Origin: Escherichia phage vB_vPM_PD114
Sequence record: MH675927.1
Direction: 5' to 3' (one strand)
Length of the DNA stretch: 64,000 nucleotides
A program made the position numbers and the translations under genes. The first letter of the stretch is position 1. The number at the start of each line of letters is the position of its first letter. Of this stretch, positions 1 to 64,000 are shown one piece after another. The notes beneath the pieces were generated by a model. The model was not told the DNA's origin. It saw nothing but the letters and a program-made list of their open reading frames with translations, and did no database searches.

Positions 1-1234
1 CCGCAAAGAACATATAAATACGTCCTGTCTCTGCTCTTTGTGTAATAATTTCTGCCAGAAGATCTCGTGCTTTTACAAACTTCTTCTTAATACGTTTGCG
101 ACTAACTTTTTCATATACTTCTTCAAACTCTTCCTCGCTTTTATAAAGCGCCTCATAGAGTTCTGGTGCTTCGTCATAACTAACTAGCATCCAATCTTTA
201 CCTTTTGCTGCACGGCGCAGGAAAGCATTGTTTACTACGATAGAGTAATCAAGTTTATCTACTCGTTTTTCACTAACAGTAGTTGGGTTTTTCAAACGTA
301 CCAAATCTTCAAAATCAGGTTCTAATATTGTAAACGTTACTGTTGCACTTCCACCACGACTTGCTTGTTTTGATGCTCCAACACTTGTCTCCATCCATTT
401 CAGATATGGTAAAAGACCACCGTGAACGATACGGTTGTTCTTAACACCTTGTCCTGTGGCACGGGTTTGAAGGTTAACACCAATACCTGCATTATTCAAT
501 GTATATTCATGCGCAAGATAGTTAGCAATTGCTAAAGATTCTGCTGTATCATCTGCTCTAAACAGACAACAAGAAGCACTACCTTTAATCTTAGTACGCA
601 AAGTTGTTAAATAAGGCGATGGTAAATTAATCTTAAGATCACTTACGTAGGTATATAGACGTTTAATGTCTTCTACTCTGCGATCTTTTGGTTGGATTTC
701 CATTACCTTCATTGCTACACCAATGAATAAAAACTGTGGTGATTCAAAAACAACATCATTGATCGCATCTTTCACAAGATACTTATCAACCATCTGGCGC
801 AGTACGGAATAACCATAAGTTAGGTTTTTATCGTGATTGACAATTTTACCAATCTCAATAATTTCTTCTTCTGTATAATCCATTTTTCCCCAATAGCCTT
901 TACTTACAGACATATTGTAGAAATCCAGGAGGGAGGGGATATTATGATATCCCCCATGAGCCTGTTTATAAATCATACCAAGAAGTAACCGACCTGCCAT
1001 ATCACTATATGCCTGATCTTTCTTATCAATACATGCTGCTATCATAGCTTTATGTAAATCACGAGTAGGCACACCGTCGTAACAACGTTTAACAGCTTCA
1101 AGTTCAATTTCAGACCAATTTAATTTACCAGCAGCAAACTCTGACCATTTACGAAGTTTTTCTGGATTAAATTCTTCTTTCTTGCCGTTTGTTTTTGTTA
1201 CATAACGGATAGATTTGCTTAGATACTGAGTCAC
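1..1234 (-). CDS. nrdA: Ribonucleotide reductase class Ia alpha subunit (NrdA-like), N-terminal ~410 aa; C-terminal part lies beyond the left window edge
   Basis: Own minus-strand translation: VTQYLSKSIRYVTKTNGKKEEFNPEKLRKW... (ATP-cone-like) then ...YTEEEIIEIGKIVNHDKNLTYGYSVLRQMVDKYLVKD...FESPQFLFIGVAM..., colinear with E. coli NrdA N-terminus. GTG start at 1234 preceded by AGGAG. Frame stays open to position 1. Confidence 0.6.
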   Translation of the reverse strand, partial: MTQYLSKSIRYVTKTNGKKEEFNPEKLRKWSEFAAGKLNWSEIELEAVKRCYDGVPTRDLHKAMIAACIDKKDQAYSDMAGRLLLGMIYKQAHGGYHNIPSLLDFYNMSVSKGYWGKMDYTEEEIIEIGKIVNHDKNLTYGYSVLRQMVDKYLVKDAINDVVFESPQFLFIGVAMKVMEIQPKDRRVEDIKRLYTYVSDLKINLPSPYLTTLRTKIKGSASCCLFRADDTAESLAIANYLAHEYTLNNAGIGVNLQTRATGQGVKNNRIVHGGLLPYLKWMETSVGASKQASRGGSATVTFTILEPDFEDLVRLKNPTTVSEKRVDKLDYSIVVNNAFLRRAAKGKDWMLVSYDEAPELYEALYKSEEEFEEVYEKVSRKRIKKKFVKARDLLAEIITQRAETGRIYMFFA

Positions 1235-1245
1235 TTCCTCTCCTA

Positions 1246-1506
1246 TTAATTGTGCATGTTTAGAACATCTACATCATAACCGCCACGCATCTCATTATAT
1301 AAGCCATTTGCGTATAGAAAACCTTCAAAATGATCTATACCTTCAAAACCTTTTGCCTTTGCTTTGCGGTCTGCTTCTTGTCTTTTTGGGGATAATCTTT
1401 TAGATGTATCAAGGATAACTGTTACATTGCAACCTAATGTTTCATCAAAATAGACTTCAATTTCACAGCCTTCATATTTATTACTTTCTGTCATTTGGCC
1501 TCTCAA
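1246..1506 (-). CDS. hypothetical protein (86 aa)
   Basis: ORF track; tightly packed in minus-strand operon; no recognisable motif. Confidence 0.35.
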   Translation of the reverse strand: MRGQMTESNKYEGCEIEVYFDETLGCNVTVILDTSKRLSPKRQEADRKAKAKGFEGIDHFEGFLYANGLYNEMRGGYDVDVLNMHN

Positions 1507-1917
1507 TTAGAATTCAGAATCATCATCTCGTGATGGATCATGTTCATTTCCGAAGTCTTCCATTTTGATATGAGAGCTACCCCAACCTGTAAAATCTTCT
1601 TCTCCAAAGTGCAAAATATCTACACCTTGATAGATTCGCTTATATTTATAGTCTTGTCGAACTGGGAAAGTATACAATGTAGTATTTGCAAACACCACAC
1701 GTCGATTGTTGTTACTACGAATATTAACACCACGTTCTACTGTATAATGTCCATCGGTAGACATACCAAGCATTACTAATGCTGCTCGCAATGTAGTGTT
1801 ATGATACTCGTGAGGAATTTTTCCTCCGTGTTTTTTAGCCATTTCTTTCCAGATCGGTGTAGCCTTAATGGTAGACATACTTACGGTCGCCCAAATGGTT
1901 GTATTAATTAGTGACAT
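1507..1917 (-). CDS. hypothetical protein (136 aa), acidic C-terminus
   Basis: ORF track; abuts downstream ORF; hairpin GGAGAGC-ata-GCTCTCC lies just upstream at ~1931-1950. Confidence 0.35.
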   Translation of the reverse strand: MSLINTTIWATVSMSTIKATPIWKEMAKKHGGKIPHEYHNTTLRAALVMLGMSTDGHYTVERGVNIRSNNNRRVVFANTTLYTFPVRQDYKYKRIYQGVDILHFGEEDFTGWGSSHIKMEDFGNEHDPSRDDDSEF

Positions 1918-2014
1918 AAATTCTCCTTCTCTCTTTTAAGGAGAGCATAGCTCTCCTAACGTTAGCCTATACTACACGAATCTCAATTAAAAGTCAACTA
2001 TAATTTTAAGTTGA

Positions 2015-2986
2015 TCACCATTTTGTATGGTTAGTCAAAAGTTGACGATGTTGAATCCAACCACAGAAGTTTCCACTCCATAAACGATGTTTACGATCCA
2101 TATGTGTAATACCTTCTTCCCAAGAAGTAGGGAACGGAGGAATATTAATACCACCTTTCTGTTGTTTTAATCCTGACAAATCCATTTCTTTCATTGGTGT
2201 TGCCTGGTGTTCAAACGGGGATGCATGTACCTTTTGTCCAGACAGCAAACGAGAATAGATATCCAATGCTTTATCTTTAGTATCATTCAACTTACGATAA
2301 CTTACCTGAGCGCAACAAGAAGCTGAAATAGCTTTTGCTTCATCTTCTGTCAACATTTTCTCGTTGGAGAAGGTTTCACCCAAGAAATAACGGATCATAC
2401 CAGTTTCTGGATCTCGATCACGATTAACGTAAGGTGTATGCCATTCTCCTGGGAAAAGAAGATATGGTTCAGAAGATTCATACAGTTTTTTAATTTCTTT
2501 AGCAAGAGCCTCAATAGTAGGATCTGCATCAGCATCTACGCGCAACCACAAGAAGTTTTCTAGCTCTGTAGTGGTTACTACAGTCTTCATACGCTGAAAT
2601 GGTTCTAGTAGTCGGTTTGCAACCTGTTTATGATAACCAGCAAGGGCAAACTCTTCTGCAAAACGTGCAGCACTTAGCGCAGCCAAGTCCCACCATTCTT
2701 TTGCAGTATAACCTGCATCAATCAGGGCATCGTGATCTGTGCCTTTATCTTGCATACCTGGTTGGTTAGCACCAAAGCGATAAGGACGTGCTGGAGATTG
2801 CCGTACCATTTCAATTAGAGTTTTAACAGGGATAGCTCGACTTGATGCGGCATTACGAGAAAACAAACGATGCGTCATCAATTCAGAGTGAATGATTCGA
2901 GGATATTCAAGTTCAAAGGTAACAATATCCTTACCTTCGGATGTTTGAGAGTGTGCAATAATTTTTGCTGAAATAGAATTTGTCAT
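2015..2986 (-). CDS. flavin-dependent thymidylate synthase (ThyX)-like protein
   Basis: Motif ...THRLFSRNAASSR... resembles the ThyX signature (RHRxxSxNxxSxR); no ThyA motifs; sits beside thymidine kinase. Assignment tentative. Confidence 0.45.
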   Translation of the reverse strand: MTNSISAKIIAHSQTSEGKDIVTFELEYPRIIHSELMTHRLFSRNAASSRAIPVKTLIEMVRQSPARPYRFGANQPGMQDKGTDHDALIDAGYTAKEWWDLAALSAARFAEEFALAGYHKQVANRLLEPFQRMKTVVTTTELENFLWLRVDADADPTIEALAKEIKKLYESSEPYLLFPGEWHTPYVNRDRDPETGMIRYFLGETFSNEKMLTEDEAKAISASCCAQVSYRKLNDTKDKALDIYSRLLSGQKVHASPFEHQATPMKEMDLSGLKQQKGGINIPPFPTSWEEGITHMDRKHRLWSGNFCGWIQHRQLLTNHTKW

Positions 2987-2995
2987 TATTTCTCC

Positions 2996-3586
2996 TTAAG
3001 GTAGTAAAATACTTTCAATTTCTTCCCACTGATTATCTAAACCAGTGATAATTACATTAGGAAGTTTCTTTAACTCTTCCAAATATGGATCTTCGTAAAT
3101 AGTGTTGAAATATATTTTCAACGTTTCATCTGGAAACAGGACAAGATTTTCAGCCCTATCGTCAATAGTTACATCGCAAGGTAATAAGTATTTTTCTTTT
3201 GTTGCGAAAAAACCATTACCAGATGTTCTACTAAAATCCACTTTATCTAAAGATCGTGTTACGTGTCTATATTTAGAACTAAGGTGTCCACCCTTAGTGT
3301 GGCTTGCTATAGATATATTAGCTCCATTTGCAATTATACGATGAACAACATCTGTACTATTAGGTACTACTCCCATAGTATCATATAGATGTTGGTTATC
3401 CCAAAAAGAGTAAGGATCTACACCAAATTGCTTTTTAAAATCAGGGAAATATTTCGTAATATCATAGTGCACAGTTTTATGTGTCTTATCAAATTTGATA
3501 TTAGATCTACTTACCGCATTTAACCAATTTAACCATTCTATATCCGCTGGAGCTATTACTAAATCCCAATCACATACTAGACGCAT
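2996..3586 (-). CDS. hypothetical protein (start moved to internal ATG with AGGAG RBS; track ORF 2996-3700 would overlap tdk by 131 nt)
   Basis: Minus-strand sequence AGGAGAAATA-ATG at 3586; ORF track. Confidence 0.4.
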   Translation of the reverse strand: MRLVCDWDLVIAPADIEWLNWLNAVSRSNIKFDKTHKTVHYDITKYFPDFKKQFGVDPYSFWDNQHLYDTMGVVPNSTDVVHRIIANGANISIASHTKGGHLSSKYRHVTRSLDKVDFSRTSGNGFFATKEKYLLPCDVTIDDRAENLVLFPDETLKIYFNTIYEDPYLEELKKLPNVIITGLDNQWEEIESILLP

Positions 3587-4133
3587 TATTTCTCCTGTTA
3601 TAACATTTTCTACACATTGTTTCGTAAATGTCTTCTCCTCCAATAACAATCTGTTCTTTAGAGTCGATAAGTCTAGCATTGAAAATAGCTTTTCTTCCAC
3701 ATTTACAAATGCTTTTCAATTCTGTAATTGAATCTGCTATGGCTAATAACCGTTCAGAACCTTCAAACAATTCTGTAGCAAAATCTGTTTTAAGTCCATA
3801 GCAGAATACAGGAATATCGTAATTATCTACCACATCTCCAAGAATGTCAACCATATCTTTAGTTAGGAATTGTGATTCGTCCACAAATACTGCATCTACT
3901 GGATTTTCTTTAAGTTGTGTATAAATTTCCAGCATATCTTCTTTTGTTTTAACTGGTTTTGCTTCCTCTTTAATACCTATCCTGGAAGCAATAGCACCAC
4001 CAGATCTGGTATCTAAAGCTGAAGTTAAAAGAAGAACTTTCATATTTCTTTCTTTATAGTTCCAAGCTGTTTGTAGCAGATGTGTGCTTTTACCACTGTT
4101 CATTGGACTATATCGGAAATAAAGTTTAGCCAT
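3570..4133 (-). CDS. tdk: thymidine kinase
   Basis: MAKLYFRYSPMNSGKSTHLLQ (P-loop), VFVDESQFL, CYGLKTDF, CKCGRKA...CRKCY; near-colinear with E. coli Tdk. Confidence 0.85.
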   Translation of the reverse strand: MAKLYFRYSPMNSGKSTHLLQTAWNYKERNMKVLLLTSALDTRSGGAIASRIGIKEEAKPVKTKEDMLEIYTQLKENPVDAVFVDESQFLTKDMVDILGDVVDNYDIPVFCYGLKTDFATELFEGSERLLAIADSITELKSICKCGRKAIFNARLIDSKEQIVIGGEDIYETMCRKCYNRRNNASSM

Positions 4134-4178
4134 ATTTTCTCCTCTAACGCTCCCATTTGTGGGAGCGATAATACTTTA

Positions 4179-4754
4179 TTATTTTTCTTCATCAAGAAGA
4201 ATTTTTACTATTTGTTTTCTTCGCTTACTTACTGTACTTTCTGGTGAAATTCCGCGCTTCGTTAGCCAATTTTTATCCTTTTTAGACTGGCATAAAGCTA
4301 TCGCTTCCTTCTCCGCTTTTGCTTCCCTGAATGTCATATCGTGCTTGTCAGCATAAGCTAGGATAGCGTTACACTGCTTACAAACTACACGCAGGTCGTC
4401 TTCTGTTACATACAATAGGCGTAAAACAAAACTTGGGATATCTTCATAACAGGTTAATGTACCTGCTGCATTAATATGGTCTACTTGAAAGTCTTTCATA
4501 CCTCCTGTATGTCCACACAATTCACATTTACAATTCCAAACCTGTTTCGGTTTGCCTGTTTTCTTATCTAAAACTACATTGCCATCTTTGTCCAACCTAT
4601 CGGCTTTAAATCGTACAGATTGGATCTTTTTTATCTTATTCGGGTGTCTCACCCATGCTTTCCTTAAGCAACCCCTTAAATATGTATAAAAGGCTGCTTG
4701 AGTTTTCCAAGGTGTTCCATCTCCCCAAATAATTTTAGGTTCTTTATTTTCCAA
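4179..4754 (-). CDS. HNH endonuclease
   Basis: CKCELCGHTG...DFQVDHINAAG...CKQCNAILAYADKH: Cys pairs flanking a His-Asn-His-type core. Confidence 0.6.
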   Translation of the reverse strand: MENKEPKIIWGDGTPWKTQAAFYTYLRGCLRKAWVRHPNKIKKIQSVRFKADRLDKDGNVVLDKKTGKPKQVWNCKCELCGHTGGMKDFQVDHINAAGTLTCYEDIPSFVLRLLYVTEDDLRVVCKQCNAILAYADKHDMTFREAKAEKEAIALCQSKKDKNWLTKRGISPESTVSKRRKQIVKILLDEEK

Positions 4755-4938
4755 TAGTGCTCACCTTTTTAGCTACATAATCTCCAGGTGGAATGTTATA
4801 TTTAAAGAAAAGCATACGGTCTAAACCAGCCTTACACATGTTTTCTGGGATTGTGATTGTATATAGGAGTTTATCTCCACGTTTATTGTATATTTTATAT
4901 ACTTCACCCTCTCCGTATTGTTTACCGTGAGAAGCCAT
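4744..4938 (-). CDS. hypothetical protein (64 aa)
   Basis: ORF track; overlaps neighbours by a few nt (coupled). Confidence 0.3.
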   Translation of the reverse strand: MASHGKQYGEGEVYKIYNKRGDKLLYTITIPENMCKAGLDRMLFFKYNIPPGDYVAKKVSTIGK

Positions 4939-5323
4939 CTACACTCTCCTTCAATTGTTCAATAGCATCTGCTGCTTCAATATACTTACCTTTATACATT
5001 GCTTTTAAAGCCTTACGAACAAGATTATCGTCTGTGTATAAATCAATTAGCTGATTAGCTAACTCAATTTTTACAGGATTTTTTAAGTTAGGGTAGGCTT
5101 CATACAACATATTGTAATATTTATCACTCAATTCTTTTTCAATATGAATAACGTGAATCGCTTTGTTTAGGTTGATCACACGATCACCTTTGTTTCGACA
5201 AGCATACTTAGCTAACTTAGTGAAACAAGGAGTTGCACCAATTAGATATGCAAGTTCCAAAGGTTGCATACGCATACGTTTGTAGTGATCACCATCAATT
5301 TGAATATCCAGTGCTGTAGTCAT
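4922..5323 (-). CDS. hypothetical protein (133 aa)
   Basis: ORF track. Confidence 0.35.
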   Translation of the reverse strand: MTTALDIQIDGDHYKRMRMQPLELAYLIGATPCFTKLAKYACRNKGDRVINLNKAIHVIHIEKELSDKYYNMLYEAYPNLKNPVKIELANQLIDLYTDDNLVRKALKAMYKGKYIEAADAIEQLKESVDGFSR

Positions 5324-5332
5324 AAATCCTCC

Positions 5333-5364
5333 AAAAATAAAGGGGCTTTCGCCCCTTTTTATTA
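5333..5364. terminator. hairpin AAGGGGC-TTTC-GCCCCTT flanked by A/T runs (bidirectional terminator/attenuator candidate)
   Basis: Perfect 7-bp GC-rich stem with TTTC loop followed by TTTTTATT; same hairpin sequence recurs at 58522. Confidence 0.45.
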
Positions 5365-6324
5365 AATTCCAATAACAGTGTTTACACGCTTCTCTTTGCT
5401 ACGCAAATTAACACGTCCACGAGACAGGCTATTACATGATGTGCATCTTAGCACTTGGAATGTACTAACCGCTGTTGTGTAAACCTTACCAGGAACAACT
5501 TCAAGGTGCTCTTTACCGCAACGAGGACAACGAAGTTTTTCATCGTCATAGAATGCAGATACGTTAGGATGTTGTGGAATCCACGCACGAAGTTTGATGT
5601 AAAGATCTCTAAGAGAAACAACATCACCATCGTTGTATGTTTGCATACGGAAGAAGGCGTGTCTGTCTCCTTCACAACATGCTTTCCACAAAGGAAAACC
5701 TTCATTATCAAGTTTAAAGTTTTCTGTATCAAAATACAAACACATTTCTTTAAGCGCATTAGAAGGTAGTGCAAACTGCTTCTTAGCTGCCTTGAGTGTA
5801 TCAATCACAACATAGTGTGATGGTGGCTCCATACCGTGAAAAGCAAAACGTTGGTTAATATAAGCCTTATCAAACTTAATACCGTTGTGTGCGATCACAA
5901 TATCTGCATCGTCAAGCAAGTGCCACAGATCTTGACATAATTCCCAATCATCTGTATGATCTATGTCAAACAGAGGATAATTGCTAAGGTTCTTACCTTC
6001 TACTTCTCCTGTTTCTAAATCAGCAGATGAATAGGAAAGCAAGTAACCTCGACGAATAACTTGTTCAGGTGCAATAAAGGCTTTGAAACGTGAGAAGCTA
6101 TACACAATCTCCGGTGCTGTCTCTACGTCAATAATTTTAATTACTGGCCCACCTTTATCTTGGGGAGCACCGCGATGTGGTGAATTTACACGAGCTAAGT
6201 AATCATTTACTGTGCTCTTCTTAGTAGAACTTCCCAACACCTCTTGTGCAATCTTACGCGAAGAATAACCTTGTGCTTTCATAGATACAATCAAGGCTTT
6301 CTGTTCGTCTGTTAATTTACTCAA
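5362..6324 (-). CDS. DEDD-type 3'-5' exonuclease (DnaQ-like) with N-terminal HTH and C-terminal zinc ribbon
   Basis: IIDVETAP (Exo I), HNGIKFD (Exo II), YNDGDV (Exo III); N-terminal SSRKIAQEV...STVNDYL; C-terminal CPRCG...CTSC. Confidence 0.5.
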   Translation of the reverse strand: MSKLTDEQKALIVSMKAQGYSSRKIAQEVLGSSTKKSTVNDYLARVNSPHRGAPQDKGGPVIKIIDVETAPEIVYSFSRFKAFIAPEQVIRRGYLLSYSSADLETGEVEGKNLSNYPLFDIDHTDDWELCQDLWHLLDDADIVIAHNGIKFDKAYINQRFAFHGMEPPSHYVVIDTLKAAKKQFALPSNALKEMCLYFDTENFKLDNEGFPLWKACCEGDRHAFFRMQTYNDGDVVSLRDLYIKLRAWIPQHPNVSAFYDDEKLRCPRCGKEHLEVVPGKVYTTAVSTFQVLRCTSCNSLSRGRVNLRSKEKRVNTVIGI

Positions 6325-7355
6325 TGTTCCTCCTGCTCTGAAATATATGCTTGTAGCATACTTTCAAAAGTTGTTTCATCATTCGCCCAACGTTTCATAT
6401 ATACCAACTGAAAAATTGTCTCTATCCATTCATCAGTTGTCATCTCTACTTCTTCACCATCCCAAGAAGTAAATTTAACGCCATCTGGGAACCATTCATA
6501 ATACTGATCTTTAACTGTCTGAAAAAGTTCAGCCTGTGTTTTACATTTGGAAATAAGATTAAAGCAAGTAATATCTCCAAACTTAACATCGAAATCTTGG
6601 TAAGGTCGAATACTATCTGTCTTATCGCCCATTAGCATTTGATAAGCTAACCAGTAACTACCCCAACCCTTAATTTCTTTTTTCTTACCTTTTTCTACGA
6701 TCCAGATATCGCCAATAGATTCATCAATCAGAATAATACAAGGATTTTTATAAACACCATCCTCTTTATAAAAGTTAAAGAGTAAACTTGGTGTGTGCAA
6801 GCTATCTTTGTCGATAGATGCTACAATATGAGAAAACTTACCAGTTTCCTTGTAGGCTTTATACCCTGCATATCCATAGATTTCTAAAGCATCATCTGCC
6901 TCAATACCAGTAACAACGTCACCGTTATGTTTTTCAACTAGATAATCTTTAGTATCTGATAAATGGATTGGTCTTAAATCTGATCGTTCTGATTTATATT
7001 CTTTTGGCATTTTGAAAGAATGCCGGAAGGTTTTTCCTACCCCGATGACACCGCAATACTTTTGAAGTTTTAGGTGATCCATCATCTGGGTTATTTTTGT
7101 CTTTGCAGCTTGAAACGTAAAAGAAATATTATCTGGGACTATTTGAACATCTTTTATTTCAAAATCTTCTCTAGAGAACAACTTTTTACCAGCAGCTTCG
7201 CGTTGCGCGTTAAGTGCTCCTAACCATCCTCCAATATTTTTTGAAGATTTACCCCAAAAATCTGTTCTTGTTTCAAACTCTTTTACATTACCGGAAGCCT
7301 TGTGTACAGCGTGGATTTTTCTTTGTTCTAAAGCTGAAGACGCTTGGAACGCCAC
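6321..7355 (-). CDS. putative 5'-3' exonuclease / flap endonuclease-like protein
   Basis: GIEADDALEIYGY resembles the EADD metal-binding motif of T5 D15 / T4 RNase H family; weak. Confidence 0.3.
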   Translation of the reverse strand: MAFQASSALEQRKIHAVHKASGNVKEFETRTDFWGKSSKNIGGWLGALNAQREAAGKKLFSREDFEIKDVQIVPDNISFTFQAAKTKITQMMDHLKLQKYCGVIGVGKTFRHSFKMPKEYKSERSDLRPIHLSDTKDYLVEKHNGDVVTGIEADDALEIYGYAGYKAYKETGKFSHIVASIDKDSLHTPSLLFNFYKEDGVYKNPCIILIDESIGDIWIVEKGKKKEIKGWGSYWLAYQMLMGDKTDSIRPYQDFDVKFGDITCFNLISKCKTQAELFQTVKDQYYEWFPDGVKFTSWDGEEVEMTTDEWIETIFQLVYMKRWANDETTFESMLQAYISEQEEH

Positions 7356-7447
7356 TTGATCGTAGTCTATTGCAAGAATTGTGTTCTCGTCAACATATTT
7401 GTGCAGGTCTTCCGGTTGGATTAAAATGTAACCGCTAATATTACCTC

Positions 7448-7660
7448 CTATTCATCATCTGAACTCTCTGTTGAGAATGTTCGTGTGTAGGGACACTGAC
7501 GACTTGCAGAAACCTCTATAACCTTGTCGTACATACCGTTAGAGTAAAAACAGTATTTTGTACTTCCAGAAACTTGTTCTCCAGAATTAATTAAAGTTAT
7601 TTGACCAGCATAAGAATAAGAACTGATTACTAAAAGTAAACCGACAAGAAGTTTTTTCAT
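7448..7660 (-). CDS. small secreted protein (signal peptide, 70 aa)
   Basis: MKKLLVGLLLVISSYSYA|GQ... classic Sec signal; two Cys in mature part. Confidence 0.4.
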   Translation of the reverse strand: MKKLLVGLLLVISSYSYAGQITLINSGEQVSGSTKYCFYSNGMYDKVIEVSASRQCPYTRTFSTESSDDE

Positions 7661-7734
7661 GGTGTGTCTCCTTAAAAGCCCACCTAACTAAGTAGGTAGG
7701 CATATTAACACATATTAAATTAGTAAGTCAAGTA

Positions 7735-8619
7735 TTATTTTTGAATAGTTGACTTGATAAGGTCTTGCATAATACCACGGATTTCGTTAAAGCACAGAAG
7801 GACAGATGCTTCAAAAGATCCTTCTTCATCATTAAAGTATTTAGGGAATTTAATACCACTCAACTTAAATTCTTTATCAACAATAAAGTTAACGAAACCG
7901 TCATATTCCAGGCCAATGGCAACAACGTGCTTACCATCTTCCATAAGTTCTACTGCACGAGATTCATAAAGGGACTCTTTACTCCATACAACCACACCTT
8001 CCGAATCTTCAAGTTTAATATAATTACCCAGGGTCAGTCGTTCAGCCTCATGTTCTTCTAAGATGGTATCAAAACCTTTAATAATGGCTTCTTCGTGTAC
8101 ACTAAACGGCAGAACTGGGAAAGTACCCAACACCTCACGAAGAAATACAGCAATATCTTCACTAATTTTCTTAGTACCATTAAGAACATAGGTAATACTG
8201 TTTTCAGTGTCTACAACAACATAGTTATAGAAATCATCTGCCTCTGTTTCTGGGAGCAGAGAAAACACAATATCAGCCTCAATTGCTTTTTTGCTTTCTT
8301 TGTCCAAGAAGAACTCTTTAGTAGGATTTGCAGCAATAAACTCTTGTTCCATCTCCTGGAGTTTTTCATTAAGAATGCGTTTAACTTTCTTCTTATTAAC
8401 TTTCTTAACAGACTGCCCTACTTTAATAACCTCTAAACCAGAGAACACTTTTACATAGGAACCATCATCTTCAAAACGAACAAGACCAATGGTATGTGCT
8501 TGTTGCCCCTGTGCCACAACAAAATCCAGCGGTTTGTCTGTTACTGTGTTCAGTGCTGAAATAGACAGACCATCACCAGAAATCAGGGTTACGCAAGATT
8601 TGAAATTTTTAGCAAACAT
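7735..8619 (-). CDS. hypothetical protein (294 aa; start set at ATG after GAGGAG, track start is TTG)
   Basis: Minus-strand GAGGAGAAAACT-ATG at 8619; ORF track. Confidence 0.4.
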   Translation of the reverse strand: MFAKNFKSCVTLISGDGLSISALNTVTDKPLDFVVAQGQQAHTIGLVRFEDDGSYVKVFSGLEVIKVGQSVKKVNKKKVKRILNEKLQEMEQEFIAANPTKEFFLDKESKKAIEADIVFSLLPETEADDFYNYVVVDTENSITYVLNGTKKISEDIAVFLREVLGTFPVLPFSVHEEAIIKGFDTILEEHEAERLTLGNYIKLEDSEGVVVWSKESLYESRAVELMEDGKHVVAIGLEYDGFVNFIVDKEFKLSGIKFPKYFNDEEGSFEASVLLCFNEIRGIMQDLIKSTIQK

Positions 8620-8629
8620 AGTTTTCTCC

Positions 8630-8908
8630 TCAAATAACAACTACAAAATATTTTACACCATCATATTCGACAATATGATCAGGATATTTAAATCCTTTAT
8701 AAGATTTACCAAACAGACTAACAGCTTCATTAGCTTTGTTTTGCGGATTACTCAACCACTGTTCTTCTGTGTAAAACTTAAATTCTGTTCTCTTACCTTC
8801 TTTTTCTAAACCAACAATTTCCTGTGTGATATCTTCAATACCTGCATTCTTCAAGGATTTGATCACCTGACGCAAACCGTGTTTAAAGATATCTTCTGCT
8901 GTTAACAT
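8630..8908 (-). CDS. hypothetical protein (92 aa)
   Basis: ATG preceded by GGAGG (spacing 5); ORF track. Confidence 0.4.
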   Translation of the reverse strand: MLTAEDIFKHGLRQVIKSLKNAGIEDITQEIVGLEKEGKRTEFKFYTEEQWLSNPQNKANEAVSLFGKSYKGFKYPDHIVEYDGVKYFVVVI

Positions 8909-8944
8909 AATACCTCCAATAAGCCCCCGAAGGGGCTTTATTTC

Positions 8945-9667
8945 TTAAGCAATGATTGCTGCGATATTAGGTTTAACAAAGGTAGATGGCTTCATAATTT
9001 TACCTTTGTCATCAAAGAATACGTATACCTTTTGAACTTCGTTATATACAGCATGTACTCCAGTATAAGAACCTTCTGCACGATCTTTGCTTCGCATCTC
9101 GATAGCATCACACTCTTTTTCAAGAGCTTCAACAATATCCTTAGTTTCCCAAATAGCCAGGAGTTGCTTCTTGGTAGGATACTTGGACTCATTGCTATTC
9201 AACACTTCACGCATAACCTTCTTCTCGTTATAAACAGAACGCACCAAAGTATCTCGTGCCATACGTGTAAGTGTAAGAGACATTAGGGCAAATTGCAAGT
9301 CATTTTCTACCATTTTATCAAATTCAATGATAACATCGTAAATGTTTTCTGCCAGAACATCTCCTGTCGGCATTTCCAGGGCTTTATCAACACCTTCTTT
9401 ACCAAAGAACATAAATGCCAGGTAGGATGCTACCACAAAAATATCTGCTGCTGCATCAAGTAATTCAACGTGATCATTTTCCTGTGCTGCTGCTTGGAAC
9501 TCTTTTAGTTCTTCTCGTACAAAAGAAAGTTGAGCTTCAAACATCTCTTGAGTAAATTCTGGGGTTACGCCACCACGTGCCTTAGCATTCCAAGCAACAA
9601 TTTGATCGGCAGCTTTGATAAAGAAGCTATTGTCCACTTTTACTTGTTTGAAAAAATTCTCGATCAT
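8945..9667 (-). CDS. MazG-like nucleoside triphosphate pyrophosphohydrolase (putative)
   Basis: EELKEFQAAAQENDHVELLDAAADIFVVASYLA resembles the MazG/all-alpha NTP-PPase EExxE...D motif; RBS GGAGAAACA-ATG. Confidence 0.4.
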   Translation of the reverse strand: MIENFFKQVKVDNSFFIKAADQIVAWNAKARGGVTPEFTQEMFEAQLSFVREELKEFQAAAQENDHVELLDAAADIFVVASYLAFMFFGKEGVDKALEMPTGDVLAENIYDVIIEFDKMVENDLQFALMSLTLTRMARDTLVRSVYNEKKVMREVLNSNESKYPTKKQLLAIWETKDIVEALEKECDAIEMRSKDRAEGSYTGVHAVYNEVQKVYVFFDDKGKIMKPSTFVKPNIAAIIA

Positions 9668-9676
9668 TGTTTCTCC

Positions 9677-9856
9677 TTATTTAAAATATTGTTCTAACAA
9701 AACACTAATGCGAACTACCGATTCGCCCATATACGCCCCAGCACAGAGGAAAACAACAAATCTACAAAAATTGCAGTACCATTTGTTCACTGGAAACGAG
9801 GCTAACATTATAATTGCAATAGCAATTAACATCATAAGAACTGTTACTAATACCAT
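9677..9856 (-). CDS. small hydrophobic membrane protein (59 aa), not in ORF track
   Basis: Own translation MVLVTVLMMLIAIAIIMLASFPVNKWYCNFCRFVVFLCAGAYMGESVVRISVLLEQYFK; RBS AGAGG upstream; stop overlaps RBS of next gene. Confidence 0.35.
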   Translation of the reverse strand: MVLVTVLMMLIAIAIIMLASFPVNKWYCNFCRFVVFLCAGAYMGESVVRISVLLEQYFK

Positions 9857-9865
9857 ATTTACCTC

Positions 9866-10981
9866 TTACTCTGCTGGTTCCCAAGTACCTGGAATCATCT
9901 TACGTACACGTACCCCAACAGGCTTGGTAGGAATACCTTCGTCTGAAAATTCTTCGTACTCAATTTCAACAAATTGACCAATAAGTGTCAAAGCATTTTC
10001 TTCTTTACGATAGTTAATGGTTTCATCTGAATCCTTACGCATCAGGAATTCGACTACTTTACCATTTTCCATCTCGCCTGTCAATACCCCGTCACCATTT
10101 TTATCACGCTTTGCACTTACCACCTTAACTTCAAGCGTCTGCCGTGGTTTACGTTTAATAACATCATAAGAACGTTTATCAAACTCGTAAACACCTTGTG
10201 CATTACGATACACCACACCTTCCGCTTTCTCACGCAGAGCTTTTGCATAGAATTCATCAAACTGCTCTTGGTTTTCAATGTACTCTGTATGTACTACACA
10301 AATAAGTTCGTCTAAACCTTTATCTTGAACAACTTCTTTTAGAGCAGCCAAAACTTCAACCCTCTTCTCAAATGGTACAGATGGCACAGGAACATCATAT
10401 ACATAGTATTTAAGAAGCGGAGTGTTAGCATTATGCTTTTTCCACGCACTATTAATTTGTTGAAGGCTAAGAACACCCAAACCAGCAAAAACTTCACCGT
10501 CAAGAGGATGACCAACTACTTCTTTAATGAAGGTTGGAATTTCTTTCCAGTGAGGTGGAAGTTTATATACTTCCCCAGCTTTAGATAAGCATTCACCTTG
10601 CATGTTAATCATTGAACGTAGACCATTCAATTTATACTGTGCATAACCTGGAAACAAAACACGATCAGCATAATCTTTATAATCCTGACATTTCATGGGT
10701 GTGGAAGGAACATGGTTTTCAGCTTCCTCTTTTGTTTTATAATACCCATTCTTAAGTTGCTTTGTCCATTTGGCAAGAGCTTCTATTTCAGCTTGTTCTT
10801 CTGCTGTTGTTTCATTTGAGCGACCAATATTTTTAGGTTCTGCTGTATAAGATTTGCTAGTAATCTTTCCACCTAATTGACCATGAGTAACAGTTACAAC
10901 ACTACCTTCGGTATAGACTGACCACTGTTTAATTTTACCTGTAGAAGTTTTACCATACAATGTAGGATTAGTTTGTTTCAT
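9866..10981 (-). CDS. ATP-dependent ligase-family nucleotidyltransferase (probable DNA ligase)
   Basis: Motif I-like KLNGLR, motif III-like DGEVF, motif IV-like EGVVYR, basic KRKP region and C-terminal OB-like domain; start set at ATG after GGAGG (track start 11029 lies 16 codons upstream). Confidence 0.45.
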   Translation of the reverse strand: MKQTNPTLYGKTSTGKIKQWSVYTEGSVVTVTHGQLGGKITSKSYTAEPKNIGRSNETTAEEQAEIEALAKWTKQLKNGYYKTKEEAENHVPSTPMKCQDYKDYADRVLFPGYAQYKLNGLRSMINMQGECLSKAGEVYKLPPHWKEIPTFIKEVVGHPLDGEVFAGLGVLSLQQINSAWKKHNANTPLLKYYVYDVPVPSVPFEKRVEVLAALKEVVQDKGLDELICVVHTEYIENQEQFDEFYAKALREKAEGVVYRNAQGVYEFDKRSYDVIKRKPRQTLEVKVVSAKRDKNGDGVLTGEMENGKVVEFLMRKDSDETINYRKEENALTLIGQFVEIEYEEFSDEGIPTKPVGVRVRKMIPGTWEPAE

Positions 10982-11171
10982 CTTTAACCTCCAGTTGCGA
11001 AAGAACCCATTTAGCCATTTCAATTTCACCGTGTAGTCTGCCTAGTTCATAGGCATCATCAATATTACCACCAGTGTAATCATCCACCATAAAGTAAGGA
11101 TCTTCGCTACTGTTAGGTGCGTTTGCAATTCTCGTTAGTTCTTCAATAAATGTCATAGTTACCCTTACCAA
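10968..11171 (-). CDS. hypothetical protein (67 aa)
   Basis: ORF track. Confidence 0.3.
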   Translation of the reverse strand: MVRVTMTFIEELTRIANAPNSSEDPYFMVDDYTGGNIDDAYELGRLHGEIEMAKWVLSQLEVKDETN

Positions 11172-11389
11172 TTATACACAAGAGTTTGAATCTCTTCCAT
11201 CAAATCTTCAAGATCTGTATCAACGTATTCAGAAGATGTTGCCATAAAGTATGTAATCATTGTGAACCCTTCCGAAGAAAGAGCATCAAGGATATCATTA
11301 AACATATCTTCCATTTCAGTATTCTCACCAAATGAGAATAACATTTGTTGGTCTTCGCTTACACCTTTAACATAGATAGCTGTACTCAT
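11165..11389 (-). CDS. hypothetical acidic protein (74 aa)
   Basis: ORF track. Confidence 0.3.
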   Translation of the reverse strand: MSTAIYVKGVSEDQQMLFSFGENTEMEDMFNDILDALSSEGFTMITYFMATSSEYVDTDLEDLMEEIQTLVYNW

Positions 11390-11392
11390 ATA

Positions 11393-11713
11393 TTAATCCT
11401 TAAGACGTTCATTTAAATCTGCAATAACATCACCTAAATCTTCACATTCCAGTGTTAACTCTGAAACTTGTTCATTCAAACAAGAAACTTCTTCGTTTAG
11501 ATCTGAAATAATGTTTTCTAATGAATCTACTTGGTCATCATATGAACGTTTTGTTTCTTCAAGTTCTTCCGTAAGATCATTAATCAAACGGAGCAAAGAT
11601 AAGATATAGCCGTCTCCTGTCTCGTTCCTCCACTCACTTCCGTAGCGATAAATAATAATTTCACCATTATCGACTACTGTAAAATACTTACCTTCACCAG
11701 AATAAATTTCCAT
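11393..11713 (-). CDS. hypothetical coiled-coil protein (106 aa)
   Basis: ORF track; heptad-like LxxEL repeats. Confidence 0.3.
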   Translation of the reverse strand: MEIYSGEGKYFTVVDNGEIIIYRYGSEWRNETGDGYILSLLRLINDLTEELEETKRSYDDQVDSLENIISDLNEEVSCLNEQVSELTLECEDLGDVIADLNERLKD

Positions 11714-11722
11714 ACACTCTCC

Positions 11723-12127
11723 TTATTGTAGCTTAAGTGAACTGCGAAGACGTTTCTCTTGCTGATCACGAATATGTTGTGGAACCTCATGAATTGAGTC
11801 GTTACCGTGCCTATTTTCAACAACTAAAGAGATAACTTGATAACCAAACTCTTCAGCAAGAGTAAAATAAGGTTTAAGTTCTTTCTCTGTGGTTGAAGTG
11901 TTAGAGACAATAATCTTTTTAATATTAGATGCCATAGCATCACGAACAATACTCTGACACCATGCGTGTGCTTTACCTACATTTTCTGGCTTCCAATCGT
12001 AAACACCACTTTCTGTGTAATGATATTGATCTGCCTCACAGATAGGCCAATAACCTTCAGAAATAATTTCTGCTACTGTAGATTTACCTGCACCTGAAAC
12101 ACCACGTAAAATGATAAGTTGTTTCAT
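11723..12127 (-). CDS. polynucleotide 5'-kinase (T4 Pnk kinase-domain-like)
   Basis: MKQLIILRGVSGAGKST (P-loop) and IIVSNTSTTEKELKPYFTLAEEFGYQV, colinear with the kinase domain of T4 polynucleotide kinase; no HAD phosphatase domain. Confidence 0.6.
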   Translation of the reverse strand: MKQLIILRGVSGAGKSTVAEIISEGYWPICEADQYHYTESGVYDWKPENVGKAHAWCQSIVRDAMASNIKKIIVSNTSTTEKELKPYFTLAEEFGYQVISLVVENRHGNDSIHEVPQHIRDQQEKRLRSSLKLQ

Positions 12128-13060
12128 TTAGCCTCCAAAGAAGTTTTCTATTTCTTTACGTCGCTCTTGTGGATCTAAAGCAGCCCATTGAGTCTTGGTA
12201 AAGTTGTTTCGAAGCCATTCTAGCAAAGTATAATATTCTTCGTCAACAATTTGTTTAGCATTTTTTGGGTTGTCCCAAATCATATCCCACTTCTTATTGC
12301 CACCACGCATAAGGAATTTCTTAGCAAGATAGTATGGTGACTTAATCTTTAACAGCAAGTTAAACGGATAGTTTGTTTCACGAACTACAAACCCTTCGTG
12401 CTTACATTGTTTAGACATTTCAACAACATCTGAAAATTTAATCATCTGATAAACTTCAGGACGTTTAAATTTTGTAACAGATGCAATCCCATCGAGCACA
12501 CCTTCAGGTAGCATGAAACTTGTCCCATCATCATTTTGAATTCTTGCTCCGATTAAGTATGCACCTGGTTCTTCTTCAACAATATGTGGATCAGAAGGAT
12601 CACAGATTTCAAAAAGGAAAGTTGCTTTTGCACTTTCTGTCCACTTAATGAAATATTCTATGTCATCACACTCGGAAACAATATGGTTCTTGGCAAGAGT
12701 TGCAAAATCTGACTCTAGGCTCCCTGTTGTTGATACAATAAGTTGCCCTTTGTACACACCTACAGATGCCATAAAACCGTTTACTTTACGGACAGCATCT
12801 ACAAGTTGGTCTGCTGGAAGATCTGTACCATTCTCAAAACGATTAAAGATTTTAGTAAAAGGCCAAATAACAACATTGTCTTCTGAGTCAACAACCAACC
12901 CACGACAATCTAGAAGTCGTTTGTCAACGTTCCACAAGTTATCCCAGAATACATTGTTTTTGTATTTAAGTACAGCAAGACCAGCATACTCTCCAGATTT
13001 AACTTCTTTTTTATGCACTAAACCTTTTGCAATCAGGTCATCACAATTGAACTTAGCCAC
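12128..13060 (-). CDS. RNA-ligase-like nucleotidyltransferase (putative RNA ligase)
   Basis: KVNGF (KxNG motif I-like), EGFVVR (motif IV-like), KIKSPYY (motif V-like); lies between phosphoesterase and kinase genes. Confidence 0.45.
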   Translation of the reverse strand: MAKFNCDDLIAKGLVHKKEVKSGEYAGLAVLKYKNNVFWDNLWNVDKRLLDCRGLVVDSEDNVVIWPFTKIFNRFENGTDLPADQLVDAVRKVNGFMASVGVYKGQLIVSTTGSLESDFATLAKNHIVSECDDIEYFIKWTESAKATFLFEICDPSDPHIVEEEPGAYLIGARIQNDDGTSFMLPEGVLDGIASVTKFKRPEVYQMIKFSDVVEMSKQCKHEGFVVRETNYPFNLLLKIKSPYYLAKKFLMRGGNKKWDMIWDNPKNAKQIVDEEYYTLLEWLRNNFTKTQWAALDPQERRKEIENFFGG

Positions 13061-13061
13061 C

Positions 13062-13613
13062 TTAATCTCCTTTGATTATCTTATGATGGTCTACAACAAC
13101 AATATCACGCTTATCCATAATAGAGATGATTTCGTCAAAATGCAAGATTTTTCCGTGTGCGTCCCAACCAACGTCCAACATTTTCCCATACAAATGATCA
13201 GGGAATGATCCGTGAGAGTGCCCGTGTAGCATGATTGATCCATGCCCTTGTTTATTCCAGGAAGCCATAGGGTAATGACTTAAGACGAAGAACAGTTTCT
13301 GATATTTCACTTCGTCATAATACACCACCTCGCCATATTCTGCAAGCACTTCTCGGTGTTTGCTGTAATCATGGTTCCCAACACAGTAAGTGATATCACC
13401 TTGAAGACGTGAAGCAATTTTACGGGTATCTTCTTCAGTCCCGAAACAGAAGTCGCCCAAGTGCCACATCTTGACACCAGGACTCGTAGCACATTTATTC
13501 CATGCTTCAATCAGTGCTTCTGTCATATGATCCATATCTTCCCACGGGCGATATTCAGGAGCAAACTCTCGAATACGTTTGTGCATAAAATGCAAATCAC
13601 TTGTAATAAACAT
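13062..13613 (-). CDS. calcineurin-like metallophosphoesterase
   Basis: GDFCFG...(x)GNHDY...HGHSH metallophosphatase signature; 1-nt gap to downstream gene. Confidence 0.6.
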   Translation of the reverse strand: MFITSDLHFMHKRIREFAPEYRPWEDMDHMTEALIEAWNKCATSPGVKMWHLGDFCFGTEEDTRKIASRLQGDITYCVGNHDYSKHREVLAEYGEVVYYDEVKYQKLFFVLSHYPMASWNKQGHGSIMLHGHSHGSFPDHLYGKMLDVGWDAHGKILHFDEIISIMDKRDIVVVDHHKIIKGD

Positions 13614-13975
13614 TAGTATAATCCCTCGCTGAATAGTTCACTGTCGTGACCATTTCTTTCATAGTTAATTTGTTTGGCGTTATCTGCAATGATATAAGCA
13701 TCTTTGCGACTCCACCAATTATAATACTGATCAATAAACCCTTGATTATCAGGTAAGCAAAACAGCTTATCAATCAATCCTGCATCTTTTAAAACATTAA
13801 GTTGTGCAGATAGTACAGGATTTGCATGCCTAACACAAAGAATAATCAATTCTTCGCCATTGTTGAGAATATACTTATTCGCAGCGCATACTATAACACG
13901 TTGAGCATAGTGATCCTCACCAATCCAAGTAAGAGGTTGGTAACAAATATCATGTTGATTAGTAGCGCACATCAA
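13613..13975 (-). CDS. hypothetical protein (120 aa)
   Basis: ORF track. Confidence 0.35.
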   Translation of the reverse strand: MMCATNQHDICYQPLTWIGEDHYAQRVIVCAANKYILNNGEELIILCVRHANPVLSAQLNVLKDAGLIDKLFCLPDNQGFIDQYYNWWSRKDAYIIADNAKQINYERNGHDSELFSEGLY

Positions 13976-14130
13976 TTTTCTCCGTACTCTTTTAATCTAT
14001 CAGCGAAAAAACTGTAATCAGGAAGTAAAAGATCATTACTCGTATCGTTACAGTTTTCTTCATCTTTATAGATAAAACGCCCTTCATCCTCTTCTTGCTC
14101 TGACCAAACTGAGTAATGCATAATACCTAC

Positions 14131-14505
14131 TTAATAGTTAACACGTTTAATTTCAACACCATAGGATGAAATAAAATTTTCCTTAGCTAACATATATTTA
14201 CCGGCAGCAGAAGGATTTGATGTATGAACATAGATAGTTTTAAGAGCATCCCATTCACCAGCGTACAACATACATTCTACGTCTAAGAACGCATGATATC
14301 CTTCTTGATCTTCTCCAAGATCATTATCGAAGTGTATCTCTGAGATATTATTGAAATTATCTTCATCTGAAACAAAAGATAACCAATCCTCAAAAGATTT
14401 TAACCAAATGGCATCCTCATAACCATAATCTTTAGGATCTCTTAAATCGTCTAACCAAAGAATTTTAGCCACTATCAACCCCCTTCCTGTTTCTCTTCTT
14501 TCCAA
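14131..14505 (-). CDS. hypothetical protein (124 aa)
   Basis: ORF track. Confidence 0.35.
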   Translation of the reverse strand: MERRETGRGLIVAKILWLDDLRDPKDYGYEDAIWLKSFEDWLSFVSDEDNFNNISEIHFDNDLGEDQEGYHAFLDVECMLYAGEWDALKTIYVHTSNPSAAGKYMLAKENFISSYGVEIKRVNY

Positions 14506-14666
14506 GTTTTACCATTATCTACCAACTTCTTAGAAACAGCAAATCTTTCTCCATTGATATAAAACAAATAAAGAATAAAGGATTTTCCTATAGTTACAGT
14601 ATCTACTACTTTTACACGCTTCACACCTTGCATGTATTTGGCTTTACCTGAATAAATAAGGAACAT
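14475..14666 (-). CDS. hypothetical protein (63 aa)
   Basis: ORF track. Confidence 0.3.
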   Translation of the reverse strand: MFLIYSGKAKYMQGVKRVKVVDTVTIGKSFILYLFYINGERFAVSKKLVDNGKTWKEEKQEGG

Positions 14667-14944
14667 TACTTATTCCTTTTGTTGTTGATCACATCTAAAG
14701 CTGTGTAAGGTTTGTTTGTACCGCTGTATTCAAGAATAATTGGTACATATTCATAGACCAACTCAAAAGTACCATACATAGAATCTGCAACTGAAATAAG
14801 CATTTCAGTGCCTTTGTCGTTCTTAATTAATGAAAATCTTGCCCCTGGTTTATTGAGCACTTCATATTTCTTACCTGCTGTCAGCAAACCTGAATACCAT
14901 TCATTTTGCACAACAGACAAACACTTCAGATAAGTTTTTCTCAT
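14666..14944 (-). CDS. hypothetical protein (92 aa)
   Basis: ORF track. Confidence 0.3.
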   Translation of the reverse strand: MRKTYLKCLSVVQNEWYSGLLTAGKKYEVLNKPGARFSLIKNDKGTEMLISVADSMYGTFELVYEYVPIILEYSGTNKPYTALDVINNKRNK

Positions 14945-15282
14945 TTCTTTTTGCTCCTTCTTTTAGGTTTCTCGTATAAACCTAACACAGCCGATTCTTT
15001 TGCGCAAATAGGAACTGACTTCATTCCTCGTTTTTTAGCTTCTGGTAGATTCAAAACCCACCAGCCAAACCAGTACAATTCATCTTCTGTGAAAGGATCT
15101 GCCATAGGATCTGCATCACGTTCCTCAAATTTAGCAAGAGCTTCTTCTATCTTTTCTATTGGAGTATCAAAGACAAAAGCCTCTGTGTCAAATTTTTGTT
15201 TCTTAGGAGCGGCTTTTGCCGCCCCATCTTTAGATGCGCGCTTTGTTACGGATCGCTTCTTCGGTGTTTTCGCCATCAACAA
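14941..15282 (-). CDS. hypothetical lysine-rich protein (113 aa)
   Basis: ORF track; basic N- and C-termini (KKRSVTKRASK..., KPKRRSKKK). Confidence 0.35.
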   Translation of the reverse strand: MLMAKTPKKRSVTKRASKDGAAKAAPKKQKFDTEAFVFDTPIEKIEEALAKFEERDADPMADPFTEDELYWFGWWVLNLPEAKKRGMKSVPICAKESAVLGLYEKPKRRSKKK

Positions 15283-15469
15283 CCTCCATGCGGTGTAAGA
15301 AATCTTGCTGGAATCGCCAATACTGTTGACCAGTCCTTACATCTTCGTAGATCACAACAGGATCAAATACTTTAGATACACCCGCTGGTTTAGGAAAGCC
15401 AACTACACGATATAAACCGCCTTTGCTAATACAAGAATATGTTACATCAGTTAAAATTTCTTTTTTCAT
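15230..15469 (-). CDS. hypothetical protein (79 aa)
   Basis: ORF track. Confidence 0.3.
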   Translation of the reverse strand: MKKEILTDVTYSCISKGGLYRVVGFPKPAGVSKVFDPVVIYEDVRTGQQYWRFQQDFLHRMEVVDGENTEEAIRNKARI

Positions 15470-15663
15470 TTCTTAATAAACTCCAATACAGGTACGTGAT
15501 CAGCAGTTAAAGTTACACAATTGTAACTTACCTTTTCAACTTCAGAGAATGCTTCAACCCATAGCAAGAAATTCTCTTTAGCTTCTTCATAATTCAATGT
15601 TGACTTAACAACATGGAACTCACCAAGGATTACTCTATAGATTGTTTGCATAGTTTGATTCAT
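15466..15663 (-). CDS. hypothetical protein (65 aa)
   Basis: ORF track. Confidence 0.3.
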   Translation of the reverse strand: MNQTMQTIYRVILGEFHVVKSTLNYEEAKENFLLWVEAFSEVEKVSYNCVTLTADHVPVLEFIKK

Positions 15664-15729
15664 TTATTTTTCCTTTGTTTAAAATGTGTTAAACAATCGC
15701 AAATGCTTGTGACGCACTTTGTGATCCCA

Positions 15730-16137
15730 CTAATTAACGTCAGCACTATGATTGTTGAGAGTATAGGATACTCCATCGCCCAAGTCAACATGAATCTCAA
15801 CTCCTAATTGTCTTTCTAATGGTAAACGTTTTGAGAATTGATAATTACAAAGTTTACAGTCTAAGTCAAGCAACTCATGTTTGCTTAAACCTGCAACGAT
15901 AACTTTGCTTCCTACTGTCCACTCAATACCTTCAAAGTTATCTCTTCTTTTCAAAATGTCAAGTAAGAAGATGATTTGTTGCCATTCCGTAGACAAGTCT
16001 TCTTCATAGAATGCAGAACAAAAAGTTTTATCATCGTAGAAAGCATACATTATGCCTCCATCTATTGTTTCACTTCTAACGTAACGTGTGACCCTCATTA
16101 TTCCCTCCTGTATGGCTCTGTAACGAGCTAATAGCAC
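15730..16137 (-). CDS. hypothetical protein (135 aa), first gene of the minus-strand block
   Basis: ATG preceded by CAGGAGGG; ORF track. Confidence 0.4.
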   Translation of the reverse strand: MLLARYRAIQEGIMRVTRYVRSETIDGGIMYAFYDDKTFCSAFYEEDLSTEWQQIIFLLDILKRRDNFEGIEWTVGSKVIVAGLSKHELLDLDCKLCNYQFSKRLPLERQLGVEIHVDLGDGVSYTLNNHSADVN

Positions 16138-16228
16138 CTAAGATATGCAATCACCTTACCTCACAGTAAAACTCGTTACAATCGTTTTTAGGAGGTTCAG
16201 GTTGTACTTAAAAATAATCTAAAAGGTG

Positions 16229-16257
16229 TTGACAAACGCAAAAAAGTATGCTACCCT
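16229..16257 (+). promoter_or_regulatory. sigma70-like promoter TTGACA-N17-TACCCT
   Basis: Read directly; followed by GC-rich inverted repeat CCCCCG...CGAGGGGG. Confidence 0.35.
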
Positions 16258-16437
16258 AACCCCCGAAAAACGCCGAGCGCAGCGAGGGGGTGTTATCTAA
16301 TCTTGTGATACATGATCTAACAGACAACTGAGTAGTCTACATATAGCACTATGTTATGTCTATAATACTAACATACATGCTCTATACTAACAATAGATTA
16401 TTTATTAATTTTATTATTAATTAAATAATAAATATCT

Positions 16438-16466
16438 ATTGACTTTAGATCTATCTGTATGTAGAG
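16438..16466 (+). promoter_or_regulatory. sigma70-like promoter TTGACT-N17-TAGAGT with AT-rich UP-like element upstream
   Basis: Read directly; ~40 nt before the Prs-like gene start. Confidence 0.5.
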
Positions 16467-16506
16467 TAGAGAACATAAAGTCCTAACGCAACTAAGGAGA
16501 TAAAGA

Positions 16507-17400
16507 ATGAAAGTTAGTATTCTGCATGGTGTTGACTGTTATGTTACTGATGTAGACGTTAAAGTGTTTACATTCTCTGGTGGAGAACAACATGTTCAAT
16601 TAGATACGAATCTATCAGGTTTCAATCATGCTACAGACAGAATCTTACTCACTTTAGAAGTAAGATCTGCTAAAGACTTGATGACTTTGGTTATGACTAA
16701 GAATGCATTGGACAATATGCTATATCATAAACCATATTGTGTTGATTTACTCATGTTGTATGTGCCGTATGCACGACAAGACAGAGTGTGTGAGCCTGGG
16801 GAAGCATTCGGAGTTAAAGCATTTGCTTCTATAATTAATTCATTAAATTTCTCACGTGTTATCGTTGCTGATCCGCATAGTGATGTTACTCCAGCAGTGT
16901 TTGACAGACTCTGTGTAATACCTCAAGAGGAGATTGCTTACGAAACTTTAAAGTGGAAGTTACGTATGGAGAATTTTGCTCTTGTTAGCCCTGATGGTGG
17001 TGCTCTTAAGAAAATATTTAAATTATCTAAGAAAATGTCTTTAGATGTGTTCTGTGCAGAGAAGGTTAGAGATACCGCAACAGGTGCTATTGTTCGTACA
17101 GACATTTCTGTACAGGATTTCAATAAGCGTAACCTGATGATCGTAGATGATATCTGTGATGGTGGTAGAACTTTTATTGAATTGGCTAAAGTGCTACGTG
17201 CTCGTAACGCAGGTAAGATTGAGTTATATGTTACACACGGTATCTTCTCTAAAGGTCTTAAAGAGTTGAGTGAACACTTTGACTGCATTCATTCTCTTAA
17301 TGTGTGGGAAGATAACATCCAAGAAGATTCCGGTGTTCTTGTTAAGAATCAGTCAGATTTGCAACAACAAATTGTATCTCCATACGTGTGGAATTTTTAA
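16507..17400 (+). CDS. PRPP-synthetase-family pyrophosphokinase; candidate ADP-ribose pyrophosphokinase (Adps) of NARP1
   Basis: PYARQDR, LVSPDGGALKK, LMIVDDICDGGRTF, VTHGIFSKG align with Prs motifs (PYFGYARQDRR, VVSPDIGG, VLVDDMIDTGGT, ATHPIFSG); RBS AGGAG; followed by NAMPT-like gene. Confidence 0.7.
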   Translation: MKVSILHGVDCYVTDVDVKVFTFSGGEQHVQLDTNLSGFNHATDRILLTLEVRSAKDLMTLVMTKNALDNMLYHKPYCVDLLMLYVPYARQDRVCEPGEAFGVKAFASIINSLNFSRVIVADPHSDVTPAVFDRLCVIPQEEIAYETLKWKLRMENFALVSPDGGALKKIFKLSKKMSLDVFCAEKVRDTATGAIVRTDISVQDFNKRNLMIVDDICDGGRTFIELAKVLRARNAGKIELYVTHGIFSKGLKELSEHFDCIHSLNVWEDNIQEDSGVLVKNQSDLQQQIVSPYVWNF

Positions 17401-17410
17401 ATAATAAGTG

Positions 17411-17439
17411 TTGACAATAGGGAGTATGCTTAGTAAGAT
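17411..17439 (+). promoter_or_regulatory. sigma70-like promoter TTGACA-N17-TAAGAT overlapping inverted repeat GGGAGTAT/ATACTCCC
   Basis: Read directly. Confidence 0.4.
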
Positions 17440-17471
17440 ACTCCCACATTAACAAACAAGGAGACATAACT

Positions 17472-19205
17472 ATGAATATTTTTGCACCTTTTGCTACTGA
17501 TTGGTACAAACCTGGTCACAAGCAGATGTACAATCAAAATACAAAACTCATTTTCTCTAATTTAACTCCTCGTAATGATAAAAACTTTGCACACTATGCA
17601 GATCGTGAAGCACGTGGTGTGATTGTTTTAGGTATTCGTCGAGCAGTCACTGATGCTCTTGTAACTATGTGGGATAGCTTCTTTAAAATGTCTCGTAGTG
17701 CAGCAGTAAATAAATTTTATCGTATGTCTAAAAATGCATTAGGTGCTTCTGCTCCTTCTGCTGAATGTTGGGGAGAATTGCACGATTTAGGTTATCTTCC
17801 GCTGGAAGTTCGATCTCTGCCAGAAGGTGTTTTGTGTCCTATTGGTGTTCCTGTGTTTACTGTGCATAATACTTTAGAAAAATTCTTTTGGTTAACTAAC
17901 TATGTGGAAACACTGTTGTCAGATGAAACTTGGAAGACAATGACTAATGCCACAGCAGCTTTTCAGTATAAGCGTATCGCTATGGCATATGCGATGGCAA
18001 CGTGTGATAATATTGATCACGTTAACTTCCAGTGTCATGACTTTAGCCTACGTGGTTTAAGTAATATCGAAGATGGTTATAAGAGTGGTATCGCTCACTT
18101 GGCATCGTTCACAGGAACAGATAATATTCTGGCTATTGAAACTGTGCATGACTATTATGGTATTGATTATGATCAGTTTGTTGCAGGTTCTATTCCGGCA
18201 ACAGAACATTCAGTAGCAACGACTAACATTGGAGCTATTGTTGAAGATCTGAAGAAACATTTCCCACATCTTAAAGATGATGTAGATGGGCTTCGTTATG
18301 TAGCAGAAAAAGAGTTTCTTCGTCGTTATATCGAAGAAATTGTTCCAGAAGGTTTTTGTTCATATGTAGCAGACTCTTATGACTATTGGGCTGTATTGAC
18401 TCGCATTCTGGTAGAATTGAAAGATTCCATTATGTCACGAAATGGTCGTCTTGTTATTCGTCCAGATTCAGGAGATCCGGTTAAAGTTGTTGCAGGATAC
18501 AATGTTGAATCTTTTGATAACTATGAAGACCTCTTAAATAATGGTATTGCGACAGCCACTGAAGTAGTTCATTTGGCTGATGTTAATAAGTATTACAATG
18601 TTCTTCAGGATTGCAGTGTTGCTGACTGTATTGATGAAACTTATGAGATTCCTTATTGTGAAGCAGTAGGTTCTATTCAAATCCTTTGGGAAGTGTTTGG
18701 TGGTACTATCAACCGAAAAGGCTACAAGGTTCTTGATCAGCATATCGGTATGATTTATGGTGATTCTATTACTGTTGAACGAGAACACGAGATCTTACGC
18801 CGACTGAAGAAGAAAGGTTTTGCAGCTTCCAATATTGTATTTGGTGTTGGTAGTTATACTTATCAGTTCAATACACGAGATACTTTTGGTTTTGCTGTTA
18901 AAGCAACAGGTAGTATTATCGGTGAACACGAAATTTTGGTAAGTAAGGAGCCTAAAACTGATCCTGGTAAACGCTCTGCAAAAGGTTTTATTAAGGTTGT
19001 TAAGGATACCAATGGTAATCTGTCTCTTGTAGATAATCTTTCTTTTAAAGATATCCAGGATGAAGACAATGAGTTACAAGTTATCTTCAAGGATGGTAAG
19101 GTTATTACACCACAAGTAGAAGGCCGTGATGAAACATTCACTGATATCCGCAACCGTGTTGACGTAGAGGTTCTTCGTACTATGGGAACCATCCAGGTTG
19201 ACTAA
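17472..19205 (+). CDS. nicotinamide phosphoribosyltransferase-family protein; candidate nicotinamide ADPR transferase (Namat) of NARP1
   Basis: 577 aa, NAMPT/NadV-like length and motifs (e.g. SIPATEHSVATT, GDSITVE); RBS AAGGAG; immediately downstream of the Prs-like gene. Confidence 0.7.
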   Translation: MNIFAPFATDWYKPGHKQMYNQNTKLIFSNLTPRNDKNFAHYADREARGVIVLGIRRAVTDALVTMWDSFFKMSRSAAVNKFYRMSKNALGASAPSAECWGELHDLGYLPLEVRSLPEGVLCPIGVPVFTVHNTLEKFFWLTNYVETLLSDETWKTMTNATAAFQYKRIAMAYAMATCDNIDHVNFQCHDFSLRGLSNIEDGYKSGIAHLASFTGTDNILAIETVHDYYGIDYDQFVAGSIPATEHSVATTNIGAIVEDLKKHFPHLKDDVDGLRYVAEKEFLRRYIEEIVPEGFCSYVADSYDYWAVLTRILVELKDSIMSRNGRLVIRPDSGDPVKVVAGYNVESFDNYEDLLNNGIATATEVVHLADVNKYYNVLQDCSVADCIDETYEIPYCEAVGSIQILWEVFGGTINRKGYKVLDQHIGMIYGDSITVEREHEILRRLKKKGFAASNIVFGVGSYTYQFNTRDTFGFAVKATGSIIGEHEILVSKEPKTDPGKRSAKGFIKVVKDTNGNLSLVDNLSFKDIQDEDNELQVIFKDGKVITPQVEGRDETFTDIRNRVDVEVLRTMGTIQVD

Positions 19206-19276
19206 ATAAAAACTTCGTGATAAGATTAAGGTAAGGAGAGCCTACAACTGCCCTGGATGGGCTTCACGAAGGATTT

Positions 19277-19498
19277 ATGAAACAACATAATTTTTATTTT
19301 CGTTGCCGAGCCTGTAACAGACACTTGACTAATCATTCCCGTAGAGACAGGAATGGTAATATTCAAGAGTCGGATCTATGCTCGATTTGTACAAGTTTGG
19401 CATTCGATGACAGTCCCGAAAGGGTTTATCAACATCAAAGTGTAACTGATCTTCTTCTAAATTACACAACACCAGAGGAGGAATTAGATTTCACATAA
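19277..19498 (+). CDS. hypothetical zinc-ribbon-like protein (73 aa)
   Basis: CRACNRH ... CSIC Cys pairs; ORF track. Confidence 0.35.
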   Translation: MKQHNFYFRCRACNRHLTNHSRRDRNGNIQESDLCSICTSLAFDDSPERVYQHQSVTDLLLNYTTPEEELDFT

Positions 19499-19511
19499 TT
19501 AAGGAAACAGT

Positions 19512-19622
19512 ATGTCTACAGAAATTATTTTTGGCTTATCTGTTTTTATTGCTATTGTATCTTTTGTATGCGGTTATACACTAGGTTACAGATCAAGAAA
19601 AAATATTGTAAAAACTAGTTGA
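19512..19622 (+). CDS. very small hydrophobic peptide (36 aa), not in ORF track
   Basis: AAGGAAACAGT-ATG; MSTEIIFGLSVFIAIVSFVCGYTLGYRSRKNIVKTS. Confidence 0.25.
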   Translation: MSTEIIFGLSVFIAIVSFVCGYTLGYRSRKNIVKTS

Positions 19623-19648
19623 CAACATAGCTAGTTATTTGCTAAGAT
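19619..19648 (+). promoter_or_regulatory. sigma70-like promoter TTGACA-N18-TAAGAT
   Basis: Read directly. Confidence 0.4.
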
Positions 19649-19678
19649 AAGCACAAGTTAAACAAAAAGGAGAAAACT

Positions 19679-19945
19679 ATGACAGAACGTACTTATGGTA
19701 AAGAATTGATTGAGAAGCACGTATTGATTGATAATAAAGGTGGAGCAATCTTTATTTTTGAACCTGAATCAGTTCTTACTGAAAACGAAAATGGTAGCGT
19801 TAGCCTTAAAACAGAAAGTTTGGTAATTGACTTCCTTGCTCTTCTGGATGAAATGGGGCTTCCGCACGAAGAAGAAGCAGCTATTGCTTTGATTACAGTT
19901 CTTCTGGAGAAACGCGAAGCTGGTGAAATGACCCAGTATGCTTAA
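19679..19945 (+). CDS. hypothetical protein (88 aa)
   Basis: AAAGGAGAAAACT-ATG; ORF track. Confidence 0.4.
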   Translation: MTERTYGKELIEKHVLIDNKGGAIFIFEPESVLTENENGSVSLKTESLVIDFLALLDEMGLPHEEEAAIALITVLLEKREAGEMTQYA

Positions 19946-19952
19946 TATTCAA

Positions 19953-20028
19953 GGTTCCATAGCTCACTGACGAGAGCGCACACCTCATAAGTGTCGAGGG
20001 CAGGGATTGTAACCCTGGGGAACCACCA
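19953..20028 (+). tRNA. tRNA-Met(CAT)-like, atypical T-loop
   Basis: Acceptor GGTTCC/GGAACC (position 7 mismatched), D-stem GCTC/GAGC, anticodon loop CTCATAA, T-arm CAGGG-ATTGTAA-CCCTG, encoded CCA. Hand-folded. Confidence 0.4.
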
Positions 20029-20059
20029 TTTAAAAGGAGATGCTATGCATCTCCTATAT

Positions 20060-20145
20060 GCAAGTGTGGTGGAATTGGTGATACACATTGTGCTTAAAAC
20101 GCAACGCTTAAATGATTGAGGGTTCGAATCCCTCCACTTGCACCA
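20060..20145 (+). tRNA. tRNA-Leu(TAA), class II
   Basis: Acceptor GCAAGTG/CACTTGC, anticodon loop CTTAAAA, long variable arm, T-arm GAGGG-TTCGAAT-CCCTC, discriminator A, CCA encoded. Confidence 0.6.
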
Positions 20146-20147
20146 AC

Positions 20148-20253
20148 GCCTAGTAGGGTATTTGGTAATTCCGAGGCCATCAAAGCCTGAAAAATATGTT
20201 AGACCGCTTTGTCTAACTAAATACGAAATATGGTTCGATTCCATAACTAGGCT
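20148..20253 (+). tRNA. tRNA-like element, unusually long (106 nt); possible pseudo-tRNA or tRNA with insertion
   Basis: Perfect acceptor pairing GCCTAGT/ACTAGGC and T-arm TATGG-TTCGATT-CCATA, but 74 nt between them with internal 7-bp hairpin GTTAGAC/GTCTAAC. Confidence 0.25.
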
Positions 20254-20285
20254 TCAATTTAAATAATAATTTTAGTAAAAATATC

Positions 20286-20314
20286 TTGACATTCACTTAG
20301 TTTTTTGTTATAGT
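20286..20314 (+). promoter_or_regulatory. sigma70-like promoter TTGACA-N17-TATAGT
   Basis: Read directly; ~12 nt upstream of next tRNA. Confidence 0.5.
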
Positions 20315-20325
20315 TACTGTGAAAA

Positions 20326-20407
20326 CGGGGTGTATCTCACCTGACTTCTAATCAGGCGTTAACCGAGTAATTGGAGTATGCAGGTTCGAATCCTGTCACC
20401 CCGACCA
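20326..20407 (+). tRNA. tRNA-like with Arg(TCT)-type anticodon arm, atypical D region
   Basis: Acceptor CGGGGTG/CACCCCG, T-arm GCAGG-TTCGAAT-CCTGT, CCA encoded; hairpin CCTGA-CTTCTAA-TCAGG only 7 nt after acceptor, no D-arm found by hand. Confidence 0.4.
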
Positions 20408-20425
20408 AAAAGTTTTAAAAACTAC

Positions 20426-20455
20426 TTGACAAGCAAGATAGTTTTATGTTAGATT
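20426..20455 (+). promoter_or_regulatory. sigma70-like promoter TTGACA-N18-TAGATT
   Basis: Read directly. Confidence 0.4.
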
Positions 20456-20470
20456 TAAAGTATGATAACG

Positions 20471-20560
20471 GGAAGGTAGGGCGCAGCGGTGCGCAACCAG
20501 GTTTGAACCCTGGCCCATTGTAGCGATACGGTGATGGTTCGACTCCATTATCTTCCTCCA
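20471..20560 (+). tRNA. tRNA-Ser(TGA), class II
   Basis: Acceptor GGAAGGT/ATCTTCC (one G-U), anticodon arm CCAGG-TTTGAAC-CCTGG, long variable arm, T-arm GATGG-TTCGACT-CCATT, CCA encoded. Confidence 0.55.
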
Positions 20561-20578
20561 AATTCAACTAGGAGCTTT

Positions 20579-20731
20579 ATGAATTATAAAACTATTGGAC
20601 AGGTTGTTACCGGAGTTAAGATTGTAGATAATAAAGTTGTTTATGAGTATTCTAATCTTCAACAATCTGAAGATGGTAAAAATATTCGTATGGTAAAAGC
20701 AGAACAAAAAGATTCCGGTTGTTTTGAATAA
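20579..20731 (+). CDS. hypothetical small protein (50 aa; track ORF 20531-20731 trimmed to avoid tRNA overlap)
   Basis: TAGGAGC...ATG at 20579 right after tRNA-Ser. Confidence 0.3.
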   Translation: MNYKTIGQVVTGVKIVDNKVVYEYSNLQQSEDGKNIRMVKAEQKDSGCFE

Positions 20732-20739
20732 TTAAGAAC

Positions 20740-20825
20740 GGTAGATTGGTGAAATGGTAGCCACAACAGTTTGCTAAACTGTCGTCGGAAACGGCGTGTA
20801 GGTTCAAGTCCTACATCTACCGCCA
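20740..20825 (+). tRNA. tRNA-Ser(GCT), class II
   Basis: Acceptor GGTAGAT/ATCTACC, anticodon arm ACAGT-TTGCTAA-ACTGT, long variable arm, T-arm GTAGG-TTCAAGT-CCTAC, discriminator G, CCA encoded. Confidence 0.6.
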
Positions 20826-20845
20826 AATTTATGCGAGGAGGATGT

Positions 20846-21226
20846 ATGCCAAGCAATGATTATATGCGGGAATACATGAAAACTCGGTGGCAGAAGCGAA
20901 GAGCTTCCGCAATCCTCCAGCTTGGAGGTAAATGTGTTAATTGTGGGTCTGTAGATGACTTGGAATTTGATCATAAAGATTCAAGCGAGAAGAAGTTTTA
21001 TATTAGTCGAATGAGTTCATGCTCTGAGGCTAAATGGCAGGAAGAACTTGCCAAATGTCAACTTTTGTGCCATGACTGTCACATGAAGAAGACAAGAATA
21101 TCCCAAGACATGGGAAACAGAATTAGAACAACGGTGTGTGTTTGCGGGGCAGTATTTTATAGTACAAAGGCTTATGCTGGACATACACGGTGGTGTAAAG
21201 AGTATGCATCGTTAGCCAAGCGGTAA
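20846..21226 (+). CDS. HNH endonuclease (free-standing, inside tRNA cluster)
   Basis: CVNCGSVDDLEFDHKD...CQLLCHDCHMKK...C-terminal Cys/His cluster; RBS GAGGAGG; last ~7 codons overlap the 5' end of the following tRNA. Confidence 0.55.
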   Translation: MPSNDYMREYMKTRWQKRRASAILQLGGKCVNCGSVDDLEFDHKDSSEKKFYISRMSSCSEAKWQEELAKCQLLCHDCHMKKTRISQDMGNRIRTTVCVCGAVFYSTKAYAGHTRWCKEYASLAKR

Positions 21227-21280
21227 GGCACTTGACTTTTAATCAAGGGAGCGAAGGTTCGAATCCTTCACGATGTACCA
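21206..21280 (+). tRNA. tRNA-Lys(TTT)
   Basis: Acceptor GCATCGT/ACGATGT (G1-U72), D-stem GCC/GGC, anticodon arm CTTGA-CTTTTAA-TCAAG, T-arm GAAGG-TTCGAAT-CCTTC, CCA encoded. Confidence 0.55.
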
Positions 21281-21285
21281 AACAC

Positions 21286-21372
21286 GTAGGTATCGCATAG
21301 CGGCAATTGCTGGAGACTGTAAATCTCCTGCCCTTCGGGGCTTCGTTGGTTCGAGTCCAACTACCTGCACCA
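21286..21372 (+). tRNA. tRNA-Tyr(GTA), class II
   Basis: Acceptor GTAGGTA/TACCTGC, anticodon arm GGAGA-CTGTAAA-TCTCC, long variable arm, T-arm GTTGG-TTCGAGT-CCAAC, discriminator A, CCA. Confidence 0.55.
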
Positions 21373-21379
21373 AATTAAA

Positions 21380-21464
21380 GATGGATTGGCCTAGTGGTTG
21401 GGCGACGGACTGTTAATCCGTGAACGAAAGTTCTAGCAAGGTTCAAATCCTTGATCCATCGCCA
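21380..21464 (+). tRNA. class II (Ser-like architecture) tRNA with GTT anticodon
   Basis: Acceptor GATGGAT/ATCCATC, 3-bp D-stem GCC/GGC, anticodon arm ACGGA-CTGTTAA-TCCGT, 15-nt variable hairpin GAAC-GAAA-GTTC, T-arm CAAGG-TTCAAAT-CCTTG, discriminator G, CCA. Confidence 0.45.
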
Positions 21465-21471
21465 GAATTAT

Positions 21472-21548
21472 GGACTTGTAGAGTTAAGGTAAACCCTCAG
21501 TCGCAAAGAGGCTTCTGGAATTGCAGGTATCGAATCCTGCCGAGTCCA
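21472..21548 (+). tRNA. tRNA, anticodon unresolved
   Basis: Acceptor GGACTTG/CGAGTCC, T-arm GCAGG-(T)ATCGAAT-CCTGC with 8-nt loop; anticodon arm could not be folded unambiguously (possible loop GTCGCAA). Confidence 0.35.
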
Positions 21549-21554
21549 ATTATT

Positions 21555-21629
21555 GCTCCTATCGTATAACGGCTATTACGGTTGCCTTGTAAGCAACTTA
21601 TCAGGGTTCGAGTCCTTGTGGGAGCACCA
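21555..21629 (+). tRNA. tRNA-Thr(TGT)
   Basis: Acceptor GCTCCTA/TGGGAGC, anticodon arm GTTGC-CTTGTAA-GCAAC, T-arm CAGGG-TTCGAGT-CCTTG, CCA encoded. Confidence 0.55.
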
Positions 21630-21652
21630 ATTTTAACTCTAAAGGAGTGTAT

Positions 21653-21976
21653 GTGACAGAAAAAGAGTTAGAGAAATATTTTAATATCAATGTTTTCGAT
21701 GGTTTTGATGATATTGAAGATGTTGAAAGATATTATGAAGTAGAGTTAGATAAGGATAACATTGTAATTCTTTCTGCCACTTATGATTGTGCATATTATG
21801 AAGGTGAATCTCACGTTTATTTTTATGATATGAAAACATCTTTGTTTTATGAAGTACACGCATATCATTGTTCTTGTTATGGTTTAGAAGGTCAGTGGGA
21901 ACCTGAAGAAATAGGTGATTTGAGCTTTACGGTTGCATATCTAAACAGACGTGGTGCATCTACTATTTTAAAATAA
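21653..21976 (+). CDS. hypothetical acidic protein (107 aa) inside tRNA cluster
   Basis: AGGAG then GTG at 21653 (track start 21647 overlaps the RBS); ORF track. Confidence 0.4.
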   Translation: MTEKELEKYFNINVFDGFDDIEDVERYYEVELDKDNIVILSATYDCAYYEGESHVYFYDMKTSLFYEVHAYHCSCYGLEGQWEPEEIGDLSFTVAYLNRRGASTILK

Positions 21977-21990
21977 ATATTAAAAGCCTC

Positions 21991-22020
21991 TTGACAAAGG
22001 GGCTAATAATATGTTAGAGT
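21991..22020 (+). promoter_or_regulatory. sigma70-like promoter TTGACA-N18-TAGAGT
   Basis: Read directly; precedes tRNA-Gly. Confidence 0.45.
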
Positions 22021-22031
22021 AATATTGTTAA

Positions 22032-22106
22032 GCGGGTATAGTGTTAATGGTAGCATATGAGGTTTCCACCCTCCAGGTGCAGGTTCAAGTCCTGTTACTC
22101 GCTCCA
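22032..22106 (+). tRNA. tRNA-Gly(TCC)
   Basis: Acceptor GCGGGTA/TACTCGC, anticodon loop TTTCCAC, T-arm GCAGG-TTCAAGT-CCTGT, CCA encoded. Confidence 0.5.
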
Positions 22107-22537
22107 AGATTATTTAAATGGAATCGCTAGAGAAAATTTCTCTTTTCGCTCATGGTTTTCTCCTTCAAACTCTAGCGGTTCTTTTTAAGTGATTTTTTAG
22201 TTTATTGGAGATTCACTGCCTTAGTGTGAGCTAAAATCGAGGAGCCATCGAACTGTCTGATTAATGATTTGCGAATCATTATAGTTTTAAGACCCCGGCA
22301 GTTTTATGGTGTACCTCTTGAATGTGAATGATGACGGGTTTATGGTTATCCTGGTCGTTAAATATCCAAAAACCTATGTTCCCCTTGAGGGCTTGCGCAG
22401 GCAATGCCAATAAGTCCTGCATTTTCATTTAAAAGAGAATTTATAATGGAAAAAGATGAACTTAAGTATGCTAAGCCTCTGGCTTCTGCTGCACGAAAAG
22501 CAGTTCGTCACTTTGTGGTAACACTGAAGTAATTTAT

Positions 22538-22612
22538 TGGAGATTAGCCTAGTGGGAAGGCAACGGCCTTTGAAGTCGTGATGACTAGGTTCGATTCCTA
22601 GATCTCCAGCCA
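22538..22612 (+). tRNA. tRNA-Gln(TTG)
   Basis: Acceptor TGGAGAT/ATCTCCA, D-stem GCC/GGC, anticodon arm ACGGC-CTTTGAA-GTCGT, T-arm CTAGG-TTCGATT-CCTAG, CCA. Confidence 0.5.
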
Positions 22613-22619
22613 AGATTTA

Positions 22620-22695
22620 CAGTGCGTAGCGCAGTTGGTAGCGTGGGAGCCTTGGACGCTTCAGGTCGCAGGTTCGAGTCCTGCCGCACTGACCA
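22620..22695 (+). tRNA. tRNA-Pro(TGG)
   Basis: Acceptor CAGTGCG/CGCACTG (C1-G72), anticodon arm GGAGC-CTTGGAC-GCTTC, T-arm GCAGG-TTCGAGT-CCTGC, CCA. Confidence 0.55.
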
Positions 22696-22700
22696 AATTT

Positions 22701-22775
22701 GCAGAGATAGCTGAGACGGATTAGTGCTACCCTGAAAAGGTAGAAAGGATGGATCGTTACCATCTCTCTGCACCA
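22701..22775 (+). tRNA. tRNA-Phe(GAA)
   Basis: Acceptor GCAGAGA/TCTCTGC, anticodon arm CTACC-CTGAAAA-GGTAG, T-arm GATGG-ATCGTTA-CCATC (atypical loop), CCA. Confidence 0.5.
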
Positions 22776-22852
22776 AATAACACCATCCAAGGAGTAGACT
22801 TGGTTAACTGTCAATAGCACATTGAGGCTTCTTACAGTGGTGTACTTATTAT

Positions 22853-22937
22853 GGCTAAGTGGTGGAATGGTATACACGATACGCTTAGAACGTATTGCCC
22901 CAAGGGATTGTGAGTTCGAGTCTCACCTTAGCTACCA
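22853..22937 (+). tRNA. tRNA-Leu(TAG), class II
   Basis: Acceptor GGCTAAG/CTTAGCT, anticodon arm ATACG-CTTAGAA-CGTAT, long variable arm, T-arm GTGAG-TTCGAGT-CTCAC, discriminator A, CCA. Confidence 0.55.
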
Positions 22938-22952
22938 AATTATTACAGATTG

Positions 22953-23031
22953 CGCGGGATAGAGGAGTCTGGTCGTCCTCGCCAGTTTCATATGCTGGAG
23001 ATCATCGGTTCAAATCCGATTCCCGCCTCCA
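22953..23031 (+). tRNA. tRNA with CAT anticodon (Met, or Ile2 if lysidine-modified), C1:C72 mismatch
   Basis: Acceptor CGCGGGA/TCCCGCC with unpaired 1:72, D-stem GAGG/CCTC, anticodon arm CCAGT-TTCATAT-GCTGG, T-arm ATCGG-TTCAAAT-CCGAT, CCA. Confidence 0.45.
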
Positions 23032-23089
23032 CTAAATACCTCCCTTCTGGTGTAATGATTAAATTACATTGACACCTCAAGGAACTCAT

Positions 23090-23172
23090 AGCTGGGTAGA
23101 TTTAAAAGAGTATGGTACTCAATATGGCTCCAAACCATAGATCAAGGGGTTCGATTCCTCACCTTGCTGCCA
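23090..23172 (+). tRNA. tRNA-Trp(CCA)-like, boundaries uncertain
   Basis: Anticodon arm TATGG-CTCCAAA-CCATA, T-loop TTCGATT, 3' CCTTGCT-G-CCA; acceptor pairing has a mismatch, D region long. Confidence 0.3.
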
Positions 23173-23177
23173 ATTAT

Positions 23178-23253
23178 TGTGGTATCGTACAGATGGTTAG
23201 TACACTCGACCGATAATCGAGAAACAACGGTTCGACTCCGTTTACCACGACCA
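23178..23253 (+). tRNA. tRNA-Ile(GAT)
   Basis: Acceptor TGTGGTA/TACCACG, D-stem GTAC/GTAC, anticodon arm CTCGA-CCGATAA-TCGAG, T-arm AACGG-TTCGACT-CCGTT, CCA. Confidence 0.45.
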
Positions 23254-23366
23254 AACTCCGTGCCAGCGGTGTCTTCGAAGAACAAGCCTAGTTCCTTCTG
23301 AGATGGAGGGGTGCGACTCCTTAACGCACAATTCTAATAAAGCATTTCAACTTAACAGTATTTATT

Positions 23367-23391
23367 AGCCTCCTTATTGGAGGCTTTTTGC
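23367..23391 (+). terminator. rho-independent terminator AGCCTCC-TTATT-GGAGGCT + TTTTTG at end of tRNA array
   Basis: Perfect 7-bp stem followed by T-run. Confidence 0.6.
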
Positions 23392-23457
23392 TATTTATTG
23401 AATAAAACTTGACTTATTATTTTTTATATGTTATCCTTAAGTAAGGAGGTGCATATT

Positions 23458-23748
23458 ATGCCTAAATTGAAAAGAGGTCGAGGTAGACCTACAGCCGAAA
23501 TGCAACAGATTTATGCTATGGATGCTGCACAGGCGCAAGTAAAAGAAATTTTTGCTGGTCGTTATTTAGATGCTATGCGTTACATTGCAGATCTTGTTGT
23601 AGATGAAAAGGCTTCTGCTAATATTAAGTTGACTGCTTCTAAGATCATCAAAGAACAAGTAGAAGAATGGCTGGAAGAACATTATGAATCTATGGAAGAA
23701 GAAGATATTCTTCCAGAAAATTCTCCCCCTCAAAAAATCGTTATCTAA
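23458..23748 (+). CDS. hypothetical DNA-binding protein with AT-hook-like KRGRGRP (possible small terminase; speculative)
   Basis: AAGGAGG-N8-ATG at 23458 (track ORF starts at 23428); basic N-terminus, acidic C-terminus. Confidence 0.35.
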   Translation: MPKLKRGRGRPTAEMQQIYAMDAAQAQVKEIFAGRYLDAMRYIADLVVDEKASANIKLTASKIIKEQVEEWLEEHYESMEEEDILPENSPPQKIVI

Positions 23749-23886
23749 TTCTCCTCTCTTGGGAACTTTGTTCCCCCCTCTCCTTGTTAATTAACACCCC
23801 TTTCCGAAAGGTTAGGGGGTTTTTTATTTATACCTATTGCTTTTATATATGTTTTTATGATATGATTAATACAGGAGGACTATAAA

Positions 23887-24060
23887 ATGAGAAACTATGT
23901 AGCTAAACACGATTTCAATAGGGCTTCTTATCACAGAGATAAGAAGAACAGTTATTCGCGTAAATGGGATCTGGAGGAAGAATTAGATTATGATTACAGA
24001 AGAACAATGGAAGGAGATTTTGGAGAATGCACAACCGATGGTAGTGAAGAAGATAGTTAA
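23887..24060 (+). CDS. small acidic protein (57 aa), not in ORF track
   Basis: AGGAGG-N8-ATG; MRNYVAKHDFNRASYHRDKKNSYSRKWDLEEELDYDYRRTMEGDFGECTTDGSEEDS. Confidence 0.3.
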   Translation: MRNYVAKHDFNRASYHRDKKNSYSRKWDLEEELDYDYRRTMEGDFGECTTDGSEEDS

Positions 24061-24095
24061 TAATTCACCAAGTCTCCCTAAAGTAAAATTTAAAG

Positions 24096-24527
24096 ATGAT
24101 GATACTGATTATGTTAATAAACCTACTGAAGAATAAATGGGTTAGGTATTTTGTTCTTATTATAGCATTGTTTGGTGGTTTGTATATTGGTTTAAACAAA
24201 TTACACGATGATGTGTATGCACAAGGCTACAACGCAGGTGTTGCTAAACAAGAACAAATATTACAACAAAACCAAATTAAAGCAAAACAGCAATTCGATA
24301 TTTTACAAGCAAAAGCAGATTCAGAAAGATCTAAATTGAATGAAAAAATTCATTCATTAACGAAAGAAAAAAATGATCTTCTTATACAATTGGATAAGAA
24401 GAGTAATAACATAACACAAGAGAGAATAGATTATGCGAAAACATCTTCTGGCGCTATGTCTTGTTTTAGCCCTAATGATGACGGGTTGCGCATCATCAAC
24501 AACAGCTTCCCAGCCTCTACTGATTGA
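24096..24527 (+). CDS. i-spanin-like protein (N-terminal TM helix + coiled coil)
   Basis: TM segment VRYFVLIIALFGGLYIGL followed by Q/K-rich coiled coil; 3' end overlapped by a lipoprotein ORF in another frame. Confidence 0.4.
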   Translation: MMILIMLINLLKNKWVRYFVLIIALFGGLYIGLNKLHDDVYAQGYNAGVAKQEQILQQNQIKAKQQFDILQAKADSERSKLNEKIHSLTKEKNDLLIQLDKKSNNITQERIDYAKTSSGAMSCFSPNDDGLRIINNSFPASTD

Positions 24528-24762
24528 GCAGTGTAAAGCTGTAGCAACACAACAAATAAAAGCCCCTGATTCTGTTAGTATGGAGAAACCATCTACCCCT
24601 GTTTTATATACTCCTAATCAAATAAAGAAAGGAGTTACAAGATCAGAGGTAGTTGATAATCAAACTTTAAACAACGCTTTGTGGGAAAAAGATAGGATAA
24701 AACTTATCAGTTTGCAAAACTATATTAAAACATTACAAAGCGAAGGAATAATTTCTAATTAG
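24433..24762 (+). CDS. o-spanin-like outer-membrane lipoprotein, overlapping the i-spanin-like gene
   Basis: MRKHLLALCLVLALMMTGC lipoprotein signal/lipobox-like; starts within the 3' part of the previous ORF in a different frame. Confidence 0.4.
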   Translation: MRKHLLALCLVLALMMTGCASSTTASQPLLIEQCKAVATQQIKAPDSVSMEKPSTPVLYTPNQIKKGVTRSEVVDNQTLNNALWEKDRIKLISLQNYIKTLQSEGIISN

Positions 24763-24770
24763 GAGGAGAT

Positions 24771-26009
24771 GTGGCAAGGAAACCTGTCAAACAATCTTTT
24801 GAAAATGTAGATATTGAAGTTAAAGCCCAACCTGGCAAACAAACACTAGCTATGGATCTTATGCCTGAAGTAATGATTTATGGTGGTGCGGCAGGTTGTG
24901 TTTCAGCAGAAACAGAATACTTAACAAGAGACGGTTGGAAACAAATAAGTGAATATGATGGTGAGGATATTTATCAATACAATCCAAGAAACAAACGTCT
25001 TGAATTAGTTACACCATCTTTTGTAGAATATGATGCTAAAGATAATCTGTATTGTATTACAAACGGAGTAGGTGTCTTCCAAGAATTAAGTATGGAACAT
25101 CGCTTTGTTTTCTACAAGAAGAAAAAATCCAAAAAACATTTTGAAATTCTTGTTGGGGATCTTATTGCACTACAGCAAGCAGGACACCCATTACGAGGAT
25201 ATATTGAAAATCCTTTTGGTAAACGTGTTCCGTTTAACATTCAAGGTAAACCTAGCACATATCTAAAAATTCATGAGGTAATGACAAGTGATGATAAGAA
25301 ATATTGCTTTGAAACTCCAAGCAGTTATGTCGTGTTTAGACGTGGCGATCACATCTTCGTTACTGGGAATAGCGGCAAAAGCCGTCTGCTACTTCTAAAA
25401 GCACTTAAATACGCATATAAAGATCCACTGTTTGGTGGTATTCTTTTCCGTAAAAATACAACAGCTTTACGTAAATCTGGTGGTTTGTTTACTGAAGCTA
25501 AAAAACTTTATCTACCATTAAAGCCTCACGTAAGAGAACAGGCTATGGAGATGGAGTTCAGAGCCACAAAAGGTGGCACACTTAAATTTGACCATCTTGA
25601 AAATGATAACGTAACTGCTGAAACTAACCATCAAGGTACACAGTATTCGATGGTAGGGTTTGACGAACTTACACATTTTACACAATATGAAATGCTGTAT
25701 CTGTTAGGGCGTATGCGTTCTGAATCAGAAACATCTTTTATGCTGTGTACTTGTAACCCTGATGCTGACAGTTGGGTGTTGAAATGGGTACTTCCTTATT
25801 TGGATGAAGCTGGTTATCCACGGGAAGATATGTGTGGCAAACAGCTATACTTTCTTATTGTGCAAGATGAACCAGTATTTGCTGAAACAGCAGAAGAGTT
25901 GAAAGAAAAGTATCCTGAAAACTGTTTTATGCAAAACCCAAACACAGGTGAAACAGTGGTTATTGAACCACAAACATTTGTGTTCATTGGTGGAACCATT
26001 AATCAATAG
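24771..26009 (+). CDS. terminase large subunit, ATPase domain (contains mini-intein in Walker A)
   Basis: GTG start after AGGAGG; YGGAAG|C...intein...N|SGKS reconstitutes P-loop GGAAGSGKS; Walker B SMVGFDELTHF; followed by portal gene downstream. Confidence 0.7.
   Translation: MARKPVKQSFENVDIEVKAQPGKQTLAMDLMPEVMIYGGAAGCVSAETEYLTRDGWKQISEYDGEDIYQYNPRNKRLELVTPSFVEYDAKDNLYCITNGVGVFQELSMEHRFVFYKKKKSKKHFEILVGDLIALQQAGHPLRGYIENPFGKRVPFNIQGKPSTYLKIHEVMTSDDKKYCFETPSSYVVFRRGDHIFVTGNSGKSRLLLLKALKYAYKDPLFGGILFRKNTTALRKSGGLFTEAKKLYLPLKPHVREQAMEMEFRATKGGTLKFDHLENDNVTAETNHQGTQYSMVGFDELTHFTQYEMLYLLGRMRSESETSFMLCTCNPDADSWVLKWVLPYLDEAGYPREDMCGKQLYFLIVQDEPVFAETAEELKEKYPENCFMQNPNTGETVVIEPQTFVFIGGTINQ
24897..25370 (+). 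mobile_element. mini-intein (158 aa) inserted in the terminase Walker A motif
   Basis: Starts CVSAETEYLTRDGW (block A-like, Cys1), ends ...DHIFVTGN followed by Ser (+1); flanking extein residues join to a canonical P-loop. Confidence 0.6.
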
Positions 26010-26063
26010 TGGCTTTGTGCAGCGATGCACATCGAATAACTTTGTTAATTGCTGGGAAGTCTA

Positions 26064-26092
26064 TTGACAAATAGATAATCAGCAGCTATAAT
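26064..26092 (+). promoter_or_regulatory. consensus sigma70 promoter TTGACA-N17-TATAAT driving the HNH endonuclease gene
   Basis: Exact -35 and -10 consensus hexamers, 17-nt spacer. Confidence 0.55.
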
Positions 26093-26124
26093 CACTTCTC
26101 CAAAAATATTAGTAGGAGAGTAAA

Positions 26125-26805
26125 ATGAAAAACTTAGATTTCATCGGATACCCGCATTATTGCGCCACATACGATGGTCGTATTTTTAGTTTATACACCC
26201 AAAAATTCCTAAGCGAAAATAAGATGCTTGGAGATTACAAGGGAGTAACCATTTGTGAAAATGGTAACAGGATAGAAGAATTACAGCACAGGTTGATAGC
26301 AAAAGCATTTGTGCCTAACCCTGAAAATAAGCCTTTTGTTAATCACAAAGATGGCAACAAACTTAATAATTGTGCAGACAATCTTGAGTGGACAACAGAA
26401 CAAGAGAATACTCTTCACGCTATGTCCACAGGGTTAAGACGAACAGAAGTCATAAATGACTACAGACCTATTCCAGACACTGTTGCTGTGGAAATTTGCA
26501 AACTGTTAGAGCAAGGATCACGTAACAAAGATATCTGTCAGATGTATAATGTGGCACAATCTGTTGTTAGTGATATAAAAGCTGGCAGAACATATAAAGA
26601 CATTTCACAAGACTTTAACTTTAGAAAAATACCCTCTTCCAACAGAATAAGTGAAGATAAAGTCTTAGGGATTTGTGAAAAGCTGCAAGAAAATATTCTA
26701 TCAATAAATAAAATAGCTAAAAAATACGGCGTAAGTTTTAATGTAGTTAAGAGTATTAAAGATAGGAAAACCTATACGTACTTATCTAATAACTACAATT
26801 GGTGA
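26125..26805 (+). CDS. HNH homing endonuclease (HNH_3-type with C-terminal DNA-binding region) inserted within the terminase gene
   Basis: VNHKDGNKLNNCADNLEWTTEQEN core motif; RBS GGAGAG; located between the two terminase reading frames. Confidence 0.65.
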   Translation: MKNLDFIGYPHYCATYDGRIFSLYTQKFLSENKMLGDYKGVTICENGNRIEELQHRLIAKAFVPNPENKPFVNHKDGNKLNNCADNLEWTTEQENTLHAMSTGLRRTEVINDYRPIPDTVAVEICKLLEQGSRNKDICQMYNVAQSVVSDIKAGRTYKDISQDFNFRKIPSSNRISEDKVLGICEKLQENILSINKIAKKYGVSFNVVKSIKDRKTYTYLSNNYNW

Positions 26806-27017
26806 TGTAGTTCAACGACTATCCCGAAAGGGAGTAGGGCAGAAGCAAATGCTGCTCGAAAAGCAAAGCATCTCTTAGGAGATGATGATATAGTCTATTC
26901 TGCACAGTGATGTGCAGCAGTTCATAAGAGAACGTGGAGTAGAGTTGCGACTACTCCAGAATAAAAAGATTTGATAACCCTGAACTAATAAGACTTAACC
27001 CTAAATACTTAGCTTCT

Positions 27018-27824
27018 TTGAAGGCTCAAACCGCCGTTAAGAGAGCACAGCTTTTAGATGGTTGTTGGTTTGCTCGTGCGCAAGAAGAGAGTTTCTTTAA
27101 CAGAGAATGGTTACACGTTATCAAGTTTAAAGATTTACCAAACAATCTTAAATATATGCGAGCGTGGGATAAAGCAGTATCTGTTCCAACAGAATCTTAT
27201 CGTTATCCTGACTACACAACATCTGTTAAAATGGCTAAAGACTCTGATGGAAATTATTACATTTTTGGTGATTATGATTATGATGCTCACGATGAAGGTA
27301 GTAAAATTTTTGGTAGATTCAGAAGACTACCAGGTGATCGAGATAATTTAATTCTAAACCAATGTAAGATTGATGGAGATGAAGTTACAGTTGTATTGCC
27401 AAAAGATCCTTCTGGTGCTGGTTTGATTGAATATACAGAATCAGCTAAAAAACTAATTGCTGAAGGGTTTGTTGTTAAACCAGACGCTATGCCTGGTAAC
27501 AAGAAAAAGTTACAACGCTTTATGCCATTTAGTAGTGCTTGTCAAAATGGTTTTGTTTATATTGTAGAAGAATCTTTCCCTAATAAAGAAACTCTTGATC
27601 ATTTCTATAAAGAGATGGAGTCGTTTAATGGAGAAAGATCTACAGCAACATTAAAAGATGATATTCCAGATGCTGCTGCATCTTGCTTTAATACTTTGTC
27701 AAAAGAACAGATGTTTAAAGCAGTAGCAATACCTTCTGCAACAAATGCATTAACAGGGTATGGTAAGATGGGTGGAAGATCAAGAAACTCTTTATCTTCT
27801 CCATATAGTATCAGAGGAAGATAA
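27018..27824 (+). CDS. terminase large subunit, C-terminal (nuclease-domain) part; true 5' end uncertain
   Basis: In the same frame as the N-terminal terminase ORF; frame open from 26943; track start is TTG; position between ATPase part and portal. Confidence 0.45.
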   Translation: MKAQTAVKRAQLLDGCWFARAQEESFFNREWLHVIKFKDLPNNLKYMRAWDKAVSVPTESYRYPDYTTSVKMAKDSDGNYYIFGDYDYDAHDEGSKIFGRFRRLPGDRDNLILNQCKIDGDEVTVVLPKDPSGAGLIEYTESAKKLIAEGFVVKPDAMPGNKKKLQRFMPFSSACQNGFVYIVEESFPNKETLDHFYKEMESFNGERSTATLKDDIPDAAASCFNTLSKEQMFKAVAIPSATNALTGYGKMGGRSRNSLSSPYSIRGR

Positions 27825-27827
27825 ATC

Positions 27828-27857
27828 TTGACAAAACTATTTAAAATATGTTAAAGT
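27828..27857 (+). promoter_or_regulatory. sigma70-like promoter TTGACA-N18-TAAAGT
   Basis: Read directly; upstream of portal gene. Confidence 0.4.
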
Positions 27858-27921
27858 AGCATTATATGTCTACCCCTTCAATGGGGTAGAGTCATTTGTC
27901 CAGCATTAGCGGAGGTTCTGA

Positions 27922-29490
27922 GTGTCTACAGGTAAGCGTAAGTACACTAAAAGATCGGATTACTGGAACAAAGGCTCAACTGAAAAAGCTGCACTGTCTC
28001 CAACACAAAGTGCAACTAAAGAGAAGAACTTGGTACTTTCACCAGAAATAGGTACTATTGGTCTTAATTCGATTAAAGCCTTTACGAACTTCATGCAACC
28101 GTATGAAACTCGCTTCCCAGAAAACATCCGAACATACAAAGAAATGGGAGAAGACCCTGACGTAGCTACTGCTCTTGATGCTACGTATATCTTTGTAGAT
28201 AGAGCATTCTTTGATTTTAAAATAAAATACAATGTTAGTTCAGCTAAGTCAAGACGTGCTGCAAAGTTTGTAGACTACACACTTCGCAACATGAATGCAC
28301 CACTAAGACAGTATGTACGCTCCTTGCTAACATATAAGCAATTTGGGTTTGCATTTGCAGAAAAGGTGTATGAACTTGATGAAGATCCAAAAAGCCCGTA
28401 TTTTGGTTATTACCGTCTTGTTAAATTGGCGTTTAGACCCCAGGATACAATTGATTTGGCACAACCTTTCACCTATTCTGATGACGGTCGCACTATTCTT
28501 ACGGTAAACCAAAACATTACTAATGCAATGGTAAGCCCCGGTACTAACGCAACTCTGATAGGAAGAAAAGAAATTCCTATGGAGAAAGTTATTTACGTAG
28601 GGAGCAACATTACAGAGAATAATCCATTAGGTGTAAGCCCACTTCTTGCAGTATATAGAAGTTGGCGTGAAAAATCTCTGATTCAAGAATACGAAGTTGT
28701 TGGTGTTTCGAAAGACTTAGGCGGTATGCCAGTGTTGATGGTTCCAAGTGATATTCTCAACAGGGCATCACTAAACCCAAGCGGGGATGAAGCACAATCT
28801 TTACGTGTTCTGCAAGCAAATATCGCTAACTTACACGCAGGTGAACAATCTTATATGGTGTTACCTTCTGATGTTTATGAAGGTACTGTTATGCGCCAGT
28901 ATGATCTTGTATTCCAAGGTGTTGAGGGTAGTGGTAAGCAATTCGATACACAGGCTCTAATAAAACAACGTAAATTAGATATCTACAACAGATTTGGTGC
29001 AGGTGTTCTGATTATGGGTGATGGAGAAGGTGGTAGTTACTCTTTGTCAGATAACAAACAAACCCTTCTTTCACATTTTATTGAGCGTGATGTAGATATT
29101 ATTACAGAAGCACTAAATACTCAAGTAATTCCCCAACTTCTACGTTTGAACGGTATTTTCTTATCTCAAGAAGATATGCCTAAATTTGTTAGTGACGATA
29201 TTGGTGATCCTGATATTGAAGTTAATGCTAAGGCAATCCAACAAATCGTAGCTGCTGGTGCAATACCATTAACGCCAGAAGTAATTAATGAATTCTTCGA
29301 ACGTTTAGGTTTCAATTATAGAATACCTGATGATATTGTTGCTGATCCAGATAAGTTCCAAGAGTTCCTTGAGACTTTTATGCCAGATAAGACTTCAAGA
29401 TCTGGTGATGGTTTAGCGGCTGGTGCTGGTAATGGAACGTCAACATCTCCTGCTGCATTAGATACATCGGCAGCAAATTTGGCAAATTAA
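27922..29490 (+). CDS. portal protein (putative)
   Basis: 522 aa ORF immediately after terminase; GTG start after GCGGAGG; size and position typical. Confidence 0.55.
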   Translation: MSTGKRKYTKRSDYWNKGSTEKAALSPTQSATKEKNLVLSPEIGTIGLNSIKAFTNFMQPYETRFPENIRTYKEMGEDPDVATALDATYIFVDRAFFDFKIKYNVSSAKSRRAAKFVDYTLRNMNAPLRQYVRSLLTYKQFGFAFAEKVYELDEDPKSPYFGYYRLVKLAFRPQDTIDLAQPFTYSDDGRTILTVNQNITNAMVSPGTNATLIGRKEIPMEKVIYVGSNITENNPLGVSPLLAVYRSWREKSLIQEYEVVGVSKDLGGMPVLMVPSDILNRASLNPSGDEAQSLRVLQANIANLHAGEQSYMVLPSDVYEGTVMRQYDLVFQGVEGSGKQFDTQALIKQRKLDIYNRFGAGVLIMGDGEGGSYSLSDNKQTLLSHFIERDVDIITEALNTQVIPQLLRLNGIFLSQEDMPKFVSDDIGDPDIEVNAKAIQQIVAAGAIPLTPEVINEFFERLGFNYRIPDDIVADPDKFQEFLETFMPDKTSRSGDGLAAGAGNGTSTSPAALDTSAANLAN

Positions 29491-29521
29491 AAATATTTTT
29501 AAAAATTTTTTAATTTAGGTA

Positions 29522-29550
29522 TTGACAAATAAGCAAATATCCTGTAGACT
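29522..29550 (+). promoter_or_regulatory. sigma70-like promoter TTGACA-N17-TAGACT
   Basis: Read directly. Confidence 0.4.
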
Positions 29551-29586
29551 AAGATTTATGGGATATTTGTTTTTATGAGGAACCGT

Positions 29587-30066
29587 ATGGAACTTAATAA
29601 AGACACGCTTTGGGAACTCTATAAAACGTTCAGTGGAACGAAAGAGAAAAAGCAAACCCAACAAAATTCCACTCCAGAAGAAACACCTGCTACTATCGTC
29701 AAACAAAATAAATTTGACGAAGAAAAAATGCAAGTGATTGAAGTGATGTATTGTCCACCAGAACACGATGACCTCCACGGTGAACGTATGTCTGAAATTG
29801 AAATCAGAAAGATGGTTGACAACTTCAACGCAAATATTACTAACGTAAGTGGTAATCTTGGTCATATCAAAAACACCGATAAATTTAAACCAGTTAAGGC
29901 TTGGGTTAATGAAGTCGATTGTTATATTGGTGACGAGTTTGTTGTTGAAGGAACACCACTCGTTAAAATTCAATTCTATGATCCTGAACTGTATGAAGCA
30001 AGAAAGAACGGCGTTCTTAAAGGTTTAAGCATTGGTGCAGTAGGATGTAAAGTGAAGAAGGATTAA
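29587..30066 (+). CDS. head morphogenesis protein (possible prohead protease)
   Basis: Position between portal and scaffold; start moved to ATG after GAGG (track 29575). Confidence 0.3.
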   Translation: MELNKDTLWELYKTFSGTKEKKQTQQNSTPEETPATIVKQNKFDEEKMQVIEVMYCPPEHDDLHGERMSEIEIRKMVDNFNANITNVSGNLGHIKNTDKFKPVKAWVNEVDCYIGDEFVVEGTPLVKIQFYDPELYEARKNGVLKGLSIGAVGCKVKKD

Positions 30067-30068
30067 TT

Positions 30069-31184
30069 GTGGCACATACATATCTAGCTGACGTAGACTT
30101 TTCGGGTAAAGCTACGGAAGATTCTTGCGGAGCACACATTGCTTACACCTTCGAATTTCAAGGTGGTGCTGCTTCTGGCTTTAATACCCCTCTACTTTTT
30201 AAATCTGGCGACAACCCAGACATTAGCTTCACTAAATTAGAAGCTCTAGAAAAAATGGGTGAAGACGTTACTGAATTACGTAAATCATATATGAACCAAC
30301 TTATGGGATCATTATCTGATGCCGTTCGTGAAAAATACGAATCTGGTTGGGATTGGGTTTATGTAGTCGATGCCGATTTTGATAATGGCATTGTTATTTT
30401 CTGTTCTGACTATGGAATGTTCTCTACTGATTTTACCATTAACGGACTTCTTGTTGAAGTTGGTGATGTTGCAAAACCAGTAGTACAAACAACGGACTAT
30501 GAAGTAGTAGACGGTGATGTTTTAGTTTCCCTGGATTTCTTTGATAACTTGATTGATGATGCTCTAGGTGATTTAGTTAAGAGCGCAATTAAGTTTGATC
30601 ACGTAAAAGATTATTTAGTAAAAGCTCACGAAGCTCGTACTAATAAAGACTCTGTGATTGCAGAGGATAATCCAGCAGATCTTGAATCTGCAAACACAAC
30701 CGATATAAATAAAGGAGATACCCCTTTGGAAAATATTAACAAAGAAGAATTCCTGAAATCTGCTGAGGTGCAAGACCTTATTAAAGCACAGATTGCAGAA
30801 GCGGTAGAAAAAGCTGCTGCTGAAGCTCGTGCAGAGGCAGAAGCTAAAGCACAGGAAGAAATCAACAAAGCTAAGGCAGAAGCCGAAGAACTTCGTAAAG
30901 CAGAAATTGCTCGTATCGAAGAAGACTATACCAATGTAATTAAGTCTTATGGCTATGTTGAAGAAGACAAAGTTGAAGCACTTGTTAAATACCTAGTAGA
31001 TAACAAAGAAATTGCTGAAACTGTTGTTACTGCATTTGAAAAAGCTCGCGAAGAAGTTGAAACAGTTAAGAAAGAATTTGGCAAAGAAGTAGGTGTTGAT
31101 GTTGAAAACAAAGAACCTGTTGCTAAATCTGCTTCTGAACTGATTCGTCAAAAAGCTGCTGAACTTAAAAAAGCCCAGAAATAA
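30069..31184 (+). CDS. scaffolding protein (putative)
   Basis: Ala/Glu/Lys-rich coiled-coil C-terminal half (AEAVEKAAAEARAEAEAKAQEEINKAKAEAEELRKAEIARIEE); precedes capsid gene. Confidence 0.5.
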   Translation: MAHTYLADVDFSGKATEDSCGAHIAYTFEFQGGAASGFNTPLLFKSGDNPDISFTKLEALEKMGEDVTELRKSYMNQLMGSLSDAVREKYESGWDWVYVVDADFDNGIVIFCSDYGMFSTDFTINGLLVEVGDVAKPVVQTTDYEVVDGDVLVSLDFFDNLIDDALGDLVKSAIKFDHVKDYLVKAHEARTNKDSVIAEDNPADLESANTTDINKGDTPLENINKEEFLKSAEVQDLIKAQIAEAVEKAAAEARAEAEAKAQEEINKAKAEAEELRKAEIARIEEDYTNVIKSYGYVEEDKVEALVKYLVDNKEIAETVVTAFEKAREEVETVKKEFGKEVGVDVENKEPVAKSASELIRQKAAELKKAQK

Positions 31185-31202
31185 TCTAAGGAGATTTAAT
31201 TA

Positions 31203-31595
31203 ATGGCAACTGGAATTTCTTTATCAAACTACCGCCAGGAATTTGGACACCTTGTTCTGGGTGGAGTATTTAGTTCTGACCTAGGTCACTGTGTTCGTGA
31301 AGTGAACCTGGTTAAAACTGCAACCATGAAAATTGGTTCTGTACTGAAAGCTGACAACACAGAAGCTGCTTCTGCTGGTGAAGCTGTTAAAGTTCTGCTG
31401 TGGACTGACGCACTGTTCGGGATCGATGATGTTGCAGTAGGTGACACTTTCACCGCAGTTGTTGGTGTACGTGACCTGACTCTCAACCGTTATGCAGTTT
31501 ACTACAAGAGTGGTGATCTGATTGATGACGCTGGCGTTGCAGCACTGGAAACTCACGATCTGAAACTGACTGAAAAAGTTGTTTTCACTTCTTAA
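31203..31595 (+). CDS. head decoration / minor capsid protein (putative)
   Basis: 130 aa ORF between scaffold and major capsid gene; high-expression-style codon usage. Confidence 0.3.
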   Translation: MATGISLSNYRQEFGHLVLGGVFSSDLGHCVREVNLVKTATMKIGSVLKADNTEAASAGEAVKVLLWTDALFGIDDVAVGDTFTAVVGVRDLTLNRYAVYYKSGDLIDDAGVAALETHDLKLTEKVVFTS

Positions 31596-31616
31596 TTTTT
31601 AATAGGAGATTTATAC

Positions 31617-32618
31617 ATGCCAGCTATTATCTTAGATCAGGTTGTTGACTTTAGCCCAATGATTGAGCTACAAGAAACTCCTGATACACTTATCGCAAGT
31701 CTGAACCTGTTTGATGTTCAGTATCATGCTACCACTGCTATCGAAATTGGCAGACAGAAAAATGCAGATGGTCTGATCCCAGCACGTGAACGTGGTGGTG
31801 AGCGTAACTTCCTGACTATGGACGCTCCAAGCGTTAAAGTCTTCCGTATTCCGTTCTTCCCTCTGGATAAGAACATTAAGGCACAGGATATTCAATCCTT
31901 CCGTAGCTTCGCTATGGGTGGCATCAATGATAACCTGCGTACCGAAGCGGAAGTTGTTAACCGCTATATGACTCAAATCCTGCGTGATGTTGCAAAAACT
32001 AAAGAAAAAATCTTTGCAGAAGCAGTAATGGGTCGTGCATACAATGGTGTTGGTGGTGCAGCTAACTCTGCATACAACTGGTACACCGAATGGGGTGCTA
32101 CCCAGAAATCAGTATCTGTAGATTTCTCTTCTACTACTGTTTCTCCGGCTGCTACCATTGAGAAAGAAGCTCGTGCATACATCATCGATCAGAAACAAGA
32201 CGGTTCTACCGCTACTCGTATCGTTGCTCTGTGCTCTCGTGAGTTCTTTGCTTCTCTGGTTAACTCTCCGTTTGTTCGCCAGGCTTATCAATACTTCCAA
32301 GGTACTCCTAACCTTCTGCGTGACCGCCTAAGCGGTAATATGGACGTTCAAGTATTCGAATGGAATGGTGTAACCTACATCGAAGATATCCACGGTAACA
32401 TTCCTGCTGGTGAAGCGTTTGTTCTGCCAATGGGTATTCCAGATATGTTCCAGGCGCACTATGCTCCAGCGGATACTCCAGAACTGGCTAACACTGTTGC
32501 TCGTGATCTGTATACCTTTATGGTATCTGAACACCGCACTGTACAGCTACAGTCTGAATTCTCCTTGCTGGCGGTTAATACCCGTCCAGAACTGGTAGTT
32601 AAACTGACTACTGCTTAA
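31617..32618 (+). CDS. major capsid protein (putative)
   Basis: 333 aa; strong RBS AGGAG; codon usage biased toward ctg/cgt/ggt; strong terminator follows. Confidence 0.55.
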   Translation: MPAIILDQVVDFSPMIELQETPDTLIASLNLFDVQYHATTAIEIGRQKNADGLIPARERGGERNFLTMDAPSVKVFRIPFFPLDKNIKAQDIQSFRSFAMGGINDNLRTEAEVVNRYMTQILRDVAKTKEKIFAEAVMGRAYNGVGGAANSAYNWYTEWGATQKSVSVDFSSTTVSPAATIEKEARAYIIDQKQDGSTATRIVALCSREFFASLVNSPFVRQAYQYFQGTPNLLRDRLSGNMDVQVFEWNGVTYIEDIHGNIPAGEAFVLPMGIPDMFQAHYAPADTPELANTVARDLYTFMVSEHRTVQLQSEFSLLAVNTRPELVVKLTTA

Positions 32619-32639
32619 TCCTTAACGGGATTCTAAAAA

Positions 32640-32666
32640 GCCTGCCCCTTGCGGGTGGGCTTTTTT
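32640..32666 (+). terminator. rho-independent terminator GCCTGCCC-CTTGC-GGGTGGGC + TTTTTT
   Basis: 8-bp stem (two G-U) followed by T6. Confidence 0.55.
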
Positions 32667-32685
32667 ATTATGTGTCCCACTAACA

Positions 32686-33054
32686 ATGAGAGGAAACACG
32701 ATTATGGGTAACGCTGTACTGAAAACATATTTTAGCTACCATGAAATGATTATGGATTTTGCTTCACTATCTCCTGCCTTAGATGCAGGTAAGACACTTA
32801 GTGTTGCTCCACCTATGTCATTCTATACTACAGATGGTAGAGTAGCCCTTGGCGGTAACTTTATTCACTTCTTAGTTCGTCTACGTGAAGAGACAGGGAT
32901 TCAGGTTCATCCTTTCGGAAGTGAAGAACATCCTGGCTACTATCTCGTTAGCTATGAAGATTATGCCCCTGTAGAATTAAAAACGCAAGATAAAATTGAA
33001 GTTAAAGCAGTAGACACACCAGCAAAGAAACGTGCACAGCGCACTAAAAAGTAA
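32686..33054 (+). CDS. hypothetical structural protein (start possibly at 32703)
   Basis: ORF track. Confidence 0.35.
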   Translation: MRGNTIMGNAVLKTYFSYHEMIMDFASLSPALDAGKTLSVAPPMSFYTTDGRVALGGNFIHFLVRLREETGIQVHPFGSEEHPGYYLVSYEDYAPVELKTQDKIEVKAVDTPAKKRAQRTKK

Positions 33055-33066
33055 CAGGAGGTTTAC

Positions 33067-33615
33067 ATGCTTGTAGCTAGTGACCTTGTACCTATGATCC
33101 GCATATTGGTGTTTAATCCTTCACAAGAAACACTTCCTGATGCAATGATTGAACAAATCATTCAAACGTGGATAGATGTGCTAGGAAATGATGATGCCAA
33201 TAAATGTGCCGTATTGTGGAACAGTCTGATCTCTGTACTTGAATACTTGTGGAATACAGACGTACTAAATCATAATACACAGACAGGTGGTGCTCTTTCT
33301 AGAAAAGAGAAAGTTGGCGAAGTACAGGTTGAAGTAACCTTTGGTACTGGACAGACAGAATACATCTCACCTTGGGAAAATATCTATAAAGGATATCTTG
33401 ATGGTGATATGATGATACCTGGTTGTACTTCTGGCAGAGGTGTAACGAGTAAAGTATTAGTTGGTGGTGTTGATGCTCGTGAAATTGATCGTGTCAACAG
33501 TGATCCTAATTCAGTAAATGGTTTAGGTGGTGTTGGCAGTGTAGATCGACATACGAGAAATATCAAGTATGCCAGAAACTATGGCCCCATTGGTTACTAC
33601 AGAAGGGATAAATAA
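33067..33615 (+). CDS. head-tail joining/structural protein (putative)
   Basis: ACAGGAGG...ATG; ORF track; stop overlaps next start (TAATG). Confidence 0.35.
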   Translation: MLVASDLVPMIRILVFNPSQETLPDAMIEQIIQTWIDVLGNDDANKCAVLWNSLISVLEYLWNTDVLNHNTQTGGALSRKEKVGEVQVEVTFGTGQTEYISPWENIYKGYLDGDMMIPGCTSGRGVTSKVLVGGVDAREIDRVNSDPNSVNGLGGVGSVDRHTRNIKYARNYGPIGYYRRDK

Positions 33616-34103
33616 TGAAATGTGAGATCAAACGTGGCGATGATATGTCGTTAGATGAATATTTTAGTAAAATGCTGGCTCTGGATAATATAGAAATAGA
33701 TGCTGGTTTTCTTACTGCTGTTCGCCATCCAGAATCAGATCTCACTATCCCTGCAATTGCTGCCATACAACAGTTTGGTAATGAAACAAACAATACTCCT
33801 GCACGTCCGTTTTTAACGGATGGTGCAGTCCACGCCAGCAAAGAAATACCTAAACATTTTGATGAAGTGTTTAGAGATTATTTACTTCGTGGAAGGGGTT
33901 TAGCTGCCTTTGAACCTATTGCAAAAGTTTCACGAGAATCTATTGCTAAAGCGATTGCTCTGCAACGTTATAGACCACTATCTCCTGTGACTATCAAAAT
34001 CCGTAGAGATAAAGGTAACTACTCTTCTCATATTCTTATTGATACTGGACACTTAATTAACAGTATTGAATCAGAAATCAAGAAGGGTCGTTCTAAAAAA
34101 TAA
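33615..34103 (+). CDS. structural protein (putative)
   Basis: Translationally coupled (TAATG); ORF track. Confidence 0.35.
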   Translation: MKCEIKRGDDMSLDEYFSKMLALDNIEIDAGFLTAVRHPESDLTIPAIAAIQQFGNETNNTPARPFLTDGAVHASKEIPKHFDEVFRDYLLRGRGLAAFEPIAKVSRESIAKAIALQRYRPLSPVTIKIRRDKGNYSSHILIDTGHLINSIESEIKKGRSKK

Positions 34104-34147
34104 CTTGCAATAAGTCTGTTTTTGATGTATACTAAAAAGGAGATACA

Positions 34148-34564
34148 ATGCTATTAGACCAATTTACTCTCCTTGATCTTACAACGTATCAGGGTCGTAA
34201 AAGAACCTATGTTCAAGATCCTGATTCGCCAATTTCCAATATGGGTAATACAGTAGCATACGAAGACTTTACAATAGAGGCTGCAAGTTTGCAACCAATA
34301 TCAGGTAGAACACTTCAAGCACTGCCAGAAGGATACAGATCTAAGGCACAATATAGCTTCTGGACAAAAACAGAAATCAGAGGCATTCAGCAAGGATCAG
34401 ATCAATTATCTGACCAAATACTAATAGATGGACAATGGTTTTCCATTTATTCTTTGAAAGATTGGACAAGAACATCTTTCTTAATACACACACATTGTGT
34501 TGCTATTCTAGATGACCAGAATAACACCTATTCTTATTCTGAGGAGGGTGGTAATTTTGGCTAA
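34148..34564 (+). CDS. structural protein (putative)
   Basis: AAGGAG...ATG; ORF track. Confidence 0.35.
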   Translation: MLLDQFTLLDLTTYQGRKRTYVQDPDSPISNMGNTVAYEDFTIEAASLQPISGRTLQALPEGYRSKAQYSFWTKTEIRGIQQGSDQLSDQILIDGQWFSIYSLKDWTRTSFLIHTHCVAILDDQNNTYSYSEEGGNFG

Positions 34565-35213
34565 TATCTACGAACAAATTGAATTGTATGAAAATACGAT
34601 ATTATTAAATATCGCTAAGTTCTTACAAAGACTCGTGGGGCTTCCGGTTTATGTTATGGATAAGCCATTTGTTAAACCAACAACCCCATATCTGACATTA
34701 CGTATTGTATCATCTGATGATTCAGGTGGTTGGTCACAAAAATATTCTTTTAGTGAAGATGCGTTTTCATATCTAATGGACAATAAGTATGAAATAGAAC
34801 TTATGGCTTTTAGAGGAAGACCAATGACACTTTTAAGTTATGTTCTTGCGGCACTTCGTGGTGCAGATGAATTAAAATACCAGTATCTTTATTCCAAAGG
34901 TATTAGCTTCTTGTCTGCAACAAATGTTGCACAGGCTAACACTGTTCTGGATGGAGATAAAACTGAACAAAGAGCGAGAATATTTCTTACATTCAATACT
35001 ACGATGGTTATTGAGGATTTAGTAACTACCGAAATTGAAGCAATTAATATGAACATTCATTCGTTCAGAGATGATTACGATGATCCTACTCCAATAGATC
35101 TTCCTTTGGATAAGATTTACATTGTTGCTCACAGAAGTAAAACTTATTACTTTACGACGACTGATGATGGATCATTAATTAAGTATATCCCAACGGATAA
35201 TTCATTGGAATAA
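34557..35213 (+). CDS. structural protein (putative); start set at TTG after GGAGGG
   Basis: Track ORF 34512-35213 trimmed to the start with an RBS. Confidence 0.3.
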   Translation: MANIYEQIELYENTILLNIAKFLQRLVGLPVYVMDKPFVKPTTPYLTLRIVSSDDSGGWSQKYSFSEDAFSYLMDNKYEIELMAFRGRPMTLLSYVLAALRGADELKYQYLYSKGISFLSATNVAQANTVLDGDKTEQRARIFLTFNTTMVIEDLVTTEIEAINMNIHSFRDDYDDPTPIDLPLDKIYIVAHRSKTYYFTTTDDGSLIKYIPTDNSLE

Positions 35214-35233
35214 AGTTTCTAACAGGAGCATAA

Positions 35234-36640
35234 ATGGCAACTTTTCGTGATAAGGTAGTTTCCGTAACCCTTACCTACGGTGCTACTTCAATTAGTGAAA
35301 CACAGTTTGATATCCCTCTAATTCTTACAGGGCATAACGTTACTGGCAATCTTGTAGATTATTTCACTTCTTCAGACGCACTTCTGCAAGCAGGTTTTGG
35401 CACTGCCGATCCAGCTTATAAAATGGCAAAACTACTATTTGACGGTCTGTTCGCACCAGAACAAGTTATCGTCGGTAAGCGTGATGTTTCTAAAACAACT
35501 CTAACTCCAGTAGTTGAAGATAGTGCAACTTACGTTATCACTATTAAAGCAAATTCAAAAAGCAAGGACTTCAAGTTTGTTGCCGATGATACTGCAACTG
35601 CTCAAGAGATTGTTGTTGGTTTAACAGAAATGATCAACGCAGACATGGTGTATAAAGAATTCTTCACTGTGTCAAACGATGGTAGTGTTATCACTGTAAC
35701 CCCAGTTGCAGGTAAATACGCTACTATGGATAGTTCAGGATTCACAACTAAAGTAGAATATGCAAATGATATCTTAGAAGATATTGCTAAAATTGCAGAT
35801 TATGAAAACAGTTGGTTCTGGTTACTATCTGATTCTCACGCAGAACAAGATATTATCGATCTAGCAGGTTATGTAGAAGAGCACGATAAAGTGTATTTCT
35901 TCTCTACCTCGCAACCAGGTGTTCTAACTAAACAAGAAGATAACATTCTAGAACGCTTAGGTGATATGGGCTACAATAACACTTGTATGGCATTGTGGAT
36001 GACTAACGCTGATACAGTGTTCCCAGAAGCTGCTGTAGTTGGTTCTATCTGCTCTGCAACACCAGGTACTACTACCCTGCATGGTAAAACCCTTGTTGGT
36101 ATCGAGATTGAAAAACTTGGTCAGACAGCAGAAAACTTTATCGTTCAACAGAATGGTAATATTTACCGTAAAGAACACGGTGTTCTGTTCTACCGTGATG
36201 GTTTCATGGTTAGTGGTTTCTATGTTGACTATGTGGTACACGCTCTGTGGTTCAAAGCTCGTGTAGAAGAATCTCTGTTCGCTCTATTTAAACAGCAATC
36301 TATGCTTGGTAGTGGTGTTAGAGCAACTTCTGCTGGTCTTGCTTTGATTCGTCAGGCTGTTACTGCAAACCCAATCCAAGTAGGTATTAACAATGGTTCT
36401 ATTGCCAATGAGGTAGTAACTTCAGAGGAAACAGGACTTCTGGTAAGCCTTAAACCTACTATCTATATCCCATCTCGTGCAGATATGACTGATGCTCAAA
36501 TCAATGCACGTTTGGTTGATGGTATGGTTATTGAATACGTATATGCTGGATTCTTCCACTATGTTAAAGTGCAGGTAAACGTTCTGACGAACCGCACTGC
36601 AAATAGCCAGAATTCCAATAGCTCTACTGTATCTTCATAA
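35234..36640 (+). CDS. tail sheath protein (putative)
   Basis: 468 aa ORF directly upstream of a ~160 aa tube-like ORF and tape measure; order and sizes typical of contractile tails. Confidence 0.5.
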   Translation: MATFRDKVVSVTLTYGATSISETQFDIPLILTGHNVTGNLVDYFTSSDALLQAGFGTADPAYKMAKLLFDGLFAPEQVIVGKRDVSKTTLTPVVEDSATYVITIKANSKSKDFKFVADDTATAQEIVVGLTEMINADMVYKEFFTVSNDGSVITVTPVAGKYATMDSSGFTTKVEYANDILEDIAKIADYENSWFWLLSDSHAEQDIIDLAGYVEEHDKVYFFSTSQPGVLTKQEDNILERLGDMGYNNTCMALWMTNADTVFPEAAVVGSICSATPGTTTLHGKTLVGIEIEKLGQTAENFIVQQNGNIYRKEHGVLFYRDGFMVSGFYVDYVVHALWFKARVEESLFALFKQQSMLGSGVRATSAGLALIRQAVTANPIQVGINNGSIANEVVTSEETGLLVSLKPTIYIPSRADMTDAQINARLVDGMVIEYVYAGFFHYVKVQVNVLTNRTANSQNSNSSTVSS

Positions 36641-36698
36641 TTAAAAGCAGCGGGGGAAACCCCGCTTATATGAAAAGTAGTATAAAAGGAGATCCACT

Positions 36699-37178
36699 TT
36701 GGATAAAATGCTTACTGGCGTAATGGCCTATGATCCTTCTCAAGTAATCCTGTCTTTGGGTGGTTGGGAACCTTGGGGTTTCGCCGCAGATACCAAAATT
36801 GTTATTAACAAAACTAACGATATCATCAACCCATATTCAGGTACTGATGGTGACGTTTCCTTGGCGCTTAGTCGTAACCGTTTAGGTACGCTAACAATGT
36901 CACTGCAACGTACTTCTCCAGCAAACGAAGTTCTTGCTGCTTATGCACAAACGATGTATTCTACTCGTCAAGTAGCATTTAGCGTATATCTGGAAGACCC
37001 TCGCGGATATTATATCAGCACAATTGGTTGGATTCAAAGCCAACCGGACGACACTATTGGTGAAACTATTCAAGAAAACCAATGGGTAATTGGTCTTAAA
37101 GATGCAAGCCTACTTCGTTCTACTGTAGGTGTTGGTGTTAACGCACTTAACTCTATTAGTGCTCTAACTATTCAGTAA
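36699..37178 (+). CDS. tail tube protein (putative)
   Basis: 159 aa ORF after sheath; strong RBS AAAGGAG; terminator hairpin follows. Confidence 0.45.
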   Translation: MDKMLTGVMAYDPSQVILSLGGWEPWGFAADTKIVINKTNDIINPYSGTDGDVSLALSRNRLGTLTMSLQRTSPANEVLAAYAQTMYSTRQVAFSVYLEDPRGYYISTIGWIQSQPDDTIGETIQENQWVIGLKDASLLRSTVGVGVNALNSISALTIQ

Positions 37179-37183
37179 TAAAA

Positions 37184-37206
37184 AGGGCAGAAATGCCCTT
37201 TATTTT
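37184..37206 (+). terminator. hairpin AGGGCA-GAAA-TGCCCT + T-rich tail
   Basis: Read directly. Confidence 0.45.
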
Positions 37207-37221
37207 TAAAGAGAGGAAATA

Positions 37222-37704
37222 ATGGAACAACAAAAAGATAATACTATTGCAAAATTTGCTCGTCCAGAAGTAATGGTTGAAATTGATCTGGATGAAGGAC
37301 GCAGTGTAAAATTTAGAGTTCTCAAGTGGAGTCCGACTAAAGTTTTTGAAAGGATTCCAGAACTAGGTAGTGTACTGGCTGTTCCTATGACAATGTATAA
37401 TACTGCTCTTATGTCAGCAGACGAAGATCTAGAAGCTCGTATTGCTATGGCACTGATCCAATTATTCAGTGGTCTGGAAGAAAAAAACTTAGCTGCATTC
37501 TTACGTAAAATTTTAGATGAAGTTTACACAGAAGCAGGACACAGTGTTTCCGATAATTTTGATGAATTGTTTTTTGCTCACCCAGAATTAGTTGTTGACT
37601 TAGCTGCAAAAGTTCTTGAGGTGAACTATGCCCCTTTTTTCAAACGAGGTTTCGGAAAACTGTTGACCCAATTTCAAGGAATAGAGACTCTAGCGAAGAG
37701 TTAA
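37222..37704 (+). CDS. tail assembly chaperone (putative)
   Basis: Acidic 160 aa ORF between tube and tape measure. Confidence 0.35.
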   Translation: MEQQKDNTIAKFARPEVMVEIDLDEGRSVKFRVLKWSPTKVFERIPELGSVLAVPMTMYNTALMSADEDLEARIAMALIQLFSGLEEKNLAAFLRKILDEVYTEAGHSVSDNFDELFFAHPELVVDLAAKVLEVNYAPFFKRGFGKLLTQFQGIETLAKS

Positions 37705-37751
37705 GTCCGGCAATTAAATCAGCAATTGAAATTGCCTCACAAACCCTTAGC

Positions 37752-37979
37752 TTGACATGGTATGAAGTAATTCTTTGTAAGGTAATTAAGAATACCTCCG
37801 AAACCTTGTCCTCGTTAGATAATTATGGTGTAGATTATCTACTTAAAATTTATGAATATTTAACATTTGAAGACTATGTACAAGATCTTCACGTTAAAGA
37901 TGCGGATATTAAACGTGGTCAACAGAGAACAATAAGAGAACTGGATACGGCTATGAAAAAATTAATTCCAGATTCATAA
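37752..37979 (+). CDS. hypothetical protein (75 aa) upstream of tape measure
   Basis: ORF track. Confidence 0.3.
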   Translation: MTWYEVILCKVIKNTSETLSSLDNYGVDYLLKIYEYLTFEDYVQDLHVKDADIKRGQQRTIRELDTAMKKLIPDS

Positions 37980-37998
37980 GTAATACGGAGGATTACCC

Positions 37999-39978
37999 TT
38001 GTTAGAAATTAACACTTCCAAGATTAAGAATACAGTAACGTTTACTGTAGATAAAGACAGTTTAAAAAATACTAAAGACGCAATTAAAAACCTTAAAACT
38101 TTTACAGAATCTATTGAACCATCTTTAAATATGACTAAAATGCGTCGTCAGTTTAAAAGTATGGAAGAGTATGCTAAAAGAATAAGGCAGCAAATGTCAG
38201 GTCTTGGCGGCGGTAATCCTCCACCAATCCCACCAACCGGAGGTTCAAGTGGTGGTGGAAAAGGAGGAAGTGGTAGAGGTGGTTCTGGATCTTCTGGAGG
38301 ACGTAAAACACCAGAAGAAAGAGCCGCAGAAGCCGCCGCTAAACGTGCAGCACTTGCTAATATGAAGCAAGACGATTTTAGTTTTAAAGCTATGCCTTTT
38401 ACAAAAGCAGACAGCAGAATTCTAGAAAAATCTAAAAAGATTGTAGAAGAAACTATTGAACTTTATCGTAAAGGTGTGATCACTAGCCAACAAATGAATA
38501 ATACTTTGGCTAGACAGTTAGAAGAACTACGCAGATCTCATAAAGAGAAGAATGCACAACTTCTTGATGAAGAGAGAGCTAGACGTAGAATTGCCCGTCT
38601 GCAAGAAGCAGAAGATAAAAGAAGACAGCGTATCCGAGAAAGAGAAAGAAAGGATTTCGAACGTCAGCAAAGAAGAGAAAAAGAAGCAAGACAACGCGAC
38701 AGACAACGTAAGCTATCTGGTGTAGGTAATGCTGCTATTGCTCTTAACCCTGCTATGTTTGGTGCTGCTCTTTTAGGTGCTGGTTTATATCAAGGTATAA
38801 GCAAAATAGCTGAAAGTATCACAACTGCGGCAGAACGTATTAATATGGTTAGTAAAGGTGGTCAGAACGTACAGGTAAACCCTAACGCAATTTTAACAAT
38901 GCGTACTTGGGGTGAAATGAACGGTGTAGACTCTGCCAGCATTATTAAAGCCATTGACAATATTAAAGACGTTCGTGAACGTTTAGGTAATACTGTACTC
39001 CACTCTGAATTTGATGAAAAATCAGGTAAATGGAAAGGTGGAGACAGTGGTATTAATGAAATCATGAACCAATTTGGTTGGTCGAAAGAAGATGTTGCTA
39101 AATTCCAGAACAGACCTCTAGACTTTGTTCAAGCACTTGTTAATGAAGGTCAAAAAAGAGGAATGAACTCCGCGCAAATTGGTCGTTTGATGGAAAACCT
39201 TGGTGATGACTTAATGCACTACCAACGTATGTTTTTGGATAACGGTAAAGAGTACATGAAAGTCTTGGATATGTTAAAAAATTCAGGAGCAACTCTTAAC
39301 GATGAAAACATCAAAGCAGCACAAGATTTTGTTAAACTAAGAGCACAAATTAGTGCAGCAGGAGAAGGTTTTACCAATAACTTACTTGTAGGGTTTATGG
39401 ATGGTTTAAAATCTGCACCAGATTTTGCAGAAAATATGAAAACTTTCCAAGAAGCTGCTCGTGGTCTTGGTGAAATGTCTGGTAGTATTGTAAGTAGCCT
39501 TGCAAAAATTGCAAAATATTTCCTTGATTTTTCCAATAAGGTTGGGCCAAAAAACAATACTAAAGAAGCTGTAAGAGATTATTATAATGGTACGCAGTAT
39601 GGGTACGATGCACAGGTTGGTGGTAATCCTTGGGCTTATTGGCCTATTGGAAGAGATCAACATAAACCTGAAAATCAACCTTTAGGTGACTTTGATAGTA
39701 GTTTCTTAACTAGCGCCTTAAATCCAAGTGCTTCTAGTATTGGTTACAATAGACCTGATTTAACAGCATCTATGCTAACACCACGCCAAGGTGTTCCAGT
39801 ACCGTTAAGTCTAGAGAATACGGTTGTTATCCCAGACAACGCATTCCAGATTAATGTTATTCCAGATGGTTATGGTTTTAGTAATTATCTAGATGCGACA
39901 ATGAATACCAGTTTTAGTAACTTCTCACAAGGTTTAACTCTTCAGTTAAGCAGTGGACAATCTTCTACTGGTGGTTAA
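37999..39978 (+). CDS. tail tape measure protein (putative)
   Basis: 659 aa; Gly-rich low-complexity stretch (GGGNPPPIPPTGGSSGGGKGGSGRGGSGSSGG), R/E-rich coiled coil, hydrophobic segment; TTG start after GGAGGA. Confidence 0.55.
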   Translation: MLEINTSKIKNTVTFTVDKDSLKNTKDAIKNLKTFTESIEPSLNMTKMRRQFKSMEEYAKRIRQQMSGLGGGNPPPIPPTGGSSGGGKGGSGRGGSGSSGGRKTPEERAAEAAAKRAALANMKQDDFSFKAMPFTKADSRILEKSKKIVEETIELYRKGVITSQQMNNTLARQLEELRRSHKEKNAQLLDEERARRRIARLQEAEDKRRQRIRERERKDFERQQRREKEARQRDRQRKLSGVGNAAIALNPAMFGAALLGAGLYQGISKIAESITTAAERINMVSKGGQNVQVNPNAILTMRTWGEMNGVDSASIIKAIDNIKDVRERLGNTVLHSEFDEKSGKWKGGDSGINEIMNQFGWSKEDVAKFQNRPLDFVQALVNEGQKRGMNSAQIGRLMENLGDDLMHYQRMFLDNGKEYMKVLDMLKNSGATLNDENIKAAQDFVKLRAQISAAGEGFTNNLLVGFMDGLKSAPDFAENMKTFQEAARGLGEMSGSIVSSLAKIAKYFLDFSNKVGPKNNTKEAVRDYYNGTQYGYDAQVGGNPWAYWPIGRDQHKPENQPLGDFDSSFLTSALNPSASSIGYNRPDLTASMLTPRQGVPVPLSLENTVVIPDNAFQINVIPDGYGFSNYLDATMNTSFSNFSQGLTLQLSSGQSSTGG

Positions 39979-39984
39979 TGCATA

Positions 39985-40012
39985 AAGCCTCGCTTCGGCG
40001 GGGCTTTTTATT
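39985..40012 (+). terminator. rho-independent terminator AGCCTCGC-TTCG-GCGGGGCT + TTTTTATTT
   Basis: Read directly. Confidence 0.55.
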
Positions 40013-40016
40013 TGTC

Positions 40017-40046
40017 TTGACAAAGAGTTGTTTTTCGTGATAAAAT
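40017..40046 (+). promoter_or_regulatory. sigma70-like promoter TTGACA-N18-TAAAAT with TG extended -10
   Basis: Read directly. Confidence 0.45.
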
Positions 40047-40093
40047 GAGTGATAAGGGAGAATGTTTCTTATCACATTAAGAGGTAAAATTAT

Positions 40094-40804
40094 ATGGCAG
40101 CAAACACTCCAGAACAACACGTTCAAGCGGTTTATAAAGCGGAACAAGATATAAATTCTACAAAAAACACAAATAACTCTGCCTCTACTGTGAAAGGGGA
40201 GAATGGTTTTTGTATTTTAGCAAGTGTTTACAATAGTGCAAGTGATCAATATATTCAAAACTACCAGGCTATAGTTTTTGATGCTGTGCCAAATATCGGT
40301 GTAAAACGTCAAGCAGATGTAACTAGTTATCCTGTAGAAAATGGTGCTAATGTATCGGATCACGTTCAAGTTAAGAATAATACTTTCTCTTTATCAGGAA
40401 TGATTACAGAGACACCTGTAAGATTAATGCGAGATATGCTATATAGTGCTGGTGTTAACGGTACTCGTATCAGTCAAGCAATTACTTACTTAGATAAAAT
40501 ATTTGATGAAAGACAGCCTATCATTTTAATAACAGAACATAAGGTGTATGAGAATGTTATTTTGAAAGGCATATCATATGAATATCAAACAGAGTATGCA
40601 ATGCAATTTGACTTGGAATTTGAACAAGTAAGATTAGTTTCCTACGGGGAAACAAATGCTATTGCACTTAAGACAAAACCAAATAAGAATACAGGTGTTA
40701 AAAACAAGAAAGGTACTAGTCCAGATGCTGATTTGGATGCAAGAACAGGGAAAGCAACTGGTACAGAACATCTTAGTGATCACAGTGCAGATGGTAAAAA
40801 ATAA
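40094..40804 (+). CDS. tail/baseplate structural protein (putative)
   Basis: ORF track; position. Confidence 0.35.
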   Translation: MAANTPEQHVQAVYKAEQDINSTKNTNNSASTVKGENGFCILASVYNSASDQYIQNYQAIVFDAVPNIGVKRQADVTSYPVENGANVSDHVQVKNNTFSLSGMITETPVRLMRDMLYSAGVNGTRISQAITYLDKIFDERQPIILITEHKVYENVILKGISYEYQTEYAMQFDLEFEQVRLVSYGETNAIALKTKPNKNTGVKNKKGTSPDADLDARTGKATGTEHLSDHSADGKK

Positions 40805-40815
40805 GGAGAAAATTT

Positions 40816-41235
40816 TTGGCTATTTCATCTTATTCAAAGATCAGTAGAAGCACATCTAATAGTGGCTACAATGCAGTATTTATTGATCGAAATTTAGGTT
40901 ATTATTCTTGGTACTTACCTACAGAACAGTACCCAGACCAAACATATACGGTAACTCTCGATGGAGTAGATTATGATATACGTTTGAGATGGAATACAAG
41001 AGATCAAGCGTGGCAAATGCAATTAGGATTATCAGGAGACAACCCTAGTGTAACTTTTAAAGTAACCAATGGTTTAGATCTTCTAGAACCATATAAGTAT
41101 ATAGAATCTGTGCCGGATGGTCAACTCTATTTGGTAGATACTGTTAAAATAAACGGTAGACCTAATTACTATGACACAGGTGTAGATAAAAGATTTGCTT
41201 TGGTTTATATCGACGCTCTTCCATATCAAGCATGA
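40816..41235 (+). CDS. tail/baseplate structural protein (putative)
   Basis: ORF track. Confidence 0.35.
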   Translation: MAISSYSKISRSTSNSGYNAVFIDRNLGYYSWYLPTEQYPDQTYTVTLDGVDYDIRLRWNTRDQAWQMQLGLSGDNPSVTFKVTNGLDLLEPYKYIESVPDGQLYLVDTVKINGRPNYYDTGVDKRFALVYIDALPYQA

Positions 41236-41251
41236 TAAAAGGAGTTTTTAA

Positions 41252-42262
41252 ATGGCAGAAGAAAGAAATTACACAAAAGCTCCTGCACCCAATCTAAACA
41301 GAGCATACAAACTGTTAATAGGTACAGCTACTAATACTAAAGAAAAAAGGACAAAAAATTCCTCTTTCAAATCTACAGTAGACTTAGATACTAAACTAGG
41401 GGATGCTAAAAAATCAACCCCTAATTTGTATGTTATTACGGAGCACCAAATATCTTTCACAATAAGAAAAGATAATAATAAAGATCCTAATCAAGCCGAG
41501 ATAACTATTTATAACCTAAGTGATGATACTGTTAATTATATTAACAAAGGTATTCGTAACAACTTGGCTGTTGCTTTGGCAGTAGGTTATGAAGGTCAAG
41601 AGTTAATTATGATCTTTAAGGGAACGGTGCAGTGGGTGAGTGATACCTTTAACAATACAGACAGACGTACAGTGTTACATTGTCTGGATGGTGGTATTAA
41701 CATCTCCGAAGCAAGGACAAGCAGAAGTTATCCGAAAGGTACAAAAGTAAGTAAGGTTGTTAAAGATTTAGTTAAAGATTTAGGTACTACAGAAGGTAAT
41801 ATTCACGTAGATACAGAGAAAACTTTATCATCTGCAACAGCTATGTGTGGGAACACATCACATTACTTAGAAAGTATCTGTAAAGGTATTGATCATAATG
41901 TGTCAATACAAGACGGATCTGTTTACGTAACACCAAGATCACAAATGTCTAGTGCAAGATGCGCATATATTAGTGCAGAAACAGGTTTAATTGGTAGTCC
42001 AGAACCTTTCCACAACGATATTAAACCGACACAAAAAGTAACTAAATCTTCTAAGAAAGCTAAAAAGCCTACAGATGGTGTTAAGTTCAGATGTGAAATG
42101 AACGGTGCTATCTTACCAGAAAAAACTGTTTGGCTCAAGAGCCATAATTACGATGGTGGTTTTAAGGTAGTATCTGTTGTTCATACAGGAGATAGGGAAG
42201 GTAAAGACTGGACAACTGAAGTAGAGTCTGTATCTGTATCTGCAATTATTAAGAAGGGCTAG
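41252..42262 (+). CDS. baseplate hub-like protein (putative)
   Basis: ORF track; position before spike-like gene. Confidence 0.3.
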   Translation: MAEERNYTKAPAPNLNRAYKLLIGTATNTKEKRTKNSSFKSTVDLDTKLGDAKKSTPNLYVITEHQISFTIRKDNNKDPNQAEITIYNLSDDTVNYINKGIRNNLAVALAVGYEGQELIMIFKGTVQWVSDTFNNTDRRTVLHCLDGGINISEARTSRSYPKGTKVSKVVKDLVKDLGTTEGNIHVDTEKTLSSATAMCGNTSHYLESICKGIDHNVSIQDGSVYVTPRSQMSSARCAYISAETGLIGSPEPFHNDIKPTQKVTKSSKKAKKPTDGVKFRCEMNGAILPEKTVWLKSHNYDGGFKVVSVVHTGDREGKDWTTEVESVSVSAIIKKG

Positions 42263-42264
42263 AA

Positions 42265-43002
42265 ATGGATGCTTTAAATTTTGTAACAGCAATCCGTGGA
42301 TTAATCAACGAGCAAGTTGCGGAAGTACATACATCTTTACCTGTAAGGGTAATTGGTGTAGATTATGGATCTAAGACAGTAACTTTAGAATCTATCGTAA
42401 AAAATACCAGATCGACTGAAGATGAAATAGATTATCCAACATTCCACGATGTTCCTTTTATGGTAAATGGTGGTGGTACAGGTAGAATTTCATTTCCAAT
42501 TAAAGCAGGAGATATTGGTGTTGTTGTTTTTTCAGAAAGAGATCCGTCGAATGCTTTCCAGACAGACGGAGATACAGCCAGCAGCGGAACATTAATTCAA
42601 CCTTGTGGTTTGTATCCAGCCTGTTTTATTCCTAAGATAGCAACAGCTACAGATTCTTCTGAAGAAGTAGATTCTGAAAAAGTTGTTATCTCAAATAATA
42701 AGCAAACTTACGCTTCGTTTGATCCTAACGGTAATATATCTGTGTACAACACACAAGGTATGAAAATAGATATGACACCAAACAGTATCGTTCTTACTGA
42801 TGCAGGAGGAGGAAAACTTACACTGCAAGGCGGGACTATGACATATAAAGGTGGTACTGTAAATTTAAACGGTTTAACAATCACACCTGACGGTCGTATG
42901 AAAGATAGTGGTGGCATTGGTTTACACACACATACACACCCTGTACGCGGTGTTGAAACTGGTGGTAGCACTGTTACTTCCGACAAACCAAATGGAGGTT
43001 AA
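42265..43002 (+). CDS. baseplate spike protein (gpV-like, putative)
   Basis: N-terminal ...LPVRVIGVDYGSKTVTLESIV... reminiscent of P2 gpV OB-fold N-terminus; Gly-rich C-terminus. Confidence 0.4.
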   Translation: MDALNFVTAIRGLINEQVAEVHTSLPVRVIGVDYGSKTVTLESIVKNTRSTEDEIDYPTFHDVPFMVNGGGTGRISFPIKAGDIGVVVFSERDPSNAFQTDGDTASSGTLIQPCGLYPACFIPKIATATDSSEEVDSEKVVISNNKQTYASFDPNGNISVYNTQGMKIDMTPNSIVLTDAGGGKLTLQGGTMTYKGGTVNLNGLTITPDGRMKDSGGIGLHTHTHPVRGVETGGSTVTSDKPNGG

Positions 43003-43005
43003 CAG

Positions 43006-43641
43006 ATGGGAATACCATTTGATTTAAAACTTGATGGTTCTAACGATTTAATAATGGTGGATGGTGATTTAACACTAACCACAACTAAAAGTGAAATTGC
43101 AGCACAGACGCTTGGAATAACACTTAGAACTTTCCGTGGAGAATGGTTCCTCAATTCTAATTTTGGGGTTCCATATCTACAAGAGATTATTGGTGTTGCC
43201 AAGAAGAAAGAGATTGTTGATCGCATTTTCTTATCAACTATCGCAAGTAATGTTTATATAGATAATATCAATTCCTATACATCCTCTTATGATAGAGATG
43301 ATAGGTATTACTCAATGAACGTTACTGTTACAGTTGGTGAACAAGTTGTTAGTGCTCTATTCAGTACACAGCCGTCTGAAGAATATATCTATCCAGAAGC
43401 TGGTGATGATAATGCAGCAATCACTTGTGAAGCATTTGAAATTGTTGAATCTGCAAATAGACTCTATCGCTTTATTAACATTGTTGGTCTTCCTAAAGAT
43501 ACTTATTCTACTTGGTGGAATGAGTGGTCTAACGAGGCATTGCTTGAAAAATACCTTGTTAACGAAGCCAATAAAGGTCTTGCAACCAATTACAATTATG
43601 CTATAACAGCAACAATGGGAGCTACAAATAATAATGGCTGA
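43006..43641 (+). CDS. baseplate protein with gp25/GPW-like N-terminal motif (putative)
   Basis: SEIAAQTLGITLRTFRGEWFLNSNFGVPY resembles the GPW/gp25 motif. Confidence 0.35.
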   Translation: MGIPFDLKLDGSNDLIMVDGDLTLTTTKSEIAAQTLGITLRTFRGEWFLNSNFGVPYLQEIIGVAKKKEIVDRIFLSTIASNVYIDNINSYTSSYDRDDRYYSMNVTVTVGEQVVSALFSTQPSEEYIYPEAGDDNAAITCEAFEIVESANRLYRFINIVGLPKDTYSTWWNEWSNEALLEKYLVNEANKGLATNYNYAITATMGATNNNG

Positions 43642-44107
43642 TTTAACTACAATCAAGGTGTCTGATCTACCTGTAACAACATCTGTTTCAGACACAGATT
43701 ATTTTGTAACAGATCAATCAGGCATCACTAAGAAAACATCATTACGTGTTCTTCTTGCGGGTGCTGGTGTTACACGAAATCGTCTTTCTGCAAGGGGTAC
43801 TGTCACAAATACCCTAGCTTTAGATATTAGCACGGCAGAGTATTTCTCTGCCACTTTATCTAGCCCAACTTGCAGTATTTCATTTAGTAATGTTCCAGTT
43901 ACAACTAACATTGTTCAAAACTTTACTCTATCCCTACGTCAAGGCAGTGGAGCAAATAAAGTAACGTGGCCTCAATCTGTTAAATGGAGTTTTGGTCGCG
44001 CTCCTGTTTTGAGTTATAAACAGGGAGCTACAGATATTTTTGAATTTGTTAGTTATGATAATGGAGCTACCTGGATAGGTAGTTTAGTGATGGCAGGAGT
44101 GATTTAA
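43634..44107 (+). CDS. tail protein with fibre-type N-terminal motif (putative)
   Basis: N-terminal LP...DY.VTDQ motif shared with the 49160 fibre; overlaps neighbours. Confidence 0.35.
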   Translation: MADLTTIKVSDLPVTTSVSDTDYFVTDQSGITKKTSLRVLLAGAGVTRNRLSARGTVTNTLALDISTAEYFSATLSSPTCSISFSNVPVTTNIVQNFTLSLRQGSGANKVTWPQSVKWSFGRAPVLSYKQGATDIFEFVSYDNGATWIGSLVMAGVI

Positions 44108-46983
44108 TGTCAAGAATTAAGCACAGAATTGACAATGTTTTTCAACTGATCGATGGACATATTCAGTTCTTAGATCGTAATACAGGTTTAACTGTAGATC
44201 CTACAGTGCAACACTATGTATTAAACCCACAAAACGTTCTAGCTAATAACAGACACTTTATAAACTGGACTGCTCAAGAAGGGCAACCAAACGGGGATGC
44301 TACAACAGAAGGTCAATCCGTGCTTATTCTTGGTTGCGCTTATGCATACCTGGCTTCCGGCGATACAAAGTATTTAGACTCTGCTAAAAAATATTGGCAA
44401 GCCTATATAGATTACTTCTTTGGTGGTCAACCTATCCCAGATCCGCCAGCAAAATATCGCCCTAACTGGATTATTAACGGTAAAGAACCACGTCTTGCAC
44501 ACTATCCTCTTACAGATGATGGCTACCCTACACACGGAGGTTTTAAGGGTAGCTTAATGACGTGGACTAACGGTAGAACAGTTATTCCTCATGGTGCTCC
44601 TCATTGGGGAGAATACCTTGACAAAGCATGGTTTGCTTTTAATGGTAATCTAGGATGGAACTCTGTAAACGCTACAGTATATGCTGTTAATGCAGATGGT
44701 ACAACAGATTGGTCTAAGAATGGAGATCAATGGGATGTTGATTGGATCATTGATCGTCTAGGACGTAAAGTTGATTGGGATGGAAATATCTTAGAAGAAG
44801 GTTTTCCAACATCTCAATACGGAACAGTTCAACTAAAAAATACTTCTGTAAACGGTACATATAAATTTAACTACGCGACTTGTAACCCTGTTGAACACGG
44901 TGGTTATTTAATGGAGCGTAACACTATGTGGCATAACAGACCAGTTAACGTTCCGGTAGAAATGGGCTTTCAGGATAATGCGTCAGATGCTGAAACTTGG
45001 TGGTGTGATGCTAATTACCTGATGTACCAAATTACAGGAGAAAGAAAATATTGGCTATGCTGGCAGTCTTCACTGTTAGTGTGTCAAGATTACTCAAACA
45101 TTGATATGTTTGATAAATTCTTCCGTAAGTCTACATATGCAACTATCCCGTTTACAGATGGCATCTCTTACGATTATTCGTATCCATCTACAGCAATACC
45201 TAAATATTCAAGAGATACTTTAGGTTATATTGTTATTAGACAAGATGTTGCTGCTCAAACAACATTAGAACAGCAAGCCATTTGGTTTAAAGTTGATCAG
45301 AACTCTAAGTTACGAGTTCAGTTCCAAGGTGTAGATGACGTAGGACATGGTATCCTTTTCCGTCCAGAATTGGAGCTAAGTAAGACCAAAGATGAAAATA
45401 ACACAGTAACTTACCGTTGTGGTTTACCACTAGGTACAGCTAATATGACAAGCATGGATATTCCATTATCCAGCTTTATGAGAAGTACCCCTCCGAATGG
45501 TGGAACATATATTATCGCAGACCCGCGAATTATTGTTGACTGGGGTGACAATACTGTGGTACAATATAAGTATGTAACAGGTATTGCTGGAACTAATAAT
45601 GACCAGATTGTTACTGCATCAATGGATACGGATGGTGGTGTTACTGTTGGTTTTTGGTTAACTCCTACATCAAAAGCTAATGTTAAGTCTATCACATATA
45701 GAACATATGAAGATGACTTTAACATGACTATCACGGATGCTCAAGGTTGGAGATGGTGGGCTATGCTGCCTAAAACGCAAGGGGCATGGAGTACGAAGAC
45801 TTTATCAGCCTCTGCTTTTAAGTTAAGTGCTTACCAGCCTAATCATCCAGAAACAGATCCTAAACCTTCAGCAATAAATCTTACTGCGGTAGATCAGGTA
45901 AATTTAGTTCTGGATACGGCTCCTGTCAATGGTTTAACAGGAACAATAGATTTCTATTGTATTAACGATGTACCTGAAAGATATTCATCATCTTCTGGTG
46001 ATGATTATACCATGTACTTCCGTATCACTGTACAGGCTTCAAGTTCTCATACTGCTAAGTTAGGTGATTGTACTATTATTGACTATAAGTTAAATAGTCT
46101 TAATTACACACCAGGAATAATTCCATTCTCTAATATCAGTGACCCAAACACTGCATTATACGATGGATGGCGTGGTATTCCATACCCAGGATACCAGTAT
46201 CCTTCCTTATACTGTTTCGCAGGTAGGGATATTGATTGGACACGTTTAAACAACAGTATTGATTTCTTGTATGATGCTCAAATGTGGTTTTATAACACGT
46301 TTGATCCTGTGATGCCTGGGCCTATGGCACAAGCATATGTGTGGGATCGTTGGGATGCAAGAAAATACGGTGAACCTAATACGTTTACAATGAAACACTG
46401 GAATGAAAAAGCGTGGGATGGTTATGAAGCTCGTGCATTCTACTGTGCTTGTCATGCTGTATACGAACTTGTACAAAGAGGAGAAACACCTCCTGAAAAA
46501 CTAGTAACTGTTTGTAAAAATTGGATCAACTACCTTAAATGGTTCCAAGACAATAATGATGGAAGAACACCAACTATCTTTAACCCAGATGGTACAGTTC
46601 TTGCACCTATAGATGACTTTACTAGTCATATGTCTGCACTGTTTATGGCGGGTTGTTCAATCATGGGTTTGGCAGGTTATGATTCACAAATTCCAAACAT
46701 TGGTATTGTAGCAGACAGATGTTTTGATCTGATTCAGCAAAACTATATTGTGCTTTCCCCTAACCATCCGATGAATGGTTCCTGGAGTGTTGCACCACGC
46801 CCAGATTCAGATAACGGAATGTTCTTTGGTTTCCATGCTGGAGAACTATTACGTGGTTTTGGTTTATATGCCTTGTATCGTAAACTAAACCCTCAAAACG
46901 CTTTACCAATTTTGGATAATAGTAACATACCAACACTAACTGTTCTAACTATGAATGATATTAGTGTTGATGTAACCAAATAA
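44107..46983 (+). CDS. large baseplate/tail structural protein (958 aa)
   Basis: ORF track; start overlaps previous stop (TAATG). Confidence 0.4.
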   Translation: MSRIKHRIDNVFQLIDGHIQFLDRNTGLTVDPTVQHYVLNPQNVLANNRHFINWTAQEGQPNGDATTEGQSVLILGCAYAYLASGDTKYLDSAKKYWQAYIDYFFGGQPIPDPPAKYRPNWIINGKEPRLAHYPLTDDGYPTHGGFKGSLMTWTNGRTVIPHGAPHWGEYLDKAWFAFNGNLGWNSVNATVYAVNADGTTDWSKNGDQWDVDWIIDRLGRKVDWDGNILEEGFPTSQYGTVQLKNTSVNGTYKFNYATCNPVEHGGYLMERNTMWHNRPVNVPVEMGFQDNASDAETWWCDANYLMYQITGERKYWLCWQSSLLVCQDYSNIDMFDKFFRKSTYATIPFTDGISYDYSYPSTAIPKYSRDTLGYIVIRQDVAAQTTLEQQAIWFKVDQNSKLRVQFQGVDDVGHGILFRPELELSKTKDENNTVTYRCGLPLGTANMTSMDIPLSSFMRSTPPNGGTYIIADPRIIVDWGDNTVVQYKYVTGIAGTNNDQIVTASMDTDGGVTVGFWLTPTSKANVKSITYRTYEDDFNMTITDAQGWRWWAMLPKTQGAWSTKTLSASAFKLSAYQPNHPETDPKPSAINLTAVDQVNLVLDTAPVNGLTGTIDFYCINDVPERYSSSSGDDYTMYFRITVQASSSHTAKLGDCTIIDYKLNSLNYTPGIIPFSNISDPNTALYDGWRGIPYPGYQYPSLYCFAGRDIDWTRLNNSIDFLYDAQMWFYNTFDPVMPGPMAQAYVWDRWDARKYGEPNTFTMKHWNEKAWDGYEARAFYCACHAVYELVQRGETPPEKLVTVCKNWINYLKWFQDNNDGRTPTIFNPDGTVLAPIDDFTSHMSALFMAGCSIMGLAGYDSQIPNIGIVADRCFDLIQQNYIVLSPNHPMNGSWSVAPRPDSDNGMFFGFHAGELLRGFGLYALYRKLNPQNALPILDNSNIPTLTVLTMNDISVDVTK

Positions 46984-46991
46984 GGAAAATA

Positions 46992-49151
46992 ATGAAACAG
47001 GCTATTTTTACTGTAACTCGAAATACGAGAGTAAATGCCAGTTCATTCAGCTATAAGACCGTCGATGGAACGGCGGTCGCTGGTAGAGATTATGTAGCTA
47101 AACAGGGAACAGTAACGTTCCCTTCTGATGCAGATTCTGCTACTGTAGTGGTTGATGTATATGAACGTCCGGCAAACTCTTTAGATCTTTATTTTACTCT
47201 TGAGATTACTAGCATAAGTCAAAATAACATGATGATCAATGAAGAAATTCGTTGTGTTATTACGACTAATCAATCGAATACAACCCCGCTAACTTGGCCT
47301 GTTGTGAAGTCTAGAATGTTTGATCCTAAGTTTTGGACAATAGATTCTCAAGCAACAGAAAGTTGTTCTATTATCTCTAATGGTGATTCTTTCACAGCAA
47401 GAATGGTTAATAGGACAGTGGCTGGTCTTGCTGGGATTATTTGGTCAACTTACGATAAATATGATCACAAAGGATTAGGCTACCAAGAACATTCTGACTT
47501 AAGTAAAGAGAAACTTTGGTTTAAAATGGAACTTAGTCAAGGTGTTCCTGGATTAAAAGAAGAAAAATTATTGCCATCCTTAACAGTGACACTGAAGGAT
47601 GAAACAGTTCATTATGTATCTCTAAACTTTTATGCAGAAGAAGTTTCAGAGGATGGTAAAACAGCAACAATCAAATTAGATTTCTCAAATTTAAAATCTG
47701 GGCCAGAAAATAATATTGTTGTTGACACTACACAGGTAGATAATATGTTCTTCTCCTTGATCTCCACAAGGTATCAAGAAATTGAAGATATTATTCCTGT
47801 AGAGAATGAGGATCTTTCCTTTAAGTTTACCATACTGGAACCTGATACGGGTTATAGTATGATGAATATGGGTAATTTAAATGTTCCAGCACACACCATA
47901 AGAATGTGTACATCTTATGATGATATGTATAACCTTACCCCAGAGCGAGTTATTTCTAACACCTACAGATTAGGTTATAGGGATATGATTAACCACTATA
48001 ATGGTATGTCACACTATTATCAATTTAGTTGGGACGCTGGCTCTAATAAATGGGCTTTGAACAGAACAGAATATTTAAACCCAGCAACAGAAGCCTGGTT
48101 TGATAACTTCCACGCTAATGCAAAAGCTATGGGCTACACAGTAATGAACTCCTTAAGTTTTGAACTTATGAGTACAGTGTGTCCTGTAGAATGGGTACAA
48201 CATACTTGGAATGATGATCTGGCTGCTACAGGTTATGAGCCACCAAGTTATGTTTTATCTCCTTCAATTGACGAAGGGATGAATTATTTACAAGGTGTAA
48301 TAAATAAGATAGCTTCTATATCCGCTGCTAATGATCTTCCGGTTATTATTCAGGTTGGTGAACCGTGGTGGTGGTATAACACAGCTACCAATGTACCGTG
48401 TATTTATGATTATACAACCAAAGTTGCATTTAATAATGAAACTGGATTATATGCACAAGATGTTGGTACAGTTAAAAATTATAAAACTGGTACACCATAT
48501 GATGAATATTATGCATTCCTATCTAAAACATTAGGACTGCGTGTTGCTAAATTTGCAACAGATACCAGATTAGCATACCCTGGAGCGAAAGTTACATTGT
48601 TACCATTTGTACCATCCATCTTAGGTAATGGTATGATGGAGTTTGTTAACTTCCCTAAAGATTATTATATCCCAGAAAACTTTGACTTTTATTGTTCAGA
48701 ATGTTATGACTGGTTGTTGGAAGGTAAAATGGAAAGATCTTTCGACGCTATCACAATACCTAATGAGCAACTAGGTTTTAGTTACGATAAGATACATTAT
48801 CTTGCAGGGTTTGTTCCAGATGCAACTCTAGCACCATTATATGGCTTTGATCCTGAATCAAACTATAGAACATATTTGTGGAAAATGATTATAGGCAATA
48901 TTGTATTGAATGACCAGAAGTTTGTTGGTTTATATCAATACATATGGGCTTACCCACAAATAATGCATGATTCAATAACTGTTCTTAATTCAAAATCCCA
49001 AGTGTTTTATATGGGTAATGTGCCTTTGAATTGCTACTTGCAAGATATCACTCTTAAACAGGTAAATGTTGAGATTGCCACTATAAGTGGAATTACATTA
49101 GCCACTAAATCTGGAGAAGATTTAGTAACAACACAAAAATTTTATATATAG
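46992..49151 (+). CDS. baseplate/tail structural protein (719 aa)
   Basis: ORF track. Confidence 0.4.
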   Translation: MKQAIFTVTRNTRVNASSFSYKTVDGTAVAGRDYVAKQGTVTFPSDADSATVVVDVYERPANSLDLYFTLEITSISQNNMMINEEIRCVITTNQSNTTPLTWPVVKSRMFDPKFWTIDSQATESCSIISNGDSFTARMVNRTVAGLAGIIWSTYDKYDHKGLGYQEHSDLSKEKLWFKMELSQGVPGLKEEKLLPSLTVTLKDETVHYVSLNFYAEEVSEDGKTATIKLDFSNLKSGPENNIVVDTTQVDNMFFSLISTRYQEIEDIIPVENEDLSFKFTILEPDTGYSMMNMGNLNVPAHTIRMCTSYDDMYNLTPERVISNTYRLGYRDMINHYNGMSHYYQFSWDAGSNKWALNRTEYLNPATEAWFDNFHANAKAMGYTVMNSLSFELMSTVCPVEWVQHTWNDDLAATGYEPPSYVLSPSIDEGMNYLQGVINKIASISAANDLPVIIQVGEPWWWYNTATNVPCIYDYTTKVAFNNETGLYAQDVGTVKNYKTGTPYDEYYAFLSKTLGLRVAKFATDTRLAYPGAKVTLLPFVPSILGNGMMEFVNFPKDYYIPENFDFYCSECYDWLLEGKMERSFDAITIPNEQLGFSYDKIHYLAGFVPDATLAPLYGFDPESNYRTYLWKMIIGNIVLNDQKFVGLYQYIWAYPQIMHDSITVLNSKSQVFYMGNVPLNCYLQDITLKQVNVEIATISGITLATKSGEDLVTTQKFYI

Positions 49152-49159
49152 GAGTAAAA

Positions 49160-51277
49160 ATGTCAACTACAATTACTAATTTACCCGAAACATCAAAAGT
49201 TAATGGTTCTGATTACCTGGTTTTAGACCAACCTGATAAGACTGTTAAAAGCACAGTTTCCAACTTTCTTGCTGACACTGGGGTGGTTTTAGCCACCCAG
49301 TTGAAAGATACAGATGGAGCAGATTTAATACAATCCTCAAATGGTAATACTGTTCAGGAAGAGTTGAATAACAATCTTCTTAATGATCGTGAACAGTGGC
49401 GTCGTAGTCTTGCTGAAGCGGGGTTAACACTTGTTGATGGTAGCTTTGAGGATGGTGCTACATTAAATAATAATACTGATGCTGTTTGGTATATTGCAGG
49501 TGGACAGTGCTATACATGGGGTGGTGCTTTCCCTAAAGCTGTTCCCGCTGACTCAACCCCTACATCAACCGGTGGTGTTGGTCCTAGTGCGTGGGCTAGT
49601 GTTGGTGATGCCACCCTGAGGGGTGATTTAAATAAAACAAATGGCTTGTCTTATATAGGAACTGCATCATCAGTTTCTGAGTTATCATCAATATCAGGAT
49701 CAATTGGTGATTCCATAATACTTGATTCGTATGTGAGCGGTTTTAACTTTGGTGGTGGTATTATGGTAGCTGTTAGCGCGGATACAGCTATAGACAATAT
49801 TGTTACCTTCCCCGGAAACGGTGTGGTATGGAAAAGAAAATTCTTCAATGGTTCCGTGGATGTGTATGATGCTGGTTATACTGGAACCGAAGATTTGGCG
49901 GTATTCATCAACACAATAAACGCTGCCGGGTTTGACTGTGTAGTCCCTGTTTCAGGAGAGATAACAACACCAATTATTTTCGACATAGCAAAAGGCGCAC
50001 TTATTGGAAAAAATAAATGTACTTTAACAGAATCTTCATCTGTAACCGGTGACTACTACCTAACCATCATTAATACAGGCGCTGATTACACTAACAGAGA
50101 TGCAATTAACGCAACTTCTTTGATTAGTGGTGTGTCATTCGTCGGGAAAGGTTCCAGGAAATTGGCTATCGGTGGTTCTACCAGTGGTGAAGTATCAGAG
50201 TTAAGAATCTCTAATAGTGGGTTTATCTCAACTGCCGGGATTGAGTTTCTTGATAATGCATATCGTATTCTTTTTGATAAATGTGCGTTGTCCAGAAGTT
50301 TTACAAATTCTGTTATTTTCAATTCACCAGCAAATTCCGGTGAAGTTATAAGATTTAATCATTGTTGGATGGTTGACAACGGTGGACCTTTCACATTTGT
50401 TAATGGTCAATTTATATTCGATGGCTGCTCTCTGCCAGCAGGTAAAAAATCAGGATATTTTGACCCTGCTGTTGCGCTATCTGATAACGCAACAGTGGTT
50501 TTCACAAACGGTAACATTGAGTACCAACCTGGTCAGAGTTTCGTTGGGTTTACTGTGGAGGGCAGTTCACGATTAACCGTCAGTAATTCGACGATACTAC
50601 TCCCAGACGGGTATACCAGTGTACCTATTGTTAGCAACGGCGATGGGGTTGTTAGCCTAAATAATTGCTCGTTATCCCTCTATGGGAATACAACGATTGC
50701 TACTGGATTTCCCACAAGACAGTTGATAGGTGGCGCGAGCAAAAAAGTAATGTCCAGAGGGTGCTATCCACGGGCAGGATTTATCACAAGTAACTGGAAT
50801 TTAGGGAGCATTGTAAGCCCTTATATTAATAGCATCAGTAATGGCTCAGGACAGTTTTTAAACACATCTAACTGGACACTATCGCAAACTGGAACAGGAG
50901 TTGTCACTGCTACTACAGCAAACGATGTTCCTAATGATTTAATGTTTTCAACTTCTTTTGTTTTATCTGTACCATCAGCTGAGGCAGCAGCTAATTTCAC
51001 CCAAACAATCATTGATTGTGAGCCTGGTCGTTATTTTCAGCTTGGTTTTTGGGCTAAAAATCTAACAACAACCCTGGCGTCAATTAGATTCCTGGACCAG
51101 CAAGGAAATGCTGTTGCGGATTCCATAGGGTATAACATCCCAGTAGGCGACACATTCAATTTTTATGCTTTAGTGGATTCAGTCCCTCAAGGAGCATACA
51201 AGGCTGAGGTGAATTTTAATGTTGGGAACTCGATTGGCAGTTTAACAATACACAATGTAGTGTATGGTTTAATATAA
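49160..51277 (+). CDS. tail fibre / tail spike protein (putative)
   Basis: N-terminal fibre-anchor-like motif; shares YTWGG..PKAVPADSTPTSTGG module with the 58558 ORF. Confidence 0.45.
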   Translation: MSTTITNLPETSKVNGSDYLVLDQPDKTVKSTVSNFLADTGVVLATQLKDTDGADLIQSSNGNTVQEELNNNLLNDREQWRRSLAEAGLTLVDGSFEDGATLNNNTDAVWYIAGGQCYTWGGAFPKAVPADSTPTSTGGVGPSAWASVGDATLRGDLNKTNGLSYIGTASSVSELSSISGSIGDSIILDSYVSGFNFGGGIMVAVSADTAIDNIVTFPGNGVVWKRKFFNGSVDVYDAGYTGTEDLAVFINTINAAGFDCVVPVSGEITTPIIFDIAKGALIGKNKCTLTESSSVTGDYYLTIINTGADYTNRDAINATSLISGVSFVGKGSRKLAIGGSTSGEVSELRISNSGFISTAGIEFLDNAYRILFDKCALSRSFTNSVIFNSPANSGEVIRFNHCWMVDNGGPFTFVNGQFIFDGCSLPAGKKSGYFDPAVALSDNATVVFTNGNIEYQPGQSFVGFTVEGSSRLTVSNSTILLPDGYTSVPIVSNGDGVVSLNNCSLSLYGNTTIATGFPTRQLIGGASKKVMSRGCYPRAGFITSNWNLGSIVSPYINSISNGSGQFLNTSNWTLSQTGTGVVTATTANDVPNDLMFSTSFVLSVPSAEAAANFTQTIIDCEPGRYFQLGFWAKNLTTTLASIRFLDQQGNAVADSIGYNIPVGDTFNFYALVDSVPQGAYKAEVNFNVGNSIGSLTIHNVVYGLI

Positions 51278-51524
51278 AACCCCGCTTCGGCGGGGGAAAT
51301 GAATACTTACTTATTGATGACAAGAGGCCAAAAATGGCATTCCGCACAACCCATACAAACTATGTCCTGCAAGCGCATGTCATCGCCATGTGATAAAATG
51401 ATGAAAACATATCGTAGCAGGGTTAATCTTGTCTTTAGTTACTATCGTACTAACTCAAAGTGTTGTCACTACCACTGCAAGCCCCTCCAAAGAGGGGCTT
51501 ACTTAGAAAAACAAAGAGGTTGTT

Positions 51525-51833
51525 ATGAACGAAATGTTCTCCCAAGGTGGTAAAGGTTCAACCGGAATCTTAACCAATAAACAAGCAGTAGCCCGTCACT
51601 TTGGAGTTAAACAATCTGAGGTTGTTTACTTCTCAGTTGGTGTGGATTTGGGTGGGTATAAGGTTATCTATGATAAGGAGACGCAAAGGGCGTATTCCCT
51701 ACCTGCTGATATTGCCCCAGGTACTACTGCCATTAGTCTTAGTGCTGCTGTACTTGTGCATTCAGCGGGTTCTGTAGACCTTGGGGAATTAGCTGTATAT
51801 CGTGATTTAAAAAGTAATGAGAACGCACCATGA
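51525..51833 (+). CDS. hypothetical protein (102 aa)
   Basis: ORF track. Confidence 0.35.
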   Translation: MNEMFSQGGKGSTGILTNKQAVARHFGVKQSEVVYFSVGVDLGGYKVIYDKETQRAYSLPADIAPGTTAISLSAAVLVHSAGSVDLGELAVYRDLKSNENAP

Positions 51834-52075
51834 GAAAATTTTTAATAGGTATGTTTTGTACATATCCTGATAATAAAGTCAGTTCTACTAAAGTTTGGAA
51901 TGCTATTGGTATGATTGTTATGTCCAGTATGTTTATTTATTTGGGAATTGATAAAGAAATTCCTGAATGGATGGGCTGGGCTTTTGTTTTTATGATCACA
52001 CCATCCAGACTAATGAAGAATTTAATAGATTTACGTTGGGGCAGATCACCTGCCCCTGATAAGGAGGATAATTAA
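51830..52075 (+). CDS. small two-TM membrane protein (holin-like topology; function unproven)
   Basis: Hydrophobic segments VWNAIGMIVMSSMFIYLGI and WMGWAFVFMITP; ATGA overlap with upstream ORF. Confidence 0.3.
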   Translation: MRKFLIGMFCTYPDNKVSSTKVWNAIGMIVMSSMFIYLGIDKEIPEWMGWAFVFMITPSRLMKNLIDLRWGRSPAPDKEDN

Positions 52076-53562
52076 TGGCAGATTATGGTTTAACAGATGC
52101 TGGTTTTGTAATTCCAACGTTTGATGATATTTTAAATAATTATATGACAGCATTGAAAAACACTTTCGGTGCAGATACAGCTACATCTGAAGATACTGTC
52201 TTTGGTCAACTGTTCCGTATTATTGCATACACAGATTACACCCTTTGGGAAGGTATGCAAGGTGTTTACAATACCCAAACCTTAGATGGTGCAGAAGGTA
52301 TTTACCTTGATGAAATCTTCTCTAAAAGAGGTTTTTATCGTAAAGCTGCTTCTGCTGGTAGTGGTCATGCTTATGTTAAATCTAACAATAAGGCAGCTTG
52401 GACTTATGAGCTAAGCACAGATGTTTATTTTAATGCCGATAACGATTTGACATATTATGTCAGTGCACCAACAATGTTGAATGCTAAGATTGGAGCATAC
52501 ACCATTTCTAAAGCAAACGCAACAGCTTCTGGTGAAACTTCTATTACTTTCTACATTCAAAGTGCTATTGATGGTGGTCTTAACAGTAAAACATTAAGTC
52601 CTAGCAATACAAACTTTATTTTAGATCTCACGAATTTCATTAAAGCTAACGTATCAACAACAGATCGTGCTTTAGTATGGAATGATGCTAGTAATGTTTA
52701 TATGGGTTATAATCCAGAAGATAATGTTAACCCAATAGGTCTAGTAACACCAGTGAAATTTTACGCATCTATTGCAATTGGTACAAAATGGAGTGAAATT
52801 CCAGTTACGTGTTCAGACGTTGGTTATAATCCAGTAGGTACAGAAAGTATTACAGGTATTTCTTCAACGTTTACAGGCTTTTTAGATACAGGTAACTTCT
52901 ATCCATTCTCTCCAGGTACGGATGTTGAAACAGATGCAGAATTCCGCTCTCGTTTCAATGATAATATGGATGAAGCTAATGCTGCTACTCGTGCTGCTAT
53001 TGTTAAAGCTCTACTACTGACAGATGGTGTGACAAAGGTTAAGATTTATGATAACCCTACACTACATGATCAGGAACATGCTCCAGCTATGACATTCCAG
53101 ACTATTGTGTATGGTGGTACAGCAGAAGAAGTTGCACAGGTTATTTATAATACTAAGCCTATTAACACCTTAACCTATGGTACAACAGCAATTACTATCA
53201 TAACAGAAGATGGTGGTCAAGAAGTAATTCGTTTTTCTCCTGGGGATAATGCGGAATACTCGCTTAAACTGGTGTATCAAACTGGCAATGGTAGTGTGTT
53301 AAGTACAACAGAAAGGGAAAATATTGTTTCTGCTCTTGCAAACTTACAGGCTTATTTTGAATTAGGGTCAACAGTAACTAACGATCAGATAAAAGGTGTA
53401 ATTTATTCTGCACTTGCGTTCGGACGCTTGACTTCTCTCCGTGTTTATGTTAAACTTAATACTGAGGATGACAGTAAATATAATGAGGGAGATATTACTC
53501 CAGCGTACAATGTTGTACCATCCTTTGACCTTGATAATATTTCCTACGAGTACGGAGTCTAA
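52075..53562 (+). CDS. baseplate/tail structural protein (495 aa)
   Basis: ORF track; TAATG coupling. Confidence 0.35.
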   Translation: MADYGLTDAGFVIPTFDDILNNYMTALKNTFGADTATSEDTVFGQLFRIIAYTDYTLWEGMQGVYNTQTLDGAEGIYLDEIFSKRGFYRKAASAGSGHAYVKSNNKAAWTYELSTDVYFNADNDLTYYVSAPTMLNAKIGAYTISKANATASGETSITFYIQSAIDGGLNSKTLSPSNTNFILDLTNFIKANVSTTDRALVWNDASNVYMGYNPEDNVNPIGLVTPVKFYASIAIGTKWSEIPVTCSDVGYNPVGTESITGISSTFTGFLDTGNFYPFSPGTDVETDAEFRSRFNDNMDEANAATRAAIVKALLLTDGVTKVKIYDNPTLHDQEHAPAMTFQTIVYGGTAEEVAQVIYNTKPINTLTYGTTAITIITEDGGQEVIRFSPGDNAEYSLKLVYQTGNGSVLSTTERENIVSALANLQAYFELGSTVTNDQIKGVIYSALAFGRLTSLRVYVKLNTEDDSKYNEGDITPAYNVVPSFDLDNISYEYGV

Positions 53563-53564
53563 AA

Positions 53565-54194
53565 ATGGCAGTGAGTGTTGACCATGTGACAACGTGGGAT
53601 AGTATCAATGAAGATGTTAAAGACCTACTGATTGAAGATTTTAAATCTTCTCCGAACATTGTCAAACTACTCTATATCATTTCTAGCGAAAAACAAAAGA
53701 TAGATCAGGCAATGATCTATCTTGCCAAACACCGCTTAATCTCTACTGCAACTGGTAAGTATTTAGATCTTATTGGTGAAGAAATGGGAATGGAAAGAAA
53801 TGGTGCTACAGATGAAGAGTATCGTACAATATTAAAAATCAGGGCTTATCGTGTTGCGTCTTCTGGTACGCGAGATGATATCATTGATATGTTCGCTCGT
53901 TTTACAGGAACAGAAAAAGAAACGATTAATACATACGTTGGATTAAATAAAACATTCGACGTATTCTTTTATAATTTGTGTCTACAATCCGATCAGGCAG
54001 TAGCACAGTTACTTAACGTTTTCCCGATCCTAAGTAGTTATCGCTTAGGTGCGAAAGCGGGTTCAGCCTTTGGTTTCACTTCCTATTATGCCACAAATCC
54101 ACCTCATGGTATAGGTGGTTTAGGTTCTCTTTACACAGAGGCTGAAGGAGATGATACAGGGCGAATGACTATGCTGATAGCTCAAATAGAATAA
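53565..54194 (+). CDS. tail structural protein (209 aa)
   Basis: ORF track. Confidence 0.35.
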   Translation: MAVSVDHVTTWDSINEDVKDLLIEDFKSSPNIVKLLYIISSEKQKIDQAMIYLAKHRLISTATGKYLDLIGEEMGMERNGATDEEYRTILKIRAYRVASSGTRDDIIDMFARFTGTEKETINTYVGLNKTFDVFFYNLCLQSDQAVAQLLNVFPILSSYRLGAKAGSAFGFTSYYATNPPHGIGGLGSLYTEAEGDDTGRMTMLIAQIE

Positions 54195-54207
54195 GGAGTT
54201 ACCCTTA

Positions 54208-55191
54208 ATGGCAAAGCCACAATACTACCCTGACTGGGCGACACAAACAGTAACCCTCCCAGGAACGGGAAACACAAACAAGATTAGACCAAAAGAAACC
54301 ATCCGTAATGTCGGTATGGACTTTGGTCAGATTATGACTTGTGAAGAAATGAACTGGATCTTAAACAATATTGGGTCTTGGATTCGCTATATGCAAGATG
54401 AATTCTTCCCAACATTGCCTACGACATATCTTCCTATAGTCGGTACTAAAATTACAATGGCAGGTGATGCTACAGGTGAAGTTACATGGAATGGTAATGC
54501 TGCTGTAACATTATCTATTCAAGTCGTAGATAACAGTCACAATCACTTATCAGCTAACATTACAGACGCAACATCAAGCCAAGTTGTAGGGAATGTCCTT
54601 GTTAAGCGTGATAATGGTGGTGCTATCTATGCAGGTGATATTTACACTTGTGGTACAGGTGCTACAGATCCTGCAACATTATTTTTTAGAAACTATAATG
54701 GACAAACAGTAGGCAATATGTCTTCTGAACCAGGTGCAGGTGATCAACTCTATATTTATAGAATAAATCCATCTACTGGAGGAACATCTTGTGGAGTCCG
54801 TTTGTATGATGCAGGTTATGTTTTAATAGACAATCCTCGTTCTAATTCTGGTCAAGATACTGGCAATGGTAATGCTCTTGTAAGATTAGATTATCTTAAC
54901 TCAAGACTAAACTCATTGCAAAGTACACTGCAAAATAATATTAACAACGTTAATAGCAACTTGCAAGGCCAAATTAATAACATTAACAATAGAGTTTCTT
55001 CTGTTGTGTCTTCTATCCGTCTAGGAGCACGTATCCAAGCTGGTGTGTCCGAGTCTCGTTTCTATGCTGGTCACGTGATCACAGGTTGGGGCTTTGGTGA
55101 TAAGAAAGAACTTCGTGGTGCTTGGTATTGGTCAGCCCCGCTACAATATTATATTAATGGTAGCTGGATAACAGTAACCAACGTTTCATAA
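54208..55191 (+). CDS. tail fibre-like protein (327 aa)
   Basis: N/Q-rich coiled segment LQSTLQNNINNVNSNLQGQINNINNR; ORF track. Confidence 0.35.
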   Translation: MAKPQYYPDWATQTVTLPGTGNTNKIRPKETIRNVGMDFGQIMTCEEMNWILNNIGSWIRYMQDEFFPTLPTTYLPIVGTKITMAGDATGEVTWNGNAAVTLSIQVVDNSHNHLSANITDATSSQVVGNVLVKRDNGGAIYAGDIYTCGTGATDPATLFFRNYNGQTVGNMSSEPGAGDQLYIYRINPSTGGTSCGVRLYDAGYVLIDNPRSNSGQDTGNGNALVRLDYLNSRLNSLQSTLQNNINNVNSNLQGQINNINNRVSSVVSSIRLGARIQAGVSESRFYAGHVITGWGFGDKKELRGAWYWSAPLQYYINGSWITVTNVS

Positions 55192-55200
55192 GGAGAGTCT

Positions 55201-55752
55201 ATGAAAAAAGATGTTATTTTTACAGGTTTTGAATTGTACGAACCGGAATTAACAGAGGAGAACATTCTTTATCTTTCTGTTGGCGGTGGTTTTTTGCAAG
55301 ACAAGGATGGTAATGATTGGTATCAACTTCAAAAAACTTTGATGGCTGAATATCCCGACGCTTATTTCATTACCTTAGATGATAATAATATTGTACGTGG
55401 TGCTACTAAAGATGTTACTACCTATTTCCCTGCCGGACAATCTATTTTAGTTACATATAATGCACCAGATAAAATAGAAGATGAAAGTAATATTGGCTCT
55501 TGGCAATATGTTGAAGGTAAATTTGTTCCTCACAATAGTCTTGCTATTGAAGATGCTACTCTTAAGTTAGAAAAGGAGTTAACTTGGGCTACGAATCAAG
55601 TGTCTGCGATTCAAGATTTAGAGGAATTACAAGGTTTATCTCAAGAACAAAAAGATTGGTTAGGAAAAGTTAAACTATATCGTGCAACACTGATTCAAAT
55701 TAACGTTGAAGATGCACCTAATATAACTTGGCCTACAAGACCTAAGAAATAG
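55201..55752 (+). CDS. tail fibre assembly/chaperone-like protein (putative)
   Basis: 183 aa ORF immediately after a fibre-like gene. Confidence 0.3.
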   Translation: MKKDVIFTGFELYEPELTEENILYLSVGGGFLQDKDGNDWYQLQKTLMAEYPDAYFITLDDNNIVRGATKDVTTYFPAGQSILVTYNAPDKIEDESNIGSWQYVEGKFVPHNSLAIEDATLKLEKELTWATNQVSAIQDLEELQGLSQEQKDWLGKVKLYRATLIQINVEDAPNITWPTRPKK

Positions 55753-55761
55753 GGGTAATGT

Positions 55762-56103
55762 ATGGAGCTAACAGAAGTATGGGATATCGCTAAAGAGGCG
55801 ATTATCCCTCTTATTGGTGTAATCTGGGTGGTCTTCAAACAGAAGATAGATGATATGGCAAGTGATTTGGACAAAATGGAAGAGAAATACCGTGAACTAG
55901 AAAAGAAGTTGGTGTTTGTTGAATCCACTTATGCTACCAAAGCAGAACTTGCTCAAATGCTTAACCAGATCAACTCTACATTAATGGCAAATAATACTGC
56001 CTTAGAACAGAAGATTGAAAAAATAATGGATTTAAAAAATGCTCCTGTTCAATTAATGCTAGAGGAGATTACGAAGCGCACACAAAGTAAGGACAAAAAT
56101 TAA
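55762..56103 (+). CDS. hypothetical coiled-coil protein (113 aa)
   Basis: ORF track. Confidence 0.3.
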   Translation: MELTEVWDIAKEAIIPLIGVIWVVFKQKIDDMASDLDKMEEKYRELEKKLVFVESTYATKAELAQMLNQINSTLMANNTALEQKIEKIMDLKNAPVQLMLEEITKRTQSKDKN

Positions 56104-58517
56104 TGGCGAATTTTCCAACATATCCTGCTACGACACTAGAACAAGGTGTTGATCTGGTTATATTCTCGTCTAACCAGATGCATGATGTTATTAACGGGGA
56201 TGCTACAGCAACTGTAGAAACCGAAACAGGTTTAATACCTACACTGCGTAAAGCACTTGTTGATAACTTCTTCTTTAAGAGTCCTGTTGCTTGGTCAGCA
56301 GGATCAACTGAAACTGTATTTAACCAGTTACGTTATTTTGAAAACGGCATCTTGAGTGGGTACTACTATGCCCCATCTGCCACTACTGCGAACCCTGTAC
56401 CTATGCAGGGTACACCTGTAGGAGACAGTAACTGGACTCTGTACGCTCTTAAAACTGAACAGTTAGCTTCAGATGTGTATCCTTGGTATTTTAAAGGTGC
56501 TACAGGATATGAAACAGAAATCAGTCCTCCTTATATCTTTGATAATGCTATTGTCACCATTAACGGTGTAATTCAGATTCAAGGTGAAGCATTTACTATC
56601 AAAGATAGTAAAATTATTCTGGCAGAACCATTAGGTTTAGATCCGTCTACTGGTCTACCTAACAAATTGTTTGCTTTTATTGGTAAAACAACAGCCTCTA
56701 CTTCTTATGTAGAGAAAAACCTTTTGTCATCTACCACTGGTGCAGCAATGGTTGGTCTTCCATCTGGAGGCAACCTGTTACAAGCTCAATACTTTGTAAC
56801 GCCTGAACAGTTTGGTGCAATTGGTGATGGAGTTACCGATGATACTCAAGCAATTCTAAAAACCATTACTTTCGCTAACACGAATAACATTCAAGTACGT
56901 GCAGATAAGAATTATAGATTCACAAGCTCAATTGCTATGTCTGGTATTCGTTGGTATGGTGGTACATTCACTGGTAACGGTGGAACAATGATTTCTACTG
57001 TGTCCTGTTGGATTGAAAACGTTCGCTTTGAAAAATGTTATGTTAAGATGTTAGGTGGTGATTGTCGATTCTATCGTAATATCTTCTCCAACGCAACATC
57101 TACAGCAGCATTTTTAATGCAAGCAATGACAAGTGAAGGTACGTTGGACTTCAGTTACAACGAAATGTATGGTTGTAAATATGCGATCCTGCAACAAGGT
57201 ACTGGAGAAGTAATGACCTATGGGCGTTACTCTAACAACTACATTCACGATATCAAAGGTGATGCTATTGAACTTAACGTAGTTCAAAGACACTACACTG
57301 AAGGTTTGATCATCGAGAATAACCACATTGCTAACGTAGATGCTTCTGGACAAGGTGCAAACTGGGGTATTGGTATTGGTGTAGCAGGTAGTGGCCCATA
57401 TGGTGTTGATGCTCCTGATTCACAATATGTACGTAACTTCAGTATCGTTGGAAATAGGGTTTACAATTGCCGTCAATGTCTACACGTTGAAATGGGTAAA
57501 AACTTCACAATACGTGATAACGAAGTTTATCCTAACACAGCAGTTTCAACAGGTACAGGTTTAACTACTTGTGGTGTTGCATTATACGGATGCCAAGACT
57601 TTGAAGTTGATGGTTTAACTGGTTATCTGCTTAATGATCCGTCTGTTTCAACACGCATGGTCTTTATTGACTGGGGTGTTAACGGTGGAAGATATGCGGG
57701 GCCACCAATTAACTTTACAATTAAGAATTTGGATATTCCAGAATCTTCGATTGAGATTGCAACTGCTGGATCAGACGACTGGGAAAACTCTACAATTGTT
57801 AGTAACATCAATTGTAATGATTTTAAATGGCGTGGGCTACCATCTAGCTCTACTTTTAATAATATTCGTTGCCGTAGTATTGACTTTATTGGTCAACACG
57901 GAAGCGGAGAAGGAAGTGGTGGCGGTTTCTATGCTCGCAGCCAATTCACGTATATGAAGTGGGTAGGATGTACAGCACTTAGCGGAGATGAAACAACAGT
58001 TTCTTTTGCTAAAATCTACACGGATCGTTGCGATCAGGTTGGAAATAACTTTGGTGTTCCAACTGCTGTTGATGGTACAGGTCATCGTGGGCCAGTCTTA
58101 ACCACTATTTCTGAACAATATTTTACAGATTATGATGAATTCCCAGGTGGGCGTGACTTCCCTACTGGAACAGTTATTCATTGTGCAAGCGGTAAAAAAC
58201 ACGTTGTTACAGCAGGTGGTGCTTTCTTTAGTGATAATGAGAAAATAAAAGCAACTGTTACAGGTCAAACCTATCTACAGTCTAATGCTTTAAACTGGGC
58301 TAGTAATGGCTACGCTAAAGCAGCAGGTACTAAGATTGTTATTCCAGGTGCAGGAGCAAATGGTGGCGATCTTGTGACAACTATAGCACGTGCTACATAT
58401 GTGACAAATAGTTTGTACACAATAGATATTGCAGATCCAATTGTAACACCTACAGCAGAGAATACACAAATTAAAGCTCTGAACCCTGTTACTTTTGTTA
58501 CTGTCAATAATGCTTAA
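56103..58517 (+). CDS. tail spike protein (804 aa; beta-helix/pectate-lyase-like fold suspected)
   Basis: Large ORF with repetitive G/N/T-rich segments typical of beta-helix tailspikes; terminator follows. Fold not verified. Confidence 0.4.
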   Translation: MANFPTYPATTLEQGVDLVIFSSNQMHDVINGDATATVETETGLIPTLRKALVDNFFFKSPVAWSAGSTETVFNQLRYFENGILSGYYYAPSATTANPVPMQGTPVGDSNWTLYALKTEQLASDVYPWYFKGATGYETEISPPYIFDNAIVTINGVIQIQGEAFTIKDSKIILAEPLGLDPSTGLPNKLFAFIGKTTASTSYVEKNLLSSTTGAAMVGLPSGGNLLQAQYFVTPEQFGAIGDGVTDDTQAILKTITFANTNNIQVRADKNYRFTSSIAMSGIRWYGGTFTGNGGTMISTVSCWIENVRFEKCYVKMLGGDCRFYRNIFSNATSTAAFLMQAMTSEGTLDFSYNEMYGCKYAILQQGTGEVMTYGRYSNNYIHDIKGDAIELNVVQRHYTEGLIIENNHIANVDASGQGANWGIGIGVAGSGPYGVDAPDSQYVRNFSIVGNRVYNCRQCLHVEMGKNFTIRDNEVYPNTAVSTGTGLTTCGVALYGCQDFEVDGLTGYLLNDPSVSTRMVFIDWGVNGGRYAGPPINFTIKNLDIPESSIEIATAGSDDWENSTIVSNINCNDFKWRGLPSSSTFNNIRCRSIDFIGQHGSGEGSGGGFYARSQFTYMKWVGCTALSGDETTVSFAKIYTDRCDQVGNNFGVPTAVDGTGHRGPVLTTISEQYFTDYDEFPGGRDFPTGTVIHCASGKKHVVTAGGAFFSDNEKIKATVTGQTYLQSNALNWASNGYAKAAGTKIVIPGAGANGGDLVTTIARATYVTNSLYTIDIADPIVTPTAENTQIKALNPVTFVTVNNA

Positions 58518-58520
58518 TTA

Positions 58521-58543
58521 AAAGGGGCTTTCGCCCCTTTATA
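58521..58543 (+). terminator. hairpin AAGGGGC-TTTC-GCCCCTT (same sequence as at 5341)
   Basis: Read directly. Confidence 0.45.
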
Positions 58544-58557
58544 AAAGGAGTAGTAAA

Positions 58558-60519
58558 GTGATTTTAACACGTCCAAATAGTGCCATTGCAGACATGGTAG
58601 AGTCTCGCTATAGAAAGCGTAGAAGTTTTGCAAGTGGTTTTACCTTAAGAGATGCTCGTGAAGCATTGCTCTTTGAAGCTGACGGTAACTACTATCAGTG
58701 GAAAGGTTCTCTACCTAAAGTTGTACCTGCTAACTCTACTCCTACATCTACTGGAGGGATTTCAGATACAGCTTGGAAAAATGTGGGTAATGCAGATGAC
58801 ATTGCTCAAATAGAATCAGAATTAGATGCTATTGAAGCTGAAATTGAAGATCTTAGAGAATCCATCCCAGAAGCTGGTAAATCAGCTTACCAGATGGCCG
58901 TAGACAATGGTTTCCAAGGTACTGAGACACAGTGGTTGGCTTCTTTAAAAGGTGATCCAGGTGCTCCATTAAAGCTATTAGGGACACTATCTAATACCAA
59001 CCAATTACCTACAAGTGGAAACAATGCAGGGGATGCATGGATTGTAGGCGAGAATATGTATGCTTGGGATGGTACTGCTTGGAGAAAAGTAAACTCACAG
59101 GGGCCAGAAGGTAAATCTGCTTATGAAGTATGGCTTGCAGCAGGAAACGAAGGTACAGAACTAGATTATCTTGCCGCAATTAAAGGTGATAAAGGGGAGC
59201 CTGGCCCAGAGGGGCCACAAGGTGTGCCAGGTAACAATGCTAATGGTTTTGATTACCAAGGTGCAGCTAATTCCGTTTCAGATCTTCCTTCTGCATCTCA
59301 TGGAAACACATCTCAAGCATGGAGTGTTGGTACATATCTATACGTGTCAAACGGTGTAGAATGGATCAATATGGGCGCTATAGTGGGGCCAAAAGGAGAT
59401 AAAGGCGACAAAGGAGATAAGGGTAACACTGGTGATTCAGCTTATCAAGTCTGGTTAAATGCTGGTAACGTTGGTACTATTGACGAATATATTGCCTCTC
59501 TGAAAGGAGAAAAAGGTGATAAGGGAGACAAGGGTGATCAAGGTGAACAGGGTATACAAGGCTTGACGGGGCCAACTGGTGCAGGGTTGACCATTATTGA
59601 CATTCTGACTAGCACTTCTGAACTGCCACAAACTGGAGAAGAGGGTGATGGTTATCTGATCAATAATGAACTTTGGGTCTGGTTGCAAGGAGCCACAGAG
59701 TGGACAAATGTTGGTCGTTTAGCTGGTACTCCAATCACTGCAAAAGGACACGTTGCGTCTGCAAGTGCACTTCCTCCTACAGCTAATTACGGTGATGCTT
59801 ATCTGACGGAAGATACAGGTCATCTTTACATTTACACCTATGATGAACAAACTCAAACTGCTGAATATGTAGATATGGGTAGTTTGAAAGGTGATAAGGG
59901 TGAAAAAGGTGACGCTGGTACTAACGGTACAGACGGTGCAACTTGGATTGTTAAAACAACAGATCCAATCTCTAGTGATGGTAAACAAGGTGATTATGCC
60001 TTTAATATCTCCACTGGCGAGGTGTTCTTAAAAACATCTGCAACTGTCTGGACTTCTCAAGGTACACTACCTAGTATCACAGATGCACCTAGTGATGGTA
60101 AGACTTATGCTCGTAAAGATGGAGCATGGGAAGAACTCACTAGTTCTGTAGATGGTCAAGATATAGTTCCAACAAAAGTAACAACTAATTTTATAGAGGT
60201 TACAGCATATACCAACAATTCTGTTACAGGGGACTGGACACCTCCAGGAACACATAACATGAATGTGTTGAATCTTACTGGTAACTCTACTATAAAAGCA
60301 TGGCCTGGTGTCGAAGATAGCACAAAACCTAAACCATTCTCTGCAATAGTTTATCTTATCCAAGATGCCACTGGAGGTCATACTGTTACTTTAGATCCAT
60401 CTTACAAAGTAATTGGTTCTAGTGATATTAATACAGATCCTAACGGAGTAACAATACTACAACTAACATATTGTGGTGTTGGCGATTACGTGGATGCTAT
60501 TGTTGCTAAACGCACATAA
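58558..60519 (+). CDS. tail fibre protein with collagen-like Gly-X-Y repeats
   Basis: GDKGEPGPEGPQGVPG, GPKGDKGDKGDKGNTGD, GEKGDKGDKGDQGEQGIQGLTGPTG, GDKGEKGDAGTNGTDG; GTG start after AAGGAG. Confidence 0.55.
   Translation: MILTRPNSAIADMVESRYRKRRSFASGFTLRDAREALLFEADGNYYQWKGSLPKVVPANSTPTSTGGISDTAWKNVGNADDIAQIESELDAIEAEIEDLRESIPEAGKSAYQMAVDNGFQGTETQWLASLKGDPGAPLKLLGTLSNTNQLPTSGNNAGDAWIVGENMYAWDGTAWRKVNSQGPEGKSAYEVWLAAGNEGTELDYLAAIKGDKGEPGPEGPQGVPGNNANGFDYQGAANSVSDLPSASHGNTSQAWSVGTYLYVSNGVEWINMGAIVGPKGDKGDKGDKGNTGDSAYQVWLNAGNVGTIDEYIASLKGEKGDKGDKGDQGEQGIQGLTGPTGAGLTIIDILTSTSELPQTGEEGDGYLINNELWVWLQGATEWTNVGRLAGTPITAKGHVASASALPPTANYGDAYLTEDTGHLYIYTYDEQTQTAEYVDMGSLKGDKGEKGDAGTNGTDGATWIVKTTDPISSDGKQGDYAFNISTGEVFLKTSATVWTSQGTLPSITDAPSDGKTYARKDGAWEELTSSVDGQDIVPTKVTTNFIEVTAYTNNSVTGDWTPPGTHNMNVLNLTGNSTIKAWPGVEDSTKPKPFSAIVYLIQDATGGHTVTLDPSYKVIGSSDINTDPNGVTILQLTYCGVGDYVDAIVAKRT
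59390..59580 (+). repeat. collagen-like triplet-repeat coding region (GGN-GAN-AAR periodicity)
   Basis: Nucleotide-level 9-nt periodic repeats ggagataaaggcgacaaaggagataagggt... Confidence 0.5.
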
Positions 60520-60522
60520 TCA

Positions 60523-60547
60523 AAGCCCCTTCGGGGGCTTATTATTT
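60523..60547 (+). terminator. rho-independent terminator AAGCCCC-TTCG-GGGGCTT + TTATTATTT
   Basis: Read directly. Confidence 0.5.
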
Positions 60548-60558
60548 AAGGAGATTAA

Positions 60559-62445
60559 ATGTATCCTATTCCTTTATTTATGTCAACAACATCAGCTTCA
60601 GTAGTAACAGCTACGTCTATAACCACTTCCTCTATTGGTATTGCAATAGTTGGTAGTAAAAAGCAACTGACATACACAGTTTCACCAGAAGATGGTGCGT
60701 TATTTGATATAGCTTTTTCATCTTCAGATAATACCAAAATGGTTATAGATAATAACGGTATGATGGAGTTTGTTGCTGAAGGCGGTTTTGATGCAATAAT
60801 GACAGCTAAAAATAATTTAGGTGCTGTCTTAACTGATCAATCTGGTGGCTATGCTTCAGAATTAAGTGTGTACACTGAAAGTCTGTCTGCTATGGATGCA
60901 GGAACTACTCAACAATTGGTTGCTACAATCAGTCCAGAAGGTGCTAAAGACCTTCCAGACATGGTAATTACGTACACCACAACAGATCCAGAAGTAGCTA
61001 CTGTAAGCCCTACAGGATTAATAACTGCTCTTAAAGATGGCAGTTGCCGTATAGGTTGTACTGCAACTTATCAAGGAACAGTGGTGGCCTCTGATAGTTC
61101 TTATTTAGGTGTTAATGCTATTCCTGTTATTTCTAATGTAACAGCCGTGGCAAACAGCTATGGAGACATTCGTGTTGCTTGGGATGTAGCTGATCCGCTA
61201 GATGGTGATACTTATACTGTAGAAGTATTAGATTTAAGTAATAACAGTGTCCAGTGGACTACAACAACCACGAATACTTACGCTTACTTTGATATCTCTG
61301 ACTCTATTCCTCTTTATGGGTTTGCTCCAACATACCTTAAAATTAGCGTTAAGAGCACCAAAGCAGCACCCGTTATCTTTAATAACTCAATAGCTACAGA
61401 TGATTCATTCATTAAAGAAGTTATTGTCTTTGCTGGACAAGATAACGTAAATGCACACTTTACAGAATTATCTGGTGCAAATAAAGCAGCAATGAGTAGC
61501 ACAACAGCCCGTAACGCATATGCTACGCAACGTGGTTTAGCAAATGCTGAAGTTCTTCCGTTAAATGCAGCTTCTGGATCATCAGCAGCAGATAAATATG
61601 CAGATGATAAAGCCGGAACAGGTACACCAGACAACTACTGGTATGATCTGGATAACGCAGCAGATGGGCCATGCTTAACTAATTTTATCACTAAAGTCAC
61701 ACCTTATGCAAGTAAGGTTAAAGCAATTATTTGGGGACAAGGTGAAAACGATGCTGTATCAGCATCTTCGACTGTTGCAGGTAGGTACAGTAACACTACA
61801 CGTTACCATGATGCTACGATAGCTATCTTTGATAAGATGCGTACAATAGTTCCTGCTTCTCAAGCAAAAATTGTTTGGCAGATCCTAGGACGTTCTTATC
61901 TATATGGTGTAGAAGTTAATGGTGTGGATTGGCAGAAATACAGAAATGTACAAAGAACCATCTCTACAGCACGTGACGATGTTATCATTGGTTCTTGGGT
62001 GGATGGTGCTGAACGCTACAGTGGTTATGTTTATGAAGAAGGTATTGATGGTCGTATCCATTATGTTTCTTCTGTATATCAAACAGCAGCTACAAAACTT
62101 GCTAAATCAGCAGCAGACGGTACAGACTTAACATCAACACCGCCTGTTTGGGTTGATATGTCTGTTCCAACAGGAGGAGCCGCTGTAAGACAAGCTAACC
62201 AAGATGCAATTATTTCTTGGGAACCAGCAGGATATACCAAACATTACTTCCGAAATGTAAACGTCCTCACAGCAGCAATTCTTACAGAACAAACTCTTGA
62301 TACTAACACTTACACATTTACTTATGCAGATCAGGTTGAACAATACGGGTTTGCAGCAGGTACAACAGTGTTTGATGTTGCACACTATGATGCTGATAAT
62401 GACGTGTTATCACCTCTTGTCAGATTTACAGTTAATATTACATAA
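60559..62445 (+). CDS. tail protein with Ig-like (Big_2-type) domains and SGNH/SASA-like esterase domain
   Basis: N-terminal Ig-like repeats (TYTVSPEDGALFDIAFSSSDNTKMV...); C-terminal AIIWGQGENDA motif typical of sialate O-acetylesterase/SGNH hydrolases. Confidence 0.45.
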   Translation: MYPIPLFMSTTSASVVTATSITTSSIGIAIVGSKKQLTYTVSPEDGALFDIAFSSSDNTKMVIDNNGMMEFVAEGGFDAIMTAKNNLGAVLTDQSGGYASELSVYTESLSAMDAGTTQQLVATISPEGAKDLPDMVITYTTTDPEVATVSPTGLITALKDGSCRIGCTATYQGTVVASDSSYLGVNAIPVISNVTAVANSYGDIRVAWDVADPLDGDTYTVEVLDLSNNSVQWTTTTTNTYAYFDISDSIPLYGFAPTYLKISVKSTKAAPVIFNNSIATDDSFIKEVIVFAGQDNVNAHFTELSGANKAAMSSTTARNAYATQRGLANAEVLPLNAASGSSAADKYADDKAGTGTPDNYWYDLDNAADGPCLTNFITKVTPYASKVKAIIWGQGENDAVSASSTVAGRYSNTTRYHDATIAIFDKMRTIVPASQAKIVWQILGRSYLYGVEVNGVDWQKYRNVQRTISTARDDVIIGSWVDGAERYSGYVYEEGIDGRIHYVSSVYQTAATKLAKSAADGTDLTSTPPVWVDMSVPTGGAAVRQANQDAIISWEPAGYTKHYFRNVNVLTAAILTEQTLDTNTYTFTYADQVEQYGFAAGTTVFDVAHYDADNDVLSPLVRFTVNIT

Positions 62446-62450
62446 ACAAA

Positions 62451-62477
62451 AAGGAGCCATTAGGCTCCTTTTCTTTT
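62451..62477. terminator. bidirectional terminator AAGGAGCC-ATTA-GGCTCCTT between convergent genes
   Basis: A-run upstream and T-run downstream of a perfect 8-bp stem; near-identical hairpin at 63621. Confidence 0.55.
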
Positions 62478-62480
62478 ATC

Positions 62481-62912
62481 TTAATCAGTGAAAATTACGC
62501 TTACATCTTCTTTAGAGAAGAGTTTATGATCTTCACCTTTTGTCTCAAGAGTTTCATACAGGTTAAGAAGTTCTGAAACATCTTTCTCTACTAGTTTCTT
62601 CAATGTTGCAATTTTCTGTTTGCGATTTTTAATACGTTCAGCTACAACCTTACGTTGGTATCCAGCAGTACGATAACCTGAGAAAGTTACACCAGTAAGA
62701 CTTGCAGTTACAGGATCGTAGTGACGTTCAATCTGAAATTTATTAAAAGGTACAGCGTCATCACGAATAATCTTACCGCCATTACTTACTTGACGAAGAC
62801 CAGTAACTTGTTCCAGTCGTGCCATAGAAATCTTTGGAGACAGACCAGAGTCCAGGTTCATACCGTTGTTAATCAGTGCTTTCAGGGTGATTTTGCTGTT
62901 CAGTGTACTCAT
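62481..62912 (-). CDS. hypothetical protein (143 aa)
   Basis: ORF track; GGAGG upstream of ATG. Confidence 0.35.
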   Translation of the reverse strand: MSTLNSKITLKALINNGMNLDSGLSPKISMARLEQVTGLRQVSNGGKIIRDDAVPFNKFQIERHYDPVTASLTGVTFSGYRTAGYQRKVVAERIKNRKQKIATLKKLVEKDVSELLNLYETLETKGEDHKLFSKEDVSVIFTD

Positions 62913-63600
62913 TTAGTCGTTCCTCCGCTTGCTTAAAAATATTTACATCGGCTTCACAGCCTAAGTATTCTCTACCTGTTAAAAGTGCCGCAACTTGTGT
63001 TGTTGCACTTCCAGAGAAGAAGTCTAAGACTACATCTCCTTCGTTGGTATGTATATTAATAAGGTCACAAAACAAAGTCAAGTGTTTTTGTGTTGGATGA
63101 AAACGATCTGCTCCTTGATAGATAGGATACTCAAACACACCCTTATGGTAGGAAGCATTGAAGGTTGGCTTCGAACCTTTAACACAAACAATAGCCATCT
63201 CTTTAGCGTTACTAAGGTAGTTAACACCACTGTTGATGGGTACAGGGTTTGTTTTAATCCATTCAATAGTACGGAACATACGAAAACCAAGTGGTTCAAG
63301 GATCTCACGTAGCTCCTGGATCTTCCAGATATCATACCAAACTATGCAAGTACCACCTTTTCTAAGCACCCTATAGGCTTCTTTGAATACTTCTTTAAAG
63401 TAAGGAATATCTACAACATCCCAGTCACCAAAGTTGTAAGATACACGGAATCTATCCGTATCTTTTCCAGTAGGCTCTCCAGATTGAAAATTTGTGTCAC
63501 GAGAAATAGCATATGGTGGGTCAGTAAGAATCAAATCTACACTATTGCTTTCGAGGGTTTGCAGGTAGTTTAATGCAGTGTTGTTTACAAATTCGCTCAT
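62869..63600 (-). CDS. DNA methyltransferase (DPPY motif; probably N6-adenine)
   Basis: VDLILTDPPY (motif IV) and C-terminal VLDFFSGSATT (SAM-binding motif I); RBS GAAGGAG. Confidence 0.7.
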   Translation of the reverse strand: MSEFVNNTALNYLQTLESNSVDLILTDPPYAISRDTNFQSGEPTGKDTDRFRVSYNFGDWDVVDIPYFKEVFKEAYRVLRKGGTCIVWYDIWKIQELREILEPLGFRMFRTIEWIKTNPVPINSGVNYLSNAKEMAIVCVKGSKPTFNASYHKGVFEYPIYQGADRFHPTQKHLTLFCDLINIHTNEGDVVLDFFSGSATTQVAALLTGREYLGCEADVNIFKQAEERLNEYTEQQNHPESTD

Positions 63601-63611
63601 TATATCTCCTT

Positions 63612-63638
63612 CAAAGAAAAGGAGCCGTTAGGCTCCTT
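63612..63638 (-). terminator. rho-independent terminator GGAGCC-TAAC-GGCTCC + TTTTCTTTG (minus strand)
   Basis: Read directly. Confidence 0.5.
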
Positions 63639-63660
63639 ATATTCACACAATATTTAATTA

Positions 63661-64000
63661 TTAGAAACAGTGCAGGAAGTTTCGACCATATTGCAAACCA
63701 ATAGGAGCAAATGGGATATCATCATCGAAATCTTGAACAACAGGTTCTGGTTCTTTCGGTGCTGGCTCTTTCTTCTCTACTTTTTTAGTTTCTTTCTTAA
63801 CTTCTTGTACTGGAATAGACATTCCACGGATAGCAGCAGCTACTTTATCAGACAAAGCAAGAACTTCACGAGCAGCTTCAATAATCTCTTCTGCCGTTAC
63901 AGTTTTACCTGTATGATCACGACAAGCGTTAAGAATTGCGTGTCCAACTGAAGCACCAAGATCATAGTCAGTCACATCAACGCCACGATCTTTAGCAATT
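63661..64000 (-). CDS. partial ORF (N-terminus beyond right window edge) carrying an SSB-C-terminal-tip-like motif DFDDDIPF
   Basis: Frame is open from 63975 to the window end (no stop); Lys/Glu/Pro-rich linker then ...EPVVQDFDDDIPF followed by 18 more residues. Confidence 0.4.
   Translation of the reverse strand, partial: IAKDRGVDVTDYDLGASVGHAILNACRDHTGKTVTAEEIIEAAREVLALSDKVAAAIRGMSIPVQEVKKETKKVEKKEPAPKEPEPVVQDFDDDIPFAPIGLQYGRNFLHCF

Follow-up and report, generated by a model that had tools for sequence, protein, structure and literature searches.

Two adjacent genes of Escherichia phage vB_vPM_PD114 (MH675927.1), a Justusliebigvirus (phi92-like) coliphage, very probably form the core two-gene NARP1 pathway of this phage group. 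The window analysed was a 64,000-nt stretch of this record, and all positions refer to its first letter. The results computed here are the structure of the genes, their placement in family and clade, the conservation of catalytic residues and the presence of the Namat signature. Substrate specificity and an anti-defence phenotype we infer from homology to the systems of Bas63, SPbetaL1, Fado and DyoEdafos, of which the window pair is, by sequence, a distant homologue and not a copy.

In the proposed mechanism, defences including SIR2-HerA/Nezha, type I Thoeris, DSR1/2 and SEFIR would split NAD+ into ADP-ribose and nicotinamide. Adps would then form ADPR-PP by moving pyrophosphate from ATP onto the 1'' position of ADP-ribose, and Namat would couple ADPR-PP with nicotinamide to yield NAD+ directly, with no need for a host NMN adenylyltransferase. 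Pathway chemistry and anti-defence phenotypes have been documented for Bas63, SPbetaL1 and Fado, and in vitro activity for Adps and Namat of DyoEdafos. No enzymology or deletion phenotype for phi92-like NARP1, including that of Bas60-62, was found in later NARP1 papers or the wider literature, and the mechanism was therefore drawn from homologues.

Organization of the adps-namat locus

The ORF map placed both genes on the plus strand, separated by a 71-bp spacer, and reproduced exactly the coordinates of the two adjacent genes in the preliminary description. Features of the locus were as follows.

16138..16506, no strand: divergent intergenic control region (ORF map; sign flip of GC skew at ~16 kb)
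16439..16467, plus strand: sigma70-like promoter consensus match TTGACT-17-TAGAGT, 9/12, upstream of adps (consensus only)
16494..16499, plus strand: adps ribosome-binding site AAGGAG (sequence)
16507..17400, plus strand: adps, ADP-ribose pyrophosphokinase homologue (Prs family, Adps clade), 297 aa (ORF, profiles, tree)
17411..17439, plus strand: sigma70-like promoter consensus match TTGACA-17-TAAGAT, 10/12, in the adps-namat spacer (consensus only)
17458..17463, plus strand: namat ribosome-binding site AAGGAG (sequence)
17472..19205, plus strand: namat, nicotinamide ADP-ribose transferase homologue (NAMPT family, long form), 577 aa (ORF, profiles, fold)

Replication and nucleotide-metabolism genes form a leftward block that stops at 16137 and is followed by a 369-bp divergent gap, after which the rightward block runs adps-namat-tRNA, with an array of 15 tRNAs beginning at 19953, 747 bp downstream of namat. 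The pair thus lies at the early/tRNA boundary, as had been proposed. It opens the transcription unit and is adjoined by small genes of unknown function, and an AT-rich stretch lies at about 16400-16440 within the intergenic region. Gene order around adps-namat is identical in phage PHB05. Nearby phosphoesterase and cREC_REC genes were considered as recyclers of ADPR-cyclic-phosphate and dropped, as nothing ties them to NARP1; they lie 2-4 kb away on the opposite strand, within a T4-like RNA-ligase repair cassette.

In both genes the AAGGAG lies 7-8 nt from the ATG. Each gene had also been credited with a sigma70-like promoter of its own; consensus matches do stand upstream of each, and both are to be read as consensus matches that carry no implication of promoter activity. 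A further TTGACW-N17-TAAGAT stands at 19198, and a version with an 18-nt spacer occurs at 19619. With at most one mismatch allowed, 6 matches to TTGACW-N17-TAAGAT were found in the window against 1.6 expected, a count reached in 0 of 100 shuffles.

Assignment of the 297-aa protein to the Adps clade

Family assignments to PRPP synthetases and NAMPT, made previously from the letters, were borne out by profile matches far beyond chance. The adps product matched PHROG 619 'ribose-phosphate pyrophosphokinase' (E 3.8e-91) and TIGR01251 (E 3e-34), and the namat product matched PHROG 448 (E 1.5e-188), NF006629 (E 1.2e-138; 463 bits, above the equivalog cut-off of 405) and Pfam NAPRTase (E 6e-38). Placing the 297-aa protein by pairwise similarity was tried and dropped, with a phage K Namat-linked protein scoring 67 bits and E. 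coli Prs 72 bits. Since pairwise similarity alone does not place this protein, its placement drew on motifs, on the profile of model scores and on a bootstrapped tree.

Against TIGR01251, which models a broad Prs subfamily, the window protein scored 118 bits, narrowly above the cut-off of 113, compared with 138 for Bas63, 106 for SPbetaL1, 98 for ICP1 and 70 for phage K, and with 423 for E. coli Prs. Among NCBIfam profiles it fell below every Prs equivalog or PRK cut-off by about 200-480 bits (the best scores being 98 bits on NF002320, cut-off 297, and 97.5 bits on NF002095, cut-off 296). This behaviour on Prs models resembles that of validated Adps proteins and supports the Adps assignment.

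The motifs quoted in the preliminary description were all located in the protein: PYARQDR at aa 87-93, VSPDGG at aa 160-165, and VDDICDGG within the last of the segments below.

16870..16881, plus strand: Adps-type DPHS motif, aa 122-125 (alignment)
17059..17091, plus strand: Adps-type flexible catalytic loop EKVRDTATGAI, aa 185-195 (alignment)
17143..17172, plus strand: ribose-phosphate binding loop VDDICDGGRT, aa 213-222 (alignment)

At the DPHS site cellular Prs proteins read DLHA followed by QIQGFF, and the DDICDGGRT core, which is the same in the window and Bas63 proteins, reads DDM(I/V)DT(G/A)GT in Prs. The three motifs DPHS, K-x-R-[DN]-x-x-TG-x-I and DDICDGGRT are shared by the window protein with Namat-linked proteins; in the alignment it also lacks N- and C-terminal segments of Prs. 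The catalytic lysine of Adps, described as K162 in SPbetaL1 and equivalent to K197 of B. subtilis Prs, is present as K186; within EKVRD this residue occupies the alignment column of the HKQR lysine in SPbetaL1 and of the essential DKRR-loop lysine in Prs.

A neighbour-joining tree (279 columns, 500 bootstraps), with four Prs sequences as the only outgroup, split these four cellular proteins from all Namat-linked proteins with 100% bootstrap support; the Namat-linked side holds the window protein, Bas63 gp79 and SPbetaL1 Adps. Tree, motifs and model scores thus side with Adps in the Prs-versus-Adps comparison, and by sequence the 297-aa protein belongs to the Adps clade, apart from cellular Prs.

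These results bear directly on a classical salvage route, in which a true PRPP synthetase and a true Nampt (NadV) would make NMN from PRPP and nicotinamide and the host NadR or PncC route would finish NAD+. This route is what all public annotations of the two genes imply, and it gains from the scores that pass their cut-offs on TIGR01251 and NF006629. Opposed to it are the position of the window protein on the Adps side of the fully supported split, its Adps-type rather than Prs-type loops and its large shortfall on the Prs equivalog models. In published work, SPbetaL1 Adps made no product from the Prs substrate, and the counter-defence of Bas63 was not abolished by deletion of host pncC and nadR.

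Active site, selectivity clamp and fold of the 577-aa protein

The following segments of namat were located.

17565..17597, plus strand: selectivity-clamp loop (SCL) region TPRNDKNFAHY, aa 32-42 (alignment)
18195..18215, plus strand: PATEHSV segment containing H246 (alignment)
18495..18671, plus strand: 59-aa insertion, aa 342-400 (alignment, structure model)
18849..18881, plus strand: selectivity-clamp helix (SCH) signature GSYTYQFNTRD, aa 460-470 (alignment; published Namat-specific adenine-stacking motif)

All nicotinamide, ribose and phosphate contacts seen in the SPbetaL1 crystal are kept in the alignment (D10, Y12, F191, S192, R194, D217, A243, R330, D332, G430, D431, G460, S461, T468, R469 and D470). 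The core residues D13', Y15', F189, R192, D215, R306 and D308 of SPbetaL1 correspond to window D10, Y12, F191, R194, D217, R330 and D332, which are invariant among 45 homologues. H246, which probably corresponds to the catalytic histidine of Nampt, likewise does not vary in the 45 long-form homologues, and TEHS around it is kept in six of six aligned sequences.

The published SCH pattern of Namat is GS-X-Phi-X-Phi-X-Phi-TRD, in which the X is aromatic at the third and seventh positions, and window GSYTYQFNTRD fits it. Y or F occupies position 462 in all 45 long-form homologues and position 466 in 42 of them. In the alignment the signature was not present in KVP40 NadV (GGGLLQQLDRD), Xanthomonas Nampt (GGALLQKVDRD) or H. 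ducreyi NadV (GAQTYQRNTRD), and the first two, which are true Nampts, have none of its aromatic residues. In the SCL of Namat, the third residue is described as R, K or Y, supplying or preceding the residue that stacks on adenine; stacking has been assigned to the residue after the Lys, which is Trp in Bas63. The window protein reads K37-N38-F39, with Lys third, Asn next and the aromatic F39 one position further on; conservation of K37 and of F39 reaches 90% or more across the 45 long-form homologues. The Asn where stacking would be expected counts against the NARP1 reading. KVP40 NadV also has K-F there, so this loop discriminates poorly.

The best PDB sequence match was SPbetaL1 Namat 9W5X (E 4.5e-118, compared with 5e-50 for mammalian NAMPT). 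An AlphaFold2 model (pLDDT 90, pTM 0.90) was closest to 9W5X and 9W5W (TM 0.93, rmsd 2.7 A), with human NAMPT at an rmsd of 4.0 A. Fold alone was rejected as a discriminator, since it separates these structures only weakly from H. ducreyi NadV (TM 0.93 versus 0.92), and the clamp motif was therefore taken as the discriminating evidence.

For classical salvage, the nearness in fold of H. ducreyi NadV, deposited in complex with NMN, counts in its favour, as does the PRPP-dependent NMN synthesis that Namat retains in vitro; because of this residual activity, classical chemistry may contribute. The Namat-specific aromatic clamp, which validated Nampts lack, argues against it. Taking the evidence on both genes together, we consider classical salvage highly improbable as the main role of the pair. 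The NARP1 reading, which had been suggested from the letters, is favoured by clade placement, adjacency, the catalytic Lys, the Namat core and the SCH signature.

The 59-aa insertion is found in Bas63 and other homologues from Gram-negative phages, and not in the crystallised SPbetaL1 Namat; its predicted fold is a small beta/alpha subdomain. This confidently folded subdomain stands right after the catalytic RPDSGDP loop, and the same protein carries the K-N-F clamp loop. On this basis there is a slim chance that the long form of phi92-like and other Gram-negative phages differs functionally from the crystallised short form, in which case the subdomain and the clamp loop could control access to the active site, provide a docking site for Adps so that labile ADPR-PP is channelled, or widen the donor range.

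Distribution and annotation

By megablast, the adps-namat pair is 97-99% identical across 55 phage records, among them the BASEL phages PaulScherrer, EmilieFrey and JohannJBalmer. The window Adps is 99.7% identical to Bas62 QXV81594, and the window Namat is 100% identical to a phage SD2 protein. Osterman et al. (10.1101/2024.02.11.579819) reported the NARP1 operon in four BASEL phages. Their supplementary tables, which cover Adps and Namat homologues, give the proteins of phi92, PHB05, JohannJBalmer, PaulScherrer and EmilieFrey as Adps homologues, in rows marked 'Namat within 10 genes: Yes' and 'Adps-associated', and the Adps table also includes Bas62. NARP1 in the phi92-like lineage is therefore already known and listed in the founding paper, and the pairing noted here matches the architecture reported there. 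In the same study, 97% of the Adps clade adjoins a Namat homologue; at the window locus the two genes are neighbours on the same strand.

The records that are annotated give ribose-phosphate pyrophosphokinase with nicotinamide/nicotinate phosphoribosyltransferase, or hypothetical proteins. The value of the present assignment lies in re-annotation, since the current labels hide a putative counter-defence function; beyond the NARP1 literature of 2024-2026 it brings no new biology. The study of Osterman and colleagues is said to have appeared later in Nature. The assignment is relevant to the choice of phages for therapy, since members of Justusliebigvirus serve against pathogenic E. coli. These phages are predicted to withstand SIR2-, TIR- and SEFIR-type depletion of NAD+ and, without an Adpp gene, still to be sensitive to aRES.

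The pair might instead perform NARP1 chemistry mainly as housekeeping, recycling ADP-ribose released by NAD+-consuming enzymes of phage or host in normal infection. Such a role would suit the 97-99% identity in all 55 matching records, unexpected for a dispensable accessory gene, and the occurrence of NARP1-type pairs in bacterial chromosomes outside prophages, including one in Geminocystis that shares an operon with an NrtR regulator. It is nevertheless scarcely probable, given that deletions of the Bas63 and Fado operons showed a phenotype on defence-carrying hosts, that ADPR-PP was seen only with SIR2-HerA present, and that the window pair, heading a transcription unit next to its small neighbours, occupies a position typical of counter-defence genes.

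Comparison with known systems

The NARP1 operon of Bas63 (JohannRWettstein, genes 79-80) is arranged like the window pair, with adps preceding namat in the same orientation and a short gap between them. The two Adps proteins have DPHS, K-x-R-[DN]-x-x-TG-x-I and DDICDGGRT in common, and the two Namats (577 aa in the window, 593 aa in Bas63) are of the long form, with the insertion after RPDSGDP, the SCH aromatic clamp and Lys at the third SCL position. Identity is 36% for Adps (gp79) and 39% for Namat (gp80), so that NARP1 membership was tested and not assumed. A near-identical relationship between the two operons was considered and rejected, as Bas63 is a Felixounavirus and was not among the 55 megablast hits. 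The phages belong to different groups (Stephanstirmvirinae for the window, Ounavirinae/Felixounavirus for Bas63), the SCL reads K-N-F in the window and K-W-F in Bas63, and the window pair lies at the divergent switch upstream of the tRNA array, whereas that of Bas63 lies between nrd genes and rIIA/B. Genetics and metabolomics back the Bas63 operon; the window operon is known from its sequence.

SPbetaL1 Namat (9W5X, 9W5W; NAR 2026, PMC12774641) is the best PDB match of the window Namat by both sequence and fold, with about 38% identity in the structural alignment. All its NAD+-contacting core residues are kept, and its SCH motif is GSFTYQYNTRD where the window has GSYTYQFNTRD. At 491 aa it is without the 59-aa insertion and the extra helices at ~aa 253-290, and its SCL stacking residue is Arg40 where the window has K37. 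SPbetaL1 Adps is 35% identical to the window Adps over 176 aa (local BLASTP) and reads DDLSSFGGT in place of DDICDGGRT.

NARP1-AP (Adps-Adpp-Namat, Vibrio phage Gary) and the DyoEdafos RyDEP locus contain the same Adps and Namat core. A search near the pair for the extra genes of extended variants, Macro Adpp and RyDEP, found none, nor did Pfam scans detect a Macro domain between or beside adps and namat or in 15 flanking ORFs; the window operon is the two-gene core, missing the third gene. As aRES yields ADPR-1''-phosphate and there is no Adpp gene, the window phage should stay aRES-sensitive.

NARP2 (Vibrio phage KVP40 NadV and NatV) and cellular Nampt/NadV share with the window Namat the NAMPT fold and a nicotinamide-binding catalytic core. 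KVP40 NadV is 27.5% identical to the window Namat, and where the latter has its aromatic clamp it reads GGGLLQQLDRD. The window pair departs from NARP2 in its adenine clamp and its Adps-type partner gene, and the table of Osterman et al. 2024 labels phi92-type proteins as associated with Adps. E. coli Prs (b1207, class I) shares with the window Adps the fold family, the PYARQDR pyrophosphate loop, VSPDxG and the catalytic Lys, but is only 28% identical to it and has different substrate loops.

Gene pair and family assignment

The two genes read in the preliminary description as a NARP1 pair (Adps, of the Prs family, and Namat, of the NAMPT family, which together form a phage NAD+ reconstitution pathway) were located on the ORF map, and the coordinates and lengths proposed there were exact:

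16507-17400, + strand, adps homologue, 297 aa (ORF map)
17472-19205, + strand, namat homologue, 577 aa (ORF map)

The 297-aa protein (window Adps) was assigned to the Prs family (PHROG 619, E 3.8e-91; TIGR01251, 118 bits) and carries all of the motifs first quoted for it, PYARQDR (aa 87-93), VSPDGG (aa 160-165) and VDDICDGG (aa 213-220). The 577-aa protein (window Namat) was assigned to the NAMPT family (PHROG 448, E 1.5e-188; NF006629, 463 bits; Pfam NAPRTase, E 6e-38).

Adps clade membership

Pairwise scores of window Adps (ICP1 ORF228, 160 bits; Bas63 gp79, 137; SPbetaL1 Adps, 83; Namat-linked protein of phage K, 67; E. coli Prs, 72) left its placement unsettled, and membership was therefore tested explicitly. 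Window Adps was aligned with Bas63 gp79, SPbetaL1 Adps (L011:30311-31129), ICP1 ORF228, phage K gp201, eight database homologues and four cellular Prs (E. coli b1207 and the Terriglobus, Cutibacterium and Microbacterium sequences from the NARP1 paper's own table). In a neighbour-joining tree (279 columns, 500 bootstraps), every replicate (100%) set the Prs outgroup of four sequences apart from the whole Namat-linked group. All aligned Namat-linked proteins share [DE]PHS (DLHA and then QIQGFF in Prs) and a catalytic loop K-x-R-[DN]-x-x-T-G-x-I (EK186VRDTATGAI in window Adps; DKRR in Prs). The ribose-phosphate loop is altered (DDICDGGRT in window Adps and Bas63; DDM(I/V)DT(G/A)GT in Prs), and about 20 N-terminal and 25 C-terminal Prs residues are missing from the Namat-linked proteins. 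K186 is the conserved lysine whose mutation inactivated SPbetaL1 Adps. On NCBIfam Prs models window Adps behaves like validated Adps, falling about 200-480 bits short of each equivalog cut-off (TIGR01251 bits: window 118, Bas63 138, SPbetaL1 106, ICP1 98, phage K 70, E. coli Prs 423).

The closest cellular homologue of window Adps (45% identical) lies on the Geminocystis sp. NIES-3708 chromosome (AP014815.1; L013 5001-8191) and carries the motifs DPHS, KIRDTKTGKI and DDICDGGKT. It shares an operon with a NAMPT-like gene that has the Namat clamp GSYTYQYVTRD, after which comes an NrtR-type regulator (Nudix and WHD_NrtR). NrtR regulators respond to ADP-ribose, and the operon would be consistent with NARP1-type recycling of ADPR that is encoded on a chromosome and controlled in response to ADPR. 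NrtR is mentioned in neither NARP1 paper (10.1101/2024.02.11.579819; PMC12774641).

Namat core and adenine clamp

Two elements make up the Namat clamp: a helix motif (SCH), with the pattern GS-X-Phi1-X-Phi2-X-Phi3-TRD in which X is aromatic, and a loop of variable sequence (SCL) with R, K or Y as its third residue (PMC12774641). The core contacts are kept in window Namat (D10, Y12, F191, S192, R194, D217, A243, R330, D332, G430 and D431), and its SCH, GSYTYQFNTRD (aa 460-470), fits the published pattern exactly. Across 45 long-form homologues G460, S461, R469 and D470 are invariant, with Y or F at position 462 in every sequence and at position 466 in 42. The SCL fits less clearly: it has K37 in third position, as in Bas63, then a non-aromatic Asn38 and, one residue further, a conserved F39. 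Classical salvage, in which PRPP and NMN are the intermediates, is very improbable for the pair: validated Nampts lack the aromatic clamp residues of window Namat (KVP40 NadV, GGGLLQQLDRD; Xanthomonas Nampt, GGALLQKVDRD; H. ducreyi NadV, GAQTYQRNTRD).

In a PDB sequence search with window Namat, the SPbetaL1 Namat crystal structures 9W5X and 9W5W scored best (E 4.5e-118), ahead of H. ducreyi NadV (6.8e-101) and mammalian NAMPT (5e-50). The AlphaFold2 model (pLDDT 90.2, pTM 0.90), a monomer of a protein whose clamp spans the dimer interface, was nearest to 9W5X and 9W5W (TM 0.93, rmsd 2.7 A), with HdNadV next (TM 0.92) and human NAMPT further off (TM ~0.90, rmsd 4.0 A); in this check of NadV against Namat, proposed earlier, the protein was nearest Namat by a narrow margin.

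Proposed mechanism

In the work of Osterman et al. that described NARP1 (bioRxiv 10.1101/2024.02.11.579819), SPbetaL1 homologues converted ADPR and ATP to ADPR-PP, and ADPR-PP and nicotinamide to NAD+; deletion of genes 79-80 of Bas63 (JohannRWettstein) gave ~20-fold sensitivity to SIR2-HerA, and NAD+ was no longer sustained; ADPR-PP (m/z 720.010) was seen only when wild-type phage was combined with the defence system; Bas63 NARP1 needed neither pncC nor nadR of the host; and the phenotype was widened to DSR2 and type I Thoeris via Fado and engineered SBSphiJ (10.1101/2024.02.11.579819).

The window pair very probably acts in the same three steps: defence NADases would free ADP-ribose and nicotinamide, Adps would pyrophosphorylate ADP-ribose using ATP, and Namat would couple ADPR-PP with nicotinamide to regenerate NAD+. 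The gene pair, its clade placement, the catalytic residues and the clamp signature were established here and support the NARP1 reading; by analogy with the homologues, substrate specificity and an anti-defence phenotype are attributed to the pair. There is little chance that this chemistry serves mainly for housekeeping.

Genomic surroundings

An AAGGAG ribosome-binding site precedes both genes, and sigma70-like elements recur in the region:

16439-16467, + strand, sigma70-like consensus match directly upstream of adps (consensus match only)
17411-17439, + strand, TTGAC(A/T)-N17/18-TAAGAT, sigma70-like consensus match directly upstream of namat (consensus only)
19198-19226, + strand, TTGACW-N17-TAAGAT, ahead of the next small ORF after namat
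19619-19648, + strand, TTGACW-N18-TAAGAT (18-nt spacer), ahead of the second small ORF after namat

With at most one mismatch, TTGACW-N17-TAAGAT occurs six times in the window (1.6 expected; six reached in 0/100 shuffles), and the recurrent TTGAC(A/T)-N17/18-TAAGAT element may be a phage-specific promoter class. The sigma70-like promoters proposed for the two genes are here consensus matches only.

A leftward block up to 16137 (NrdA, thymidylate synthase, thymidine kinase, exonucleases, DNA ligase, RNA ligase, phosphoesterase and small ORFs) is followed by a 369-bp divergent intergenic region, where GC skew switches sign, and then rightward by adps, namat, two small ORFs, a 15-tRNA array from 19953, spanin, and terminase and portal genes; given this order, the location was fairly described as an early/tRNA boundary.

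The small ORFs at 19277-19498 (+; 73 aa, two CxxC pairs, PHROG 37033) and 19679-19945 (+; 88 aa, PHROG 15056) belong to families without assigned function and, because of their position between namat and the tRNA array, are candidates for further counter-defence genes. Inside the array, an HNH homing-endonuclease ORF (20771-21226, +; 151 aa, PHROG 4234, E 9e-25) extends into the ends of both tRNA-Ser (20740-20825) and tRNA-Lys (21206-21280); the equivalent position in PHB05 has no annotated CDS, and PHB05 downstream coordinates are offset by ~250 bp. Just upstream of the divergent region lies a T4-like RNA-repair cassette (11723-14505, -):

11726-12127, - strand, AAA_33 kinase-like ATPase
12131-13060, - strand, Rnl1-type RNA ligase (PF09511, E 5.5e-15)
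13065-13613, - strand, metallophosphoesterase (weak match)
14134-14505, - strand, cREC_REC "cyclic-phosphate processing receiver" domain protein (PF20274, E 3e-14)

Taken with the array of 15 tRNAs, the cassette suggests a counter-measure against anticodon nucleases.

Phage lineage

The region is 99.3-99.4% identical to that of Escherichia phage vB_EcoM_PHB05 and matches 55 Justusliebigvirus records (phi92-like, Stephanstirmvirinae) at 97-99% identity, including phi92 and the BASEL collection phages JohannJBalmer (locus tags bas62_), EmilieFrey and PaulScherrer; the phage SD2 Namat homologue is 100% identical to window Namat. Four records named "Campylobacter phage" (MG065639, MG065645, MG065656 and MG065689; host C. 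jejuni) carry the pair at 97.7-97.8% identity in ~146-kb genomes resembling phi92-type coliphages, and seem likely to be mislabelled or contaminated by E. coli phage.

Comparison with known systems

The supplementary tables of the founding paper contain the phi92, PHB05, JohannJBalmer, PaulScherrer and EmilieFrey proteins, with sequences starting MKVSILHGV... and MNIFAPFATDWYK... as in the window proteins; phi92-like entries are marked "Namat within 10 genes: Yes" in Table 1 (Adps homologues) and "Adps-associated" in Table 2 (Namat homologues) (10.1101/2024.02.11.579819). The NARP1 assignment of this lineage, which partly prompted that paper, is therefore already in the literature, and public annotations of the phi92-like pair are outdated.

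Near-identity to the founding Bas63 operon (Felixounavirus, MZ501086, 87 kb) was ruled out by identities of 36% (gp79 and window Adps, E 3e-43) and 39% (gp80 and window Namat, E 4e-136) and by the absence of Bas63 from the near-identical DNA matches; the window pair is a homologue of that operon, not a copy.

NARP1-AP has the Macro-domain phosphatase Adpp, whereas the window pair keeps to the core of two genes: its 71-bp adps-namat spacer leaves no room for an Adpp or RyDEP gene, and no Macro domain was found in the 15 flanking ORFs scanned. From this two-gene form we infer that phi92-like phages should remain sensitive to aRES.

Bas63 Namat and window Namat are both of the long form. A 59-aa insertion in window Namat (aa 342-400; 18495-18671, +), which immediately follows the catalytic RPDSGDP loop, is confidently predicted to fold as a small beta/alpha subdomain (pLDDT ~90) and receives no mention in the structural paper (PMC12774641). 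The crystallised SPbetaL1 Namat lacks both this insertion and the extra helices of window Namat at ~aa 253-290; the insertion is also absent from the ICP1 and phage K Namats and is common to Bas63 and the whole Gram-negative phage Namat subfamily.

What the first reader, a model, noticed from the sequence alone, without database searches (positions are those of the whole stretch)
19953..23253. Large tRNA array (about 19 genes) with internal promoters and embedded protein genes
Hand folding identifies tRNAs with anticodons CAT, TAA, TCT-like, TGA, GCT, TTT, GTA, GTT, TGT, TCC, TTG, TGG, GAA, TAG, CAT, CCA-like and GAT, most with encoded CCA, punctuated by at least four sigma70-like promoters and closed by a strong terminator at 23367. 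Such arrays usually compensate for codon-usage mismatch or for host tRNA depletion by defence nucleases. Several members have non-canonical features (see separate findings).
Basis: seen in the sequence. Interest (0 to 1): 0.5.

Follow-up and report, generated by a model that had tools for sequence, protein, structure and literature searches.

The report
Phage tRNA array with rewired tRNA-Arg
This is the already-known tRNA gene cluster of phi92-like E. coli phages and is ordinary as an array, but one member that annotators skip is a tRNA-Arg with a rearranged, non-cloverleaf layout that also occurs, unannotated, in hundreds of other phages.

Summary
Window 19953-23253 holds a one-strand tRNA array. 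Two further tRNA-shaped elements bring the total to 19. Four consensus sigma70 promoters (0.017 expected by chance), a terminator at 23367 and embedded ORFs, including an HNH homing endonuclease, are also real.

The window is a phi92-like coliphage (Justusliebigvirus, 99% to PD06). The array is already annotated in phi92 and described in papers, so as an array it is ordinary. Codon usage supports the supply interpretation: AGA is 8.9x, ACA 4.4x and ATA 3.7x the E. coli level in late genes. tRNA-Thr, and the tRNA-Lys allele of sister phages, carry substitutions of the kind that block the PARIS nuclease.

The unexpected part is the "TCT-like" member (20326-20407). It is not a pseudogene. It belongs to a family of about 60 retrieved members that all carry Arg anticodons. 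In this family the D-stem 5' strand and D-loop lie 3' of the anticodon arm, and this is supported by strong covariation. The family is found in 267 GenBank phage records, almost never annotated, and I found no description of it. The "CCA-like" member and two gap elements are also conserved, atypical tRNA-like genes.

The parts
19619..19648 (+). Promoter P1: TTGACA, 18-nt spacer, TG-extended TAAGAT. It lies upstream of the 88-aa ORF and the first tRNAs.
19679..19945 (+). 88-aa ORF of unknown function (phi92 gp110 homolog). It ends 7 nt before the first tRNA.
   Evidence: phrog_15056, E = 3e-50. Annotated as a CDS in phi92.
19953..20028 (+). tRNA-Met(CAT) copy 1, atypical. The T-loop reads ATTGTAA, the D-loop has no GG, and the anticodon arm is 4 bp plus a C.C mismatch.
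   Evidence: ARAGORN calls it. Rfam gives no + strand hit even at E <= 5. phi92 labels it 'hypothetical tRNA'. It is invariant in 57 records, so there is no covariation evidence.
20060..20145 (+). tRNA-Leu(TAA), class II, canonical.
   Evidence: 57 bits.
20148..20255 (+). Suppressor-type tRNA-like gene with a UCA triplet in the anticodon loop. It has a 6-bp D stem with a 4-nt loop (tRNA-Sec-like), a ~40-nt variable region, A33, and a 3' end reading TCA instead of CCA.
   Evidence: Homolog of the Erwinia phage Hena1 gene annotated 'tRNA-sup(tca)', with compensatory changes in the acceptor, anticodon and T stems. Absent from phi92, KKE7M and JohannJBalmer.
20286..20314 (+). Promoter P2: TTGACA, 17-nt spacer, TG-extended TATAGT (11 of 12 matches, the best in the region). 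It sits directly in front of the tRNA-Arg.
20326..20407 (+). tRNA-Arg(UCU) with a permuted D-arm. Order: acceptor 5' strand, U8 A9, [22-25 UCUC], A26, anticodon arm, 8-nt linker, [10-13 GAGU], D-loop AAUUGGA (G18 G19 A20), T arm, acceptor 3' strand, A73, CCA.
   Evidence: Rfam tRNA 40 bits with the D-arm deleted. Family model R1 scores it 104.8 bits, against at most 33 bits for ordinary tRNAs. Covariation.
20426..20455 (+). Promoter P3: TTGACA, 18-nt spacer, TG-extended TAGATT.
   Evidence: 83% conserved in Phapecoctavirus.
20471..20560 (+). tRNA-Ser(TGA) with a tRNA-Sec-like 8/4 fold: 8-bp acceptor stem, 4-bp T stem, D stem with a 4-nt loop, and U73.
   Evidence: ARAGORN. Best Rfam match is tRNA-Sec at 35 bits, below the cutoff of 47. 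MFE fold. The SalP219 homolog keeps the 8/4 layout through compensatory changes. phi92 flags it as pseudo.
20579..20731 (+). 50-aa ORF of unknown function (phi92 gp111 homolog).
   Evidence: phrog_22441, E = 1e-39.
20740..20825 (+). tRNA-Ser(GCT), canonical class II.
   Evidence: 97% identical in Phapecoctavirus.
20846..21226 (+). HNH homing endonuclease, 126 aa. Its last 21 nt and its stop codon lie inside the tRNA-Lys gene.
   Evidence: phrog_4234, E = 3e-25. Precise presence/absence polymorphism at the 5' edge of tRNA-Lys, linked to a different tRNA-Lys 5' half.
21206..21280 (+). tRNA-Lys(TTT), the HNH-linked allele. Positions 36-41 read UAAUCA, as in the host, and position 16 is C.
   Evidence: (72.8 bits).
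21286..21372 (+). tRNA-Tyr(GTA), class II.
21380..21464 (+). tRNA-Asn(GTT) with a long variable arm, which is an unusual class-II shape for Asn. It has G73.
   Evidence: The variable-arm stem covaries across three genera: GAAC/GTTC, GTTC/GAAC and GAGT/ACTC. It is annotated as tRNA-Asn in many phages.
21472..21548 (+). tRNA-like element without an anticodon loop. It has a 7-bp acceptor stem, a T arm with an 8-nt loop, and a CCAG/CUGG stem closing a 14-nt loop. No CCA is encoded.
   Evidence: Two alleles differ by compensatory changes at pairs 2-71, 3-70 and 6-67, in the T stem and in the CCAG/CUGG stem. It is 95-98% conserved in the sister genus and is unannotated in all 87 records that hold it.
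21555..21629 (+). tRNA-Thr(TGT). Positions 36-41 read UAAGCA (G39), and position 16 is C.
21653..21976 (+). 107-aa ORF of unknown function (phi92 gp112 homolog).
   Evidence: phrog_8792, E = 1e-43.
21991..22020 (+). Promoter P4: TTGACA, 18-nt spacer, TG-extended TAGAGT. It lies upstream of tRNA-Gly.
22032..22106 (+). tRNA-Gly(TCC).
22107..22197 (+). Long hairpin followed by U-runs. It may be an internal terminator or a processing element.
   Evidence: MFE -27.3 kcal/mol, z = -5.1, with 0 of 200 shuffles folding as well. 100% conserved within the genus.
22198..22537 (+). Circularly permuted segment derived from a T4-like phage: the rIII-30.9 intergenic region followed by the last ~85 nt of rIII. 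It includes a 42-aa ORF (22404-22532) that encodes only the C-terminus of RIII. It is flanked by the direct repeat T(A/T)TTTATTGGAGATT.
   Evidence: 97-99% identity to Tequatrovirus. Permuted order shown. Empty site in KKE7M and JohannJBalmer. phrog_1457 matches only profile positions 55-86 of 86.
22538..22612 (+). tRNA-Gln(TTG).
22620..22695 (+). tRNA-Pro(TGG).
22701..22775 (+). tRNA-Phe(GAA), with an atypical T-loop (ATCGTTA).
   Evidence: 49 bits. phi92 flags it as pseudo.
22853..22937 (+). tRNA-Leu(TAG), class II.
22953..23031 (+). tRNA-Met(CAT) copy 2, initiator-like. It has a 1-72 mismatch and a 5-bp D stem.
   Evidence: Annotated tRNA-fMet in JohannJBalmer. 97-100% identical in Phapecoctavirus.
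23090..23172 (+). Atypical tRNA-Trp(CCA). It has a 9-nt insertion after A9, a 5-bp D stem with a 3-nt UGG loop, a conserved 4.69 mismatch, G73 and CCA.
   Evidence: Rfam 22.9 bits. ARAGORN calls it only at relaxed settings. An unannotated SalP219 homolog shows compensatory changes in the acceptor (3 pairs), D and anticodon stems.
23178..23253 (+). tRNA-Ile(GAT).
23254..23332 (+). Conserved 79-nt element after the last tRNA. Function unknown.
   Evidence: Retained in all relatives even where the downstream sequence differs. 91-92% identical in Phapecoctavirus.
23367..23385 (+). Intrinsic terminator that closes the array.
   Evidence: 97% conserved in Phapecoctavirus.

Best explanation
What it is. 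The region is the conserved tRNA supply operon of a phi92-like (Justusliebigvirus) E. coli myovirus. It sits immediately upstream of the late structural gene module.

How it is expressed (inferred). Four consensus, TG-extended sigma70 promoters let unmodified host RNA polymerase transcribe it in several units. Host RNases then cut the transcripts into individual tRNAs. All 17 tRNAs carry an encoded CCA.

What the set supplies. It mainly provides readers of A/U-ending codons that the 38%-GC phage uses far more than E. coli does, and whose host tRNAs are minor species: Arg-UCU, Thr-UGU, Leu-UAG, Leu-UAA, Ser-UGA, Gly-UCC, Pro-UGG, Gln-UUG, and possibly an AUA reader among the two CAT tRNAs. A tight Lys-Tyr-Asn-Thr block probably also replaces host tRNAs that anticodon nucleases destroy.

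Mosaic structure. The array has been remodelled by mobile and foreign DNA. An HNH homing endonuclease gene is inserted at the edge of tRNA-Lys and overlaps it. A circularly permuted fragment from a T4-like phage is inserted at the 5' end of tRNA-Gln.

The atypical members. Four members escape standard annotation yet are conserved, structured genes. The most important is the tRNA-Arg(UCU) at 20326-20407, which has its own promoter, the strongest in the region. Its D-stem still forms, but the strands are connected differently. The strand equivalent to positions 22-25 follows A9 directly and runs into the anticodon stem. The strand equivalent to 10-13, plus a normal D-loop (A14...G18 G19 A20), lies 3' of the anticodon arm and leads into the T arm. 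The D stem and anticodon stem therefore form one long hairpin, and the D-loop becomes the connector to the T arm. I infer that it folds into the usual L-shape, is charged by ArgRS, whose determinants A20, C35, U36 and A73 are all present, and decodes AGA. AGA is the codon with the largest phage-host mismatch.

Shown versus inferred. Shown: sequence, conservation, covariation, promoter and terminator consensus matches, and codon statistics. Inferred: transcription, processing, aminoacylation, decoding and nuclease evasion.
For: Identity and prior knowledge. The window is 99.1% identical to phage PD06 and 96.7% to phi92. phi92 annotates t002-t017 at this locus. KKE7M, muut and JohannJBalmer annotate 14-15 tRNAs there. 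The BME3 paper lists 16 tRNAs for the genus, none of them Arg.

tRNA calls..

Promoters and terminator. Four sites against 0.017 expected by chance.

Late module downstream. Terminase, portal, major head, sheath, tape measure and tail proteins follow the array.

Codon usage..

PARIS and Retron-Eco7 targets and resistance positions. Taken from PMC12409363 and PMC11555353 and compared with the window's sequences.

HNH endonuclease..

T4-derived segment..

Permuted tRNA-Arg.
- Family members score 36-105 bits with model R1, against at most ~33 bits for ordinary tRNAs.
- All of the ~60 retrieved members carry Arg anticodons: UCU, CCU, ACG or UCG.
- 96% of cells are paired, against 37-46% in slid controls, and 0 of 500 shuffles reach the observed covariation score.
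- For the relocated D stem, two pairs are paired in 29 of 29 sequences, each with 4 pair types.
- A landmark-anchored test independent of the alignment gives 76 of 84 Watson-Crick pairs, against 11-21 of 84 in slid registers, with 0 of 10,000 permutations reaching that score.
- RNAalifold recovers the same helix on its own.
- In dense bacterial tRNA arrays, members fill tRNA-sized gaps, and those arrays have other Arg tRNAs but no called Arg-UCU.
- The ArgRS determinants are retained.
Against: No expression, processing or charging data exist for any member. Everything functional is inferred from sequence.

The codon-usage association is modest overall (p = 0.04). The two most highly expressed late genes avoid the rare codons, with AGA at 2.5 per thousand and ATA at 0. 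Several supplied tRNAs (Phe, Ile-GAT, Ser-GCT, Trp, Met) read codons that the phage does not over-use.

The window's tRNA-Lys and tRNA-Asn keep host-like AriB cleavage sites.

Within the genus all members are 97-100% identical, so conservation there carries little information. The evidence for the atypical members rests on more distant homologs.

Single-sequence MFE folding of the Arg element prefers a local hairpin (CCGA/UUGG) over the 3-bp relocated D stem. In 9 of 29 family members one of the three pairs is a mismatch.

The family was collected with patterns that required a CTTCTAA loop and a GGTTCGA T-loop, so its apparent restriction to Arg is partly ascertainment. The CCU, ACG and UCG members were, however, found without that bias.
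Confidence: 0.78

Rival explanations
1. The array is primarily an anti-defence device. In this view its key function is to replace host tRNAs cleaved by anticodon nucleases (PARIS/AriB, Retron-Eco7 PtuAB, PrrC and similar), and the unusual shapes of several members (permuted Arg, long-arm Asn, 8/4 Ser, atypical Trp) exist to escape nuclease recognition, not to match codon demand.
For: Lys(UUU), Tyr, Asn(GUU) and Thr(UGU) are contiguous at 21206-21629, and these are exactly the published targets of AriB and Retron-Eco7.

tRNA-Thr has G39 and C16. In E. coli tRNA-Lys, U39 substitution abolishes AriB cleavage and U16 to C impairs it.

The HNH-less tRNA-Lys allele in PD06, phi92 and muut reads C39/U40/C41 and varies between phages exactly in the anticodon stem.

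The window's tRNA-Lys has C16. The PARIS paper shows that determinants outside the anticodon arm matter.

Strong dedicated promoters match the 'overproduce phage tRNA' mechanism reported for T5 tRNA-Tyr.

Tyr, Asn, Phe, Ile and Lys read codons that are not strongly over-used, so codon demand alone does not explain them.
Against: The window's tRNA-Lys and tRNA-Asn keep the host cleavage motifs UAAUC|A and UAAUC|C.

No nuclease is known to me that targets tRNA-Arg(UCU), Trp or Ser(UGA) as a phage defence in E. coli.

The strongest single signal, AGA at 8.9x in late genes with a dedicated promoter for tRNA-Arg, is a codon-demand signal.

Nothing was tested experimentally. The two functions are not mutually exclusive.
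Confidence: 0.4
2. The atypical members are decaying pseudogenes or non-decoding tRNA-like RNAs, such as processing punctuation, decoys, or analogues of the T4 stable RNAs C and D. The members in question are Arg-TCT at 20326, Trp-CCA at 23090, the UCA element at 20148, the anticodon-less element at 21472 and Met at 19953. In this view only the ~13-15 canonical genes function in translation.
For: ARAGORN and/or Rfam fail on these elements at default thresholds.

The phi92 authors flagged two members as pseudo and one as hypothetical.

The element at 21472 has no 7-nt anticodon loop in either allele, so it cannot decode.

The element at 20148 has A33 and lacks CCA in the window. It is absent from many genus members. 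TGA ends 8 of 65 ORFs, so an active suppressor would be costly.

Met at 19953 has no detectable relatives with sequence variation, so nothing supports its fold.
Against: For Arg: pseudogene decay does not produce about 60 diverged members that keep all four helices through compensatory changes, keep canonical anticodon and T loops, carry only Arg anticodons, keep the ArgRS determinants, and fill the Arg-UCU slot in arrays that lack a canonical copy.

For Trp and the UCA element: homologs in another phage subfamily keep every helix through compensatory changes.

The element at 21472 also shows compensatory changes, so it is under selection as a structure even though it is not a decoder.
Confidence: 0.2
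3. The array has little selective value and persists as a hitch-hiking mosaic of horizontally acquired DNA. In this view tRNA genes are shuffled among phages by homing endonucleases and recombination, and the content simply reflects what was acquired.
For: The mosaic is extensive. The HNH gene, the 125-nt UCA element, the T4-derived block, a ~130-nt spacer and gp114 are each present or absent among genomes that are otherwise 97-100% identical.

Individual tRNAs match T5-like, Felix O1-like and other phages at 80-96% identity.

A 98%-identical T4 fragment is inserted at a 13-16-nt microhomology.
Against: The core set and its order are conserved across the genus and partly across two subfamilies: Ser-GCT, Asn, the 21472 element, Thr, Gly, Gln, Pro, Met and the terminator.

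Strong consensus promoters are conserved.

The anticodon set is non-random with respect to codon demand.
Confidence: 0.1

Closest known systems
tRNA gene cluster of Escherichia phage phi92 and other Justusliebigvirus (phi92 features t002-t017; 15-16 tRNAs reported for BME3 and the ESCO phages)
   Same: It is the same locus and gene order at 97-100% identity: between the nicotinamide phosphoribosyltransferase gene and the lysis/terminase module, with the same small ORFs gp110-gp113.
   Different: This window combines the HNH gene (as in KKE7M and JohannJBalmer) with the T4-derived block and the UCA element (as in PD06 and muut). It lacks a ~130-nt spacer after tRNA-Ser(GCT) that is present in all five compared relatives that align across it. 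No public record inspected annotates the Arg(UCU), Trp(CCA), UCA or 21472 elements.
tRNA regions of phages T4 and T5 (T4 tRNA cluster with the SegB homing endonuclease and stable RNAs C/D; T5 tRNA region with HNH endonucleases and tRNAs that counter PARIS and Retron-Eco7)
   Same: Each is a multi-tRNA cluster in a virulent coliphage, interspersed with small ORFs and homing endonuclease genes (SegB paper PMC2330249, listed). Each supplies Lys, Thr, Asn and Tyr tRNAs, which in T5 have been shown to neutralise PARIS and Retron-Eco7. The non-decoding tRNA-like RNAs are reminiscent of T4 RNAs C and D; that comparison rests on my own knowledge.
   Different: This is a different phage lineage with a different gene order. 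Anti-defence activity has not been tested here. The window's tRNA-Lys does not carry the T5 substitutions A39 and C41. The HNH gene here overlaps the tRNA-Lys gene itself.
D-arm-lacking metazoan mitochondrial tRNAs, especially tRNA-Ser(AGY/UCU)
   Same: There is no D hairpin between the acceptor and anticodon stems, only a short connector (review PMC7609411). By my own recollection of structural-compensation models from the 1990s, connector nucleotides pair with the variable region and so extend the anticodon helix. That is what the covariation shows here.
   Different: The phage/bacterial family keeps a complete D-loop sequence (A14...G18 G19 A20) and a canonical GGTTCGAAT T-loop, so the D/T elbow and L-shape can probably still form. 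It is specific to arginine, not serine. It works, if it works, with an unadapted bacterial translation apparatus. It is found in phages and bacterial tRNA arrays, not organelles.
Other non-canonical bacterial tRNAs: tRNA-Sec and related 8/4 or 9/3 'allo-tRNA'-type folds, and class II tRNAs with unexpected anticodons such as the nematode nev-tRNAs
   Same: tRNA-Ser(TGA) at 20471 has an 8/4 acceptor/T layout and a 4-nt D-loop. The element at 20148 has a 6-bp/4-nt D arm, a long variable region and a UCA anticodon. tRNA-Asn(GTT) has a long variable arm.
   Different: None reaches the Rfam tRNA-Sec threshold (35 bits against 47). The UCA element has a 7/5 layout, not 8/5, and has A33. No selenocysteine machinery was looked for. 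All of these keep cloverleaf connectivity, unlike the permuted tRNA-Arg.

Membership tests
Bacterial-type tRNA genes (Rfam RF00005 / ARAGORN cloverleaf) | Detected by a cloverleaf or covariance model at the curated threshold. | tested here: met
   ARAGORN at default of 17. Rfam at or above 29 bits, including Arg-TCT at 40 bits. Exceptions: Met at 19953 has no Rfam hit. Ser-TGA is only tRNA-Sec-like at 35 bits, below 47. Trp-CCA scores 22.9 bits.
Bacterial-type tRNA genes (Rfam RF00005 / ARAGORN cloverleaf) | A 7-nt anticodon loop with U33 and a purine at position 37, a paired acceptor stem, and a 3' CCA either encoded or addable. | tested here: met
   All 17 genes with anticodons meet this, and all encode CCA. 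It is not met by 20148-20255 (A33, TCA at the 3' end) or by 21472-21548 (no 7-nt loop, no CCA).
Bacterial-type tRNA genes (Rfam RF00005 / ARAGORN cloverleaf) | Canonical cloverleaf connectivity, with the D hairpin between positions 9 and 26. | tested here: not met
   This applies to the tRNA-Arg(UCU) at 20326-20407. Only 7 nt separate the acceptor and anticodon stems, and the D-stem partner and D-loop lie 3' of the anticodon arm. The other 16 genes keep cloverleaf connectivity.
Justusliebigvirus (phi92-like) tRNA cluster | Nucleotide identity and synteny with the annotated cluster in phi92 and its relatives. | tested here: met
   96.7-99.1% identity over 81-91% of the region. Element-by-element matrix. 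Annotations.
HNH homing endonuclease gene | HNH nuclease domain. | tested here: met
   phrog_4234 'HNH endonuclease', E = 2.9e-25, plus nine other HNH PHROGs. Pfam gave no hit at E <= 0.01. CxxC...DH...CHxCH motifs are visible in the translation.
HNH homing endonuclease gene | Presence/absence polymorphism at a precise site between otherwise near-identical genomes, with altered flanking sequence (a co-conversion tract). | tested here: met
   The insertion lies exactly between AATTTATAC and ATCGTTAGC. HNH-positive genomes share a different 5' half of tRNA-Lys, while the 3' half is identical in all.
HNH homing endonuclease gene | Site-specific cleavage of the HNH-less allele, and homing in mixed infection. 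| not testable with these tools
   This needs enzyme assays or phage crosses.
Nuclease-evading phage tRNA set (T5-type anti-PARIS / anti-Retron-Eco7) | Encodes tRNA-Lys(UUU), Thr(UGU) and Asn(GUU), plus Tyr for Retron-Eco7. | tested here: met
   All four are contiguous at 21206-21629. Target lists come from PMC12409363 and PMC11555353.
Nuclease-evading phage tRNA set (T5-type anti-PARIS / anti-Retron-Eco7) | Substitutions at or around the AriB site (U39, C40|A41) or at U16. | tested here: inconclusive
   Thr has G39 and C16. Lys in this window has C16 only, with a host-like UAAUCA. Asn has a host-like UAAUCC. The sister-phage Lys allele has C39/U40/C41.
Nuclease-evading phage tRNA set (T5-type anti-PARIS / anti-Retron-Eco7) | Rescue of infection on defence-carrying hosts. 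| not testable with these tools
   This needs plaque assays with deletion mutants.
D-arm-lacking mitochondrial-type tRNA | No D hairpin; a short connector replaces it. | tested here: met
   The 7-nt connector is UAUCUCA.
D-arm-lacking mitochondrial-type tRNA | Loss of the D-loop/T-loop elbow elements (G18 G19 and a canonical T-loop). | tested here: not met
   The family keeps an invariant ...UGGA... segment (G18 G19 A20) and a GGTTCGA T-loop. It therefore resembles these tRNAs but is not one of them.
tRNA-Sec (RF01852) | Score at or above the gathering threshold, an 8/5 (bacterial) acceptor/T layout, and a UCA anticodon with U33. | tested here: not met
   The element at 20471 scores 35.3 bits against 47 and has a UGA anticodon (Ser). 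The element at 20148 gets no Rfam hit, has a 7/5 layout and has A33.

The most novel reading that the evidence does not exclude
The 'TCT-like' gene at 20326-20407 represents an undescribed natural class of tRNA that is functional, arginine-specific, and has non-cloverleaf strand connectivity. The segment 10-21 is transposed to the 3' side of the anticodon arm, so the D and anticodon stems form one continuous hairpin and the D-loop becomes the connector to the T arm. The class is used by the ordinary bacterial translation apparatus. It is widespread in virulent phages (Felix O1-like, phi92-like, Klebsiella and Proteus myoviruses, jumbo coliphages) and in dense bacterial tRNA arrays, and it is systematically missed by annotation pipelines. 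[quoted passage not shown]
Probability: 0.5. Interest if true: 0.85.

Novelty: new variant of a known kind. Interest (0 to 1): 0.55.

Why it matters
As an array, the finding adds little. Phage tRNA clusters, their codon-usage rationale and their newer anti-defence role are established, and this particular cluster is already in GenBank.

Its value lies in what annotation has skipped inside it. A tRNA-Arg whose D-arm is rewired yet keeps every helix, the D-loop, the T-loop and all ArgRS determinants would show that the L-shape can be built from a different strand topology. It would also show that an unadapted bacterial ArgRS, EF-Tu and ribosome use such a molecule.

Three practical consequences follow:
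- It would change how tRNA genes are searched for. Hundreds of phage genomes, and some bacterial tRNA arrays, would gain a 'missing' tRNA-Arg(UCU).
- It would affect codon-usage and host-range predictions for therapeutic coliphages. AGA is their most mismatched codon.
- It would offer a natural scaffold for orthogonal tRNA engineering.

It also raises a testable question: does the rewiring protect the tRNA from host tRNA-targeting nucleases? The other atypical members (Trp, the UCA element, the anticodon-less tRNA-like RNA, the long-arm Asn) suggest that phage tRNA clusters hold a reservoir of structural variants that is currently invisible.

Tried and rejected
1. D-armless mitochondrial-type tRNA for the Arg and Trp elements. 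ARAGORN's mitochondrial mode gave shifted, unconvincing calls at 20312-20373 and 23104-23167. I rejected this in favour of the permuted-D-stem model for Arg, and the insertion plus mini-D-loop model for Trp.

2. Arg-TCT as a decayed copy of a canonical tRNA-Arg. It does share its acceptor stem with the canonical SalP219 tRNA-Arg. I rejected decay once the diverged family and its covariation appeared.

3. A local hairpin (CCGA-GUAA-UUGG) in the 'variable' region, as predicted by MFE folding. It is not conserved across the family. For example, members with GGG at that position cannot form it, whereas the linker/triplet pairing covaries.

4. A functional RNA or tRNA remnant in the T4-derived block. 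Rfam gave no hit at E <= 5, and the promoter scan found no site of 9/12 or better there. I treat it as a recombination scar carrying a truncated rIII ORF.

5. tRNA-Sec identity for 20471 or 20148. Both are below threshold or have the wrong layout.

6. Pfam on the seven small ORFs gave nothing useful.

7. Looking for the Arg element in RefSeq E. coli genomes, to see how PGAP/tRNAscan-SE labels it, gave no match.

8. Eight literature searches for any description of the rearranged tRNA-Arg, or of atypical tRNAs in this phage group or in tRNA arrays, found nothing. Only open-access text was searched.

9. Met at 19953 has no diverged homologs, so its fold could be neither supported nor refuted.

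10. The 79-nt tail element at 23254-23332: hand comparison with the Phapecoctavirus version gave no convincing compensatory helix, and I did not pursue it.

11. Rfam/Infernal and ARAGORN were used as substitutes.

Full report
OBSERVATION

ARAGORN at default settings finds 15 tRNA genes, all on the + strand, between 19953 and 23253. Rfam's tRNA model finds 14 above its gathering score. That set includes one gene ARAGORN misses, 20326-20404 with anticodon TCT at 40 bits. It omits two that ARAGORN calls. The Met at 19953 has no Rfam hit at all. The Ser-TGA at 20471 has tRNA-Sec as its best match, at 35 bits against a threshold of 47. At relaxed thresholds a Trp-CCA appears at about 23090-23172.

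Four promoters with a perfect TTGACA and a TG-extended -10 start at 19619, 20286, 20426 and 21991. Shuffles give 0.017 such sites, and these four are 4 of only 6 such + strand sites in the whole window. The terminator at 23367-23385 is real and conserved. The embedded ORFs are an HNH endonuclease, three small proteins of unknown function and a fragment of rIII.

WHAT THE WINDOW IS

The region is 99.1% identical to Escherichia phage vB_vPM_PD06 and 96.7% identical to phi92, both Justusliebigvirus in the Stephanstirmvirinae. The phi92 record annotates the cluster as t002-t017, flagging Ser-TGA and Phe-GAA as pseudo and the first Met as 'hypothetical'. KKE7M, muut and JohannJBalmer annotate 14-15 tRNAs. 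A 2025 paper lists 16 tRNAs for phage BME3 and says 15 are conserved in the genus. As an array, then, this is already known.

It lies between the nicotinamide phosphoribosyltransferase gene and the late module of terminase, portal, major head, sheath, tape measure and tail proteins.

MOSAIC ANATOMY

An element-by-element comparison with nine relatives shows a conserved core interrupted by variable inserts.

(i) HNH gene. The HNH gene (20846-21226) is present only in KKE7M, JohannJBalmer and this window. It is inserted exactly at the 5' edge of tRNA-Lys, and its stop codon lies in the tRNA's D-loop. HNH-positive genomes carry a different 5' half of tRNA-Lys, while the 3' half is identical in all genomes. 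That is the pattern expected of a homing endonuclease with a co-conversion tract.

(ii) T4-derived block. The 340-nt stretch 22198-22537 is 97-99% identical to T4-like phages, but it is circularly permuted. T4-like phages have the order [end of rIII][intergenic region][start of 30.9]. The window has [intergenic region + ATG] fused in frame to [the last 27 codons of rIII]. The block is flanked by a 13-16-nt direct repeat. The right-hand copy of the repeat is the start of tRNA-Gln, and the same ATTGGAGATT follows the rIII stop codon in T4-like phages. KKE7M and JohannJBalmer show the empty site.

(iii) Other variable pieces. The 108-nt UCA element and a ~130-nt spacer after tRNA-Ser(GCT) are also variably present.

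FUNCTION OF THE SET

I compared 65 window ORFs with 46 annotated E. coli K-12 genes. The phage is 38% GC. The codons it over-uses most are AGA (7.6x), ACA (3.9x), ATA (3.2x), CTA (2.4x), TCA (2.1x), and CCA and GGA (1.7x). All have a cognate phage tRNA, with ATA covered only if one CAT tRNA is lysidine-modified, which is untested. The association across all codons is modest (p = 0.04).

In the late genes the bias is stronger: AGA is 13.5 per thousand against 6.0 in early genes, which is 8.9x the E. coli level. The major head and sheath genes avoid these codons.

For the anti-defence idea, the literature gives testable criteria. AriB of PARIS cleaves E. coli tRNA-Lys(UUU), Thr(UGU) and Asn(GUU) at U36-A-A-U39-C40|A41. 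Changes at U39 abolish cleavage, and A41 to C and U16 to C impair it. Retron-Eco7 depletes tRNA-Tyr. The window has Lys-Tyr-Asn-(tRNA-like element)-Thr as one block. Thr carries G39 and C16. The window's Lys has only C16. Asn has a host-like arm plus an extra long variable arm. The HNH-less Lys allele of sister phages has C39/U40/C41 and varies between phages at exactly this point.

Both functions are therefore plausible and compatible with each other, and neither is demonstrated.

THE ATYPICAL MEMBERS ARE GENES, NOT DEBRIS

tRNA-Asn(GTT). It has a long variable arm whose stem covaries completely across three genera: GAAC/GTTC, GTTC/GAAC and GAGT/ACTC. It is annotated as tRNA-Asn in many phages.

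tRNA-Ser(TGA). It keeps an 8-bp acceptor and 4-bp T stem layout through compensatory changes in SalP219.

Trp-CCA element. It has an unannotated homolog in SalP219 with compensatory changes at acceptor pairs 1-72, 2-71 and 3-70, in the D stem around an invariant 3-nt UGG loop, and in the anticodon stem around the same CUCCAAA loop.

Element at 20148-20255. It is homologous to a gene annotated 'tRNA-sup(tca)' in Erwinia phage Hena1. Compensatory changes occur in three stems, and the core GGCCAUCAAAGCC is identical. It has A33, and in the window its 3' end lacks CCA. TGA ends 8 of 65 ORFs, so I doubt it is an efficient suppressor.

Element at 21472-21548. It exists as two alleles that differ by compensatory changes in the acceptor stem, the T stem and a third stem. 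The loop that should hold the anticodon is 14 nt in one allele and 6 nt in the other. It is a selected tRNA-like RNA that cannot decode. It is 95-98% conserved in the sister genus and is never annotated.

THE tRNA-Arg

Rfam aligns 20326-20404 as a tRNA with the D-arm deleted and 20 extra nucleotides in the variable region. A scan of IMG/VR for its anticodon arm returned many canonical tRNA-Arg genes. It also returned a second, unrelated lineage with the same odd layout. A structure-based pattern and a covariance model built from six members then retrieved about 35 members from viral contigs. These score 36-105 bits, against at most about 33 bits for ordinary tRNAs. A further 24 came from one-per-species bacterial and archaeal genomes.

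Every member has an arginine anticodon. Most have UCU. The CCU, ACG and UCG members were found without any constraint on the anticodon, and include three tandem members in one contig.

The short connector after U8-A9 contains a triplet that pairs with a triplet in the 'variable' region. At least 15 combinations occur, including CTC/GAG, CGC/GCG, CGG/CCG, CGA/TCG, CCC/GGG, TCC/GGA, ACC/GGT, CAC/GTG, CAA/TTG, CAG/CTG and CCG/CGG. A subfamily has 5-6-bp versions, such as CCCGAC/GTTGGG.

The quantitative support is as follows.
- On the model-derived alignment, 96% of cells are paired, against 37-46% for slid partners. None of 500 shuffles reaches the observed covariation. Two of the three relocated D-stem pairs are paired in 29 of 29 sequences, each with four pair types.
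- Such alignments lean toward their model, so I repeated the test with fixed sequence landmarks only. That gave 76 of 84 Watson-Crick pairs, against 11-21 of 84 at shifted registers, and none of 10,000 partner permutations reached the observed score.
- RNAalifold predicts the same helix independently.

The segment after the 3' triplet reads U-A-A-Y-U-G-G-A, which is a normal tRNA-Arg D-loop (A14, G18, G19, A20). In standard numbering the gene reads: acceptor 1-7, U8 A9, [22-25], A26, 27-43, a 4-8-nt linker, [10-13], 14-21, about 3 nt, T arm, acceptor 66-72, position 73, CCA.

In a canonical tRNA the strand 22-25/26/27-31 is already continuous, and the strand complementary to it runs 39-43/(44)/10-13. 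The rearrangement therefore turns the stacked D and anticodon stems into one hairpin with an internal bulge, and lets the D-loop lead into the T arm. The L-shape and the D/T elbow should be attainable. This is geometric inference, not modelling.

Several further points bear on function.
- ArgRS determinants. A20, which is the main determinant for E. coli ArgRS and a feature unique to arginine among the 20 tRNA families, together with C35, U/G36 and A/G73, are all retained.
- Array context. In dense bacterial tRNA arrays the members sit in tRNA-sized gaps that ARAGORN leaves empty. Those arrays contain other Arg isoacceptors but no called Arg-UCU.
- The window itself. The gene has its own promoter, the best in the region. 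No canonical tRNA-Arg is reported for the genus. AGA is the most mismatched codon.
- Tolerance of the translation apparatus. E. coli EF-Tu and ribosomes accept an engineered D-armless tRNA. The same paper states that no non-cloverleaf tRNA is known in bacterial translation.
- Annotation status. One subfamily alone occurs in 267 GenBank phage records, including Felix O1-like, Klebsiella, Proteus, jumbo coliphage and Pectobacterium phages. In nearly all listed rows the site carries no annotation, and in one it is labelled 'tRNA-OTHER'.
- Literature. Eight literature searches found no description. The searchable library is open-access only, so 'undescribed' remains provisional.

CAVEATS

Nothing here shows expression, processing, charging or decoding. 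Within the genus everything is near-identical, so the evidence for structure comes from distant homologs. Single-sequence folding of the Arg gene prefers a different small hairpin. A third of family members have a mismatch at one of the three D-stem pairs. Collection of the family was biased toward CTTCTAA loops and GGTTCGA T-loops. tRNAscan-SE could not be run.

VERDICT

The array itself is a known, ordinary feature of phi92-like phages and would score low on its own.

The score is raised because the 'TCT-like' member turns out to represent a widespread, arginine-specific tRNA class with rewired strand connectivity. It has strong covariation support and appears to be unannotated and undescribed. 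Three other skipped elements are also conserved atypical tRNA-like genes.

Noticed in passing
window 22198-22545: A ~340-nt block is 97-99% identical to T4-like phages (Tequatrovirus) but circularly permuted. The rIII-30.9 intergenic region comes first. It is then joined, at a GG.AAAA microhomology, to the last ~85 nt of rIII, which creates a 28-42-aa ORF encoding only the C-terminus of RIII. The block is flanked by the 13-16-nt direct repeat TTTATTGGAGATT, which is both the 5' end of tRNA-Gln and the sequence after the rIII stop codon in T4-like phages. This implies recent recombination with a circular or tandemly duplicated T4-like donor during co-infection.
   Followed up: yes
window 20846-21280; relatives L001, L002, L003, L007, L008: There are two tRNA-Lys(UUU) alleles in the genus. 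The HNH-linked allele has a perfect, host-like anticodon stem. The HNH-less allele has only about 3 bp in that stem and differs between PD06, phi92 and muut by substitutions and an indel at positions 27-31 and 39-41, exactly where the PARIS nuclease cuts.
   Followed up: partly
window 20826-20845 versus relatives: The window lacks a ~130-nt spacer after tRNA-Ser(GCT) (AGTTATCTTTAATGTAGC...TTTAAAGAT) that is present in all five relatives aligned there. None of the top public records matches the window's combination of inserts, so this genome is a new mosaic variant.
   Followed up: partly
window 23254-23332: A 79-nt element directly after the last tRNA is retained in every relative, even where the downstream sequence is replaced by gene gp114, and it is 91-92% identical in Phapecoctavirus. 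It contains a GUGCG...CGCAC hairpin. It may be a small RNA at the 3' end of the operon.
   Followed up: partly
window 22107-22197: A very stable long hairpin (z = -5.1 against shuffles) followed by U-runs lies between tRNA-Gly and the T4-derived block, and it is 100% conserved in the genus. It may be an internal terminator. If so, the Gln-to-Ile tRNAs would have no obvious promoter of their own.
   Followed up: no
window 24771-26009: The terminase large-subunit ORF matches only positions 1-373 of a 642-position profile and then stops. A perfect 12/12 sigma70 consensus promoter starts at 26064. The gene appears to be split by an insertion, which could be an intron, an intein or a homing element.
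   Followed up: no
L187 1650-1926 (Saccharofermentanales MAG contig JBBAEW010000077.1): Three permuted-type tRNA-Arg genes sit in tandem with anticodons UCG, CCU and UCU. Contig L034 (IMG/VR, 115 kb) carries two, with UCU and ACG. Some elements therefore encode their whole Arg tRNA set in the rewired form.
   Followed up: partly
L205 5784-5858 (Acidobacteriaceae bacterium KBS 96, scaffold KB906767.1); also L178, L181, L190, L201: Permuted tRNA-Arg(UCU) genes occur inside dense tRNA arrays of 15-35 genes in bacterial genomes and MAGs. ARAGORN skips them there, leaving an apparent gap and an apparent lack of Arg-UCU.
   Followed up: partly
search results: Several GenBank records named 'Campylobacter phage' (A150, C3, A145, A110a, B15; ~146-150 kb; host listed as Campylobacter jejuni) are 97-100% identical to these E. 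coli phages across the array. The names or host assignments look doubtful.
   Followed up: no
window 19953-20028: The first tRNA-Met(CAT) has a T-loop reading ATTGTAA and a D-loop without GG, so both partners of the elbow interaction are changed together. By my recollection of the E. coli tRNA-Ile2 sequence, its anticodon arm (CACAC-CUCAUAA-GUGU) resembles that tRNA, so it may be the AUA reader. No diverged homologs were found to test the fold.
   Followed up: partly
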